A DNA stretch of 64,000 nucleotides. Source: Escherichia coli. GTDB lineage: Bacteria; Pseudomonadota; Gammaproteobacteria; Enterobacterales; Enterobacteriaceae. Positions 1-64,000 of this stretch are shown one piece after another. The stretch lies in assembly GCF_001677475.2 (NCBI RefSeq), contig NZ_CP015229.1, one strand, 5' to 3'. The notes under the pieces are model-generated. The model did no database searches. It saw only the letters and a list, made by a program, of their open reading frames with translations, and had not been told where the DNA came from. How positions within the stretch are numbered: the stretch's first letter is position 1; each line of letters opens with the position of its first letter. A program made the translations under genes and the position numbers.

Positions 1-13685: not shown

Positions 13686-14210
13686 TTACTGATAAGTAAA
13701 TGTTGCCTGAACCAGGCCGGTGATTGAACCAGGCATCACATTTCCTTTCGATACAGCCCGCGTACGAAGCTGAAGGTCATAGGCGTGAGAACCAGGAATA
13801 GGGGTATTATTGATTGATGAACCATTACCCAACGTTGTAGAACCATCCTGCGTAGTGAGCTCAAGAGAGAGGTTAGTTGCTGAACCAGTATTGGCGTAGT
13901 TTGTGGCAATATCACCGTCCGGCGTACCAGAGAAAGCGACGCTAAAGCTGGAGGTTGAGAGTGGGCAATTGGTTAATTGCAAAGAGAAGTCTTTCCAGGT
14001 GGATGCGCTTCCCGCAGCCGAAAGAGAATCCGCCTGAATATTATCGCCAATATTTACATTCACGGCACTATTCCCACCATTAACGACGCACGGAGATGCC
14101 AGTACTAATCCATTAATATTGATATCTACCGCATTAACGGAGGAAGCCCCCAGAAGACTGCTGGCGATAACAAATATTATAAACTTACGCTTCCATATTA
14201 TATTCATCAT
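13686..14210 (-). CDS. fimbrial minor subunit (pilin domain)
   Basis: 174 aa, signal peptide, C-terminal ATFTYQ motif. Confidence 0.8.
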   Translation of the reverse strand: MMNIIWKRKFIIFVIASSLLGASSVNAVDININGLVLASPCVVNGGNSAVNVNIGDNIQADSLSAAGSASTWKDFSLQLTNCPLSTSSFSVAFSGTPDGDIATNYANTGSATNLSLELTTQDGSTTLGNGSSINNTPIPGSHAYDLQLRTRAVSKGNVMPGSITGLVQATFTYQ

Positions 14211-14216
14211 TTTTCC

Positions 14217-15212
14217 TTAATTATATTGTACAGTAAATTGCAATGCGGATTTTACCTCGCCGGTGGTTATGTTATTAACATCGTCAATGTAATAAGCTAC
14301 TTTATATTCGGGTATTGTATAATCACCTGAGCCGATATAATTCAATGCAAAGTTATTGTTAAACTGATCGAATCCGCTTCCATCGGGGTTTTGAAATTGC
14401 ACATATACGCCTTGCGCATAACCGGTTCCGGTCTCACCGTTCATCACGCCATCCACCGAGCCGTGAGTTCCGTATAAGGCGCTAAATTTGTAAGAGATAC
14501 CCGTAATTGCGCCCGGACAATTTGTTAATGTTATTGTAGGTATTGGCGTAGCCAGTTGTGCCCCACTAACTGCATTACCGCCATAAAGTGTTGTAAGGTT
14601 CACTTCTTTTGGAGCATTTATTATGCATGGCGTCATGGTAGGCTGCGAAGAAACTCCTGAGCGTGCAAGAAATGATTTATCCGAATAAGTGCTTCCCGGC
14701 GGGTTGTGATAATTTAATGTGACGTCAGGAACAGTGACAAGAGGTCCTGGCGGTATCTGCTCTGTAAGACGAACTAATTCATACTTGATGTGTAGGTAAC
14801 CACTCTTGCTTAAACCTTCCGGGAAAGTCAGCGTGTGAGGTGCTGCTTTCGCCAAATTTGGTGTGGTATCTGTTGGGGTTGAAAAATTGAGTTGATATGC
14901 AATGCCAATACCTGGATTGCTAGTTTGATATATGGTTGCTCCGTCGCCCGTTGTTCCGACCACCGTCCCATTTACTGTAAGATCGGCATATGCACTGCCA
15001 GAACCTCCGGACGCGATATTGATCCAATAAAATTTATTCCAGTCATCAAACCAGGTTGTTCCACCTACACTCGTTGGTATGCTCCACGTTGAAAAATCAT
15101 GAGGGTAAGTGACTACCTGTGCAGTATCAGTCTGAAATTGCGATGCTGTTGTTGTTAACGGCAGTGATGCAATGCCTGAGATAAGAAAGATGATTACCCT
15201 TTGTTTATTCAT
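14217..15212 (-). CDS. two-domain fimbrial tip adhesin (F17-G/ElfG-like)
   Basis: About 330 aa with signal peptide at MNKQRVIIFLISGIASL, C-terminal pilin-like FTVQYN; position immediately after the usher as in F17/elf operons; track ORF extends to 15257. Confidence 0.7.
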   Translation of the reverse strand: MNKQRVIIFLISGIASLPLTTTASQFQTDTAQVVTYPHDFSTWSIPTSVGGTTWFDDWNKFYWINIASGGSGSAYADLTVNGTVVGTTGDGATIYQTSNPGIGIAYQLNFSTPTDTTPNLAKAAPHTLTFPEGLSKSGYLHIKYELVRLTEQIPPGPLVTVPDVTLNYHNPPGSTYSDKSFLARSGVSSQPTMTPCIINAPKEVNLTTLYGGNAVSGAQLATPIPTITLTNCPGAITGISYKFSALYGTHGSVDGVMNGETGTGYAQGVYVQFQNPDGSGFDQFNNNFALNYIGSGDYTIPEYKVAYYIDDVNNITTGEVKSALQFTVQYN

Positions 15213-15240
15213 AGCATTGTTTCCTCTTTTCTGGCTCAAT

Positions 15241-17814
15241 TTATTCGCACCTTCCATGGTTCTCTAATACACTATTTGTCGATTGCTGTTGAGTGACATT
15301 GAATTCAACCCGGCAATTTTGGTGCGCATTGTTTCCCCATTTAACGGCGAGTACACCACTGTCCGGCATACCTGTCATATAGACTTGTCCGTTATCGCCG
15401 ACGATAAAGCTGTTTGCATTTTCACTGTTAAGCAGAGTGACAATGGCTCCGAAAGGTATCGCTTCTCCCGATGGTTTATCCAGCATCATTAATACACGAT
15501 TACCTATGCGAATATTAAAGTTTGCTCGCGCAATAGCGCCACGTGTTGGCGTTACGGTACGTGAGGAGAGCTCAACATCTGCATTTTCAGGTAATGCTTC
15601 AGTGTTAAGTGAAATAGTGTTTTCACGATAGGGGCTGATATAAGGAACGATCGTGTAGCCACGAAAGTCGGTGTTTACACCGGTCTGGTTACTGATATTT
15701 ACACCGCTGGCACCTGGCGCTTCAACCAGTGCAGTGGTTTCTCCCAGGGACTGGCTTAGTGTGATGCCATTGGCATGAACAACAATACCCCCATCAATAC
15801 CATAGTTCACCCGGTGCTGGTTCTGGTCATAACTGTACGCAGCATTGACGCGACCATAGGTTCCCTGATAGTCCAGGCTGGCATAACCGCCATTACCTAC
15901 ACCGTGATCCGTTTCACTTTCCTGAATATTCCAGTTGAGGTTCTGATCGTCAAGCGCAGAACCATTCAGGCCTACAGAATGACTGGTATCGCCGTGTTTA
16001 CTGGTATTCAGACTGTAGCTCGCCCAACTGTTATTCAACCAGCGATTTAATGGAATATTGATATTAAATGAGAAAATCTGATCGCTATTGTAGTACTTAT
16101 TACGCGTTGTATTATTGTCGCGGTAATTACTATTGTCGTTGGTATTACGGTTATAACTGTAATTCAGGCTGTAAGTCATGCCGCTCCAGCTATTACTGTA
16201 GCCAACGCCAACAGAACGCATTTGTCGATCGCTGTTCCAGTAATCTTCGCTAATGGCATTAAGCGATACTGAACCAGCATTCTGTCCAAGATTTTGGTTA
16301 AGCAGGAACTCCGCTCGATTACGCCGCCGTTCTGGCATGTTTTGATTATTTTCACGCCAGGTGTCGAGCGTTTCTTGTAGTGAATAATAACCCGATGTGG
16401 AATAGCGGTAGCCCGCGATAGAAACGTTAGTCCCGGTGGCGAGAATGTTTTTACTATAGCGTACCCGTACTGACTGACCGCTGGTTTTCTCTTGTTCCTG
16501 CTGTTGGGACCAGGCCTGGGCGGTATCGATAGATAAGGCGCCCATTTCACCCAGGTTTTTACCCATACCGAAAATTAATGATTGATAATGTTGCGAGAAT
16601 TGCCCACCGCCATATAAGGTAAATCCAACGGGCAGGCCATATATGGCAGTTGCTTGCGTGAAATACTCTTTATCAACACGACTGTCATAAGAGCGGTATT
16701 TCCCGCTGGTCACGCTATATTTCAGGCGGCCTTCACGTTGCAACACGGGGAGCGATGCAAAGGGAACAACCTGGTGCTGTTCACTGCCATCCGCTTCTTT
16801 AACCGTTACGTCCAGATCGCCGCTACTTCCGGTCGGATACATATCCGTGATTTCAAATGCGCCTGGCGAAACATAAGTTTGATAAATGGTATAACCATTT
16901 TGTTTAACAATAACCTGCGCATTGGTTCTGGCGATTCCGCGTACAACAGGTGCATAACCACGCATACTGTCAGGTAACATATCGTCATCAGAAGCTAGCT
17001 GCACACCGCGAAACGGAACGCTATCAAACATATCTGACGGAGAAGAGCTTTCTCCAAGCGTGAGCTGGCTCTTGAGCGAAATGATATTTCGCTGGGCATA
17101 GGTATACAGAGAATCCCAGTTGTTCTGGGTATCACTACCAAAAGTGTTACGACTCCAGGTACTGTAATTACGTAAGCGCCATGGCCCGATATTTAATCCA
17201 GGAAGGAGATTAAGATAATAGCTGTCAGAATCAGATGAATTGCTATCACGCGATTTTGTATTAGCACCGGTGAAATTGTAGTTCAGCAGTAACGCATTTA
17301 TTCCTTCATCCAGATTTTCAGGCGCCACGTATCCACGCGGTTTCGCTTCGACTGCCGCTTGAGGTATTTCCACCATTAGCTGCTGACGGTTAAAAATGAG
17401 TTTTGCCGAGGCCATCGGAATTGCCGCGAGATTGGCGCAGCCTTCATTATTGATCAGTTGCGGGAATAACTCGGTACGAACACCAAATTGCTTTAATTTT
17501 TCCACCGATATACACGGTTGCAATATGTTCTGACCCTGAAGGTCTTTCTGCATACTGAAAGTAATATCGTGTGTACCCAGCGACATTTTGTTTAGGTAAA
17601 CGTCAACACGATAGGTTCCAGGAATCTGACCGACACCCTCTTCAAAAGCGCTAAGATCTGAAATACCTGAGCCAGGGCCGTCGATTCCCAGTAATGCGGG
17701 GTTAAAATATTCGCGTGCATATGCCGATGAGGCGAGAGACAGGGCGCATTGCAGAGCAACGAAACAGGCAATTTTGTTCCGTATCATTTTCTTTTTATTG
17801 ATTCTTGAACTCAT
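15241..17814 (-). CDS. fimbrial outer-membrane usher
   Basis: 857-aa ORF with signal peptide, usher-family length and Cys pair near C-terminus. Confidence 0.85.
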   Translation of the reverse strand: MSSRINKKKMIRNKIACFVALQCALSLASSAYAREYFNPALLGIDGPGSGISDLSAFEEGVGQIPGTYRVDVYLNKMSLGTHDITFSMQKDLQGQNILQPCISVEKLKQFGVRTELFPQLINNEGCANLAAIPMASAKLIFNRQQLMVEIPQAAVEAKPRGYVAPENLDEGINALLLNYNFTGANTKSRDSNSSDSDSYYLNLLPGLNIGPWRLRNYSTWSRNTFGSDTQNNWDSLYTYAQRNIISLKSQLTLGESSSPSDMFDSVPFRGVQLASDDDMLPDSMRGYAPVVRGIARTNAQVIVKQNGYTIYQTYVSPGAFEITDMYPTGSSGDLDVTVKEADGSEQHQVVPFASLPVLQREGRLKYSVTSGKYRSYDSRVDKEYFTQATAIYGLPVGFTLYGGGQFSQHYQSLIFGMGKNLGEMGALSIDTAQAWSQQQEQEKTSGQSVRVRYSKNILATGTNVSIAGYRYSTSGYYSLQETLDTWRENNQNMPERRRNRAEFLLNQNLGQNAGSVSLNAISEDYWNSDRQMRSVGVGYSNSWSGMTYSLNYSYNRNTNDNSNYRDNNTTRNKYYNSDQIFSFNINIPLNRWLNNSWASYSLNTSKHGDTSHSVGLNGSALDDQNLNWNIQESETDHGVGNGGYASLDYQGTYGRVNAAYSYDQNQHRVNYGIDGGIVVHANGITLSQSLGETTALVEAPGASGVNISNQTGVNTDFRGYTIVPYISPYRENTISLNTEALPENADVELSSRTVTPTRGAIARANFNIRIGNRVLMMLDKPSGEAIPFGAIVTLLNSENANSFIVGDNGQVYMTGMPDSGVLAVKWGNNAHQNCRVEFNVTQQQSTNSVLENHGRCE

Positions 17815-17843
17815 TACACATCCTTATGCAGTTAAATGGCGTC

Positions 17844-18521
17844 TTACAAAGAAGCGTTGTGTACGTCGCCTGCTGCACCGTAATCACTGATGATTGTCCA
17901 GCTTACATTTCCTGTTGTGTTGGCTGGAATTTGAAATGTCGCACTACTCATAGGAGCAACATATGTGGCATCAGGTAATGCTTTTCCGCCAATCTTGACC
18001 TGACTGAAGTTCATATAGTAAGCAGTTGGGTTGGTGACAGTGATTTGCTGTCCGCTACGTCGCCAGGTCAAATTTTTCACGACTTGTTCTGGTAATGTGG
18101 ACGAAATCTCATGTGGTCGATAAATCAATTTAATTCGCGTTTTAATGGCAATTTGCAAGGTGTTGACATTTTCCTGCTTTTCAGTTGCAGGTATCGTTTT
18201 AATATTCATCCAGTACATCGTTTCGCGATCTGTCGGCAGATTGCCGCCAGCGCGAATAATGCGCAACGCATTTTCTTCAGTGGCGCCCAGGCGGAACAGA
18301 GGGGGGGTAATAATAAAAGGGGCTTTGGCGTTGGTTTGCGGATCTCCATCGACCCATGATTGAATAAGGTAGGAGGATTTATCCGGATTTTTCAGGTGCA
18401 GAGACGTTTCTTTTTTATCGCCATTATAAATAACTCGTGTTCCTCCAACAATGACACCCGCCTGTGCAACAGAGTTGGATAATAACAATGCAGTAGCAAG
18501 AAAATAAGTCGATAATTTCAT
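17844..18521 (-). CDS. PapD-like periplasmic fimbrial chaperone
   Basis: 225 aa, signal peptide, two-domain chaperone pattern. Confidence 0.85.
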   Translation of the reverse strand: MKLSTYFLATALLLSNSVAQAGVIVGGTRVIYNGDKKETSLHLKNPDKSSYLIQSWVDGDPQTNAKAPFIITPPLFRLGATEENALRIIRAGGNLPTDRETMYWMNIKTIPATEKQENVNTLQIAIKTRIKLIYRPHEISSTLPEQVVKNLTWRRSGQQITVTNPTAYYMNFSQVKIGGKALPDATYVAPMSSATFQIPANTTGNVSWTIISDYGAAGDVHNASL

Positions 18522-18595
18522 CTCAAAAACCTTTAAAAGGTAAAACCGAGTAACTCGGTTTTACCTGACGTAATTATATTAAAATCAGGCGTATC

Positions 18596-19129
18596 TTAGT
18601 TATACGCTAACGTAAAGTTCACAGTACCATTTGCACTACCAACCGCTATGGTATCTTCTGTAGCGATATAACGTGCAAAGAAGTCCAGGTTAGTGTCGCC
18701 AGTGCTATTGAGAGCCGTGCTATCAGATTCAGTACCGAGAGGCAGCACACTACCGGAAGAATTCATGAGCTGAATTGCAACACCTTTTGCTACACCGGTT
18801 GTACCGTAATCAGTAACTTGTAAAGCATCCTGATTGATCTGATCCGGAGTACCATCGTATTTAACAGCAACATTTTTGAGCTCATTCGGGCAATTTTTTA
18901 ATACCAGTGTAAATTTGGTATTTGCAGCAGTAGTCCCAGCCGTAGCGTTAAAAGCTGTTTTAGCAATTGTGCCTAATTTCACTGTCATTGGAGATGACAG
19001 CGTACTGTTAACTTCACAGCCTGATTCAATGATATCTCCAATAAAATTTATTTTACCATCATCTGCAGAGGCGACAGAGCTAAGACCAGCGGTTGTTACT
19101 AAAACCAGAGCGGCTAGTTTGAATTTCAT
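18596..19129 (-). CDS. fimbrial major subunit
   Basis: 177 aa, signal peptide, Cys pair (ESGCEV...KNCP), C-terminal NFTLAYN. Confidence 0.85.
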   Translation of the reverse strand: MKFKLAALVLVTTAGLSSVASADDGKINFIGDIIESGCEVNSTLSSPMTVKLGTIAKTAFNATAGTTAANTKFTLVLKNCPNELKNVAVKYDGTPDQINQDALQVTDYGTTGVAKGVAIQLMNSSGSVLPLGTESDSTALNSTGDTNLDFFARYIATEDTIAVGSANGTVNFTLAYN

Positions 19130-19484
19130 TTACATTATCCTTGAGATTGCAGCAAATATGCTTACTTTGACAGTACTAAGGCACTGCCATCACTCCAGTG
19201 AATTTTAAATTCCTCAGGAAAAAATATAATATTAAAGCACGAAACGTTAAACACCTTATTTTTACTTAAATATGTTTTTAGGCATACTTAATTGATTCGT
19301 ATTGCGTATGATTGGTGGTGAAGTTTGTGAGGATTGCTGGGGGGGTGTACAATCATATTGATGATTTAAATGTGTGCTGTTGTATAAATATCTTTGGGCA
19401 ATCAAAAAGAGGCCAGTGAACAGATAAATTTGAACATAGAAGCTAAAATAATTTACTGTATTTCTTTGTTTATTGGGGAAGTGA

Positions 19485-20294
19485 ATGTTTTTAATTAATG
19501 GAAAATGTAACGATGAGTTACCGGCTTGTGACAGGAGCATACAGTTCGGTGATGGATGTTTTACAACGGCTGTGATAAACCGTGGGCAGGTAGTACTCTT
19601 GACCGCGCATTTAACACGTTTACGTGAAGCCTGCTCCCGTTTAAGCATTCCTTATTCCGACTGGTCTATACTGGAAGATGAGATGCAAAGTCTGGCACGA
19701 CAAGCTGAGCGTGGCGTTTTAAAAGTTATTATCACTCGCGGCAGCGGTGGTCGAGGATATAGCATCGCCCACTGCGAATCGCCTGGGCGCATTTTATCTG
19801 TCTCCCCCTTTCCTGAACATTACACCCGCTGGCGGCGGGAAGGTATTACTCTGGCGCTAAGTCCAGTACGCCTTGGACGTAATCCTTATCTCGCAGGAAT
19901 TAAACATCTTAATCGGCTTGAGCAAGTATTGATCCGCTCTCATCTTGAGCAGACAAACGCTGATGAGGCGCTGGTCCTTGACAGCGAAGGGTGGGTTACG
20001 GAATGCTGTGCGGCTAATTTGTTCTGGCGGAAGGGCAACGTAGTTTATACGCCGCGACTGGATCAGGCAGGTGTTAACGGCATTATGCGACAATTCTGTA
20101 TCCGTTTACTGGCACAATCCTCTTATCAGCTTGTCGAAGTACAAGCCTCGCTGGAGGAGGTGATGCAGGCAGATGAGATGGTAGTCTGTAATGCGTTGAT
20201 GCCAGTGATTCCCGTGCGTGCCTGTGGCGAAGCCTCCTTTTCGTCAACAACGCTATATGAATATTTAGCCCCACTTTGTGAGCACCCGAATTAG
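19485..20294 (+). CDS. pabC: aminodeoxychorismate lyase
   Basis: 269-aa class IV aminotransferase-fold ORF; K-12 synteny. Confidence 0.9.
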
Positions 20295-20296
20295 TC

Positions 20297-21319
20297 ATGA
20301 AAAAAGTGTTTTTGATTATCTTGTTATTGCTGGTGGTACTGGGTATCGCCGCTGGTGTGGGCGTCTGGAAGGTTCGCCATCTTGCCGACAGCAAATTGCT
20401 TATCAAAGAAGAGACAATATTTACCCTGAAGCCAGGGACCGGACGTCTGGCGCTCGGTGAACAGCTTTATGCCGATAAGATCATCAATCGTCCACGGGTT
20501 TTTCAATGGCTGCTGCGTATCGAACCGGATCTTTCTCACTTTAAAGCCGGGACTTACCGCTTTACACCGCAGATGACCGTGCGCGAGATGCTGAAATTGC
20601 TGGAAAGCGGTAAAGAAGCACAGTTCCCTCTGCGACTGGTAGAAGGGATGCGTCTGAGCGATTACCTCAAGCAATTGCGTGAGGCCCCGTATATCAAGCA
20701 TACGCTGAGCGACGATAAGTACGCCACCGTAGCGCAGGCACTTGAACTGGAAAACCCGGAGTGGATTGAAGGTTGGTTCTGGCCAGATACCTGGATGTAT
20801 ACCGCCAATACCACCGATGTCGCGTTACTCAAGCGAGCGCACAAGAAAATGGTGAAAGCGGTCGATAGCGCCTGGGAAGGGCGTGCGGACGGTCTACCTT
20901 ATAAAGATAAAAACCAGCTGGTGACGATGGCATCAATTATCGAAAAAGAAACCGCCGTTGCCAGTGAACGCGATCAGGTTGCCTCGGTATTTATCAACCG
21001 TTTACGCATTGGTATGCGCCTGCAGACCGACCCAGCCGTGATTTACGGGATGGGAGAGCGTTATAATGGCAAACTTTCTCGTGCAGACCTGGAAACGCCG
21101 ACAGCGTATAACACCTATACCATTACCGGTTTGCCGCCAGGTGCGATAGCTACGCCGGGGGCGGATTCGCTGAAGGCTGCTGCGCATCCGGCAAAAACGC
21201 CGTATCTCTATTTTGTGGCCGATGGTAAAGGTGGTCACACGTTTAATACCAATCTTGCCAGTCATAACAAGTCTGTGCAGGATTATCTGAAAGTGCTTAA
21301 GGAAAAAAATGCGCAGTAA
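20297..21319 (+). CDS. mltG: endolytic murein transglycosylase MltG (YceG)
   Basis: 340 aa, N-terminal TM anchor, YceG family. Confidence 0.9.
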
Positions 21320-21950
21320 GTATATCGTCATTGAGGGGCTGGAAGGCGCAGGCAAAACTACCGCGCGTAATGTGGTGGTTGAGACGCTCGAGCAACTGGG
21401 TATCCGCGACATGGTTTTCACTCGGGAACCTGGCGGTACGCAACTTGCCGAAAAGTTAAGAAGCCTGGTGCTGGATATCAAATCGGTAGGCGATGAAGTC
21501 ATTACTGATAAAGCCGAAGTTCTGATGTTTTATGCCGCGCGCGTTCAACTGGTAGAAACGGTCATCAAACCTGCGCTGGCTAACGGCACCTGGGTGATTG
21601 GCGATCGCCACGATCTCTCCACTCAGGCGTATCAGGGCGGCGGACGTGGTATTGACCAACATATGCTGGCAACACTGCGTGATGCTGTTCTCGGGGATTT
21701 TCGCCCCGACTTAACGCTCTATCTCGATGTTACCCCGGAAGTTGGCTTAAAACGCGCGCGTGCGCGCGGCGAGCTGGATCGTATTGAGCAAGAGTCTTTC
21801 GATTTTTTTAATCGCACCCGCGCCCGCTATCTGGAACTGGCAGCACAAGATAAAAGCATTCATACCATTGATGCCACCCAGCCGCTGGAGGCCGTGATGG
21901 ATGCAATCCGCACTACCGTGACCAAATGGGTGAAGGAGTTGGACGCATGA
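21309..21950 (+). CDS. tmk: thymidylate kinase
   Basis: 213 aa; P-loop GLEGAGKTT. Confidence 0.95.
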
Positions 21951-22951
21951 GATGGTATCCATGGTTACGACCTGATTTCGAAAAACTGGTAGCCAGCTAT
22001 CAGGCCGGAAGAGGTCACCATGCGCTGCTCATTCAGGCGTTACCGGGCATGGGCGATGATGCTTTAATCTACGCCCTGAGCCGTTATTTACTCTGCCAAC
22101 AACCGCAGGGCCACAAAAGTTGCGGTCACTGTCGTGGATGTCAGTTGATGCAGGCTGGCACGCATCCCGATTACTACACCCTGGCTCCCGAGAAAGGGAA
22201 AAATGCGCTGGGCATTGATGCGGTACGTGAAGTCACCGAAAAGTTAAATGAGCACGCACGTTTAGGTGGTGCGAAAGTTGTCTGGGTAACCGATGCTGCC
22301 TTACTGACCGACGCCGCGGCTAACGCATTGCTGAAAACGCTTGAAGAGCCACCAGCAGAAACCTGGTTTTTCCTTGCTACCCGCGAGCCTGAACGTTTAC
22401 TGGCAACATTACGTAGTCGTTGTCGGTTACATTACCTTGCGCCGCCGCCGGAACAGTACGCCGTGACCTGGCTTTCACGCGAAGTGACAATGTCACAGGA
22501 TGCACTACTTGCCGCATTGCGCTTAAGCGCCGGTTCGCCTGGCGCGGCACTGGCGTTGTTTCAGGGAGAAAACTGGCAGGCTCGTGAAACATTGTGTCAG
22601 GCGTTGGCATATAGCGTGCCATCGGGCGACTGGTATTCGCTGCTAGCGGCCCTTAATCATGAACAAGCTCCGGCGCGTTTACACTGGCTGGCAACGTTGC
22701 TGATGGATGCGCTAAAACGCCATCATGGCGCTGCGCAGGTGACCAATGTTGATGTGCCGGGCCTTGTCGCCGAACTGGCAAACCATCTTTCTCCCTCGCG
22801 CCTGCAGGCTATACTGGGGGATGTTTGCCACATTCGTGAACAGTTAATGTCTGTCACAGGCATTAACCGCGAGCTTCTCATCACCGATCTTTTACTGCGT
22901 ATTGAGCATTACCTGCAACCGGGCGTTGTGCTACCGGTTCCTCATCTTTAA
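21947..22951 (+). CDS. holB: DNA polymerase III delta' subunit
   Basis: 334 aa from [14 protein letters not shown]; Cys-rich zinc module CGHCRGC; overlaps tmk stop (ATGA). Confidence 0.92.
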
Positions 22952-22961
22952 GAGAGACATC

Positions 22962-23759
22962 ATGTTTTTAGTCGACTCACACTGCCATCTCGATGGTCTG
23001 GATTATGAATCTTTGCATAAGGACGTGGATGACGTTCTGGCGAAAGCCGCCGCACGCGATGTGAAATTTTGTCTGGCAGTCGCCACAACATTACCGGGTT
23101 ATTTACACATGCGGGATCTGGTAGGTGAACGTGACAACGTCGTATTTTCTTGTGGCGTGCATCCACTCAACCAGAATGATCCCTACGATGTAGAAGATTT
23201 ACGCCGTCTGGCGGCAGAAGAGGGTGTTGTAGCGCTGGGTGAAACCGGGCTGGATTATTATTACACACCGGAAACTAAAGTACGTCAGCAAGAGTCCTTC
23301 ATCCATCATATCCAGATTGGTCGTGAACTGAACAAGCCGGTTATCGTCCATACCCGTGACGCCCGTGCCGATACGCTGGCAATTCTGCGCGAAGAAAAAG
23401 TGACGGATTGCGGTGGCGTACTACACTGTTTTACAGAGGACAGAGAAACGGCGGGTAAATTACTGGATCTCGGATTTTACATCTCCTTTTCCGGCATTGT
23501 GACCTTCCGTAATGCGGAGCAACTGCGCGATGCTGCGCGTTATGTCCCACTGGATCGGTTACTGGTGGAAACTGACTCACCTTACCTTGCGCCGGTACCG
23601 CATCGAGGAAAAGAGAATCAACCTGCGATGGTTCGTGACGTTGCAGAATACATGGCTGTGTTGAAAGGTGTTGCCGTTGAAGAACTGGCGCAGGTAACCA
23701 CCGATAACTTCGCCCGTCTGTTTCACATCGACGCTTCCCGCCTTCAATCCATCCGTTGA
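22962..23759 (+). CDS. ycfH: TatD-family metal-dependent hydrolase YcfH
   Basis: 265 aa from [11 protein letters not shown] (TatD HxH motif). Confidence 0.9.
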
Positions 23760-24053
23760 ATGAGTTTTTTTAAAGCTCGTAATTAATGGCTAAAACGAGT
23801 AAAGTTCACCGCCGAAAATTGGGCGGTGAATAACCACGTTTGAAATATTGTGACATATGTTTTGTCAAAATGTGCAACTTCTCCAATGATCTGAAGTTGA
23901 AACGTGATAGCCGTCAAACAAATTGGCACTGAATTATTTTACTCTGTGTAATAAATAAAGGGCGCTTAGATGCCCTGTACACGGCGAGGCTCTCCCCCCT
24001 TGCCACGCGTGAGAACGTAAAAAAAGCACCCATACTCAGGAGCACTCTCAATT

Positions 24054-25487
24054 ATGTTTAAGAATGCATTTGCTAACCTGCAAAAGGTCGGTAAATCGCT
24101 GATGCTGCCGGTATCCGTACTGCCTATCGCAGGTATTCTGCTGGGCGTCGGTTCCGCGAATTTCAGCTGGCTGCCCGCCGTTGTATCGCATGTTATGGCA
24201 GAAGCAGGCGGTTCCGTCTTTGCAAACATGCCACTGATTTTTGCGATCGGTGTCGCCCTCGGCTTTACCAATAACGATGGCGTATCCGCGCTGGCCGCAG
24301 TTGTTGCCTATGGCATTATGGTTAAAACCATGGCCGTGGTTGCGCCACTGGTACTGCATTTACCTGCTGAAGAAATCGCCTCTAAACACCTGGCGGATAC
24401 TGGCGTACTCGGGGGGATTATCTCCGGTGCGATCGCAGCGTACATGTTTAACCGTTTCTACCGTATTAAGCTGCCTGAGTATCTTGGCTTCTTTGCCGGT
24501 AAACGCTTTGTGCCGATCATTTCTGGCCTGGCTGCCATCTTTACTGGCGTTGTGCTGTCCTTCATTTGGCCGCCGATTGGTTCTGCAATCCAGACCTTCT
24601 CTCAGTGGGCTGCTTACCAGAACCCGGTAGTTGCGTTTGGCATTTACGGTTTCATCGAACGTTGCCTGGTACCGTTTGGTCTGCACCACATCTGGAACGT
24701 ACCTTTCCAGATGCAGATTGGTGAATACACCAACGCAGCAGGTCAGGTTTTCCACGGCGACATTCCGCGTTATATGGCGGGTGACCCGACTGCGGGTAAA
24801 CTGTCTGGTGGCTTCCTGTTCAAAATGTACGGTCTGCCAGCTGCCGCAATTGCTATCTGGCACTCTGCTAAACCAGAAAACCGCGCGAAAGTGGGCGGTA
24901 TTATGATCTCCGCGGCGCTGACCTCGTTCCTGACCGGTATCACCGAGCCGATCGAGTTCTCCTTCATGTTCGTTGCGCCGATCCTGTACATCATCCACGC
25001 GATTCTGGCAGGCCTGGCATTCCCAATCTGTATTCTTCTGGGGATGCGTGACGGTACGTCGTTCTCGCACGGTCTGATCGACTTCATCGTTCTGTCTGGT
25101 AACAGCAGCAAACTGTGGCTGTTCCCGATCGTCGGTATCGGTTATGCGATTGTTTACTACACCATCTTCCGCGTGCTGATTAAAGCACTGGATCTGAAAA
25201 CGCCGGGTCGTGAAGACGCGACTGAAGATGCAAAAGCGACAGGTACCAGCGAAATGGCACCGGCTCTGGTTGCTGCATTTGGTGGTAAAGAAAACATTAC
25301 TAACCTCGACGCATGTATTACCCGTCTGCGCGTCAGCGTTGCTGATGTGTCTAAAGTGGATCAGGCCGGCCTGAAGAAACTGGGCGCAGCGGGCGTAGTG
25401 GTTGCTGGTTCTGGTGTTCAGGCGATTTTCGGTACTAAATCCGATAACCTGAAAACCGAGATGGATGAGTACATCCGTAACCACTAA
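24054..25487 (+). CDS. ptsG: PTS glucose-specific EIICB component
   Basis: 477 aa, polytopic EIIC domain plus EIIB with [11 protein letters not shown] phosphocysteine motif. Confidence 0.96.
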
Positions 25488-25510
25488 TCCGTAAGACGTT
25501 GGGGAGACTA

Positions 25511-25536
25511 AGGCAGCCATCTGGCTGCCTTTTTTA
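25511..25536 (+). terminator. rho-independent terminator after ptsG
   Basis: aggcagcca-tct-ggctgcct hairpin followed by T5. Confidence 0.65.
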
Positions 25537-25546
25537 CAGGTGTTAT

Positions 25547-27736
25547 TCAGAATTGATACGTGCCGGTAATGCTGAAATTACGCGGTGCGCCGTAGACGAT
25601 AGAACCTTCCACGTTGGTATCGTAGGTTTTGTCGAACAGGTTATTGACGTTCCCCTGTAACGAGAAGTTTTTCGTCACCTGGTAGCGGGTGAAGAGATCC
25701 ACCAGCGCGTAGCTACCTTGCTCGGCGCGGAAGGTGCCATACGGTGTCACGGTGTCGGTATACACGCGATTTTGCCAGTTAACACCACCGCCAACTGTCA
25801 GCTCTGGCATGACAGGCAACCGATAGCTGGTGAACATTTTAACCGTGGTGCGTGGCAGATTAGGATTAACGGCGTTTCCTTCGTTATCCTCTGCAATATA
25901 GCGCGTTGCGCCAAATGTCAGCTGCCAGTTGTCGGTAATTGCGCCGTTGAGTTCAAATTCCACCCCTTTACTGACTGTCCCATCCACCGCTTTATAGGCG
26001 GTTTCGCCGTTGCTGCCGGGGATAGGTGTACCGGTGGACTGAGCGACATTATCCTGCTCAATACGGAAGATGGCTAACGTGGTGGTCAGACGGCTATTCA
26101 TCCAGTCCGATTTCAGACCCAGCTCGTAGTTGTTACCGGTGATTGGAGCCAGATATTTGCCTGAACTGTCACGATCATTTTGCGGCTGGAAAATAGAGGT
26201 ATAGCTGGCGTAGGTCGACCAGTTGTCATTGATGTCAAACACCAGACCAGCGTAAGGCGTGGTGTGGTTTTTCTCCATACTGTAAGTCAGCGTATCAACC
26301 CGCCAGTTGGTATAACGTGCGCCGAGGATCAGATGCAGCGGATCGGCAAGGGTGACACGAGTGGCAGCATATAACGATTTCATATGTGTGGTATCGTCCT
26401 GCGCCAGGCTCTGTGGTGACCAGTCGGTTTGTGGGAAATTGCCATTAAAGTGGTAGAAACTGCCAATTTCATCCGGGAAGATGTTGGCCCATGAACTGAA
26501 GTAACGATTGTTTTGTTTGCTGTAACTGCCACCAAACATTAGATTGTGCTGACGACCAAACAATTCATAACTACCGTCAGCGAACAAATCCAGCGCATCA
26601 ACTTTACGTTTGCCGCTGTTCCAACCGGTGCCGCCGACATAATCAAAGCCAGGTCCATAATTACTGTATGGCCCAACCAGCATACCATCCGCTTTGTTTA
26701 CATAGGCATCGACATACATCATTTTGCTGTCAAATTCGACTTCAGAGTGGGTGGCATTCAGCGTCGCTTGCCAGGTATCAGCAAACCGCTGCTTCAGGGT
26801 CATAAAGACCTTGTTGATCTCTTTATCGTTATACGCCCAGTCAGGTGCGGTACTGCGTGCGCGATCGTAACTGTTGCTGCTGCCATCAGTATTCCAGCGC
26901 GGTAAACCGCCCCAGGTTGGGCTATTAACATCAATGCGCTGATATTCGTAACCGGCTGAAAGCGTCGTAAGATCGCCTAAATCAGCATCGACAATGCCGG
27001 AGAAGAAGGTCTTTTCACTGTTGTAGCGGTCCAGCCATGAGTCGTTATTCTGGTAGCCGCCGACAATTCGCGCGCGGATTTTACCATCTTCGGTGAGTGG
27101 GCTTTGTAAATCCGCCACATACCGTTCTTTGTTCCAGCTACCGTATTCCGCCGAGACATCGCCTTTAAATTCACGACTGGTCGCGTGTTTTCGAATCATA
27201 TTAATTGCCGCAGATGGATTACCCGTCCCGGTCATGAGTCCTGTCGCGCCACGCACTACTTCTACGCGTTCAAACAGTGCCATATCAGAAAGTGCGTCGC
27301 CCAGATTCCAGCGCGATTCAAAATAGGTGGGGATACCATCAACCATATAGTTATCGATCTGGAATCCGCGGGAATAGTAAAGAGCACGATCGGAATCCGC
27401 CTGACTTTTGCTGATCCCCAGCGTGTTTTCCATCACTTCGCCCAGCGTTTGCAACTGCTGATCTTCCATCCGCTGCTGGCTAACAATAGTGACCGACTGA
27501 GGAATATCACGTTGAGTCATCTGCATTTTGGTACCTGCAGAGGTAGACGTTACGCTGTAATCATTTTCGCCATCATCTGGAGCTGTGGCTGAACCCTCAA
27601 CAATCACCGTTTCTTCAGTGGCTGGTGCAGCAAAAGCGGCAGAAGGTAATAGTGCCAGTACAATGCAACCGGCAAGGAGTGACGGTTTGGTGATGACTTG
27701 ATATTGATTATCCCTGTTAAATTGTGTTGAAAGCAT
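25547..27736 (-). CDS. fhuE: TonB-dependent ferric-rhodotorulic acid/coprogen receptor
   Basis: 729 aa, signal peptide, TonB-dependent receptor plug and barrel, C-terminal aromatic residue. Confidence 0.93.
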   Translation of the reverse strand: MLSTQFNRDNQYQVITKPSLLAGCIVLALLPSAAFAAPATEETVIVEGSATAPDDGENDYSVTSTSAGTKMQMTQRDIPQSVTIVSQQRMEDQQLQTLGEVMENTLGISKSQADSDRALYYSRGFQIDNYMVDGIPTYFESRWNLGDALSDMALFERVEVVRGATGLMTGTGNPSAAINMIRKHATSREFKGDVSAEYGSWNKERYVADLQSPLTEDGKIRARIVGGYQNNDSWLDRYNSEKTFFSGIVDADLGDLTTLSAGYEYQRIDVNSPTWGGLPRWNTDGSSNSYDRARSTAPDWAYNDKEINKVFMTLKQRFADTWQATLNATHSEVEFDSKMMYVDAYVNKADGMLVGPYSNYGPGFDYVGGTGWNSGKRKVDALDLFADGSYELFGRQHNLMFGGSYSKQNNRYFSSWANIFPDEIGSFYHFNGNFPQTDWSPQSLAQDDTTHMKSLYAATRVTLADPLHLILGARYTNWRVDTLTYSMEKNHTTPYAGLVFDINDNWSTYASYTSIFQPQNDRDSSGKYLAPITGNNYELGLKSDWMNSRLTTTLAIFRIEQDNVAQSTGTPIPGSNGETAYKAVDGTVSKGVEFELNGAITDNWQLTFGATRYIAEDNEGNAVNPNLPRTTVKMFTSYRLPVMPELTVGGGVNWQNRVYTDTVTPYGTFRAEQGSYALVDLFTRYQVTKNFSLQGNVNNLFDKTYDTNVEGSIVYGAPRNFSITGTYQF

Positions 27737-28069
27737 TTGAAATCTCTTGGTTTATGTTGTCGTCAGGCTCATGCCGGAGGAGGGTGATGAGCGGTTATAT
27801 TTAGTGTGCGAATAATTTTGCATGTAAATGCAAATGAGAAATATACGCATTCATATTTGACGTGTAAACCAAACAGAGAATGTCTTTTCAGCGCATTCGC
27901 AGGCAGAAATGGGAATAATGGCGATATATACGGCAGCAAAACGATTTTTTGCTTAAGAAATCGTGAGTTAAGGTTGAAAGAGCAGGTTTAACTCGACCAT
28001 ACTCTATACTCGCAGTGTGGCGCGGCGTAGCATGGCGCAACGCATGGCTATTTGAAAAAGGAAAATGTC

Positions 28070-28429
28070 GTGGCAGAAGAAACTATATTCAGCAAAATTA
28101 TTCGTCGTGAGATCCCCTCCGATATCGTCTACCAGGATGATCTGGTAACGGCGTTTCGCGATATTTCGCCGCAAGCGCCAACGCATATTCTGATCATTCC
28201 GAATATCCTCATTCCGACTGTGAACGACGTGTCAGCTGAGCATGAGCAGGCGCTGGGACGCATGATCACCGTAGCGGCAAAAATTGCTGAGCAAGAAGGT
28301 ATTGCCGAAGATGGCTATCGTCTGATCATGAATACCAACCGCCATGGCGGACAAGAGGTTTACCACATCCATATGCACTTGTTGGGTGGCCGTCCGCTGG
28401 GACCAATGCTGGCGCATAAAGGTCTGTAA
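28070..28429 (+). CDS. hinT: HIT-family purine nucleoside phosphoramidase
   Basis: 119 aa from GTG ([11 protein letters not shown]); HIT motif HIHMHLLGG; track ORF starts 18 nt upstream at TTG. Confidence 0.9.
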
Positions 28430-28431
28430 CG

Positions 28432-28809
28432 ATGAGAAAAGGATGCTTTGGGCTGGTGTCTCTGGCGTTGTTATTGCTGGTGGGCTGTCGTTCACATCCG
28501 GAAATTCCGGTGAATGATGAGCAATCGCTGGTGATGGAGTCATCTTTATTGGCTGCGGGCATCAGTGCAGAAAAGCCCGTCCTTTCGACGTCTGATATTC
28601 AACCTTCAGCATCCTCAACGCTTTATAACGAAAGGCAAGAACCCGTTACCGTTCATTATCGTTTTTACTGGTATGACGCCAGAGGGCTGGAGATGCATCC
28701 TCTGGAAAGGCCACGCAGCGTTACCATTCCTGCACATTCGGCGGTAACGCTGTACGGCAGCGCCAATTTTCTGGGGGCGCACAAAGTCAGACTTTATCTA
28801 TATTTGTAA
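28432..28809 (+). CDS. ycfL: lipoprotein YcfL
   Basis: 125 aa with lipobox LLLVGC. Confidence 0.88.
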   Translation: MRKGCFGLVSLALLLLVGCRSHPEIPVNDEQSLVMESSLLAAGISAEKPVLSTSDIQPSASSTLYNERQEPVTVHYRFYWYDARGLEMHPLERPRSVTIPAHSAVTLYGSANFLGAHKVRLYLYL

Positions 28810-28819
28810 GGGGTGAATC

Positions 28820-29444
28820 TTGATGACAAAAATGAGTCGCTACGCCTTGATTACCGCGCTGGCGATGTTTCTCGCCGGGTGTGTGGGGCAACGTGAACCT
28901 GCACCGGTAGAAGAAGTGAAACCAGCGCCGGAACAACCAGCCGAGCCACAACAGCCTGTCCCCACAGTGCCCTCGGTGCCGACGATCCCGCAGCAGCCAG
29001 GCCCAATTGAGCACGAAGATCAAACTGCACCGCCTGCGCCGCATATTCGCCATTATGACTGGAATGGCGCAATGCAGCCGATGGTCAGTAAGATGCTTGG
29101 GGCTGACGGGGTGACTGCGGGTAGCGTCCTGCTGGTTGATAGCGTTAACAACCGTACTAACGGTTCGCTGAATGCCGCAGAAGCGACCGAAACGCTGCGA
29201 AATGCGCTGGCTAATAACGGGAAATTTACCCTGGTTTCCGCCCAGCAGCTGTCGATGGCTAAGCAACAGTTAGGTTTGTCGCCGCAGGACAGTTTAGGCA
29301 CCCGTAGTAAAGCCATAGGCATTGCCCGCAATGTCGGCGCTCATTACGTGCTGTACTCCAGCGCCTCTGGCAACGTTAACGCACCGACCCTACAAATGCA
29401 GCTGATGCTGGTGCAGACGGGCGAAATTATCTGGTCAGGTAAAG

Positions 29445-29464
<20 letters not shown>
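28820..29464 (+). CDS. lpoB: PBP1b activator lipoprotein LpoB
   Basis: 214 aa, lipobox LAGC, Pro-rich linker then globular domain. Confidence 0.9.
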
Positions 29465-31305
<1,841 letters not shown>

Positions 31306-31327
31306 CCCTGGCTTATGTGAGGAAGCG

Positions 31328-31870
31328 ATGATTATCTATTTACACGGTTTTGACTCTAACAGTCCGGGTAACCACGAGAAAGTCTTACAATTGCAGTTTA
31401 TTGACCCGGATGTACGCTTGATAAGCTACAGTACGCGGCATCCGAAACATGATATGCAGCATCTGCTTAAAGAAGTGGACAAAATGTTACAACTAAACGT
31501 CGACGAGCGTCCGCTAATTTGCGGCGTTGGTCTGGGCGGATACTGGGCGGAACGGATTGGTTTTCTTTGCGACATCCGCCAGGTAATCTTCAACCCTAAT
31601 TTGTTCCCTTATGAGAACATGGAAGGCAAGATTGATCGCCCGGAAGAGTATGCCGATATTGCCACTAAGTGTGTGACCAACTTCCGTGAGAAGAATCGCG
31701 ATCGTTGCCTGGTGATTTTGTCGCGTAATGATGAAGCGCTTAACAGCCAGCGGACATCTGAAGAGCTGCATCATTATTACGAGATTGTCTGGGACGAAGA
31801 GCAGTCGCACAAATTCAAGAATATCTCCCCGCATTTGCAGCGCATTAAAGCGTTCAAAACCCTCGGGTAA
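31328..31870 (+). CDS. ycfP: alpha/beta hydrolase-fold protein YcfP
   Basis: 180 aa from [15 protein letters not shown]. Confidence 0.88.
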
Positions 31871-31960
31871 ATGCCCTCGTCGCATCAGGTAACCTTGCCG
31901 GTACCTGATGCGCCTCTTATCAGGCCTACCAAACGCCCTCCATACACCCCTCACGCTATA
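31871..31960. repeat. REP element
   Basis: tcgcatcaggtaacc...cctgatgcgc...cttatcaggcctac REP-like palindromes. Confidence 0.5.
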
Positions 31961-32200
31961 CCACTCTCACAAATTCGCTCAAATAATAAACAATAAACTC
32001 TGTTTTTTGATCTCACCCGGTAAAGTCGCCTATCTTTTCAGCAACAAAACTTGATTAACATCAATTTTGGTATGACCAATGCACCATTCATGTTATTCTC
32101 AATAGCGAAGAACATTTTCATTGCTGTAACCTGTTGTTAATTAAGAGCTATGTTAATAATCATTAATTAACAATTGGTTAATAAATTTAAGGGGGTCACG

Positions 32201-33505
32201 TTGACTACGCCATTGAAAAAAATTGTGATTGTCGGCGGCGGTGCTGGTGGGCTGGAAATGGCAACACAGCTGGGGCATAAGCTGGGACGCAAGAAAAAAG
32301 CCAAAATTACGCTGGTCGATCGTAACCACAGCCACCTGTGGAAACCGCTGCTGCACGAAGTGGCGACTGGCTCGCTTGATGAAGGCGTCGATGCGTTGAG
32401 CTATCTGGCACATGCGCGCAATCATGGTTTCCAGTTCCAGCTGGGTTCCGTCATTGATATTGATCGTGAAGCGAAAACAATCACTATTGCAGAACTGCGC
32501 GACGAGAAAGGTGAACTGCTGGTTCCGGAACGTAAAATCGCCTATGACACCCTGGTAATGGCGCTGGGTAGCACCTCTAACGATTTCAATACGCCAGGTG
32601 TCAAAGAGAACTGCATTTTCCTCGATAACCCGCACCAGGCGCGTCGCTTCCACCAGGAGATGCTGAATCTGTTCCTGAAATACTCCGCCAACCTGGGCGC
32701 GAATGGCAAAGTGAACATTGCGATTGTCGGCGGCGGCGCGACGGGTGTAGAACTCTCCGCTGAATTGCACAACGCGGTCAAGCAACTGCATAGCTATGGT
32801 TACAAAGGCCTGACCAACGAAGCCCTGAACGTAACGCTGGTAGAAGCGGGAGAACGTATTTTGCCTGCATTACCGCCACGTATCTCTGCTGCGGCCCACA
32901 ACGAGCTAACGAAACTTGGCGTTCGCGTGCTGACGCAAACCATGGTCACCAGTGCTGATGAAGGCGGCCTGCACACTAAAGATGGCGAATATATTGAGGC
33001 TGATCTGATGGTATGGGCAGCCGGGATCAAAGCGCCAGACTTCCTGAAAGATATCGGTGGTCTTGAAACCAACCGTATCAACCAGCTGGTGGTGGAACCG
33101 ACGCTGCAAACCACCCGTGATCCAGACATTTACGCTATTGGCGACTGCGCGTCATGCCCGCGTCCGGAAGGGGGCTTTGTTCCGCCGCGAGCTCAGGCTG
33201 CACACCAGATGGCGACCTGCGCAATGAACAACATTCTGGCGCAGATGAACGGTAAGCCGCTGAAAAATTATCAGTATAAAGATCATGGTTCACTGGTATC
33301 GCTGTCGAACTTCTCCACCGTCGGTAGCCTGATGGGTAACCTGACGCGCGGCTCAATGATGATTGAAGGACGAATTGCGCGCTTTGTATATATCTCGCTA
33401 TACCGAATGCATCAGATTGCGCTGCATGGTTACTTTAAAACCGGATTAATGATGCTGGTGGGGAGTATTAACCGCGTTATCCGTCCACGTTTGAAGTTGC
33501 ATTAA
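32201..33505 (+). CDS. ndh: type II NADH:quinone oxidoreductase (NDH-2)
   Basis: 434 aa from TTG start preceded by SD aggggg; two GxGxxG dinucleotide-binding motifs. Confidence 0.93.
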
Positions 33506-33650
33506 TCGGCTTGTACTGGCGGATGCGGCGCAAACGCCTTATCCGCCCTGGACAAATGGTATGAGCGGTAGGCCTGATAAGACGCGTTAAGCGTCGCATC
33601 AGGCATTCCTTCAGACTCCTCCGAATCCTTAAGTATTTCCAGCCATTCCC
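33506..33650. repeat. REP/BIME cluster
   Basis: gcggatgcggcg, gcctgataagacgcg...cgtcgcatcaggc palindromic units. Confidence 0.6.
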
Positions 33651-33731
33651 GCGCTTTTCATCTTCTGTCTGATAGCTGCTTTTCTCCTTCGCTTGCATGA
33701 TTGGCATAACTGCAAAGAAGGAGGTGTTCCC

Positions 33732-34271
33732 GTGAATAAATCAATGTTGGCGGGTATCGGGATTGGTGTCGCAGCTGCGCTGGGCGTAGCGGCAGTGGCC
33801 AGTCTGAACGTGTTTGAACGGGGCCCGCAATACGCTCAGGTTGTTTCTGCAACCCCAATCAAGGAAACGGTTAAAACACCGCGTCAGGAGTGTCGCAACG
33901 TCACAGTGACCCATCGTCGACCGGTGCAGGATGAAAATCGCATTACCGGGTCGGTGCTCGGCGCTGTTGCTGGCGGCGTGATAGGGCATCAGTTTGGTGG
34001 TGGTCGTGGTAAAGATGTCGCCACTGTTGTGGGGGCGCTGGGGGGGGGATATGCCGGTAACCAGATCCAGGGCTCTCTCCAGGAAAGCGATACTTACACG
34101 ACTACGCAACAGCGTTGTAAAACGGTGTATGACAAGTCAGAAAAAATGCTCGGTTATGATGTGACCTATAAGATTGGCGATCAGCAGGGCAAAATCCGCA
34201 TGGACCGCGATCCGGGTACGCAAATCCCACTAGATAGCAACGGGCAACTGATTTTGAATAACAAAGTATAA
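33732..34271 (+). CDS. ycfJ: Gly-rich outer-membrane lipoprotein-like protein YcfJ
   Basis: 179 aa from GTG; N-terminal hydrophobic segment, Gly-zipper repeats. Confidence 0.85.
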   Translation: MNKSMLAGIGIGVAAALGVAAVASLNVFERGPQYAQVVSATPIKETVKTPRQECRNVTVTHRRPVQDENRITGSVLGAVAGGVIGHQFGGGRGKDVATVVGALGGGYAGNQIQGSLQESDTYTTTQQRCKTVYDKSEKMLGYDVTYKIGDQQGKIRMDRDPGTQIPLDSNGQLILNNKV

Positions 34272-34332
34272 CAAGGCTGTACTCTGCAATTTAGCCCCTC
34301 ATTCGCTCAGGCTGAGGGGCTTTTTTTGCGAC

Positions 34333-34965
34333 TTATTTCACCAGTTCGGGCCATAAACGCAAAGTCGTTCCGGCAATCTGCATCAGTTTTTCCAGCGATG
34401 CACCTTCGCGTGCGCTGATCGACATCCCCTGAATAATACAATTAAGGAATTCTGCCAGATGTGTCACGTCACAGTGGGTCGGGATTTCCCCGCGCGCTTG
34501 TCGTTGACATAAAAACTGCTGCAAAGTGCGCTCTTGCATCGCATGGCGTGATTTCAACGTATTGGCGATATCTCCTGAATCCGGGGAGAGGGTGGTGCAG
34601 TTGTTGATCATGAAGCAGCCTGCCGGGGTGTCTTTGCTGGTAAAGCAGTTGGCGATGGCAGCAAAATAGTCAGCCAGCGCAGACTCCACGCTTTTCTCTT
34701 CACAAAACAGCTGTGCTTCATGCTTAGCGGCAAAACGATCGATATAGCGGTCGAGTACGGCGCGGAATAACCCCTCTTTGTTGGTAAATTCCGCGTATAG
34801 CGTGGGCGCTTTGGCTCCGGTCGCTTCGACGAGGTCCGCAAGAGAAGTCGCTTCATAACCATGCTGCCAGAACAATTTCATGGCCTTATCAAGCGCGGCA
34901 TCCCTGTCGAACACTTTTGGGCGGCCACGGCTTTTTTTTACACATTGTGTTGAGTCAGTTGCCAT
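34333..34965 (-). CDS. comR: TetR-family repressor ComR (YcfQ)
   Basis: 210 aa from MATDSTQCVKKSRGRPK; TetR HTH; track ORF extends 26 codons upstream. Confidence 0.88.
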   Translation of the reverse strand: MATDSTQCVKKSRGRPKVFDRDAALDKAMKLFWQHGYEATSLADLVEATGAKAPTLYAEFTNKEGLFRAVLDRYIDRFAAKHEAQLFCEEKSVESALADYFAAIANCFTSKDTPAGCFMINNCTTLSPDSGDIANTLKSRHAMQERTLQQFLCQRQARGEIPTHCDVTHLAEFLNCIIQGMSISAREGASLEKLMQIAGTTLRLWPELVK

Positions 34966-35205
34966 GATGCCGTTGTACCTGGTGACTGTGAATGGAAGGT
35001 TATTATAAAAATAATCACCTCCGTTCACCAGTCCAGAAACCATAAAAATAATTGCTTTCTATTTAACTGAAATTTAAAGGTTTTTAAATTAATTAATGAT
35101 TGTTATAAAAAATATCTTGTATGTGATCCAGATCACATCTATCATTTAGTTATCGATCGTTAAGTAATTGCTTACGACGCCATTCATCTGCATAAGGCCA
35201 CTATT

Positions 35206-35463
35206 ATGAAAAACGTAAAAACCCTCATCGCTGCGGCGATTTTAAGCTCCATGTCATTTGCCAGCTTTGCGGCTGTCGAAGTTCAGTCAACGCCAGAAGG
35301 CCAACAAAAAGTCGGTACTATCAGTGCTAACGCGGGGACAAATCTGGGATCGCTGGAAGAGTAGCTGGCGCAAAAAGCGGATGAGATGGGCGCAAAATCT
35401 TTCCGTATTACTTCTGTAACCGGTCCGAATACCCTCCATGGAACAGCAGTAATTTATAAATAA
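35206..35463 (+). pseudogene. bhsA: bhsA/ycfR (YhcN/DUF1471 family stress protein) interrupted by in-frame amber codon
   Basis: 85-codon frame MKNVKTLIAAAILSSMSFASFA...GSLEE-TAG-LAQKADEMGAKSFRITSVTGPNTLHGTAVIYK; TAG at 35362-35364 (codon 53); absent from the >=60-aa ORF track for this reason. Confidence 0.8.
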
Positions 35464-35544
35464 GCATTAACCCTCATTAATGCCTGCTACTGCTGATTTT
35501 TTCCCCGCGACATGCCGTGTCGCGGGGATTTTTTTATCCGGGCT

Positions 35545-36510
35545 TTACAGAGTTTGTGGGCTCACTTGATGACGGCGGACATCCACCGGCATCCCGGAAC
35601 GGACATCCATGACATGTTGCATCACTTCAGCGTCAGTTTGTGCTGCATCTTTAAATGATTGCATTGCGCTATTCAGCGTAATTGGCAGCAGCTGCGGATC
35701 GTCATCAATCTTCTCTGACAGCGGCTGATGTACTTCAACCAGACGCGCACCGTTTGGTTCGGCAGAGACTTTAATCGGGGTGTTGATGATATTTACTTTG
35801 GTACCTGGGGTGACCTGGCTAAAGAGTGTTTTGATATCGTCATCCCGCAGACGAATACAGCCAGAACTTACCCGCATGCCAATGCCGAAATCGGCGTTCG
35901 TACCGTGAAGCAAATAAACGCCGCCATAGGCCGCCAGGCGAATCGCATGATGGCCCATTGGGTTATCCGGTCCAGCCGGAACTACCGCAGGCAACTCAAT
36001 TCCCTGTGCCTTATACCGCGCGCGGATGTTTGCCGTTGGCGTCCAGGTTGGGTTTGCACGTTTGTCTGAAACGGTGGTCACCATTGTCGGTGTCAGCGTG
36101 TCACCACCCAACTGACCAATGCCGATGGGATACACGGTTACCGAATTTTTACCCGGCGGGTAGTAATAGAGACGCAGCTCCGCAATGTTGATCACAATGC
36201 CTTCGCGCGGCGCGTCTGGAAGTAGGGTTTGCAACGGGATCGTTAACACGCTACCCGCGCGCGGTACGTAAGGATCAACGCCGGGGTTAGCCTGTAACAG
36301 AGCGAGAAAGCCGACGTTATATTTTTTGGCGATGGCTTCCAGAGAACCACCGTCATTTTCCACCACATGAAATTTGTTTTCACCAACCAGACGACTGCCC
36401 GCTGGTGGCAGCGGCCAGGTGTTGGCTTTTGCCGGTAGCGCCAGCGCCACGGCAGCGGCGAACGTAAAAAACGTTAGCCAGCGAGAAAAACGCGTTTTGA
36501 TCATCACCAA
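35545..36510 (-). CDS. ldtC: L,D-transpeptidase LdtC (YcfS)
   Basis: About 320 aa, signal peptide, YkuD domain with catalytic Cys in SSGCIRL; start may be GTG at 36507. Confidence 0.9.
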   Translation of the reverse strand: MVMIKTRFSRWLTFFTFAAAVALALPAKANTWPLPPAGSRLVGENKFHVVENDGGSLEAIAKKYNVGFLALLQANPGVDPYVPRAGSVLTIPLQTLLPDAPREGIVINIAELRLYYYPPGKNSVTVYPIGIGQLGGDTLTPTMVTTVSDKRANPTWTPTANIRARYKAQGIELPAVVPAGPDNPMGHHAIRLAAYGGVYLLHGTNADFGIGMRVSSGCIRLRDDDIKTLFSQVTPGTKVNIINTPIKVSAEPNGARLVEVHQPLSEKIDDDPQLLPITLNSAMQSFKDAAQTDAEVMQHVMDVRSGMPVDVRRHQVSPQTL

Positions 36511-36650
36511 AAATCCATAATAAATATAAGGTTATTGTAATAAACAGATAAGCCTGAATTATGGATGGTGACAGTGTCGGATAGTGCAGGGAAGTGCAAA
36601 GAATTTGTAAATGTTGCAGATGGGGGCGCAGAAACGCCCCCGATTTACCA

Positions 36651-39600
36651 TTAAGCGATCGCGTTCTCTTCCAGTTCACGCATAAACTGGCGTACCCATT
36701 CGATACGCGTTTTCCGCTCACTCAAATCCTGAATAAATTTCAGACGCGTCGGACCATCAAGGCGGTAATGCTGCGGCTGTTTTTGCAGCAAACCAATCAA
36801 CCAGGCCGGATTAACGTGATTCTTCTCGGCAAATTCGATCACGCCGCCTTTCTCATTACCTTCCAGCTTCTTGATCCCCAGTTTCTGCGCTTGCTGGCGC
36901 AGACGGGCAATATCCAGCAGGGTACGCGCCGGATCCGGCAGCAAGCCGAAGCGATCGATAAGCTCGACTTTGATCTCTTCCAGTTCGTTTTCCGTTTTGG
37001 CGCTGGCAATACGTTTATAGAACGACAAACGCGTATTCACGTCAGGAATGAAATCATCTGGCAATAGCGACGGCATCCGCAGCTCGACTTCTGTTTGCTG
37101 GCTGGTGAGATCTTCCAGCGACGGCTCGCGTCCGGCTTTCAGCGCATCGACGGCGTTTTCCAGCAACTCCATATACAGCGAGAAACCGATGGTTTCCATT
37201 GAGCCGCTTTGTTCTTCGCCAAGCAGTTCACCCGCGCCGCGGATCTCCAGATCGTGCGTTGCCAGCGCAAAACCTGCACCGAGATCTTCCAGCGAGGCAA
37301 TCGCTTCAAGACGTTTTTGTGCATCGGTAGTCATCGCTTTTGGATGCGGCGTCAGCAGCCATGCATATGCCTGATGATGTGAACGTCCGACGCGACCGCG
37401 CAACTGGTGCAGCTGCGCCAGACCGAAGTGATCCGCGCGTTCAATGATAATGGTGTTGGCTGTCGGGATGTCGATCCCGGTTTCGATTATGGTGGTACAA
37501 ACCAGCACGTTGAAACGTTGATGATGGAAATCATTCATCACCCGTTCCAGTTCGCGCTCACGCATCTGCCCGTGACCGATGGCAATCCGTGCTTCAGGCA
37601 CCAGTTCTGCCAGCCGTTCGGCAGCTTTCTGGATGTTTTCCACATCATTGTAGAGATAATAAACCTGCCCCCCGCGCAAAATTTCACGCAGGATCGCCTC
37701 CCGGACCACCAGACTGTCATACTCACGGACGAAGGTTTTAACTGCCAGACGACGGGCGGGCGGCGTGGCGATAATCGACAGGTCACGCATTCCGCTCATA
37801 GCCATATTCAGCGTACGAGGGATCGGCGTTGCGGTAAGCGTCAGAATATCCACGTTCGCGCGCATCGCTTTAATGCGCTCTTTATGACGCACCCCGAAGC
37901 GGTGTTCTTCATCGACAATCAGCAGACCTAAATCTTTAAACTTGACGTCATTTTGCAGCAGTTTGTGCGTACCGATCAGAATATCGATTTTCCCTTCCGC
38001 CACTTCCGCAAGGATTTGCGTCTGCTCTTTGGCGCTGCGGAAACGGGAGATCATTTCGATACGTACCGGCCAGTTGGCGAAACGGTCGCGGAAGTTGTCG
38101 TAATGCTGCTGCGCGAGAAGGGTGGTAGGCACCAGCACCGCCACCTGCTTGTGGTTATCTACCGCCAGGAAAGCGGCGCGCATCGCCACTTCTGTTTTAC
38201 CAAAGCCAACATCGCCGCACACCAGACGATCCATTGCCAGCGGCTGGCTCATGTCGCTAAGCACCGCATTAATGGCCTGCGCCTGATCCGGCGTGGTTTC
38301 AAACGGGAAGCTGTCGCAGAACAACTGATACTGCTCACGATCGTGTTTAAACGCGAAGCCCTCTTTGGCGGCGCGTTGCGCGTAGATATCCAGCAATTCT
38401 GCCGCCACATCACGCACTTTTTCCGCCGCTTTCTGCCGCGCGCGTGACCACGCATCGCCGCCAAGTTTATGCAGCGGGGCATTTTCTTCCGCGCCACCTG
38501 CGTAACGGCTAATCAGATGCAGTGACGACACCGGAACATACAGTTTGGCGTCGTTGGCATAGGTGAGCATCAAGTACTCGCCAGTAATGCCGCCAGCTTC
38601 CAGCGTGGTCATTCCGGCATAGCGCCCGACGCCGTGCTCCAGATGGACCACCGGCTGACCAATATGCAGCTCCGCGAGGTTGCGGATCAGTGTATCGGGG
38701 TTGATGGTGCGGCGAGAGTCCTGACGACGGCGGGCAACGCGTTCACCGAGCAGATCGCTTTCGCAAATCAGCGCCAGGTTACGCACCGTATCGACAAAAC
38801 CATGTTCGGCAGCGCCAATCATCAGATAACGCCCACGGTCGCTGGCTTCATCAAGACGCATAATGCGTTGCGGAGCAATTTTAATTCGTGCGAGCAGTTC
38901 ACCCAGCGCTTCACGGCGACCTTCACTTTCTACCGAGAATACCACCGGACCGTCGAAAGTCTCGAGGAACTTACGCAGCGTATCCAGCGGCGCTTTTTGT
39001 TGTGCCTGAACGGCCAGGTCTGGCAGTTTCTGGAAACCTAAATTGGAATTCGCGGCTTTTGTCGGTAAATGTTCAGTTTTTAGTTGCACTCGGGGCCAGT
39101 TTTTCAGCTCTGAGAAGAGCTCGTCCACCCGCAGCCAGAGCGATTGTGGTGGCAACAGTGGGCGCATCGGATCGACGCCGCGATTCTCAAAACGCGCCAG
39201 CGTGTCAGCCTGGAAACGTTCGGCACTGTTTTCCAGATCGCCAGTATTCACCAGCAAGGTATTGGCAGGGAAATAACTGAACAGCGGCGGCAGTGGTTCG
39301 CTGAAGAACAATGGCTGCCAGTACTCGATCCCGGCAGGTAATGTGCCTTTACTCACTTGCTGGTAAATATGTTCCGGATCGCGCTTCACTTCGAAGGTAT
39401 CGCGCCACTGGCTGCGGAACAGTTCAATTGCCGCTTTATCGGTCGGAAATTCGTGTGCGGGCAGCAGATTGATCGCTTCTACTTCCTCCAGCGTGCGCTG
39501 GCTGTCGACGTCAAACACCCGCAGGCTGTCGATTTCATCATCAAAGAAATCAAGACGATAAGGCAGCTCACTCCCCATCGGGAAGAGATCCAGCAACGCG

Positions 39601-40097
39601 CCGCGCGTGGCGTATTCGCCGTGCTCCATCACCTGGTCAACATGGCGATAACCGGCGCTGTCCAGTTGGGTTCGTAATGCATCTCGTGACAGGCGCTGAC
39701 CTTTTTTCATCACCAGCGCATGGCCGTGGAGAAAACTGTGCGGGCAAACGCGCTGCATAAGCGTATTCACCGGAACAATCAGTACGCCACGCTGCATCGT
39801 CGGTAGCTGGTAAAGGGTGGAAAGGCGCGAGGAGATAATGTCCTGATGAGGCGAAAAACTGTCGTAAGGGAGGGTTTCCCAGTCCGCCAGATTCATCACC
39901 ATCTGATCGGTGAACTGGCTGATTTCATCATGCAAACGCAGAGCATTTTGCATATCTGGTGCAATGAGTACCACCGGACCGGCGTGACGTTCGGCAATTT
40001 CCGCCACCAGCGTCGCGCAGGCAGCGCCAGTTAACTCGCCCAGCAGACGCTGCTCACCCGCTTTGACGGGCAGCGTATAACGATATTGTTCAGGCAT
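36651..40097 (-). CDS. mfd: transcription-repair coupling factor
   Basis: 1148 aa from MPEQYRYTLP; superfamily-2 helicase motifs GDVGFGKTEVA and DEEHRFG; track ORF extends 21 codons upstream. Confidence 0.95.
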   Translation of the reverse strand: MPEQYRYTLPVKAGEQRLLGELTGAACATLVAEIAERHAGPVVLIAPDMQNALRLHDEISQFTDQMVMNLADWETLPYDSFSPHQDIISSRLSTLYQLPTMQRGVLIVPVNTLMQRVCPHSFLHGHALVMKKGQRLSRDALRTQLDSAGYRHVDQVMEHGEYATRGALLDLFPMGSELPYRLDFFDDEIDSLRVFDVDSQRTLEEVEAINLLPAHEFPTDKAAIELFRSQWRDTFEVKRDPEHIYQQVSKGTLPAGIEYWQPLFFSEPLPPLFSYFPANTLLVNTGDLENSAERFQADTLARFENRGVDPMRPLLPPQSLWLRVDELFSELKNWPRVQLKTEHLPTKAANSNLGFQKLPDLAVQAQQKAPLDTLRKFLETFDGPVVFSVESEGRREALGELLARIKIAPQRIMRLDEASDRGRYLMIGAAEHGFVDTVRNLALICESDLLGERVARRRQDSRRTINPDTLIRNLAELHIGQPVVHLEHGVGRYAGMTTLEAGGITGEYLMLTYANDAKLYVPVSSLHLISRYAGGAEENAPLHKLGGDAWSRARQKAAEKVRDVAAELLDIYAQRAAKEGFAFKHDREQYQLFCDSFPFETTPDQAQAINAVLSDMSQPLAMDRLVCGDVGFGKTEVAMRAAFLAVDNHKQVAVLVPTTLLAQQHYDNFRDRFANWPVRIEMISRFRSAKEQTQILAEVAEGKIDILIGTHKLLQNDVKFKDLGLLIVDEEHRFGVRHKERIKAMRANVDILTLTATPIPRTLNMAMSGMRDLSIIATPPARRLAVKTFVREYDSLVVREAILREILRGGQVYYLYNDVENIQKAAERLAELVPEARIAIGHGQMRERELERVMNDFHHQRFNVLVCTTIIETGIDIPTANTIIIERADHFGLAQLHQLRGRVGRSHHQAYAWLLTPHPKAMTTDAQKRLEAIASLEDLGAGFALATHDLEIRGAGELLGEEQSGSMETIGFSLYMELLENAVDALKAGREPSLEDLTSQQTEVELRMPSLLPDDFIPDVNTRLSFYKRIASAKTENELEEIKVELIDRFGLLPDPARTLLDIARLRQQAQKLGIKKLEGNEKGGVIEFAEKNHVNPAWLIGLLQKQPQHYRLDGPTRLKFIQDLSERKTRIEWVRQFMRELEENAIA

Positions 40098-40224
40098 AAC
40101 GGTTGTCAGATTCTCGTTAGGATATGCCTCAACATATGGGGGCATATCTCTGATAAGCAATGCTGTTCATTATCCGTAATCGACATGGTTTAGCAAATTG
40201 AATCGCCCCGGCTGGGGCGATGGC

Positions 40225-41298
40225 TTAGCGGGAGTAACTGACGGCAGCGGGCAGTGAAGGCGGGGAGAACAACAGATCGCTGAATGCACGCTGTGAAAGT
40301 TTTCTTACCAGCAAGCCCGCAACAGTACAGATGAACAAACTGACAAAGGGATAAACCAGCAGGAGTGTCAGTTCGACTTGCGGCGACCAGCGTGCTGCGT
40401 TCATTTGCGCAAGCAGAGTTAAGCTGAATATTTCAACCAGAATGCGATGGGAGGTGTAGATAGCAATGGTGTTGGAGCCAATCACATTCAGCAGGCTGGT
40501 GGAGCGCATACCGAATCGTTGCTCGTATTGATAAAACAGCTTCATGATCACCACAATCGATACCAGCGACAACAGCAGCGAGATAGTAAACAACCAGGCA
40601 CCGACCGCCAGAACGGTCAGCAAAGAAGCCATCAGTAGATGGCGGCGCAACGGCACCTCTTTAACACAGGTCATTAATGTTGCGCCAAACCATGCACCAA
40701 GGCTGTAATAAGGCAAATTGCGGATCACACTGTTCATTCCCCACCACGGCGTGGGAACGAAATTAACCGCCACACTCATCAGTACAAACAAGGCGAATAG
40801 TGGCAGCGCCAGACGGCTAAAAATTTTACATACCACGAAATAGACAATTAACGCATACAGATACCACAAGCTGGTGCTGGCGGTGATCATCCCGTGCAGG
40901 AACTCACCGGTGGAATCGGCATAAGCGGCATTGGAGGCATTGCTTAAATCGCGCTCAGGTGCCAGCCACTGGTTCAGCACACTTAACGCCAGCCACTGCA
41001 CCACGCCCCAAAGCGCCAGCACCCAGAAGATGTTCCAGACCCGTTTATCAAGACAATTTCCCCACGGTACGCTGTCGATATAGCGGCGAATCAAATAGCC
41101 GGATATAAAGAAAAAAACCGGCATACGAAAGGGTGCAAGGTAAAGGTTGAAATAGATCCAGCATTTGCTCAGGACTTCCGATAACGGATGCTGAAAAGTG
41201 GTCATATGCGGATAAAAGGTAATGACCGAGTGATAAATCACCACCAGGCAAATACATAACCCTTTGATCTGGTTAATCCATAGCTCTTTTTGTTTCAT
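40225..41298 (-). CDS. ycfT: inner-membrane acyltransferase-family protein YcfT
   Basis: 357-aa polytopic membrane ORF. Confidence 0.85.
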   Translation of the reverse strand: MKQKELWINQIKGLCICLVVIYHSVITFYPHMTTFQHPLSEVLSKCWIYFNLYLAPFRMPVFFFISGYLIRRYIDSVPWGNCLDKRVWNIFWVLALWGVVQWLALSVLNQWLAPERDLSNASNAAYADSTGEFLHGMITASTSLWYLYALIVYFVVCKIFSRLALPLFALFVLMSVAVNFVPTPWWGMNSVIRNLPYYSLGAWFGATLMTCVKEVPLRRHLLMASLLTVLAVGAWLFTISLLLSLVSIVVIMKLFYQYEQRFGMRSTSLLNVIGSNTIAIYTSHRILVEIFSLTLLAQMNAARWSPQVELTLLLVYPFVSLFICTVAGLLVRKLSQRAFSDLLFSPPSLPAAVSYSR

Positions 41299-41448
41299 CA
41301 GGACAACACGCTCTTTTTTAATTTACATGCGGTTGATCCTGCGGGTTATGACCCTATGTGTAATGGGTATCTGTCTGTATTGGATGATTTTTCAGATTAA
41401 GATCAGGCGGCAAGATTGATGATAAAACATGGCACTTTAGCCGATTGA

Positions 41449-44697
<3,249 letters not shown>

Positions 44698-44725
44698 AGG
44701 CAGTACATTAAAACAAGGAGCGGCA

Positions 44726-45637
44726 ATGTATTACGGGTTTGATATTGGTGGAACAAAAATTGCGCTTGGCGTATTTGATAGCAGTCGGCAGTTGCAGTGG
44801 GAAAAGCGGGTGCCGACACCGCGTGACAGCTATGATGCTTTTTTAGATGCAGTATGCGAGCTGGTAGCCGAAGCCGATCAGCGTTTTGGTTGTAAAGGTT
44901 ATGTCGGCATCGGTATTCCGGGAATGCCGGAAACAGAAGATGGCACGCTGTATGCCGCCAATGTCCCCGCTGCCAGCGGTAAACCGCTGCGTGCCGACCT
45001 GAGCGCACGTCTTGAGCGCGATGTACGCCTTGATAACGATGCCAACTGTTTTGCCCTTTCAGAAGCCTGGGATGATGAATTTACCCAATATCCGCTGGTG
45101 ATGGGGTTAATTCTCGGCACCGGCGTTGGCGGTGGACTGGTGTTTAACGGTAAAGCGGTGACGGGTAAAAGCTATATTACCGGCGAGTTTGGTCATATGC
45201 GTCTGCCGGTCGATGCGTTAACCATGATGGGGCTTGATTTCCCATTACGCCGCTGCGGCTGTGGTCAGCATGGCTGCATTGAAAATTATCTGTCTGGTCG
45301 CGGTTTTGCGTGGCTGTATCAACACTATTATCATCAACCGTTGCAGGCTCCCGAAATTATTGCGCTTTATGATCAAGGCGATGAGCAGGCAAGGGCGCAC
45401 GTTGAGCGTTATCTGGATTTATTAGCGGTTTGTCTGGGAAATATCCTGACCATTGTTGACCCTGATTTGCTGGTCATTGGCGGTGGCTTATCGAATTTCC
45501 CGGCAATCACAACGCAACTGGCGGACAGGCTGCCTCGTCATCTCTTACCTGTAGCTCGTGTTCCGCGCATTGAACGCGCGCGCCACGGTGATGCGGGAGG
45601 AATGCGTGGTGCGGCTTTCCTACATCTAACCGATTAA
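44726..45637 (+). CDS. nagK: N-acetyl-D-glucosamine kinase (ROK family)
   Basis: 303 aa from [11 protein letters not shown]; ROK zinc motif [10 protein letters not shown]. Confidence 0.92.
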
Positions 45638-45652
45638 ACAACAGAGGTTGCT

Positions 45653-46474
45653 ATGCTGTCGCGTCGGGGTCATCGGTTAAGTCGTTTTCGTAAAAATAAA
45701 CGCCGCCTGCGCGAGCGTTTGCGTCAGCGTATTTTTTTCAGAGATAAAGTGGTGCCGGAAGCAATGGAAAAACCAAGAGTACTCGTACTGACAGGGGCAG
45801 GGATTTCTGCGGAATCAGGTATTCGTACCTTTCGCGCCGCAGATGGCCTGTGGGAAGAACATCGGGTTGAAGATGTGGCAACGCCGGAAGGTTTCGATCG
45901 CGATCCTGAACTGGTGCAAGCGTTTTATAACGCCCGTCGTCGACAGCTGCAGCAGCCAGAAATTCAGCCTAACGCCGCGCATCTTGCGCTGGCTAAACTG
46001 CAAGACGCCCTCGGCGACCGCTTTTTGCTGGTGACGCAGAATATCGATAACCTGCATGAACGCGCAGGCAATACCAATGTGATTCATATGCATGGAGAAT
46101 TGCTGAAAGTACGTTGTGCGCAAAGCGGGCAGGTTCTCGACTGGACTGGTGATGTTACGCCAGAAGATAAATGTCATTGCTGCCAGTTTCCGGCTCCGCT
46201 GCGCCCGCACGTGGTGTGGTTTGGCGAAATGCCGCTTGACATGGATGAAATTTATATGGCACTGGCGATGGCGGATATTTTCATTGCCATTGGCACATCC
46301 GGGCATGTTTATCCGGCTGCCGGTTTTGTTCATGAAGCAAAATTGCATGGCGCGCACACCGTGGAACTCAATCTTGAGCCGAGCCAGGTTGGTAACGAAT
46401 TTGCCGAGAAATATTACGGCCCGGCAAGCCAGGTGGTGCCAGAGTTTGTTGAAAAGTTGCTGAAGGGATTATAA
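45653..46474 (+). CDS. cobB: NAD-dependent protein deacylase (sirtuin) CobB, long isoform
   Basis: 273 aa; [14 protein letters not shown] Rossmann motif and CxxC...CxxC zinc module; internal alternative start MEKPRVLVL. Confidence 0.92.
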
Positions 46475-46477
46475 AGC

Positions 46478-46600
46478 AGGAAGCATTGCCTGATGCGCTA
46501 CGCTTATCAGGCCTACAAGGGGACGCAATTAATTGAATTTGCGGGTTTTGTGGGCCGGATAAGGCGTTCGCGCCGCATCCGGCATAATACACGCGCATTT
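46478..46600. repeat. REP/BIME cluster
   Basis: gcctgatgcgctacgcttatcaggcctac and ggccggataaggcgttcgcgccgcatccggc units. Confidence 0.6.
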
Positions 46601-46611
46601 TACTGCCTCTT

Positions 46612-47400
46612 TTACCGTTTACTCGTCAATAACAACGCGGCAATAAACGTACAGACACCAATCAGCCCTGCCCAGAGTGGCGATATTCTGGTAATTGCAA
46701 AGCTATTATCGATATACAGGCATAAAGCCTGATAGCCCATATTGGCAACAGTCATCGCCACTGCAAATTTTAATGCATAAATAAAACGAGTCGTGTAGTA
46801 AAAGACCGAGGAAAATAAGATAAACGTCGCAGCCCAGGCGATAAAACCTAATGTGTTGGTACTGCCGGGGGGATCATTTTCATGCTGTTGTCCTGGATGC
46901 GGATAATACGTCAGTGGCGGCGTCGGTTGTTTTAATATCTGTACTTGTAGAACAGCCAATGCATTATTGATTCCCTGATACCATAGGCCAGCATGTAAAT
47001 AAGCCAGCGTGTGATTTTCTATCAGAAGGCCGAGATGTTTATCGTCCAGACCGCTTTCAACCTGGCCATTGGTGATCATAATTAACCGTGGTTCGCGGGT
47101 AGTAAATAGTAACAGAACACTTCCTTTTACATCACTCAATGAAGATGACGCATGCGCCAGCATCGCTTTACCATTTTGTCTGAGACTGGCTTCATTATTA
47201 ATGTCGGGTAAAACCACAATAAACGGTGCAACTCCGGTTTGTTGGCGAAAAAGCTCGGCTTTATGCGCGATCTCTTCAGCATCTGGTACAGTACCGGTAA
47301 CATCCGTAAAAAGTGTCTTCATTATTGGAATTAATGGTTTGCTGGCTGCTGTCAGAGGCAGGAGTATCAGTAAACTGAGCAGTATTATGATTTTTTTCAT
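46612..47400 (-). CDS. ycfZ: TPM-domain membrane-associated protein YcfZ
   Basis: 262 aa, signal peptide and C-terminal TM segments; K-12 synteny. Confidence 0.85.
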
Positions 47401-47900
47401 GGGCGGGACTTCCGTTTCCTGCGAGATTTTTTGGTGGAGGGGAGAGTGATTATCAGACCGACACTACCGAAAATAATGCCTGCTATGCCAACAAAGCCCC
47501 ATTTAAAAAAATTAACCCAGGGATTGTTTATTTCGGCTTGTTCTGGATGCCCTGGCGGATAATAGACATTGACTCTGCCACCTTCGCTATCTTCATAAAA
47601 ATCACTACCGATACTCGAATTGAAAATTAGCGTGTAATCTGGCGTAGGGCGAAAGGCAACCACTGGATACCAGGAGCCATTATCACCGACGTCGTTTGAG
47701 TGATTGTTGTACCAAACGACATCAACAATGATTCCTTCTGTATGAACCGCGCTTTTGGTAAAAGTAAAATGGTAACAAAAGATAATTGCAGAAATAACGA
47801 GCAATATCAGACCGATACCGAGAAAAGCGTGGGATAACACTTTACTGTCCTGACTCATTAGCCACATCCTTGCTAAATAAAAAACGGGCGGTAATACCAC
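47397..47900 (-). CDS. ymfA: inner-membrane protein YmfA
   Basis: Small TM protein overlapping ycfZ start; the true start may be about 14 codons inside the track ORF. Confidence 0.8.
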
Positions 47901-47915
47901 CGCCCGTTTGCTGAA

Positions 47916-48962
47916 TTAACGTCCTGCTTTCAGCTTCTGATAATACTCTTCATAAATGCTGCTGGCTGCGCCAACGTCATTCTGCCATTCACCATTTTTA
48001 ATGGTTTCAGCATCCGGGTAGAGCGTTTTATCGTTCGCCACTTCCGGGCTTAACAGCTTACGCGCCGCAAGGTTTGGCGTTGGATAACCGATAGTTTCGG
48101 CAACCTGTTTTGCCACATCCGGGCGCAGCAGGAAGTTGATCAGTTTCAGCGCGCCTTCTTTGTTTTTGGCATTCGCCGGAATTGCCAGGCTGTCCATCCA
48201 GAAAATGCCGCCTTCTTTCGGCCACACGACGTCAATTGGTGTACCCGCCTGGCGTGCAACGAAAGCAGAACCGTTCCAGATCATGCCGAGGTTAACTTCG
48301 CCTTCCATGTACGGGTTAGCCGGGTTATCGGAGTTAAACGCTGCGACGTTTGGCATCAGTTTTTTCAGCTCGTTATATGCAGCTTCAATCTCTTTCGGAT
48401 CGGTGGTGTTACCGGAATAGCCCAGCTTACGCAGCGCCATCTGGAACACTTCACGGGCATCGTCGGTCAGCAGCAGGCTGCCTTTGTACTCAGGCTTCCA
48501 CAGATCGGCCCAGCTGGTAACGGATTTCGGATCCACCGCATCACCGTTAACGCCAATCGCCGTCGCACCCCAGATATACGGAATGGAGTAGTCGTTATTC
48601 GGGTCAAAAGGCTTGTTGAGCATGTCTGGATCGAGATTGCTGAAGTTCGTTAACTTCGACTTGTCGATCTTCTGGATCATCCCTTCTTTACGCATTTTAT
48701 CGACGTAATAGGTTGAAGGAACCACCAGGTCATAGGCACCGTCTTTGTACGTTTTCAGCTTGGCATACATGGTTTCGTTCGACTCGTAAGTCGAATAGAT
48801 AACCTTAATACCGGTTTCTTTGGTGAACTGTTCAAGCAGTCCTGGCGGCACGTACTCGGTCCAGTTGTAGAAATACAGCGTGTTGTTGTCATCGGCGTGA
48901 GCGGCGCTCATGCCCAGTGCCAGAGCACCCGCCGCGAGCAGGTGGCGTGACCATTTTTTCAT
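47916..48962 (-). CDS. potD: spermidine/putrescine ABC transporter periplasmic binding protein
   Basis: 348 aa with signal peptide. Confidence 0.95.
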   Translation of the reverse strand: MKKWSRHLLAAGALALGMSAAHADDNNTLYFYNWTEYVPPGLLEQFTKETGIKVIYSTYESNETMYAKLKTYKDGAYDLVVPSTYYVDKMRKEGMIQKIDKSKLTNFSNLDPDMLNKPFDPNNDYSIPYIWGATAIGVNGDAVDPKSVTSWADLWKPEYKGSLLLTDDAREVFQMALRKLGYSGNTTDPKEIEAAYNELKKLMPNVAAFNSDNPANPYMEGEVNLGMIWNGSAFVARQAGTPIDVVWPKEGGIFWMDSLAIPANAKNKEGALKLINFLLRPDVAKQVAETIGYPTPNLAARKLLSPEVANDKTLYPDAETIKNGEWQNDVGAASSIYEEYYQKLKAGR

Positions 48963-49753
48963 TTAACGTCCCCTGTGTTACCTTTCGTTTTATCACGAGC
49001 AATAAGCTGGCTGGCAATAACCATCACCAGCGACAGCACCAGTAATATGGTTGCCAGCGCGTTAACTTCCGGCGATACGCCGACTTTGACCATCGAATAA
49101 ATTTTTAACGGCAGAATTTCATAACTTGGTCCGGTGACGAACGAAGAAACTACCACATCGTCCATCGACAGGGTAAAGCTTAACACCCAGCCCGCCGCTA
49201 CCGCTGGCATTGCCAGTGGCAGAATGATTTTTCGCAGAATGGTAAATTCGCTGGCACCGAGATCTTTCGCCGCTTCCAGCATTCGCACGTCAAAACCTTT
49301 CAGGCGCGAATACACTGTCACCACCACAAATGGCAGGCAGAAGGTGATATGCGAGAACAGCAGCGACCAGAAGCCAAGCTGAATACCCAGCAGCATAAAC
49401 AGCACCAGCAGCGAAATCGCCATCACGATATCTGGTGACATCATCACTACAAACAGCATTCCGCTAACGAACGGCTTACCACGAAAGCGATAACGGTACA
49501 GTGCAACTGCCGTCAGTGAACCGATAAGCGTAGCAAACGTCGCCGAAAACACCGCCATTGTTAGTGAATGCTGCGCTGCCTGTAACAGGCTGTCGTTGTT
49601 CATCAGCAGGCTATACCATTTGGTGGTAAAACCCTGCCAGTTGATGCCAAAGCGCGAGCTGTTAAAGGAGTTCACAATCAAAATAATGATTGGGATATAC
49701 AGGTACGCGTAGATAGCGGTCATAAAACCGCCGCGAAGCAGTCGACCGATCAT
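48959..49753 (-). CDS. potC: spermidine/putrescine ABC transporter permease
   Basis: 264 aa, six-TM permease with ABC EAA-loop region. Confidence 0.95.
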   Translation of the reverse strand: MIGRLLRGGFMTAIYAYLYIPIIILIVNSFNSSRFGINWQGFTTKWYSLLMNNDSLLQAAQHSLTMAVFSATFATLIGSLTAVALYRYRFRGKPFVSGMLFVVMMSPDIVMAISLLVLFMLLGIQLGFWSLLFSHITFCLPFVVVTVYSRLKGFDVRMLEAAKDLGASEFTILRKIILPLAMPAVAAGWVLSFTLSMDDVVVSSFVTGPSYEILPLKIYSMVKVGVSPEVNALATILLVLSLVMVIASQLIARDKTKGNTGDVK

Positions 49754-49788
49754 TCGAGTTCCACCTTCTTATTCATAAGGCGGGACAC
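49750..49788 (-). other. potB: potB 3'-terminal codons (…SRLMNKKVELE-stop) retained next to potC; probable prophage att core / junction
   Basis: Minus-strand frame upstream of potC reads …KVSRLMNKKVELE with TGA overlapping the potC ATG, matching the remembered PotB C-terminus; the frame closes about 40 codons upstream with non-PotB sequence. Confidence 0.55.
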
Positions 49789-49919
49789 TTTCAGGATTTT
49801 GAATTTATTCAATTTTTTCCTTTCTCCAAAATCTCTCCAAAACGTTTCCCCAAAACTAGGCCACGCATTTTACAACACTTTTTTCCTGAGATGGTGACGG
49901 ATATTCCATATGGTGTTTG

Positions 49920-51038
49920 TCAAATAACCAACTTAACCCATTCCTGACCTCGAGTATCGTTATAGCGATCGGTGGTTGCCTGGACTTTATGTCCTAGTAA
50001 TGTTTTTGTATCGATACCCTGTGCACGGTACAGCCGTTCTGATAGAGAGCGTTGTTCATGAAATGTTGGCGGAGTTTTTCCTGCTGGTGGAATTATCCCA
50101 GCCAGATCCCGTGCTTTGGCAAAGTAGTCGCTCAGGTTGTCTTTACTCATCGACTTCGGTTGTTTCTGGTGCCGACTATGGATTAGATATGGACTTAATA
50201 TTCTGTCTCGGCACCCATCAATAACTTCTTTTAACGTTATCCCAATGGCATCACAGCGTAGTGTAAGCGGTAACGCCAGACGCATTCCGGTTTTTCCTTG
50301 GGTGATATGCAAGTGTTCGTTCCACACATCTGAAAAACGCATGTGGCAAATGTCATCACGGCGCTGACCAGTAACAATCGCAAGAAGCATTGCGTTACGG
50401 ATAAAGTGTTTTTCAGGCGTTGCGTTGTAAATTTTTTGCCAGTCTTCCAGGGTGAGTCTGGCTCTGGTTACTTTAGGGATTGGTTTACGGGTAGCCTCCG
50501 GAGGATTCCATCCAGGAGGAACTTCCCCTGCATGCTGTGCTTCTTTATAAATATCAAGCCATAATCCGCGATTTACTCTCGCTGTGCTGACCATGTCTTT
50601 ATCCAGCCACTCATCCAGTATTAATGCAAAGTCTCTTACTTCCAGTTCTTTCAATGGGTGGTTTCCCAGACGGGAAACCAGGAATGCAGCCATTCGCGCT
50701 TTTTCTTTGTGGGTTGTAGCTGCAATATCTCCATTTTTCAGGCGCGCGTCCTGTATTTTCAGATATCGATCAACCCATGCCTTTAATCTGATACCCCGAC
50801 GTTTTGTTGCTGATGGACTTTCATCAATTTTGCGCATGAAATATTCAGCTTCTGCTGCAGCTATTCGCTGATTGGCTGTGGAAGCGATTTTTTCTGCCTT
50901 ACCTTTGTCTGTTCCGAGTCCGTGAAATTTTCCAGTCACAGGATTTTTATACTGGTAGTAAACTCTGCCAGTTCTGCGATCAAACTTTTCGTAAAGACCG
51001 GCTACGTCAGTGCTGTTTTTTCGTGGCCTCGGTGACAT
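49920..51038 (-). CDS. int: lambda-family tyrosine integrase
   Basis: 372 aa; C-terminal catalytic region HEQRSLSERLY…LLGHKVQATTDRYNDTRGQEW resembling lambda Int. Confidence 0.93.
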   Translation of the reverse strand: MSPRPRKNSTDVAGLYEKFDRRTGRVYYQYKNPVTGKFHGLGTDKGKAEKIASTANQRIAAAEAEYFMRKIDESPSATKRRGIRLKAWVDRYLKIQDARLKNGDIAATTHKEKARMAAFLVSRLGNHPLKELEVRDFALILDEWLDKDMVSTARVNRGLWLDIYKEAQHAGEVPPGWNPPEATRKPIPKVTRARLTLEDWQKIYNATPEKHFIRNAMLLAIVTGQRRDDICHMRFSDVWNEHLHITQGKTGMRLALPLTLRCDAIGITLKEVIDGCRDRILSPYLIHSRHQKQPKSMSKDNLSDYFAKARDLAGIIPPAGKTPPTFHEQRSLSERLYRAQGIDTKTLLGHKVQATTDRYNDTRGQEWVKLVI

Positions 51039-51285
51039 GAGTTAAAATCTCCTTCAGTGCATCATCATCGCCAGTATGAATTTCCGGCGCAATTCCCGTT
51101 TCACCAGGCCCAACAAATACTGCTCGGCGATCTATCAGCCAACGCCCACGAATTTTTTGTGGTCTTGGAACGATGTATCCTAGTTTTCCGTATTTCACCA
51201 GGGTAGTGTTTGTTATTGGGAGACTGAACCGTTTTGGTTTCCACTCGTCGAGCGTTATCAGGTACTGTTCGCTCATGGCTATCAC
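51007..51285 (-). CDS. xis: excisionase (Xis-like)
   Basis: Small basic ORF overlapping int start; LITLDEW…VFVGP pattern resembling lambda Xis; start may be at MSEQYL (51276). Confidence 0.7.
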   Translation of the reverse strand: MIAMSEQYLITLDEWKPKRFSLPITNTTLVKYGKLGYIVPRPQKIRGRWLIDRRAVFVGPGETGIAPEIHTGDDDALKEILTHVTEATKKQH

Positions 51286-51337
51286 TCCGGAACGCGCCAG
51301 TTGCAGAATATCAACGACAACTGGCGACGGTTGAACA

Positions 51338-53809
51338 TTAAAAATCAGCCTGATTCGGGATCAGTTTTTGCCAGATAGCTGAAACGTATTTTGCCTGGTG
51401 ACGAGCGTCATCAAGTGCATTATGGCGCTCACCTTCGAATGGGATAGCAGTTCTGGCATCGAAGTCTATGGTTTTCCCCAGCTCAACGATTGTGCGTACA
51501 TCGCGATCGTTGTAGTAACGCCACGGGCAGGGGATCCCCTGCCGTTCGTATGAACGGCGCAAAATCGTGTTGTCGAAGTTGGCTCCATTTCCCCAGACCT
51601 GAACAAAAAACTCACCGGAGTTTTCGGCGATAAATTCCCGCAATTGCAGTAGTGCATCATCTAACGGGATTTCATCGGTCATAATGGCAGACTGCGCTTC
51701 ACGTGATTGCTTCAGCCACCATTTAATGACGTCACGATCAATGACTCCGCCAGCAGTATCCAGATCGATGGTCTTGCTAAATTCCGGTCCCATATCACCG
51801 GTTTGCGGATCGAAAAATATTGCACCTATTGAGATAATCGGGGCATCAGGATTTTTTCCCATGGTTTCAAGGTCGATCATCAGATGAATCCCCGCTCTGC
51901 TGGTGGATGTGAGATTATGATGACTGTTCATCTTAATTAAGGGATCTGTCGCCTCGCCAGTTTTATTATCGCTGGCGTGATGCTGATTGCCGCCAGGGTT
52001 CTCCTTGTGTGGATGTTCAGCGCCTTCCATTTCCTCCGGATCATTTTCCTGAACTTCAGGCTGATTCTCTTCATCGAATATTTCCTGGTATGTTGCGTCA
52101 CCCATCACCGCGCCACAATCAGGGCAGTTGCCGCCACCGCTCTGACCGCAGGCTGTGCAGACTTTTTCCGGTTCCTGTTGCGCTACTGGCTCAGGTTGTT
52201 TCGTTTCTGGCTCGTTTTGTTGCGTATTTGGGCTGTTTTGTTCCGCTTTCTGGTCGTTCTGTTCCGTTTCTTGCTGGTTCTGGTTCACAGAATCGCGGGT
52301 TTCAATCCCCTTCACCCATTTCGGATCATTCGGATCGCTAATCCCTGCAACAAATTCACCACGTGATACTGCAAGCAGTTCATCGGCGTCATGCTGGCTG
52401 ATATTGGCTGCCTGCATAATTTTGTTTACTTCGTCAGCGGTAACTTTTACCGGCCCTGGTTGTGCGGTCGTGTCAGATGCACCAGTATTTTGTTGTGAAC
52501 CTGAGTATGTACCGTTTTTGCGGGCGAAATATTCTTCTTTCGTGATTTCAGTAGCCCCGGCAGCCAGTGCCTTATCCAGACCAGAAAGTTTGTTTGCGCG
52601 ACCGTATTTTTCGCCATCCTTGTCGGTGAAGAGGAAGTAGAATGGCCCCTCACGCTCTACAGATGGTTCGACTTCCACTTTGCATTCGGTTTTTTCGTTG
52701 TCCGGAATTGCCGTTTCCACTGCATCAGTTTCTGGTACTGGCGACGAGAGAGTATCAGTTGCGCTCTGATTTCTTCCTTCATCTTCAAACACGCCCTTTG
52801 TAGTCAGGTATTCAGTAATGTATTTGTTCAGTGCCACAGGGTCTTTGTGAATGTCGATCGGACGTTCACGAACAAGGCCAAAAATAGTCTGGCGGTCGTA
52901 GCGAAGGGCATCAGGCTGTTTGCGCATTGATGCCGAGATACGCTTCCAGTCTTCGCGGTCGTTGTCGATAACTTCATTTTTTGCCCAGCGATGGATGCTG
53001 CCATCAATGTTTCCGACATCCACATCACCAGGCCAGAGAGCGTAGGCCAGTTCGTCATCCAGTGTTTTCCATGTCTGCTTGTATTCGCGATGAGTGGCAG
53101 CAATGACCGGGCTGATTTTTCCTGTTGAATTTTCAGTGTGCTGTTGATTGGCTCTGGCGCGGGCGAGATCAACAACAGACGTGTATTTTCCGGTTTCCTT
53201 GCGTTCACCTTCGCGACGTTTTTTCCAGATGCGCATCTCTGCCTGAATTTCGGGCCATTTGGCACCAGGCTTACATTTATGCTTAACCCACCCGATGGCA
53301 TGCAGCTTAAGCTCCGGATACATGGCGTTAACTTCTGGCATTTTCATCAACGCTTCAACGATATGTCCGTCGAATGTTGCCATGTCTTCCTGCAACAATT
53401 CCTGCGCGCTAATCACCATATCAACGGTGATGTTTTCACATGTACCGAACTTAACCAGGACCGCGTTCTGTACTTCAAGGGACAGCTTGTCAAAATTGAC
53501 GTTAATAGGATCGGATTCTGGTTCGACCGGAATAAAGGAAGCGGATTCCTCATCCCAGCGGTTTTCCTGCATATATTCGGTATCCCAGGAGTCGATAGCA
53601 GGGCGGGGCATGCCGGGTTTATCTTCGCAGACAAGAAATTTATAAGCGCAGTCCTGAGCAGCAGGATATTGCTCCAGGAATTGCCAGGTAAATTTGGCAC
53701 GGGCGCGGCGTTCATCACCGGCTTCAATGGCAGTGGCTACAGCAACTGCGCCCTCTTCTTTTATTGCCTGTTCGTCCGGAATGGCGGCGCAAATAAAGAC
53801 TTTACTCAT
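51338..53809 (-). CDS. large phage protein with C-terminal DEDDh 3'-5' exonuclease domain (often annotated exonuclease VIII-like)
   Basis: 823 aa; C-terminal IHLMIDLETMG…GNGANFDNTIL…HNALDDARH (DnaQ-like Exo I/II/III motifs); central CTACGQSGGGNCPDCG zinc ribbon; Q/E-rich linker. Confidence 0.8.
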   Translation of the reverse strand: MSKVFICAAIPDEQAIKEEGAVAVATAIEAGDERRARAKFTWQFLEQYPAAQDCAYKFLVCEDKPGMPRPAIDSWDTEYMQENRWDEESASFIPVEPESDPINVNFDKLSLEVQNAVLVKFGTCENITVDMVISAQELLQEDMATFDGHIVEALMKMPEVNAMYPELKLHAIGWVKHKCKPGAKWPEIQAEMRIWKKRREGERKETGKYTSVVDLARARANQQHTENSTGKISPVIAATHREYKQTWKTLDDELAYALWPGDVDVGNIDGSIHRWAKNEVIDNDREDWKRISASMRKQPDALRYDRQTIFGLVRERPIDIHKDPVALNKYITEYLTTKGVFEDEGRNQSATDTLSSPVPETDAVETAIPDNEKTECKVEVEPSVEREGPFYFLFTDKDGEKYGRANKLSGLDKALAAGATEITKEEYFARKNGTYSGSQQNTGASDTTAQPGPVKVTADEVNKIMQAANISQHDADELLAVSRGEFVAGISDPNDPKWVKGIETRDSVNQNQQETEQNDQKAEQNSPNTQQNEPETKQPEPVAQQEPEKVCTACGQSGGGNCPDCGAVMGDATYQEIFDEENQPEVQENDPEEMEGAEHPHKENPGGNQHHASDNKTGEATDPLIKMNSHHNLTSTSRAGIHLMIDLETMGKNPDAPIISIGAIFFDPQTGDMGPEFSKTIDLDTAGGVIDRDVIKWWLKQSREAQSAIMTDEIPLDDALLQLREFIAENSGEFFVQVWGNGANFDNTILRRSYERQGIPCPWRYYNDRDVRTIVELGKTIDFDARTAIPFEGERHNALDDARHQAKYVSAIWQKLIPNQADF

Positions 53810-53902
53810 TTTGTTTTAACCTCATTACAGATTTAAGGGTGAACAAATCCCTGCCATTGCTGGCATATAAAAATGAAACCGGATATTAATTACGGTGCTG
53901 TT

Positions 53903-54094
53903 TTAAAGTCCTGCCGGTATTTCGTTATTATTAGTGTGAGTAGTTTTATCTACCGGATAACAGTTACCGGGAATTTTTTGTTCTGCTGCTGCAGCCATGC
54001 ATTCTTTCATTGAACCGTATAAGCCAGTCACCAGCTCAAGAGATTCGCCGGAAACAAGATAAACTGTCAGAACGAGTGCAAATGTTGTATTCAT
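53903..54094 (-). CDS. small membrane-anchored protein (kil-position), unknown function
   Basis: 63 aa with N-terminal hydrophobic helix; start overlaps upstream gene stop (ATGA). Confidence 0.55.
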   Translation of the reverse strand: MNTTFALVLTVYLVSGESLELVTGLYGSMKECMAAAAEQKIPGNCYPVDKTTHTNNNEIPAGL

Positions 54095-54279
54095 TGTTTA
54101 TATCCTTTTTGCAGCAGGTCCAGACGAGCCAGCATTGAAGGAATGCATACTTCATTTAACAGGTCCTGCTCGAGTTTTCTCTGCTTAATGGCGTCTTCAA
54201 TAAATGTTTTGTCTCCAGTGATAACGCCAATTTCGAAACGAAGTTCAGACGTGCTGGCATTACATGATAACTTTTCCAT
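54091..54279 (-). CDS. small hypothetical protein (kil-position)
   Basis: 62 aa from MEKLSCNASTSEL with GAGGA SD 9 nt upstream; the track's 97-aa version lacks an RBS and overlaps an inverted repeat. Confidence 0.55.
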   Translation of the reverse strand: MEKLSCNASTSELRFEIGVITGDKTFIEDAIKQRKLEQDLLNEVCIPSMLARLDLLQKGYKQ

Positions 54280-54296
54280 TATCGCGTCCTCAACAA

Positions 54297-54444
54297 TGAA
54301 TTTTGTGATGCGGTGCCTGGTGCCTCCAGGTGACGTTAACCAGTTAACAATTAACGCAGGATACAGAGAATCCACCCATAACACTGTTTTTGGTTTTTAC
54401 TGTTCCGCGTGCGCTGAGCCGCATTCACCGCATCACAAAATTCA
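54297..54444. repeat. perfect 19-bp inverted repeat pair (tgaattttgtgatgcggtg / caccgcatcacaaaattca) flanking a 110-bp palindrome-rich spacer
   Basis: Arms at 54297-54315 and 54426-54444 checked base by base; spacer contains cctggtgcctccagg and gttaaccagttaac palindromes. Confidence 0.85.
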
Positions 54445-54856
54445 CTTTTAAAAAAGGGCGGCAGAGCAGTCACGGAGTAAAACTGATACCGCCAAATGTC
54501 ACCAGAATATTGATAACAGAGGGCGTTGTAGCGGGGTTGTCACTTAAGCGTATGGTCAACCTGACAACCCGGTGTCCTCAACGGGGAAAGGCGTCCCTCC
54601 CACCCCCGCCATACTTACCGCCGCGCCATTTCGCGGGTCGCCACAACCGGAAGCGCACGGTCGAATTAAATTTAACGACACCGTGCAGTGAGACGAACTT
54701 CGCCGTGCGCTTTCGTGTTGTGTGCCTGCTTTTAACCACGTCAGGCGAGGTGGTTTCCGTCATTCCCCAACGACAGGAAATCTGTATAATCTGGGTATCC
54801 CCAACGATCCAAGGAAATCATATGACAGAGCAAAGAGCACAAGCAGGTGATGGTGT

Positions 54857-55303
54857 ATGGACCGGGATGATATTCTTGACAGAATTTTTTATGGCTATTT
54901 TCTTGAGCAACTGTTTTCTGTAGCGACTGGTCGTCTCGATAAACTTCTCTCAGTAGTGAGTATTATCCTCGGTTCATCTGTCATTGGCGGATTCATTCCG
55001 GAAATTTCTGGCGTTTTTATTGTTGTGATCGCAACCGTCCAAACGATTTATGGATTCGGACAAAAGTCAGGTAATACCATGAGAAAATCCGCAGAATATT
55101 TGCAGCTTTTTGATGATGCAGAAAAATATTCTGATTCGGAATTGAAAATTCAGTTAAAAACTCTGGAAAAAACAGATGATCATATTTGGTCATCACTTAA
55201 AGATATTGCGATCTTAAAAACACAGATCAAAATAGGCGTCTCCATCGAACAACAAGAGAAGTTGCCCACAAAATCCAAATTGATGCGATTTCTTTGTGGT
55301 TAG
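54857..55303 (+). CDS. 2-TM membrane protein on opposite strand at the Rac sieB position; candidate superinfection-exclusion / abortive-infection effector
   Basis: 148 aa, SD AGGTGA 6 nt upstream; two adjacent hydrophobic helices (LSVVSIILGSSVIGGFIP / ISGVFIVVIATVQTIYGF) then charged C-terminal tail; convergent with flanking minus-strand genes. Confidence 0.65.
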   Translation: MDRDDILDRIFYGYFLEQLFSVATGRLDKLLSVVSIILGSSVIGGFIPEISGVFIVVIATVQTIYGFGQKSGNTMRKSAEYLQLFDDAEKYSDSELKIQLKTLEKTDDHIWSSLKDIAILKTQIKIGVSIEQQEKLPTKSKLMRFLCG

Positions 55304-55392
55304 GAATATCCAGATTGTTAAAGAGCATGCCGGAGGTTTATCCGTGTCCGGCGCACGCACTTCATCTGCGGAGAACTACTTGAGCTCATTGG

Positions 55393-55608
55393 TCAGTAGT
55401 TTTCAATCACTCGCGAAACGTTTAATGCCGCGCTTTTTGCCAGAGTGGTAATATCCTGCTCCGCTGACACCAGTTCTTTAGAGAGGCGCTCTTTGTAGTC
55501 AGCGGCCTGCTTCAGGTCATTAATGGCGCGTATCTTTCCGCACATCCATTCGTAAATTTCATCCTCGGTATAGTCTGGTGCGATGATGACGGGTTCTCGT
55601 TTCTGCAT
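55393..55608 (-). CDS. hypothetical protein
   Basis: 71-aa ORF MQKREPVIIAPDYTEDEIYEWM…; hairpin gccggag…tccggc between it and the convergent 2-TM gene. Confidence 0.5.
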   Translation of the reverse strand: MQKREPVIIAPDYTEDEIYEWMCGKIRAINDLKQAADYKERLSKELVSAEQDITTLAKSAALNVSRVIENY

Positions 55609-55637
55609 ACTGATTCCTCGCGGTGCCGCTTCGCTTA

Positions 55638-55766
55638 TCAGCCGTTAGATTTTGCCGAACTGGAAAGCGCCTGTTTAAACTCACTGAAGCTGAGAGCTTC
55701 TTCGCCTTCGGCAAGGTCTTCGAAGTATTCTTCGTAAGCCTTTTCCATGATTGCGTCGAAATCCAT
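55638..55766 (-). CDS. small acidic hypothetical protein (42 aa), ydaF-position
   Basis: Hand translation MDFDAIMEKAYEEYFEDLAEGEEALSFSEFKQALSSSAKSNG; starts 2 nt after stop of upstream gene; not in track (<60 aa). Confidence 0.5.
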   Translation of the reverse strand: MDFDAIMEKAYEEYFEDLAEGEEALSFSEFKQALSSSAKSNG

Positions 55767-55767
55767 A

Positions 55768-56010
55768 TCACTCACCTGAATTTCTTTCCAGCCAGCGACG
55801 AGCGCCAGTTTCGGTTTTAAACGTTTTACTTTTGGTATACGTCATCGCGGTGAATGTGCCGTCCTGGTTGGGAAACACGCCGTACACCAGAGATTCGTTG
55901 TTGCCAAGATCGATAGTATCCATGTTGACCTCATTTCCCCTTAACGCTGGGGTAGCGGAACTAAAAACCTGCTGCGCTGTTATACAAAGTGTTCCCGCCG
56001 TCATGTTCAT
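55768..56010 (-). CDS. small hypothetical protein, ydaG-position
   Basis: 80-aa track ORF; real start may be the internal Met (MDTIDLGNNESL…). Confidence 0.45.
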   Translation of the reverse strand: MNMTAGTLCITAQQVFSSATPALRGNEVNMDTIDLGNNESLVYGVFPNQDGTFTAMTYTKSKTFKTETGARRWLERNSGE

Positions 56011-56126
56011 ACGCCTCGGGCTGGCTACTTAATCCCTGACCACTACCGGGTAACTCTAGGTATTGCCCTGTATTGTGTGGGACGGGATGGGTTGGTATGG
56101 GAAAACTATAGGAAATGCCTAATTGC

Positions 56127-56147
56127 TTGTCAATAGGCTATGCCTAA
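56127..56147. promoter_or_regulatory. operator-like site, downstream copy of 21-bp inverted repeat flanking repressor gene
   Basis: ttgtcaataggctatgcctaa is the exact reverse complement of 56772-56792; additional tgcctaat half-sites at 56114-56124 and 56160-56170. Confidence 0.6.
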
Positions 56148-56241
56148 TGATTTGGGTGCGACCTAATAGGTGATGGTTTGTGGGAGAGGTAGTAGGAGTT
56201 AACTAACGGGAACTAGGAATTTCCCGTCGGACCATATAAGT

Positions 56242-56718
56242 TTAAGTTCCTGTCTTGGTGATGTTCTGGCTTTTCCGTTTTGATTCTTGATTTTTCAGAT
56301 AGTTAGCTACCTTCATTTCCATTGCGGCAATGTAGGCGCGAACGTCATGATCAACCCAACTAGGCTCCGTAGCATTTCCAGATAAGAGGAAAGCCACAAT
56401 TGCTCTTTTTTCATCAGAGGCGGCTTGATAAAGGCTGTTTATGTCTAAAAGTTCACTTTTTGTATCTGAAGTGGATGGGGTTGGTATGGGGTATTCGTTA
56501 AGCCCCCAATGCTCTGGACCAACCACATCAGAAAAGAAACGCCATAGTTCTGGAAGTTTGTCTTTACTTATCGAACCTTTCTTAATCCAGTCATGGATTG
56601 ATGGTGGTTGGACTTTGAAATGACGTGCGATTTCCGCCTTTGATTTGACGGCTCCTGATGCAATTTTTTTGTTAATGGCCTGCTCTATCGCTCGGCCTAA
56701 GTCTTTACCACTAAGCAT
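56242..56718 (-). CDS. prophage repressor, RacR-like (HTH, no S24 peptidase domain)
   Basis: 158 aa with N-terminal HTH (KAEIARHFKVQPPSIHDWIKKG); divergent from Cro-like gene; same length and position as Rac RacR. Confidence 0.75.
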   Translation of the reverse strand: MLSGKDLGRAIEQAINKKIASGAVKSKAEIARHFKVQPPSIHDWIKKGSISKDKLPELWRFFSDVVGPEHWGLNEYPIPTPSTSDTKSELLDINSLYQAASDEKRAIVAFLLSGNATEPSWVDHDVRAYIAAMEMKVANYLKNQESKRKSQNITKTGT

Positions 56719-56771
56719 TGCTTAATAGTCTCCTATGCGCATCGCGTTAGGCAATACCTACTCTCGAAGCG

Positions 56772-56792
56772 TTAGGCATAGCCTATTGACAA
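56772..56792. promoter_or_regulatory. operator-like site in divergent repressor/cro promoter region
   Basis: ttaggcatagcctattgacaa plus neighbouring ttaggca and attaggctaagcctaat near-palindromes between repressor and cro-like genes. Confidence 0.6.
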
Positions 56793-56842
56793 TCACATTA
56801 GGCTAAGCCTAATATTATTGTGTGTTTTTTGGAGTTCATTCG

Positions 56843-57166
56843 ATGAAAAAAGATAACTATTCATTCAAACGAGCTTGTGCTGTTGTCGGTGGGCAATCAG
56901 CAATGGCTAGGCTTTTAGGTGTATCTCCTCCAAGCGTAAATCAATGGATCAAAGGTGTACGTCAGTTGCCTGCTGAGAGATGTCCTGCGATTGAACGAGC
57001 AACAAAAGGTGGTGTCCTGTGTGAAGAACTTCGTCCTGATGTTGATTGGACATACTTACGACGCTCGTCATGTTATTCGCAGAATATGTCGATGAAGCAA
57101 CCAAATGACGAAAACGATCATACCCGAAGCATCAAGAGGCAAATGATTCATGAAAATCAAACATGA
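56843..57166 (+). CDS. Cro-like HTH regulator (YdaS family)
   Basis: 107 aa from ATG with GGAG SD; HTH ARLLGVSPPSVNQWIKGVRQLP; divergent from repressor. Confidence 0.75.
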   Translation: MKKDNYSFKRACAVVGGQSAMARLLGVSPPSVNQWIKGVRQLPAERCPAIERATKGGVLCEELRPDVDWTYLRRSSCYSQNMSMKQPNDENDHTRSIKRQMIHENQT

Positions 57167-57575
57167 GCATATCCGCATGGCGATGAATGCCTGGGCATAC
57201 CCTGATGGTGAGAAAGTTCCTGCAGCTGAAATAGCCCGGACTTATTTCGAACTGGGAATGACGTTCCCGGAACTGTACGACGACAGCCATCCGGAAGCCC
57301 TGGCCCGTAATACCCAGAAAATTTTCCGTTGGCTGGATAAAGACACCCCTGATGCTGTTGAAAAAATGCAGGCTCTGTTACCGGCGATCGAAAAGGCGAT
57401 GCCGCCTTTGCTGGTGGCCCGTATGCGCAGCCACAGTTCTGAGTATTACCGTGAGATTGTCGAACGGAGGGATCGGTTGGTGAAAGATGTCGACGATTTT
57501 GTTGCGTCAGCGGTTGTTTTGTATGACCAGATGAATCGCGGCGGCCCGGCAGGAAATGCCGTGGTGATGCACTAA
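57150..57575 (+). CDS. YdaT-like (CII-like) regulatory protein
   Basis: 141-aa ORF immediately after the Cro-like gene with overlapping start, as ydaS-ydaT in Rac. Confidence 0.65.
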   Translation: MKIKHEHIRMAMNAWAYPDGEKVPAAEIARTYFELGMTFPELYDDSHPEALARNTQKIFRWLDKDTPDAVEKMQALLPAIEKAMPPLLVARMRSHSSEYYREIVERRDRLVKDVDDFVASAVVLYDQMNRGGPAGNAVVMH

Positions 57576-57582
57576 CAGCACG

Positions 57583-58566
57583 GTGTTCGGGGGTTTTATG
57601 AGCAGCAAGCTTCATGGTCTTGTCTGGGAAGGATGCGCCTTCACCGGCATGATCTTATCCCGGGTGGCAGTGATGGCCCGTCTTGCAGACTACAGCAATG
57701 ACGAGGGCGTGTCATGGCCTGCTATTGAAACTATCCGGCGTCAGATCGGTGCAAGAAGTGAATCCACAGTGAAATCGGCTATTGCAGAACTGGCGAAAGA
57801 GGGCTGGCTGACGAAGGAAGAGCGTAAGGTCGGTGGGCGTAATGTAAGCAATATCTATCGGCTTAATGTGGAAAAACTCGAAGCAGCAGCTGCGGCGGCG
57901 CGTGAGTCATATAAACCGAAAAGAAAAATTAGCCCGGCAAAAAATGACCCGTTAACAGTTGACCCGTCAAATATTGACCCCTCAACGGTTGACCCGTCAA
58001 ATTTTGATGGATCAACTGTTGATAAAAAACTGCCGATTAGGGGGACGATGATTGACCCCGATCAGTCAGTATTAAAACCTGATCCGTCAGATGAAAGATC
58101 TTCTTGTCCTGACGTTTCACTGCCGGACAAAAAACAATCATCACCAGTTGAGCGATTTCTGGAGAAACACCCGGATGCGCATACCTGGAATGTGCAGAAG
58201 CGACAGTGGGGTACCCGTGAGGATGTCGCCTGTGCGCAGTGGATTTGGGGACGGGTTGTTGCGTTGTATGAACAGGCCGCCAGTGATGATGGTGAGGTAT
58301 CACGCCCCAGAGAACCTAACTGGACGACCTGGGCGAATGATGTGCGCATGATGCGTATGCTGGATGGACGTAGTCACCGGCAGATTTGTGAAATGTTTGG
58401 GCGTGTCCAGCGGGATTCGTTCTGGGTAAAAAACATCATGAGTCCGGCAAAACTCCGGGAAAAATGGGATGAGCTGGTTATTCGTCTGGGGCGTTCGCCT
58501 GTACAGCGTTGCGTGAATCACATTTCTGAACCGGATACCGAAATTCCGCCGGGGTTCAGGGGGTAA
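57583..58566 (+). CDS. phage replication initiation protein (O-like, winged-HTH N-terminus)
   Basis: About 322-327 aa (ATG at 57598 has GGGGG SD); N-terminal HTH region; internal iteron array encoding repetitive linker PLTVDPSNIDPSTVDPSNFDGSTVD. Confidence 0.75.
   Translation: MFGGFMSSKLHGLVWEGCAFTGMILSRVAVMARLADYSNDEGVSWPAIETIRRQIGARSESTVKSAIAELAKEGWLTKEERKVGGRNVSNIYRLNVEKLEAAAAAARESYKPKRKISPAKNDPLTVDPSNIDPSTVDPSNFDGSTVDKKLPIRGTMIDPDQSVLKPDPSDERSSCPDVSLPDKKQSSPVERFLEKHPDAHTWNVQKRQWGTREDVACAQWIWGRVVALYEQAASDDGEVSRPREPNWTTWANDVRMMRMLDGRSHRQICEMFGRVQRDSFWVKNIMSPAKLREKWDELVIRLGRSPVQRCVNHISEPDTEIPPGFRG
57945..58090. repeat. iteron array (putative prophage origin of replication) inside replication gene
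   Basis: Direct repeats tgacccgttaac, ttgacccgtcaa (x2), ttgacccctcaa, ttgaccccgatc, tgatccgtcaga at 14-16 bp spacing. Confidence 0.7.
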
Positions 58567-58608
58567 GTGCTGATTTGAGGTCATGAAGTTATTTTCTCAG
58601 GAGAGTTT

Positions 58609-59010
58609 ATGGGGGCTATTTATACCGAAGAACAGCGGGAAAGGTTACAGCGTCACATCGTTGACCTTGTACGTAAAAACGGGCGTATGACAATGCCACA
58701 ACTGGCATCGGCAACATATGCTTCACATGATTCCATTCGCCGGTACCTGAAGATGCTGGTGAGCCAGGGCGAAGTGTATGTTGTCAGCGGAAAAGGGGTA
58801 TTCCTTTCAGAGAGAGTTTACCGTGAATGGCTGGCAAGTTCGGCAAAAAAATCAAGGGTTATCCGCAAACCAGCACAAAAACAGGGTAAGGCCGGAGTAC
58901 AACCCTACGACCGGCACCAGAACGTAATTTGCCGGGAATGTCGTAACAGCGAATCAATGCAGCGGGTACTGGCTTTTTACAGGGGTGGATTTCAGGAGCT
59001 CGTATCGTGA
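58609..59010 (+). CDS. hypothetical DNA-binding protein (winged-helix-like N-terminus)
   Basis: 133-aa ORF, translationally coupled to next ORF. Confidence 0.5.
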   Translation: MGAIYTEEQRERLQRHIVDLVRKNGRMTMPQLASATYASHDSIRRYLKMLVSQGEVYVVSGKGVFLSERVYREWLASSAKKSRVIRKPAQKQGKAGVQPYDRHQNVICRECRNSESMQRVLAFYRGGFQELVS

Positions 59011-59315
59011 AAAAGTGGGTGCGTGCCGAGATACTGATTCTACGGCAGTGTGCGGGAACAATGACGGTGGAATGCATCGGGATGCTTATTGGTCGTAGTG
59101 AGGCTGCGGTCAGAACGAAAGCGCGGGAACTGGGTATTAGTATGATGTTACGGGGTGATTATCACCAGTCAGCAAAATATCCGCAGAGTGATATTGAGCT
59201 GGCGCGACAGCTGCATCAACGTGGCGTGTCCAGGAGAGAAATCGCCAGAAAATTTGGAATGCCGCTGCGCACAGTGAATAACTACGTTTATTTCGACAGG
59301 AGGGTGTCTGCGTGA
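59007..59315 (+). CDS. hypothetical protein with two HTH-like segments
   Basis: 102 aa; RSEAAVRTKARELGIS and VSRREIARKFGMPLRTV helix-turn-helix-like motifs. Confidence 0.5.
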   Translation: MKKWVRAEILILRQCAGTMTVECIGMLIGRSEAAVRTKARELGISMMLRGDYHQSAKYPQSDIELARQLHQRGVSRREIARKFGMPLRTVNNYVYFDRRVSA

Positions 59316-59557
59316 AAATCCTGTATCAGGATTACGGCCCGGTGGGACAGGTGGTTATCAGCAGTACTGTAATGGAGTTCCGGAAGCATAACCGTGTGGT
59401 GGATGCAGTGCTGTTAGCCTGTCCGGGGATATCGGCGAGCCGTGCAGGTGTGTTTTTTATGAAGACGAAGTTATATGGCAGTACAGCGTGGATAAAGAAG
59501 GCGTACCGGGTAGCGTTGCAGGAGGTAAACAGTGAGCGAATCGGCAACCATTCTTGA
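59312..59557 (+). CDS. hypothetical protein
   Basis: 81-aa ORF overlapping neighbours at both ends. Confidence 0.4.
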   Translation: MKILYQDYGPVGQVVISSTVMEFRKHNRVVDAVLLACPGISASRAGVFFMKTKLYGSTAWIKKAYRVALQEVNSERIGNHS

Positions 59558-60020
59558 TATGTCCTGTGGCAGTCGTATGTTCTGGTTCGATAAGAATGAC
59601 GACCGGGCGATATTTAGCGATATCAGAAAAGAAGAGCACACATTATGTGATGGACGACGCCTGATAATTAGCCCTGACCTGATAGCAGATTTTCGTGCAT
59701 TACCATTTGCAGACGCATCGTTTCCGGTTGTTGTATTCGACCCTCCGCATCTTGAGCGTGTTGGTGATAACGCCTGGATGGGAAAGAAATATGGACGGCT
59801 GAATAAAGATACCTGGCGTGATGATTTGCGGCAGGGATTTAAAGAAGCCTTTCGTGTGTTGTGGCCACACGGTGTTCTGATTTTTAAATGGAATGAAACG
59901 CAAATACCTGTCCGCCAGATATTGGCACTAACCGACGCGAAACCAATCATCAGCCAGCGCACCGGTAAGAACGATAAAACACATTGGATTATTTTTGTGA
60001 AGGAAGCGACCAGTGGGTAA
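59532..60020 (+). CDS. orphan DNA methyltransferase (amino-MTase, DPPH motif)
   Basis: 162 aa from GTG with GGAGG SD; motif I-like DMSCGSRMFW and motif IV VVVFDPPH; no adjacent restriction endonuclease gene. Confidence 0.7.
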   Translation: MSESATILDMSCGSRMFWFDKNDDRAIFSDIRKEEHTLCDGRRLIISPDLIADFRALPFADASFPVVVFDPPHLERVGDNAWMGKKYGRLNKDTWRDDLRQGFKEAFRVLWPHGVLIFKWNETQIPVRQILALTDAKPIISQRTGKNDKTHWIIFVKEATSG

Positions 60021-60267
60021 ATCAAAATGCCAGGTTTATGGCAACAAGATAGAACCGTGTACGGCACTGGCAAACTCCCTTGAGCATGATGCTGAATACA
60101 CGACGCGAAAAGGTCTGCTGATATACGAAATCTGGAATGAGAGTTTAACTCGCGGCCCTGATTTGGTGATGTTGCGATCCGGTGAATTTTCTAAATCACC
60201 AGTTCGGGTTTCATTTTTCCCGTTCTGCGGTGAAAGTCTGAAAACGTGGGAGAACAGAAATGAATGA
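60013..60267 (+). CDS. hypothetical small Cys-containing protein
   Basis: 84-aa ORF from GTG, overlapping MTase stop. Confidence 0.45.
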   Translation: MGKSKCQVYGNKIEPCTALANSLEHDAEYTTRKGLLIYEIWNESLTRGPDLVMLRSGEFSKSPVRVSFFPFCGESLKTWENRNE

Positions 60268-60571
60268 AATTAGAGAAATACCAGTAGAACGTGATGAATA
60301 TGGCTGCTGGACACATCCAGAATATGAAAAATTCTGTGACGGTCGGGAATATATTTCAACGGAAGAGTTTAACGCCTGGATGAAGGAAAATAATCTTCAG
60401 TGGACTATTTGCAGCATGGATGAAGATTATTTAAATCCGGTTGCAGATGACCCCGATATTTCCGCCTGGGAACCGGAACGACCAGAGGGCGAAGGCTGGT
60501 TTATTAGCTCCATTCATGATACTGAAGATGGTCCGGTTTGTGTCTGGTTGCGAAACAAGGTGATGGCATAG
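60260..60571 (+). CDS. hypothetical protein
   Basis: 103-aa acidic ORF, overlapping starts/stops in array. Confidence 0.5.
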   Translation: MNEIREIPVERDEYGCWTHPEYEKFCDGREYISTEEFNAWMKENNLQWTICSMDEDYLNPVADDPDISAWEPERPEGEGWFISSIHDTEDGPVCVWLRNKVMA

Positions 60572-60874
60572 ATGAGAATAGAAAAAGCGAAAGCACAGCT
60601 CAGGATAATGCTTGCTGGTCCGGCTGCGAGTTATATGACACATTCACCAGCCATAAAGAAGGTTCTTGATGAACTGGAAGCCAAAGACAAGCGCATTGCA
60701 GAACTGGAGGCGAGGGAAATCCAGTTACCTGCTGGCTTCGACCTTCGATATGGACACCCGATAAATGCTGATGAGCGACATGTGATGATACCTAAAGAAA
60801 ATGGCAACTGGATTTATCGGACTGACTTAGAGCACGTACTACGTGTTGCAGGGATTCGAATTAAAGGAGACTAA
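60572..60874 (+). CDS. hypothetical protein
   Basis: 100-aa ORF starting at stop of previous gene. Confidence 0.5.
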   Translation: MRIEKAKAQLRIMLAGPAASYMTHSPAIKKVLDELEAKDKRIAELEAREIQLPAGFDLRYGHPINADERHVMIPKENGNWIYRTDLEHVLRVAGIRIKGD

Positions 60875-60875
60875 C

Positions 60876-61232
60876 GTGGAAATAAAACCAGAAGATGAGT
60901 TAAGTAATATTGTTTTATTTCCGGTAAAAGAGGATGACCCACGTAATCAGGTTAATTTTCTTTATGAGCCATCGGAAAGACCATATTGTCATCACGCCTC
61001 TGTCCGGGTTGACGAAAAAGAGCGTCAGGTCCGCTGTAAAATCTGCGGTGCAGTTGTGGAGCTATTTGACTGGATGCTCTCTGTGGCGAAAAGAGAAACC
61101 AGACTGGCAGATGATGTAAGGATCTTGCGCCAGGAGGAACGGGAAAGGCGGAGAAATATAGAAAAGCTAATTCAGATTGAGCGTAACGTGAAAGCGCGGA
61201 TACGCAGGGTGACAAAATCCAGAACTGAATAA
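60876..61232 (+). CDS. hypothetical zinc-ribbon protein
   Basis: 118 aa from GTG with AAGGAG SD; CHH…CKICG motif; basic C-terminus. Confidence 0.5.
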   Translation: MEIKPEDELSNIVLFPVKEDDPRNQVNFLYEPSERPYCHHASVRVDEKERQVRCKICGAVVELFDWMLSVAKRETRLADDVRILRQEERERRRNIEKLIQIERNVKARIRRVTKSRTE

Positions 61233-61280
61233 TTAAATTTAGCTCTGTTAAAAATTTAATCCTTAACCGGAGGTATATCA

Positions 61281-61493
61281 ATGTCAAACGCACAGAAAGT
61301 TATTAACGCTGAAAAATATAACGAGTGGGTGAAAAAGTTCTCAGAGCAGATTTTTAAAATTACTGGCGACGAGAATGCGGCAAAAAATGAATTAGAGCCG
61401 TGGACACCTGAAGGTGTCGACCCAAATTATTGCTGGTGGGATGTTGATCCAGTTGATGCTGCAAATGAAGCTATGAGTTATCACAACGATTAA
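61281..61493 (+). CDS. hypothetical protein
   Basis: 70-aa ORF with GGAGG SD. Confidence 0.5.
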   Translation: MSNAQKVINAEKYNEWVKKFSEQIFKITGDENAAKNELEPWTPEGVDPNYCWWDVDPVDAANEAMSYHND

Positions 61494-61528
61494 TGTCAGG
61501 AGGCCGCCCGAAAGGGCGGTAATGAAAA

Positions 61529-62362
61529 GTGACTGAATTAACCAAAGAGCAATTAATCGAAGAAGCCAAATTAAAAATAGCGATTGCGAAATGCTACCCC
61601 AGTTCAGGGATGGCACGGGTAGAGGGCGAGTTATTCAAAATTGCACTGGCATCGCTGGAAGCAGAACCAATAGGTGCTTTCCACATTGTAGAACAGCAAG
61701 TTGACGGAACAAGTTACTATATCAAGGATGGGGAATGGCCTATTGATACTGGGATTATTGAAGTCTACGCCGCCTCACCGATGACGGTAGTGCTGAACGA
61801 TGTATCTGGACCTCTTGCTCTTGCTTACAAAGAGCTTACACCTGCGATTATGCGCAACCATATCGCTGTATTCGAACGATACGGAATAACCCCAAACGAT
61901 AGCATTACTACAATTCATGCGCTTCGAATTGCGCTGGATGGCATAGAGCGGAGCGACGCCATGCTTCATGGACGTCAGCCATGCCATCAAATTACCGCCT
62001 CAATGGCAAAAGCTATTGCGCTTAAACTTGGTGCCGAACTGAATAACGAAGAAGCAGAGATTTTCGCGGATGGGTATAACACCGCCATGCTTCATGCCGA
62101 AAACTTTCGGGAAAATAAGAATTCGTCAACCAATAATTTTCGGATAACCTCGGAAACGTCAACCAACTCTCCGGCAATCCCTGATGAGGTGTTGTCCGCA
62201 ATCCTGAAGGTCGCCAGGCTTCGTGCAGATTTCGATGCTTCTGAAGGTGACAGGCGAGGTATCGGTGGTTGTCTGGATGAGGCCGAGCAAGAACTTATCG
62301 TTACCATTAACAAATACGCCAGTCAGATCGCAGTAGAAGCGATACAGGGGGCGCACCAATGA
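61529..62362 (+). CDS. hypothetical phage protein (277 aa), function unknown
   Basis: Largest ORF of nin-like array, GTG start after hairpin ggccgcccgaaagggcgg; no recognisable catalytic motif. Confidence 0.6.
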   Translation: MTELTKEQLIEEAKLKIAIAKCYPSSGMARVEGELFKIALASLEAEPIGAFHIVEQQVDGTSYYIKDGEWPIDTGIIEVYAASPMTVVLNDVSGPLALAYKELTPAIMRNHIAVFERYGITPNDSITTIHALRIALDGIERSDAMLHGRQPCHQITASMAKAIALKLGAELNNEEAEIFADGYNTAMLHAENFRENKNSSTNNFRITSETSTNSPAIPDEVLSAILKVARLRADFDASEGDRRGIGGCLDEAEQELIVTINKYASQIAVEAIQGAHQ

Positions 62363-62471
62363 GCCGGCCCGATGCATTTGCAGGCGTTGCTATAGCTATT
62401 GCTTTTCCAGTATATGTTATTTGTCGGTGGGGGTAAAAACGTTCGCCGGAATTCACACCAAGGGAGGGAAT

Positions 62472-62576
62472 ATGTCGGATGATATTTCACTGGTAATGGA
62501 AGGCGCTCTGGCTGTTATTGCTGTTGTGGGTGTTTACTGCCTGGTTGTGTTTTTGATGGATCGCCTGGGGAACTGA
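62472..62576 (+). CDS. 34-aa single-TM hydrophobic peptide
   Basis: MSDDISLVMEGALAVIAVVGVYCLVVFLMDRLGN with strong SD AGGGAGGG 3-4 nt upstream; not in track (<60 aa). Confidence 0.5.
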   Translation: MSDDISLVMEGALAVIAVVGVYCLVVFLMDRLGN

Positions 62577-62820
62577 ATTCATTCCGTATGGGAATTCCCA
62601 TATCGGGCAAAAACGGTTTGCTGTAAAGCGAGAGTTAAGTAGAATTGCTGCGGGTGCTTGAGGCTATCTGCCTCGGGCATGCCGCCGTAAGGCAGACAGA
62701 GAAAAGCCCCAGTTAACATTACGCGTCCTGCAAGACGCTTAACATTAATCTGAGGCCATATCTATGACTTGCACACGTAGGTTAGCCTCTTACGTGCCGA
62801 AAGGCAAGGAGAAGCAGGCT

Positions 62821-62976
62821 ATGAAGCAGCAAAAGGCGATGTTAATCGCCCTGATCGTCATCTGTTTAACCGTTATAGTGACGGCACTGGTAACGAGGAA
62901 AGACCTCTGCGAGGTACGAATCCGAACCGGCCAGACGGAGGTCGCTGTCTTCACAGCTTACGAACCTGAGGAGTAA
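62821..62976 (+). CDS. hok: Hok/Gef-family type I toxin (HokD/RelF-like)
   Basis: 51 aa MKQQKAMLIALIVICLTVIVTALVTRKDLCEVRIRTGQTEVAVFTAYEPEE; AAGGAG SD; in-frame upstream ATG at 62764 gives a 70-aa mok-like extension. Confidence 0.85.
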   Translation: MKQQKAMLIALIVICLTVIVTALVTRKDLCEVRIRTGQTEVAVFTAYEPEE

Positions 62977-63014
62977 GAGACCTGGCGGGGGAGAAATCCC
63001 TCGCCACCTCTGAT

Positions 63015-63422
63015 GTGTCAGGCTTCCTCAACGCACCCGCACTTAACCCGCTTCGGCGGGTTTTGTTTTTTCTGTGCATTCTGGTTTACAATTCGCACGC
63101 CAGCCTGAACAACTGGCACCTGCTGCGCCAGCAGAGACAACCGATGGCGCACGATACCAAATTACACAATTCTGATGATTCTGCCGTTTTTGCCAGCAGG
63201 CACGGGCTGCGTTCTCACGCATTCAAATATGACTGGTATCAGCACGATCCCTGCACTGAAGAACAGGCCGAATGGCTGATTCATAACTACCGCAGACGTG
63301 GGTATGAGTTTAAGAAAGCCCTCAGTCTCGATTATCGTCACTGGATAATCTACGTCAGACTCCCTTATTCCGAACGCCCGCCGCGTCCATCCCGCACATT
63401 CCAGCAACGGATCTGGAGGTAA
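63015..63422 (+). CDS. hypothetical protein (Rem-position), start uncertain
   Basis: ORF after hok; likely start at ATG 63144 (92 aa). Confidence 0.45.
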   Translation: MSGFLNAPALNPLRRVLFFLCILVYNSHASLNNWHLLRQQRQPMAHDTKLHNSDDSAVFASRHGLRSHAFKYDWYQHDPCTEEQAEWLIHNYRRRGYEFKKALSLDYRHWIIYVRLPYSERPPRPSRTFQQRIWR

Positions 63423-63423
63423 C

Positions 63424-64000
63424 GTGCGGGTATTACTTCGACCTGTTCCGGTGCCGGAACTCGGGCTGGTGGTCCTTAAGCCGGGCCGTGAATCCATGCA
63501 GGTATTTCATAACCCTCGAGTGCTGGTGGAGCCGGAACCGAAAAGCATGCGCGGTCTGCCGTCCGGAGTTGTTCCTGCCGTTCGCCAGCCGCTGGCGGAA
63601 GATAAATCATTGCTGCCATTTTTCAGCGACGAACGGGTGATTCGTGCTGCCGGCGGCGCTGGTGCACTGTCTGACTGGCTCCTGCGTCATGTTAAATCCT
63701 GCCAGTGGCCTCATGGTGACTACCATCACAGTGAAACCGTCATACATCGTTACGGTACCGACGCGATGGTGTTGTGCTGGCACTGCGACAACCAGCTGCG
63801 TGACCAGACCTCAGAATCACTTGAGCAACTTGCTCAACAAAACCTGACAGCATGGATGATTGACGTCATCCGTCACGCAATAAGCGGTGCGCAGGAGCGG
63901 GAATTATCGCTGGCTGAATTATCCTGGTGGGCTGTCTGCAATCAGGTGGCGGACGCACTACCGGAGGTAGTATTACGTCGTTCTCTGGGGTTACGTGCGG
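63424..64000 (+). CDS. hypothetical Cys/His-rich protein (possibly DUF968/YdfU-like), 3'-truncated by window end
   Basis: GTG start 1 nt after previous stop; CQWPHGDYHH…CWHCDNQ motif; open to window edge. Confidence 0.5.
   Translation, partial: MRVLLRPVPVPELGLVVLKPGRESMQVFHNPRVLVEPEPKSMRGLPSGVVPAVRQPLAEDKSLLPFFSDERVIRAAGGAGALSDWLLRHVKSCQWPHGDYHHSETVIHRYGTDAMVLCWHCDNQLRDQTSESLEQLAQQNLTAWMIDVIRHAISGAQERELSLAELSWWAVCNQVADALPEVVLRRSLGLRA

Follow-up and report, generated by a model that had tools for sequence, protein, structure and literature searches.

Gene content of the locus

The window, a 64,000-nucleotide stretch of Escherichia coli DNA, carries a Rac-type lambdoid prophage inserted beside potC/potD. 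The prophage contains genes for an integrase, an excisionase, a RecE-like exonuclease, DicB, a RacR-type repressor and YdaS- and YdaT-like proteins, together with DicF, an O-like replication initiator, DUF977, an HTH protein, a methyltransferase, small genes and a hok/sok locus. Between 56.2 and 62.4 kb, the neighbours of the methyltransferase gene comprise the racR-type repressor, cro/cII-like regulators, the O-like initiator, DUF977, the HTH protein and small proteins. The features framing the gene are:

56242–56718, minus strand: racR-type repressor gene, divergent from the early operon; racR in RefSeq
56786–56815, plus strand: P_R-like promoter, TTGACA-18-TAATAT, a consensus match only (10/12), preceding the cro/ydaS-like gene
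59312–59557, plus strand: upstream gene, 81 aa, phrog_1001, overlapping the methyltransferase start by 26 nt
59520–59525, plus strand: Shine-Dalgarno sequence AGGAGG, 6 nt 5' of the methyltransferase GTG, read from the sequence
59532–60020, plus strand: methyltransferase CDS, 489 nt, 162 aa, GTG start, TAA stop (ORF list and RefSeq, WP_000004205.1)
60013–60267, plus strand: downstream gene, 84 aa, phrog_4030, its GTG overlapping the methyltransferase stop (GTGGGTAA)
63045–63062, plus strand: first convincing intrinsic terminator downstream (terminator prediction)

The original prediction placed a 162-aa ORF at 59532–60020, and the ORF list returns exactly this frame, with its GTG start behind AGGAGG and a RefSeq CDS of the same boundaries. 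The RefSeq entry, from E. coli 08-00022, bears the product name "class I SAM-dependent methyltransferase", and the nucleotide sequence of the gene is 100% identical to the copy in that strain. The ORF gives a full-length match to phrog_954 (E=3.6e-86); ~4,500 protein clusters match it at E≤1e-3, as do 1,934 representatives at 50% identity. Of the complete E. coli genomes, 5,426 in number, 874 (~16%) carry the gene. It is therefore a genuine gene, far above what is expected of a chance ORF.

The complementary strand harbours an ORF of 200 aa (59471–60073, minus strand), which spans the whole methyltransferase gene, exceeds it in length and can mislead gene callers favouring the longest ORF. It has no family match and no match in PHROG. 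An antisense frame that stays open for 150 codons or more is kept in 46 of 57 related loci at ≥75% protein identity, and in only 3 of 23 loci at 60–75%. The antisense ORF is probably a passive by-product of shared ancestry and of the near absence of tyrosine codons, the methyltransferase having a single Tyr.

Since the P_R-like promoter faces away from racR and the first terminator on the plus strand lies at 63045, the methyltransferase gene belongs to the early rightward operon, whose start is presumed to be the promoter at 56786–56815. The segment 56242–57575, where the racR-type repressor gene is divergent from the ydaS- and ydaT-like genes (RefSeq "toxin YdaT family protein"), corresponds to the Rac immunity and toxicity module, which would control the operon. 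By analogy with other prophage orphan methyltransferases, published as repressed in the lysogen (PMC8597746, PMC5778455), the enzyme is probably silent under RacR in the lysogen, its synthesis awaiting induction or infection and accompanying that of the replication proteins.

Several further elements were identified in the prophage. A hok/sok-type toxin–antitoxin locus occupies 62652–62976 on the plus strand (Rfam sok at 62652–62826, 110.6 bits; Mok/Hok-like ORF at 62764–62976, phrog_251) and is followed by the strong terminator at 63045–63062. The early-left region, which in the matching prophage of RefSeq carries dicB and ydfB, holds the DicF antisense sRNA (54456–54507, minus strand; Rfam RF00039, 77 bits). 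A 129-aa protein encoded at 60843–61232 (plus strand, phrog_1621) displays a C-x-H-H ... C-x-x-C pattern and a weak, sub-cutoff match to the TFIIB zinc ribbon (E=6.6e-4).

Immediately downstream of the methyltransferase, the DNA at 60013–60571 (plus strand), in which two small ORFs lie (phrog_4030 and phrog_1372), is 92.7–95.3% identical to Rac-SA53, mEp460 and an Stx2k phage, and part of it shares ~82% identity with P7, SJ46 and JL22, which are P1-like phage-plasmids. The methyltransferase is missing from all six elements. A mosaic junction thus lies at the 3' end of the gene, as the DNA beyond it is common to phages devoid of the methyltransferase. The phrog_4030 ORF was considered as an obligate or Trm112-like partner and rejected, given its occurrence without the methyltransferase in Rac-SA53, mEp460 and P7/SJ46; the methyltransferase likewise occurs elsewhere without this ORF.

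Fold and conserved motifs

An AlphaFold model built on a 58-sequence alignment (pLDDT 94.3, pTM 0.89) predicts a reduced class I Rossmann methyltransferase fold with the seven-stranded beta-sheet. The possibility of a non-methyltransferase fold, raised alongside the original prediction, gave way to the class I fold in both the model and the Foldseek search. In the model, residues 1–80 contain no helices, and helices A–C are consequently missing; the resulting helix-poor face is suggestive of dimerisation or of a partner protein. A beta-hairpin takes the place of helix B; its tip (around residue 40) is the sole indel hotspot across the family, and the hairpin is a candidate substrate-contact element. 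The chain stops 6 residues past strand beta-7, so that a target-recognition domain is absent, leaving a catalytic core of ~155 aa. Conservation is uniform along the chain, with no hypervariable segment. Some homologs carry N- or C-terminal extensions, which are heterogeneous and contain no informative Pfam domain; the C-terminal extensions of the 248-aa relatives are not family-wide. A conserved N-terminal domain, suggested by extensions of 60–80 aa and by the longer PHROG profile, was rejected, as the extensions are mutually unrelated and match no Pfam domain.

The elements of the catalytic core are located as follows, all on the plus strand:

59550–59573: motif I, residues 7–14, ILDMSCGS; end of beta-1 and glycine loop, with D9 invariant and L8, C12 and G13 nearly so
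59607–59621: motif II, residues 26–30, AIFSD; beta-2 ending in invariant D30, the expected SAM-ribose ligand
59631–59669: beta-hairpin, residues 34–46, in place of helix B (model and alignment)
59688–59693: motif III, D53-F54, expected contact of SAM adenine
59727–59750: motif IV, residues 66–73, VVVFDPPH; beta-4 and catalytic DPPH
59883–59891: F118-K119-W120, end of beta-5; K119 and W120 invariant

Glycine loop, acidic residue of beta-2 and motif III, the components of a SAM-binding site, are all present. Relatives of 40–60% identity share D9, D30, R32, P71, P72, E105, R108, K119 and W120 without exception, and G13, D53, D70 and H73 nearly so. Across the family, C12, G13 and D53 are conserved at 90% or more, and the position of F54 is aromatic in 93% of members. 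Sequence databases place the protein only loosely: Pfam Methyltransf_11 scores 20.2, below its cutoff of 21.2, NCBIfam has no match near cutoff, and a PDB sequence search returned no match. Among the relatives, 56 of 58 match Pfam methyltransferase models at a loose threshold of E≤1 (best 3.7e-10). Taken with the predicted fold, the protein is a class I SAM-dependent methyltransferase, and very probably an active one.

The canonical motif IV of amino-methyltransferases reads (D/N/S)-P-P-(Y/F/W), and histidine, itself aromatic, falls outside this definition. Codons 59727–59750 spell out V-V-V-F-D-P-P-H, precisely the motif of the original prediction. Its description as unusual is right with regard to the non-canonical histidine, and in need of qualification insofar as it implies a peculiarity of this gene: DPPH is kept in 140 of 147 diverse relatives, while DPPY, DPPF and DPPW are found in none, which makes the histidine a family signature rather than a local oddity. 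Position 73 is histidine in 98% of the family, next to conserved D70-P71-P72. By analogy with gamma-class enzymes, F118-K119-W120 may line the target pocket as its second aromatic wall. Motif IV is indicative of an enzyme that N-methylates planar amino groups, and methylation of an exocyclic amino nitrogen is a probable activity.

Copies of the gene are shortened or frameshifted in some phages, where the gene evidently decays: PhiR42_1 has a copy of 357 nt (locus L002, 5003–5359), and Salmonella phage Oslo one of 378 nt (locus L013, 2998–3375), which matches in two pieces. Such short copies would fit the idea that the gene at 59532–60020 is an inactive remnant with no present function. This is very improbable, however, as this copy is full length, its cofactor-binding and catalytic residues are intact and conserved at 45–65% identity over four phyla, and 854 of the 874 E. 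coli genomes bearing the gene retain at least 80% of it.

Comparison with known methyltransferases

A Type II restriction–modification system has a cognate endonuclease gene adjacent to that of the methyltransferase. No restriction endonuclease was found in the 25 kb annotated by RefSeq, among the ten neighbours scanned (56.2–62.4 kb), or in 16 phage contexts. The enzyme is thus an orphan, and the original prediction holds in this respect. PHROGs and PADLOC already label the family as DNA, Type II or orphan methyltransferases, names which are annotations only; the full-length profile matches in PADLOC are PDLC03288 MTase_II (E=8.9e-71) and PDLC03730 oMTase (E=1.2e-46). With regard to its restriction–modification content, PADLOC cites REBASE (PMC9252829, reference list). 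Elsewhere, annotations of family members range from "UbiE" and "TRM11 family" to "cytosine DNA methyltransferase". The GenBank note for Listeria A118 reads "methylates cytosine residues in DNA", and no experiment behind it was found in the literature search. Searches with the DPPH motif, A118 ORF50 and member accessions retrieved no paper on the family, and no experimental characterisation, published assay, solved structure or curated Pfam/NCBIfam model of it.

Foldseek matched Bud23, M.TaqI, TrmM, HemK, N6AMT1/KMT9 and NRMT1 at similar scores, and also the phosphatidylethanolamine N-methyltransferase 8ys9 and the carbamoyl N-methyltransferase 9l4q. A BFVD fold search returned one family member, the rest being distant matches, and profile searches were significant only for generic methyltransferases. 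The fold search says little about the substrate, separating neither DNA, RNA nor protein methyltransferases. Sequence profiles of the family most resemble Methyltransf_11/25. A member of that group, PH0226 (PDB 1ve3), differs in having a full helix complement and no DPP-aromatic motif at the aligned position.

These similarities would accommodate an enzyme that N-methylates a protein side-chain amide or amine (Gln/Lys, as with HemK/PrmC and N6AMT1/KMT9) or a small molecule, since HemK, N6AMT1/KMT9 and NRMT1 match at the level of M.TaqI, 8ys9 and 9l4q are among the fold matches, and Methyltransf_11/25 is rich in small-molecule enzymes. We regard such a substrate as quite improbable. An invariant D-P-P + aromatic motif, as found here, is rare in Methyltransf_11-type small-molecule enzymes, and the genomic context is DNA-centred with no biosynthetic neighbourhood.

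Among DNA methyltransferases, the order of motifs agrees with that of the gamma class (N6-adenine), as in M.TaqI: motifs I, II, III and IV are linear, with (D/N)PP-aromatic after beta-4 and an aromatic/basic element after beta-5. M.TaqI is a Foldseek match at E=7.7e-5, with a TM-score of only 0.48. The M.TaqI enzyme has a large C-terminal recognition domain and an NPPY motif; the chains matched in the PDB comprise ~380–385 residues, whereas the prophage enzyme has DPPH, lacks helices A–C and ends without the target-recognition domain that follows the core in the gamma class. Motif I (residues 7–14) precedes motif IV (70–73), and there is no permuted order as in the beta class; the beta-class model PF01555 is grazed by 20 of 58 relatives (best E=0.0012). 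The Dam-family (alpha-class) model does not match the protein.

RNA m2G methyltransferases, namely Trm11/Trm-G10, TrmN/Trm14 and RsmC/RsmD, are cellular housekeeping enzymes with THUMP or other RNA-binding or duplicated domains. The enzyme described here differs from them in being phage-borne and free of any extra domain. Profiles of the Trm11/RsmD/UPF0020 group in the PDB reach only E=0.39–0.72 with no THUMP-like domain, and the Pfam models UPF0020 and Cons_hypoth95 match 5 and 3 of 58 members, respectively, all at E>0.04.

The closest functional analogue is PamA of the Staphylococcus aureus phage mosaic-phi11, for which DNA adenine methylation is demonstrated (bioRxiv 10.1101/2024.04.17.589803). 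Both enzymes are tiny (PamA, 141 aa), phage-encoded orphans with no recognition domain, located just after replication genes, and motif IV lies at similar positions (64–67 in PamA, 70–73 here). In contrast to PamA ("LDPC...NPPY"), which has no N-terminal motif I, the prophage enzyme possesses the glycine loop and has DPPH in place of NPPY. Homology between the two was rejected (BLASTP E=0.18; hhalign probability 0.5%), the similarity being limited to motif IV.

M.EcoGII and the Hia5/Hin1523/Nma1821 group provide the functional model that we favour. They are orphan adenine DNA methyltransferases of prophages or Mu-like phages; M.EcoGII, a beta-class enzyme with a putative recognition domain, is unexpressed in its own lysogen (PMC5778455), and Hia5, at 281 aa, has a recognition region that is divergent and a canonical DPPY motif around residue 194 (PMC3299994). 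M.EcoGII and the Hia5 group, which is of the Dam-like alpha class, display little or no sequence specificity and confer broad protection against restriction (PMC5778455, PMC3299994). Kinship of our enzyme to Hia5 and M.EcoGII was rejected, the published classes and the motif order being different.

Distribution and genomic neighbourhoods

The family is present at full length and 45–65% identity in 253 sequenced phages, temperate phages of four phyla. Its members include Listeria A118, Lactobacillus A2 and streptococcal, enterococcal and staphylococcal prophages in Firmicutes, Gordonia and Corynebacterium phages in Actinobacteria, and Porphyromonas and Bacteroides phages in Bacteroidota, in addition to phages of Proteobacteria. 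At least 594 loci carry the family in IMG/VR. A leading-region context on conjugative plasmids received no support: of 61 plasmid records, 46 are non-mobilisable and only 2 conjugative.

In all 16 annotated phage contexts, the gene is surrounded by early genes for replication, recombination or integration. The neighbourhood is otherwise very mosaic, with 261 neighbour clusters from 76 IMG/VR loci. The recurrent immediate neighbours in a set of 80 IMG/VR loci are a dATP/dGTP pyrophosphohydrolase, a dNMP phosphatase, a helicase loader and, directly 3' of the gene in 11 loci, a C5 cytosine DNA methylase of ~700 aa. This methylase is homologous to gp21 of Pectobacterium phage ZF40 and gp66 of Gordonia phage Nymphadora, and the adjacency therefore recurs across phyla. 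In this recurrent pair of methyltransferases, the C5-type member (PF00145, phrog_116; 525–763 aa) is encoded, for example, in loci L071 (6495–8786), L008 (3465–5618; ZF40 gp21) and L005 (2418–3995; Nymphadora gp66), and the gene order is reversed in the Gordonia phage. A PamA-type Dam methyltransferase occurs within 6 kb in 6 of the 80 loci. The Bacteroides LoVEphage has three annotated methyltransferase genes in 3 kb; judging by sequence motifs, the two besides the family member resemble an enzyme of the PamA type and a fragment of the beta class. The most compelling case for a role in DNA modification and anti-restriction comes from membership of such "methyltransferase islands", and we consider DNA a fairly likely substrate.

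Two further associations were not sustained. A Lar-like restriction-alleviation gene overlaps the methyltransferase stop in one Pseudomonas phage, and is absent from the 80 IMG/VR loci. The RNA-repair gene RtcB, noticed in two distant phages, was likewise found in none of the 80 loci.

The same neighbourhoods bear on an RNA substrate. An amino-methyltransferase acting on a conserved tRNA or rRNA site (m2G or m6A) could modify host translation or guard tRNA from anticodon nucleases. The lack of RtcB from the surveyed loci speaks against this, as do the recurrent neighbours, which are DNA methyltransferases and dNTP/dNMP enzymes. The protein is devoid of RNA-binding modules such as THUMP or PUA, the N-terminal extensions of its homologs are heterogeneous, and its similarity to RNA methyltransferase families is sub-significant throughout. 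The family also seems to be confined to phages, prophages and phage-like plasmids. We therefore hold an RNA substrate to be unlikely. A broader version invokes a takeover or counter-defence factor that N-methylates a universal host molecule other than DNA, such as guanine-N2 or adenine-N6 of tRNA or rRNA, or Gln or Lys of a translation factor. Such a target would explain how a core of 155 aa that lacks a recognition domain retains 45–65% identity across four phyla. We view the proposal as unlikely.

Proposed function

Orphan methyltransferases are a main route by which temperate phages escape restriction, and can also reprogram host gene expression. On balance, we lean towards a phage DNA amino-methyltransferase, probably of adenine-N6 type and low specificity, that is expressed on induction to evade restriction. 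In such an enzyme, D9 with the glycine loop, D30 and D53-F54 would hold SAM. D70-P-P-H73 and F118-K119-W120 would together shape a pocket admitting a planar, amino-bearing group, whose exocyclic nitrogen would be methylated directly. The likeliest substrate would be replicating phage DNA. Adenine-N6 would be favoured over cytosine-N4, because the motif begins with D and not S; motif statistics associate the D-type motif with adenine or guanine more than with cytosine. The missing recognition domain and uniform conservation suggest a fixed specificity that is low or absent, and it is probably very short at most and the same family-wide. The benefit would lie in shielding progeny DNA from host restriction systems.

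The original interpretation is upheld in part. The orphan phage methyltransferase stands, while the DNA substrate and the anti-restriction role are suggested by context, above all by the methyltransferase islands. Anti-restriction as the main role is modestly favoured. Alternatively, a DNA methyltransferase might regulate replication, packaging, the lysis–lysogeny decision or host expression. Dam acts in P1 packaging, and PamA, which affects virulence genes of S. aureus, provides a regulatory precedent (bioRxiv 10.1101/2024.04.17.589803). The gene directly follows replication or recombination genes in many phages, and the family coexists with other methyltransferases within the same phage, which implies more than redundant protection. 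Yet host control during lysogeny is unlikely if expression is limited to the lytic early operon, and the gene behaves as a mobile cassette: in E. coli it occupies two or more different early-region contexts (beside DUF977 or beside Ea22-like genes), and in some phages it is shortened. This agrees more with an accessory gene than with a core regulator. A primarily regulatory role is hence improbable in our estimate.

The methyltransferase is an ordinary prophage accessory gene of a very common, catalogued family with an unusually minimal fold. The family is carried by phages of pathogens, including Listeria, S. pyogenes, S. pneumoniae, Enterococcus, Acinetobacter and P. gingivalis, and thousands of genes would gain a settled annotation once its substrate is assigned. 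If non-specific, the enzyme would be the smallest known sequence-non-specific DNA adenine methyltransferase and a small tool enzyme for applications such as footprinting; if its target is not DNA, it would represent a new phage–host interaction.

Follow-up and report, generated by a model that had tools for sequence, protein, structure and literature searches.

The window analysed here, a stretch of 64,000 nucleotides of Escherichia coli DNA, carries on its + strand a small gene, orfB, at positions 62472..62576. The gene starts with ATG at 62472, ends with a TGA stop codon at 62574-62576 and encodes a 34-aa peptide with a single predicted transmembrane (TM) helix, MSDDISLVMEGALAVIAVVGVYCLVVFLMDRLGN. 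The hydrophobic helix covers approximately residues 7-29; it is preceded by the acidic N-terminal tail MSDDIS and followed by one basic residue (D30-R31), the net charge of the whole peptide being -3. The best 19-residue Kyte-Doolittle window of the peptide scores 2.72, a value exceeded only by hok among the 356 ORFs of 30-60 codons present in the window. The Shine-Dalgarno (SD) sequence of orfB, AAGGGAGGGA, occupies positions 62460-62469, 3-4 nt upstream of the ATG. For the evaluation of its strength, all ATG-started ORFs with a minimum of 20 codons, from either strand of the window (n = 1,156), were scored for pairing with the anti-SD, and the orfB SD ranked first with a duplex energy of -11.8 kcal/mol. 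The SD region is free of structure, as it folds no better than its shuffled versions (z = +0.91), and the 316-nt region around orfB does not fold beyond the level of shuffles either (z = -0.79). This combination of SD strength and hydrophobicity is far from chance. Thus, the original prediction was right to describe a small hydrophobic single-TM peptide of 34 aa with a near-consensus SD among the strongest in the window, and the gene behind it is genuine.

The genes flanking orfB are all read from the + strand and represent the early rightward (nin) region of a lambdoid prophage. Their order is a gene of the DUF551 type, orfA, orfB, hokD, a gene for a 92-aa protein, DUF968, RusA and then Q or its equivalent. 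The first of them, an early-region gene with a DUF551-type C-terminus (61529..62362, +), encodes 277 aa, starts with GTG and joins two PHROG families, 6847 in its N-terminal part and 14306 in its C-terminal part. The annotation that the NCBI pipeline (PGAP) gives to the equivalent ORF is restricted to its final 288 nt, labelled a partial DUF551 pseudogene; the gene may be either a recombinant fusion or mis-annotated. The TGA of this gene overlaps the ATG of orfA (62359..62436, +), a hydrophobic micro-ORF of 25 aa, MSRPDAFAGVAIAIAFPVYVICRWG. The ATGA overlap couples orfA translationally to the upstream gene. A non-coding spacer of 35 nt, containing the orfB SD, separates orfA from orfB (62437..62471, +).

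Downstream of orfB, a near-perfect palindrome of 23 bp, CCGTATGGGAATTCCCATATCGG, starts 8 nt past the stop codon (62584..62606). It forms a hairpin that is not followed by a U-tract, with fold z-scores of -2.75 on the + strand and -3.19 on the - strand. In most relatives the palindrome is a perfect 24-mer; it might serve to stabilise RNA or to bind a protein. The hok/mok/sok locus (62652..62976, +) follows, as the original prediction had noted. The sok model of Rfam (RF01794) matches 62652..62826 with 110.6 bits (gathering score, 59), the 5' end of the hok mRNA lies near 62652, mok occupies 62764..62976, and hok, named hokD by PGAP, occupies 62821..62976. Hence, the end of orfB is located approximately 75 nt upstream of the hok mRNA start. 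The only intrinsic terminator found in our scan lies just 3' of hok (63045..63062). A sub-threshold match to the isrK model of Rfam (62985..63066; 26.7 bits, gathering score 50), which ends in this terminator, most likely reflects only the 3' fold-back and terminator region of hok.

The original prediction considered orfB to be unannotated, which proved wrong. At the matching position of a RefSeq locus that is 99.8% identical to the window over 62300-62800, PGAP places the hypothetical protein WP_001278459.1. The product is WP_001278460.1 in O157:H7 strains and WP_001278450.1, WP_001278454.1 or WP_072149359.1 in other strains. In the current RefSeq record of E. coli O157:H7 Sakai, the homologue is ECs_5710 (YP_009502606.1) of prophage Sp6, and its product is identical to that of the window in 33 of 34 residues (V8A). 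This Sakai copy was published by Hücker et al. in 2017 as the novel translated gene XECs145 (PMC5597208). ECs_5710/XECs145, as well as WP_001278460.1 and WP_001278450.1, represent the same gene as orfB: it lies between the DUF551-type gene and hok/mok and has an identical SD, and no substantive difference was seen apart from the start codon of the published model. That model has 54 aa and starts 57 nt further upstream at a non-canonical codon, overlapping the end of orfA (PMC5597208). The SD-ATG start chosen by PGAP, which gives 34 aa, agrees better with the sequence.

The published ribosome profiling (Ribo-seq) data concern the Sakai allele, which is one residue off the window orfB. In LB medium, XECs145 showed an RNA RPKM of 79.1, a Ribo-seq RPKM of 346.1, a ribosome coverage value (RCV) of 4.35 and a coverage of 0.99; in BHI medium, the corresponding values were 121.3, 150.1, 1.14 and 0.84, and under combined cold and salt stress they were 73.3, 1.1, 0.01 and 0.37 (PMC5597208). 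The inclusion threshold of that study was an RCV of >=0.25, and its authors predicted an inner-membrane location for the product (PMC5597208). Since Sakai has several orfB copies, the reads assigned to XECs145 may multi-map. Absence of translation, which the original prediction had named as grounds for doubt, is thus not what the near-identical Sakai copy shows. Accordingly, orfB is an already known gene, annotated as a hypothetical protein and supported by published evidence of translation. Nothing relevant was found when the full texts of papers were searched for the orfB accessions or peptide, and the peptide is absent from the supplements of the microproteome preprint. A 256-nt module containing orfB is present in 673 of 5,426 complete E. 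coli genomes (about 12%) at 1,467 places; among the matches listed, the carriers are mostly STEC/EHEC strains, often with several copies each.

For the study of orfB conservation, 96 related loci were gathered from IMG/VR, RefSeq genomes and metagenome assemblies. The SD-ATG motif GGAGGGAATATG is present in the window and in all 96 loci, and every complete orfB copy among them is 105 nt (34 codons) long. The copies comprise 14 distinct DNA versions with 36 variable sites, 18 of which are third codon positions. The pooled Nei-Gojobori analysis of the 14 versions gave a pS of 0.217 and a pN of 0.049, with a dN/dS ratio of 0.20. Of the six frames, only that of orfB lacks stops in all 14 versions. 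Ratios of 0.7-1.9 were obtained for four others, and the antisense frame that shares the wobble positions of orfB gave 0.31, but contained stops in all 14 versions. Among the variant alleles, 22 are synonymous and 19 non-synonymous, against an expected synonymous share of 26% (binomial p = 1.3e-4).

The most divergent orfB comes from a human gut metagenome (locus L083). It differs from the window copy at 22 of 105 nt (Sd 11.5, Nd 9.5, dN/dS 0.19), yet its length, its SD and its stop codon are kept, the last in spite of a TGA to TAA change. The original prediction had proposed to look for loss of the reading frame in homologous prophages. Instead, the 34-codon frame, the SD and the stop are retained throughout, L083 included. 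We conclude that orfB is a bona fide protein-coding gene whose peptide sequence is under purifying selection.

The neighbouring orfA is likewise under purifying selection: between the window and L083 it differs at 14.3 of 18.2 synonymous sites and at 11.7 of 56.8 non-synonymous sites. In each of the five upstream sequence contexts encountered, its ATG overlaps the TGA of the preceding gene, and the block of homology between prophages starts approximately 15 nt 5' of orfA. The phage records with orfA relatives number 99 and include Stx phages, BP-4795, VT1-Sakai and phages of Klebsiella, Salmonella and Shigella. These relatives have 27 aa with the pattern M-x-W-P-E-A-F...Y-x-I-C-R-W-G and are positioned after DUF551, EaA or Ead genes. 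PGAP does not annotate orfA in the annotated relative, and orfA is a conserved, mostly unannotated micro-ORF. Its clustering with DUF551 proteins of 121 aa was rejected as a clustering artefact, as the orfA sequence is absent from those proteins. In E. coli E41 (L094), an IS5-family element, ISKpn26, is inserted in orfA (1450..2430), with orfB and hokD intact.

We also considered that orfB might be the C-terminal remnant of a two-helix protein of 74 aa (orfA-orfB) split by a frameshift, or that it is translated but functionless. In-frame orfA-orfB fusions of 74 aa do exist (P0005, P0008 and P0009; L087 1053..1277 and L088 556..780). They result from the gain of a single G in the run GTGGGGGTAA, where orfA ends, and may represent either true slippage variants or errors of assembly. 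Some lineages also carry radical changes in orfA, namely L17P within the helix of the window copy and A17D in the commonest haplotype. However, the fused forms occur on 1-2 contigs each, against at least about 1,000 for the 34-aa forms, and the two-cistron layout was present in 21 of 21 haplotypes of the analysed loci. The spacer is 35 nt long in the window and 33 nt in L083, where it also differs in sequence and places the two ORFs in another relative frame, with the SD unchanged. This difference in length indicates that orfA and orfB are separate cistrons, and the idea of orfB as the tail of a broken 74-aa gene was rejected on the grounds of spacer length and relative frame, which differ between lineages. 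Moreover, the strong SD and the ATG of orfB are invariant, and purifying selection acts on the gene; orfB is kept where orfA is frameshifted (L003) or interrupted by the insertion sequence (L094), and orfA in turn is widespread without orfB. A HMMER search with the fused form against 1.84 billion representative proteins returned only 12 matches, which were close orfB variants, orfA relatives and one weak match to a protein of 1,397 aa; a longer relative was not found. For these reasons we hold the remnant or functionless origin to be highly improbable.

Neither orfB, orfA nor the 74-aa fused form had a significant match in PHROGs, NCBIfam, PADLOC, Pfam or PDB, and for orfB no Pfam match appeared even at E <= 10. 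A paralogue, orfB', was found by tblastn against phage genomes. It encodes 29-30 aa, (V/M)LVLKCALAIAAVMAIYCLAVVLMDRLSD or (V/M)LVLKCALAITAVMAIYCLAIVLMDRLSD, and is 57% identical to orfB over the helix and the C-terminus. In mEp460_ev081, HannyBb and Tritos it is preceded by an AGGAGG SD of its own, starts with GTG and lies directly 5' of the hokD promoter; phage Evi gave a tblastn match too. Copies of orfB' are found in Rac/Qin-like prophages (L098 2495..2587; L101 about 3556..3648; also L097 and L102-L111). The two genes share the C-terminal MDRL motif, conserved Y-C and D-R residues, an SD and a position 5' of the hok promoter. Unlike orfB, orfB' lacks the acidic N-terminal tail, has K in place of E10, starts with GTG and is accompanied neither by orfA nor by the palindrome. 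In its sequence, the orfB of L083 stands between the two (AVMAIYCL), in support of true homology of orfB and orfB'.

The orfB' segment is far commoner than orfB, as it occurs in 1,652-1,895 of 5,426 complete E. coli genomes (about 35%), with roughly 2,257 copies. No annotation on the + strand was seen in any listed or fetched copy of orfB', and in HannyBb minus-strand ORFs are annotated over its site. The reading frame is intact in eight of eight distinct versions with a dN/dS of 0.38; the evidence of selection is weaker than for orfB, and one antisense frame is mostly open too. An intact ATG-started copy, MLVLKGTLAIAAVMTIYCLIVVLMERFSD, is located on the S. flexneri plasmid NZ_CP026794.1 (L112 1498..1587), approximately 290 nt upstream of icsP. 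In this plasmid, the one of the Shigella/EIEC type that was inspected, orfB' adjoins a decayed 5' remnant of the hok mRNA that has no Rfam match. Plasmid matches to orfB' amount to 143 records, 124 of them from Shigella. When one genome per species was scanned for a degenerate DNA motif common to orfB and orfB' (100,044 species), only E. albertii and two short MAG contigs were matched, all of the orfB' type. The family is therefore essentially confined to Escherichia, and no wider family is available to exploit.

The proximity of orfB and orfB' to hok raises the question of whether these genes belong together. In several prophages (L087-L092, L095 and 11 complete genomes), ibrB/ibrA on the opposite strand follow orfA, orfB and the palindrome in place of hok. 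The replacement breaks approximately at the hok +1 position; the former hok promoter region is kept in a mutated form, and the palindrome is retained in both the hok and the ibrBA contexts. The ibrB/ibrA genes encode an IbrB-like ParB-type protein and a PAPS-reductase/DUF3440 protein (L089 3271..5126; L095 2904..4759). The reverse arrangement is seen in phage vB_Apl-pPE4 (L099), in which orfA is joined directly to the hok promoter and orfB is lacking. To judge from match coordinates only, the orfA match likewise adjoins the hok homology in vB_EcoM-606R7 and phiSTEC1589-Stx1c. The alignment of the window with L099 places orfB on a cassette of approximately 175 bp between 11-bp direct repeats, GGG(T/C)AAAAACG. 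The left repeat is GGGTAAAAACG (62431..62441, +) and the right one is GGGCAAAAACG (62605..62615, +), which is GGGTAAAAACG in most relatives. The orfB-less L099 has a single repeat copy, at its orfA-hok junction, which suggests insertion or deletion of the cassette by recombination at the repeat. As ibrBA takes the place of hok in some prophages, orfB is not part of the hok locus; it is a separate module, separable from hok.

A functional link is a different matter. Because the majority of orfB and orfB' copies immediately precede a hok promoter, the peptides could be tied to the adjacent hok/sok, either as a membrane partner or modulator of Hok or through translation and the hairpin, which would condition read-through into the hok promoter region. 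Such a link is suggested by the 664 of 675 orfB-carrying records that have a place covering both orfB and the hok 5' region, by the same position of the 57% identical paralogue 5' of hokD in 1,652-1,895 genomes and in E. albertii, and by the conserved hairpin that separates the stop codon of orfB from the -35 region of hok. Against it, orfB is kept where ibrBA replaces hok, orfB' is kept where hok is replaced (L105) or decayed (Shigella pINV), and there are phages with hok and orfA but no orfB (L099). The distance between the stop codon and the -10 box also varies, being ~63 nt for orfB and ~28 nt for orfB', and, the family being young, the linkage may reflect only common descent. We regard a functional tie to hok/sok as unlikely, though it is the strongest of the alternatives. 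Bolder still, and correspondingly more doubtful, is the idea that orfB and orfB' form an Escherichia-specific family of micro-membrane proteins that is a third, protein component of prophage hok/sok modules. If this were true, orfB and orfB' might modulate the insertion or toxicity of Hok, the phage might control Hok-mediated killing during induction, and orfA might be a further partner.

The original prediction had likened orfB to a typical type I toxin or a membrane modulator, and the first of these comparisons was not supported. According to the toxin view, orfB would encode a membrane-damaging peptide whose translation is normally blocked by an antisense or divergent sRNA; its small size, its single TM helix and its location in a prophage beside a known type I system agree with this. 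A consensus scan of the + strand between 62200 and 62472 detected no promoter-like site for orfB, and the same scan of the - strand detected none that would give an RNA overlapping orfB. The single promoter-like site on the - strand, 62437 to 62409, is directed away from orfB and stands at the chance level (one found, 0.6 expected). It should be noted that the scan is insensitive: it also misses the known hok and Sok promoters and thus does not prove an antisense promoter absent. The best candidate promoter found by eye, TTTAC(A/C)-17-GATATG, is without the invariant final T.

Other features of the locus speak against a toxin as well. The orfB SD is open (z = +0.91), and orfB lies 35 nt past another translated-looking ORF within an operon, with neither a promoter-like site of its own in the scan nor a structured 5' UTR that occludes the SD. 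No Rfam family matches over orfB, the sok model matching only the downstream region. The synonymous sites of orfB vary freely (pS 0.22-0.46), at odds with the constraint that an antisense RNA would impose. Well-known type I toxins are cationic, whereas this peptide is acidic, and BLASTP gave no alignment between orfB and the neighbouring Hok. The high ribosome occupancy in exponential LB and BHI cultures, with an RCV of 4.35 in a healthy culture in LB, argues against repression in growing cells (PMC5597208). Since the orfB peptide is acidic and well translated in growing cells, we consider a type I toxin unlikely. orfB is a member of the early operon of the prophage, not a self-contained toxin-antitoxin cassette.

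orfB was also compared with known systems. Hok/Gef proteins (PF01848) are, like orfB, small prophage-borne membrane peptides with a single helix. However, orfB has no similarity to them and no Pfam match, and its locus has no mok-like leader, fold-back mRNA or Sok-like RNA; its peptide lacks the periplasmic Cys-containing tail of Hok and is acidic, while Hok is basic. The toxins TisB, LdrD, IbsC, ShoB, DinQ and ZorO have 19-35 aa with one hydrophobic helix. These toxins are cationic and are expressed from dedicated promoters; their mRNAs mask the SD within long, structured 5' UTRs, and each toxin is paired with a cognate sRNA. Thus, orfB resembles them in size and helix, but their regulatory features were not seen at orfB. 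A second group comprises AcrZ, MgtS, MgrB, PmrR, CydX and KdpF, proteins of ~30-50 aa that have a single TM helix and bind a larger membrane protein. Small inner-membrane proteins of the AcrZ/MgtS type were found by Ribo-seq or tagging, are translated efficiently and have no enzymatic domain. Regulators of the AcrZ/MgtS/MgrB type are the class that orfB most resembles in its presumed mode of action, although orfB has no homology to them, is prophage-borne and is confined to Escherichia. The Pf3 coat protein has a short acidic N-terminal tail and a single helix followed by a basic residue, and is inserted in the YidC-type manner with the N-terminus out and the C-terminus in. The likeness of orfB to it is limited to these topology features, as the orfB product is no component of virions and is unrelated in sequence to the Pf3 coat.

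Taken together, we favour, with moderate confidence, the view that orfB is an early-region (nin) gene of Escherichia lambdoid prophages whose product is an inner-membrane accessory micro-protein modulating another membrane protein, and not an antisense-controlled toxin. As no characterised family matches orfB, its mechanism can be deduced from composition and context only, and on these grounds a membrane modulator appears the most plausible class. The gene shares the orientation of the flanking early genes, no promoter or terminator of its own was detected, and it would be translated very efficiently from its near-consensus, unstructured SD. The peptide would then insert in the inner membrane. 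The acidic N-terminal tail and the single Arg after the helix suggest YidC-type insertion in the N-out/C-in orientation, in line with the positive-inside rule and the precedent of the Pf3 coat. Once inserted, orfB may act as a small "moron-like" accessory protein that binds or modulates a host or phage membrane protein, and presumably does not permeabilise the membrane under antisense control. We infer insertion, topology and action through a partner by analogy with these known proteins. Two observations count against this account: RNA was detected in an uninduced lysogen, which early transcription driven by PR alone does not explain, and the position of most orfB and orfB' copies next to hok leaves room for a functional link with that gene.

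The results make orfB a well-supported example of a prophage micro-protein, with a strong ribosome-binding site, purifying selection and published Ribo-seq data. They remove the unsupported label of a type I toxin from the gene, separate it from the hok locus and place it in a small family in which its paralogue is far commoner. These findings about orfB do not change any general picture. Their most useful by-products are the widespread orfB', which is without annotation in the copies examined, and the conserved orfA. Together, orfA and orfB provide a defined candidate pair for work on the small membrane proteins of EHEC prophages.

What the first reader, a model, noticed from the sequence alone, without database searches (positions are those of the whole stretch)
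62700..62976. hok-type type I toxin locus with mok-like in-frame leader; antisense Sok-like RNA expected but not resolved
The 51-aa product is essentially a HokD/RelF-type sequence with a 19-codon in-frame upstream extension from ATG 62764. In hok/sok systems an antisense sRNA overlaps the leader; a palindrome-rich leader is present at 62580-62760 but I could not place a convincing antisense promoter by eye.
Basis: partly seen in the sequence, partly recalled or inferred. Interest (0 to 1): 0.4.

Follow-up and report, generated by a model that had tools for sequence, protein, structure and literature searches.

The report
Intact prophage hok/mok/sok toxin-antitoxin locus

Summary
A 70-codon ORF (62764-62976) holds a 51-aa Hok toxin (ATG 62821) that is 100% identical to E. 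coli K-12 HokD/RelF, preceded by a 19-codon in-frame mok leader.

The whole hok/sok regulatory apparatus is present:
- hok promoter (-10 TAGAAT, 62640-62645);
- mRNA 5' end at about 62652, with the tac element;
- a 3' fbi element (63026-63038) that pairs with tac in the predicted fold;
- terminator (63045-63072);
- an antisense Sok gene on the minus strand.

The ends of the annotated K-12 sokC and sokB genes map onto window 62772/62771 (5') and 62696 (3'). That gives a 77-nt RNA with a 5' tail, a long hairpin and a U-rich end. Its promoter is TTGCCT-17 nt-TAACCT (62807 to 62779). This promoter is too weak a consensus match for a simple scan, but it is identical to that stretch of the experimentally characterised hokW-sokW locus of phage Sp5.

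The window is 100% identical to E. coli 08-00022, where RefSeq already annotates hokD. Related loci occur in 4740 of 5426 complete E. coli genomes.

Verdict: already known, low interest. One mildly interesting side observation: the Sok-recognition segment (62757-62778) is about 7 times more diverse than hok synonymous sites.

The parts
62618..62645 (+). hok/mok mRNA promoter: -35 TTGCTG (62618-62623), 16-nt spacer, -10 TAGAAT (62640-62645)
   Evidence: The -10 is nearly invariant across 7 diverse loci and 72 phage-borne relatives, while sequence further upstream diverges. It lies 7 nt before the conserved mRNA 5' end. Assigned by position and conservation; not detected by the consensus scan.
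62652..63072 (+). Full-length hok mRNA (about 421 nt), from the conserved 5' GGGUGCUUGAGG to the intrinsic terminator
   Evidence: The Rfam RF01794 model starts at 62652. Terminator hairpin 63045-63062 is followed by a T run. MFE is -177 kcal/mol, z=-7.9. Transcript ends are inferred, not measured.
62652..62663 (+). tac (translational activator) element at the mRNA 5' end
   Evidence: Invariant GGGTGCTTGAGG block. It pairs with fbi in the full-length MFE fold and with 62670-62683 (metastable hairpin) in the 3'-truncated fold.
62703..62711 (+). ucb-like box (AAAGCCCCA), paired with the mok SD region in the predicted closed fold
   Evidence: Invariant AAGCCCC block. It pairs with CUGAGGC at 62750-62756 in both folds. 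An enforced tac/ucb pairing costs +5.5 kcal/mol relative to the MFE of the truncated RNA. The name is assigned by analogy with R1 (PMC9841398).
62752..62755 (+). mok Shine-Dalgarno (GAGG), 8 nt before ATG 62764
   Evidence: Read directly from the sequence. CTGAGGC is conserved in relatives. It lies inside the Sok-complementary region.
62764..62976 (+). mok reading frame (70 codons), in frame with hok; its first 19 codons are the leader
   Evidence: ORF list. It is 63/70 identical to VT2-Sakai/Sp5 orf74 'gef homolog'. PHROG 251 'MokW-like host killing' scores 7.7e-33. The 19-codon in-frame ATG is present in 59/71 relatives.
62757..62778 (.). Hypervariable segment around the mok start, complementary to the 5' tail of Sok (the likely specificity determinant)
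   Evidence: Pairwise diversity is 0.32 here, against 0.045 at hok third codon positions and 0.06-0.12 elsewhere in the transcript. There are 18 alleles among 102 loci. The window's allele occurs in 124 of 5426 genomes.
62779..62807 (-). Sok promoter: -35 TTGCCT (62807 to 62802), 17-nt spacer, -10 TAACCT (62784 to 62779)
   Evidence: Read from the sequence. Identical in Sp5 hokW-sokW. -35 is TTGCCT in 56/71 relatives, -10 is TAACCT in 54/71 and the spacer is 17 nt in 71/71. It sits 7 nt upstream of the 5' end transferred from sokC. Not found by the consensus scan, since it matches only 7/12 positions.
62696..62772 (-). Sok antisense RNA (about 77 nt): 5' single-stranded tail, long hairpin, U-rich 3' end; complementary to the mok SD and start codon
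   Evidence: The annotated K-12 sokC (16952-17010) and sokB ends map to 62772/62771 and 62696. Fold is -31.9 kcal/mol, z=-5.1, with 0 of 200 shuffles as stable. Five stem pairs change on both sides across 7 loci. RF01794 covers this region in hok-sense orientation.
62806..62811 (+). hok Shine-Dalgarno (AAGGAG), 9 nt before ATG 62821
   Evidence: Invariant GGCAAGGAGAA block across all 7 loci. It overlaps the Sok -35 on the other strand.
62821..62976 (+). hok toxin gene (hokD allele), 51 aa
   Evidence: RefSeq hokD CDS in the identical record. It is 100% identical to K-12 HokD. Pfam HOK_GEF. The same 51-aa protein is the commonest allele among phage-borne relatives, at 36/71.
63026..63038 (+). 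fbi (fold-back inhibition) element CCUCAACGCACCC, complementary to tac with one bulged C
   Evidence: Pairs with 62652-62663 in the MFE fold. Forcing it unpaired costs 10 kcal/mol. 92.9% of cells are paired across 7 loci against 32-41% in slid controls for the structure as a whole, with one GC-to-AU double change in hokB.
63045..63072 (+). Intrinsic terminator of the hok mRNA (AACCCGC-TTCG-GCGGGTT followed by a T run)
   Evidence: Terminator scan. Conserved in K-12 hokD and most relatives.

Best explanation
This is a complete hok/mok/sok type I toxin-antitoxin module of the hokD allele type, carried in the early-gene region of a lambdoid prophage of E. coli.

Proposed mechanism, by analogy with R1 hok/sok and Sp5 hokW-sokW:
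1. A weak constitutive promoter (-10 at 62640-62645) makes a stable mRNA of about 420 nt.
2. Its 5' tac element pairs with the 3' fbi element. This keeps the RNA closed, untranslatable and refractory to Sok.
3. Slow 3' trimming removes fbi. The 5' end refolds and exposes the mok SD and start codon.
4. Ribosomes translating mok (here in frame with hok) open the hok SD, so that the 51-aa membrane toxin is made.
5. The 77-nt Sok RNA, transcribed from the opposite strand (62772 to 62696), is perfectly complementary to the mok SD/start region. While it is continuously made, it blocks mok translation and hence hok translation, and targets the duplex for RNase III.
6. When Sok synthesis stops, through loss of the element or prophage induction, the unstable Sok decays and the toxin is produced.

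Shown here: all sequence elements, their conservation, the predicted tac-fbi pairing and the Sok fold. Inferred: transcription, processing, toxicity in this strain and biological role.
For: The Hok ORF is identical to K-12 HokD and carries Pfam HOK_GEF. The leader matches Rfam RF01794 at 110.6 bits against a gathering score of 59. The same model hits K-12 hokC, K-12 hokB and Sp5 hokW on the hok-sense strand, opposite to the annotated sokC and sokB. The locus aligns base for base with hokW-sokW, hokC-sokC and hokB-sokB, with invariant tac, ucb-like, SD and promoter blocks. The annotated sokC/sokB ends transfer to 62772/62771 and 62696. The Sok fold has z=-5.1. The full-length mRNA MFE pairs tac with fbi, z=-7.9. 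That pairing is worth about 10 kcal/mol and is kept in 92.9% of cells across 7 loci, including one compensatory double change. The Sok promoter hexamers and 17-nt spacing are conserved in 54-71 of 71 relatives. hokW-sokW, about 92% identical in DNA, was shown experimentally to be a type I TA with a Sok promoter required for protection (PMC8621323). The R1 mechanism is summarised in PMC9841398.
Against: There are no expression data for this strain. The Sok promoter is a poor consensus match (7/12) and the scan does not detect it. The MFE of the 3'-truncated RNA gives the tac/metastable hairpin rather than the published open tac/ucb conformation, and enforcing tac/ucb costs 5.5 kcal/mol. Native chromosomal hokA, hokB and hokC loci did not mediate post-segregational killing in earlier work, as cited in bioRxiv 10.1101/2025.08.07.668861. 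An intact sequence therefore does not guarantee an active killer.
Confidence: 0.92

Rival explanations
1. The locus is a sequence-intact but physiologically silent relic, like the chromosomal hok loci of K-12. It is transcribed little or not at all and contributes nothing to prophage maintenance or lysis.
For: Earlier work found that native chromosomal hokA, hokB and hokC loci did not mediate post-segregational killing and were not rifampicin-activated (cited in bioRxiv 10.1101/2025.08.07.668861). The K-12 hokD copy has lost its whole leader to relBE. Among phage-borne relatives, several copies are visibly disrupted by insertions or deletions (L044/L052, L085/L046, L063).
Against: Every regulatory element is intact here and under visible constraint. 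Diversity is 0.01-0.08 in the promoters, SDs, tac, fbi and CDS, against 0.29-0.32 in unconstrained or variable segments. The 92%-identical hokW-sokW is active in its native prophage (PMC8621323).
Confidence: 0.2
2. The real toxic product is the 70-aa Mok-Hok fusion, as annotated in some phage records ('MokW protein', 'gef homolog orf74'). On this reading there is no separate coupling of a 51-aa Hok to a leader peptide.
For: mok is in frame with hok and no stop codon separates them, so ribosomes starting at 62764 must make the 70-aa protein. Several phage records annotate the 213-nt CDS.
Against: The hok ATG has its own invariant strong SD (AAGGAG, 9-nt spacing). In 12 of 71 relatives mok is out of frame with hok while the mok ATG and the hok ORF are both kept, and K-12 mokB is also out of frame. 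Residues 2-5 of Mok are hypervariable. K-12 HokD lacks the extension entirely.
Confidence: 0.1
3. The region encodes a sense-strand sRNA, as a literal reading of the Rfam 'sok' hit on the + strand would suggest, and not an antisense RNA.
For: RF01794 matches the + strand at 62652-62826.
Against: In K-12 the same model hits the hokC and hokB sense strand, while the curated sokC and sokB genes are annotated on the opposite strand inside the hit. The model consensus begins with the hok mRNA 5' end and finishes at the hok AUG. The Rfam model therefore describes the hok leader, that is, the complement of Sok plus flanks.
Confidence: 0.02

Closest known systems
hokW-sokW of Sakai prophage 5 (Stx2 phage VT2-Sakai), E. 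coli O157:H7 (Takada et al. 2021, PMC8621323)
   Same: Prophage-borne. About 92% DNA identity over the locus. 63/70 identical Mok-Hok. Identical tac, ucb-like block, Sok promoter hexamers, SDs and fbi. Same Rfam hit.
   Different: The Sok 5' tail and mok codons 2-5 differ (window ATGACTTGCACACG, Sp5 ATGCTGAACACATG). The Hok C-terminus differs at 4 residues (FTAYEPEE against FVDYESEK). The sequence after fbi differs: Sp5 lacks the AACCCGC hairpin terminator. The position in the prophage is also different.
hokD (relF) of the Qin cryptic prophage, E. coli K-12
   Same: Identical 51-aa toxin. Near-identical DNA from the hok SD (window 62808) through fbi and the terminator. Same downstream neighbours: a rem-like gene, then ydfU/DUF968.
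   Different: In K-12 everything upstream of 62808 is replaced by relB-relE. There is no hok promoter, tac, ucb, mok start or Sok gene, and hokD is the third gene of the relBEF operon. The window holds the complete form of the locus.
hokC(gef)/mokC/sokC and hokB/mokB/sokB of E. coli K-12
   Same: Same order of elements and the same Rfam family. mokC is in frame with hokC, as here. The curated Sok ends align to 62772/62771 and 62696. The tac-fbi pairing is kept in hokB through compensatory changes.
   Different: Chromosomal, not prophage-borne. The Sok hairpin is 18-20 nt shorter, giving 57-59 nt RNAs against about 77 nt here. The hokC 3' region, bordered by IS186, does not align with the fbi/terminator region of the other loci. 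mokB is out of frame. The proteins are 81% identical or less.
hok/mok/sok (parB) of plasmid R1
   Same: The paradigm for the mechanism: a 19-codon mok leader upstream of hok, tac/fbi fold-back, 3' processing, Sok antisense to the mok start region and RNase III decay (PMC9841398).
   Different: Plasmid-borne with a demonstrated post-segregational killing role. Much more distant in sequence: HokW is 44% identical to R1 Hok according to PMC8621323.

Membership tests
[quoted passage not shown] | Small (about 50 aa) hydrophobic Hok/Gef toxin ORF | tested here: met
   Pfam PF01848 HOK_GEF scores E=2.9e-23, 81.6 bits against a cut-off of 22. 100% identical to K-12 HokD.
[quoted passage not shown] | Overlapping mok leader ORF with its own SD, starting about 19 codons upstream of hok | tested here: met
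   ATG 62764 is preceded by GAGG at 62752-62755 and lies 19 codons before the hok ATG. The same position holds in hokW and mokC, and mokB starts within 2 nt of it. R1 also has 19 codons upstream (PMC9841398).
[quoted passage not shown] | Cis-encoded antisense Sok gene with promoter and terminator, complementary to the mok SD/start region | tested here: met
   Met at the sequence level. A promoter-like TTGCCT-17-TAACCT, a hairpin plus U-rich tail and ends transferred from the curated sokC and sokB genes give 62772 to 62696. Transcription itself could not be tested.
[quoted passage not shown] | Long-range 5' tac / 3' fbi pairing that closes the full-length mRNA | tested here: met
   12 bp with one bulge in the MFE fold. 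Worth about 10 kcal/mol. 92.9% paired across 7 loci, with one double compensatory change and 4 wobble changes.
[quoted passage not shown] | Alternative tac/ucb and SDmok/dcb pairings after 3' processing (open, translatable form) | tested here: inconclusive
   A conserved AAGCCCC block can pair with tac (7 bp, one bulge). However, the truncated-RNA MFE prefers the tac/metastable hairpin, and the tac/ucb form lies 5.5 kcal/mol higher.
[quoted passage not shown] | Leader matches the curated covariance model (Rfam RF01794) | tested here: met
   110.6 bits against a gathering score of 59, full-length match 1-157.
[quoted passage not shown] | Toxicity of Hok, neutralisation by Sok, RNase III cleavage of the duplex | not testable with these tools
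   Supported only indirectly: hokW-sokW at 92% identity (PMC8621323) and the identity of the toxin to K-12 HokD/RelF.
K-12-type hokD (relBEF operon member) | hokD transcribed as the third gene of relB-relE-hokD, without its own leader | tested here: not met
   No relBE lies upstream. The window has the full hok leader where K-12 has relE. The toxin allele is the same but the locus organisation differs.

The most novel reading that the evidence does not exclude
The 22-nt segment around the mok start (62757-62778) pairs with the 5' tail of Sok. It may be under diversifying selection, so that the many hok/sok modules co-resident in poly-lysogenic E. coli form separate specificity groups, where the Sok of one prophage cannot protect against the hok mRNA of another. 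On this reading the window carries a rare allele of such a system. It would explain how up to 10 near-identical hok loci can each remain an independent addiction or lysis-timing device in one genome.
Probability: 0.35. Interest if true: 0.35.

Novelty: already known. Interest (0 to 1): 0.12.

Why it matters
It matters little for discovery. The locus is a textbook hok/mok/sok module, already annotated as hokD in RefSeq and nearly identical to an experimentally characterised prophage system.

It has some practical value in three respects:
- It shows what the complete form of the truncated K-12 hokD/relF locus looks like.
- It gives coordinates for the mok and sok genes, which the public annotation of this genome omits.
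- It shows that the Rfam 'sok' model reports the hok-sense strand, so automated annotation can put Sok on the wrong strand.

The allele diversity at the Sok recognition site could be a starting point for studying cross-talk between co-resident prophage toxin-antitoxin modules.

Tried and rejected
1. The consensus promoter/terminator scan of 62300-63300 found the hok terminator but neither the hok nor the Sok promoter. I rejected it as a test, because the conserved promoters match only 7/12 consensus positions or fewer.

2. The strand of the Rfam hit was taken at face value at first, then checked against K-12. The model is in hok-sense orientation.

3. Folding the 3'-truncated mRNA did not reproduce the published open tac/ucb conformation. 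That step therefore rests on analogy only.

4. I tested whether co-resident prophage copies avoid sharing a Sok-recognition allele. 0 of 11 same-genome pairs were identical, against an 8% background. The expected count is about 0.9, so the result is not significant and is inconclusive.

5. The weak isrK (26.7 bits against a gathering score of 50), ceN48 and Leu_leader hits are below threshold. They overlap hok 3' UTR or leader hairpins and I treated them as chance or structural look-alikes.

6. Pfam, PHROGs and NCBIfam gave nothing for the 34-aa hydrophobic ORF at 62472-62576.

7. In one search the Sok hairpin was counted on a plus-strand alignment. G-U pairs of Sok read there as A-C mismatches, so the 72.8% paired figure underestimates the minus-strand stem.

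8. NCBIfam Hok models matched below their curated cut-offs. This is uninformative, given the exact identity to HokD.

Full report
**What is in the sequence**

The window around the finding holds one 70-codon ORF on the plus strand, 62764-62976. Its last 51 codons begin at ATG 62821, 19 codons after ATG 62764. The 70-aa product matches Pfam HOK_GEF at E=2.9e-23 and PHROG 251 'MokW-like host killing' at 7.7e-33. The 51-aa product is 51/51 identical to K-12 HokD/RelF.

**Where it comes from**

Window 62560-63110 is 100% identical to the chromosome of E. coli 08-00022 (NZ_CP013662.1). RefSeq annotates 62821-62976 there as 'type I toxin-antitoxin system toxin HokD', but annotates neither mok nor sok.

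The surrounding genes belong to a lambdoid prophage: DUF977, a methyltransferase and a DUF551 remnant upstream; a rem-like gene, DUF968/ydfU, rusA and DUF1133 downstream. A DicF RNA gene lies at 54456-54507.

Similar loci occur in 4740 of 5426 complete E. coli genomes, with a median of 2 and up to 10 places per genome. They also occur in 102 phage records, including Stx phages, and in 1455 plasmid records. [quoted passage not shown]

**The regulatory RNA architecture: Rfam match and its strand**

Rfam RF01794 ('sok') matches 62652-62826 on the plus strand at 110.6 bits, against a gathering score of 59. The strand needs care. In K-12 the same model hits the strand of hokC and hokB, whereas the curated sokC and sokB genes lie on the opposite strand inside the hit. 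The model consensus starts with the hok mRNA 5' end and ends at the hok AUG. The Rfam model therefore describes the hok leader, and Sok is its partial reverse complement.

**Conserved blocks**

I aligned the window with Sp5 hokW-sokW, two other phage or plasmid copies, K-12 hokC and hokB, and a Salmonella plasmid hok. These blocks are invariant or nearly so:
- the -10 TAGAAT (62640-62645);
- the 5' end GCGGGTGCTTGAGGC;
- AAGCCCC (62704-62710);
- GCCTCTTAC;
- GGCAAGGAGAA (hok SD, 62803-62813).

**Placing Sok**

I transferred the curated coordinates through the alignment. The sokC 5' end maps to 62772 and the sokB 5' end to 62771. Both 3' ends map to 62696.

Seven nucleotides upstream of 62772, on the minus strand, lies TAACCT (62784 to 62779). 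Seventeen nucleotides further upstream lies TTGCCT (62807 to 62802). This matches only 7 of 12 consensus positions.

The same hexamers occur in Sp5 hokW-sokW. In that locus, mutations in the sokW promoter abolished protection and sokW supplied in trans restored it (PMC8621323). Among 71 phage-borne relatives the -35 is TTGCCT in 56, the -10 is TAACCT in 54 and the spacer is 17 nt in all 71.

The predicted 77-nt Sok has an unpaired 5' end, a long hairpin and a CUUUUCUCU tail. Its energy is -31.9 kcal/mol, z=-5.1, and none of 200 shuffles folds as stably. It is 18-20 nt longer than sokC and sokB because of an insertion that extends the hairpin tip. Most phage-borne copies share this insertion.

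**Fold-back control**

The full-length transcript (62652-63072) has an MFE of -177 kcal/mol, z=-7.9. In that fold the 5' GGGUGCUUGAGG pairs with CCUCAACGCACCC at 63026-63038, just before the terminator at 63045-63062. Forcing that 3' element unpaired costs about 10 kcal/mol.

Across seven loci this helix is paired in 92.9% of cells. For the two tested helices together, 80.9% of cells are paired, against 32-41% when the partners are slid. hokB shows one GC-to-AU double change, and there are four wobble substitutions. This is the tac/fbi arrangement described for R1 (PMC9841398).

In the same fold the mok SD (GAGG, 62752-62755) is paired with the conserved GCCCC block. This matches the 'ucb sequesters the mok SD' description.

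After removal of the 3' end, the predicted MFE forms the tac/downstream 'metastable' hairpin rather than tac/ucb, and the tac/ucb form lies 5.5 kcal/mol higher. The refolding step is therefore taken from the literature and is not demonstrated here.

**Mechanism and what supports it**

The most likely mechanism is the canonical one:
1. The mRNA is stable but closed.
2. Slow 3' trimming opens it.
3. mok translation allows hok translation.
4. Unstable Sok, complementary to the mok SD and start, blocks translation and triggers RNase III decay.
5. Loss of Sok synthesis releases the toxin.

The sequence elements, their conservation and the predicted pairings are shown here. Transcription, processing, toxicity in this host and the biological role are inferred.

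The role could be prophage maintenance or, as shown for hokW-sokW, assistance of lysis and phage release after induction. Earlier work found that native chromosomal hokA, hokB and hokC did not mediate post-segregational killing. A silent-relic reading therefore cannot be excluded, and I rate it at 0.2.

**The in-frame mok**

This is not unusual. K-12 mokC shares its stop codon with hokC and is in frame, whereas mokB is out of frame. Among 71 relatives, 59 have the same in-frame 19-codon leader. The other 12 keep the mok ATG but shift frame through small indels. R1 also has 19 mok codons before the hok start.

Frame is therefore not conserved, but the mok start and its distance from hok are. 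This fits a coupling role rather than a functional fusion protein.

**Relation to K-12 hokD**

K-12 hokD aligns with the window only from about 62808 (the hok SD) to the terminator. Upstream, K-12 has relE and relB. The downstream neighbours (a rem-like gene, then ydfU/DUF968) are of the same kind. The window thus shows the complete form of the locus, of which K-12 retains only the 3' two-thirds. The locus fails the 'relBEF operon member' test although it carries the identical toxin.

**Side observation: a hypervariable recognition segment**

Within the otherwise highly conserved transcript, 62757-62778 is hypervariable. This segment covers the last bases before the mok ATG plus codons 2-5, and is the complement of the Sok 5' tail. 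Pairwise diversity there is 0.32, against 0.045 at hok third codon positions and 0.06-0.12 elsewhere in the RNA. There are 18 alleles among 102 loci.

The window's allele occurs in only 124 of 5426 genomes. It occurs once in the host genome, which has four hok-like places.

This could reflect diversification of Sok-target specificity among co-resident modules. The one test I could run, on same-genome pairs, gave 0 of 11 identical against an 8% background, which is not significant. Two caveats apply: the sample was chosen by an exact 15-mer in tac, and it was de-duplicated.

**Verdict**

The thing is an already known kind of system, essentially already annotated. The only additions are coordinates for mok, Sok and the RNA elements, the Rfam strand caveat, and the allele-diversity observation. 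Interest is low (0.12).

Noticed in passing
window 62757-62778: This segment is complementary to the Sok 5' tail and covers the mok ATG plus codons 2-5. It is about 7 times more diverse than hok synonymous sites (pi 0.32 against 0.045). There are 18 alleles in 102 phage-borne loci, and the window's allele occurs in 124 of 5426 E. coli genomes. It may mark specificity groups. The same-genome test (0 of 11 pairs identical against an 8% background) was not significant.
   Followed up: partly
window 62587-62602 (flanks 62584-62606): A perfect 16-bp palindrome, TATGGGAATTCCCATA, extends with one mismatch to about 22 bp. It lies about 50 nt upstream of the hok mRNA start and just after the stop of the small ORF. 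It occurs in 34 of the 128 loci held. In the loci I inspected it lies just upstream of the hok promoter, except in L083, where it lies downstream of the hok locus. No T run follows on either strand, so it is not an obvious terminator. Function unexplained.
   Followed up: partly
window 62472-62576 (+): A 34-aa ORF, MSDDISLVMEGALAVIAVVGVYCLVVFLMDRLGN, has a strong SD (AAGGGAGGGAATATG) and one hydrophobic helix. It lies immediately upstream of the hok locus. RefSeq calls it hypothetical (WP_001278459.1). No Pfam, PHROG or NCBIfam match. It is a second small membrane peptide next to the toxin.
   Followed up: partly
window 62652-62826; L003 502-654; L004 1067-1218: Rfam RF01794 'sok antitoxin' is built in hok-sense orientation. 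In K-12 it hits the strand opposite to the curated sokC and sokB genes and spans about 155 nt, from the hok mRNA 5' end to the hok AUG. Automated annotation from this model would place Sok on the wrong strand with the wrong ends.
   Followed up: yes
window 62959-62961 (Tyr47 codon UAC, within CUUACGAAC): The hok Tyr47 codon sits in a UACG context resembling the tRNA-Arg anticodon loop (resemblance from my own knowledge). This is the kind of site at which TadA A-to-I editing is reported to recode Tyr to Cys in hokB, with a similar event reported for hokC, hokD and hokE (bioRxiv 10.1101/2025.08.07.668861). I did not examine the local stem.
   Followed up: no
window 62985-63066 (+): A sub-threshold Rfam hit to isrK, a Salmonella Hfq-binding sRNA family (26.7 bits against a gathering score of 50, E=0.004). 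It covers the hok 3' UTR hairpin, fbi and the terminator. It probably reflects two hairpins plus a terminator, not homology.
   Followed up: no
window about 62808; L002 (K-12 Qin) 2120-2350: The homology breakpoint between this complete locus and K-12 hokD falls at the hok SD, at the edge of the Sok -35. Upstream, K-12 has relE-relB instead of the hok leader.
   Followed up: yes
L085/L046, L044/L052, L063, L105/L066 (IMG/VR loci): Several phage-borne relatives carry visibly disrupted copies. In L085/L046 foreign sequence starts right after the hok ATG. In L044/L052 homology is lost after the ucb block. L063 has an internal deletion of most of hok. L105/L066 keep the leader and the 3' UTR around a divergent central region.
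   Followed up: no
window 4297-4633 (-), 6494-6662 (+), 54456-54507 (-): Rfam gathering-level hits to the rne 5' UTR element, SraB sRNA and DicF sRNA. The window therefore runs from core chromosome near rne into a DicF-carrying lambdoid prophage that holds the hok locus.
   Followed up: no
window 61529-62362 (+): A 277-aa ORF is open in the window and matches several PHROGs of unknown function. RefSeq annotates only its last 288 nt (62075-62362) as a partial DUF551 pseudogene. This may be an annotation discrepancy or a mosaic gene.
   Followed up: no
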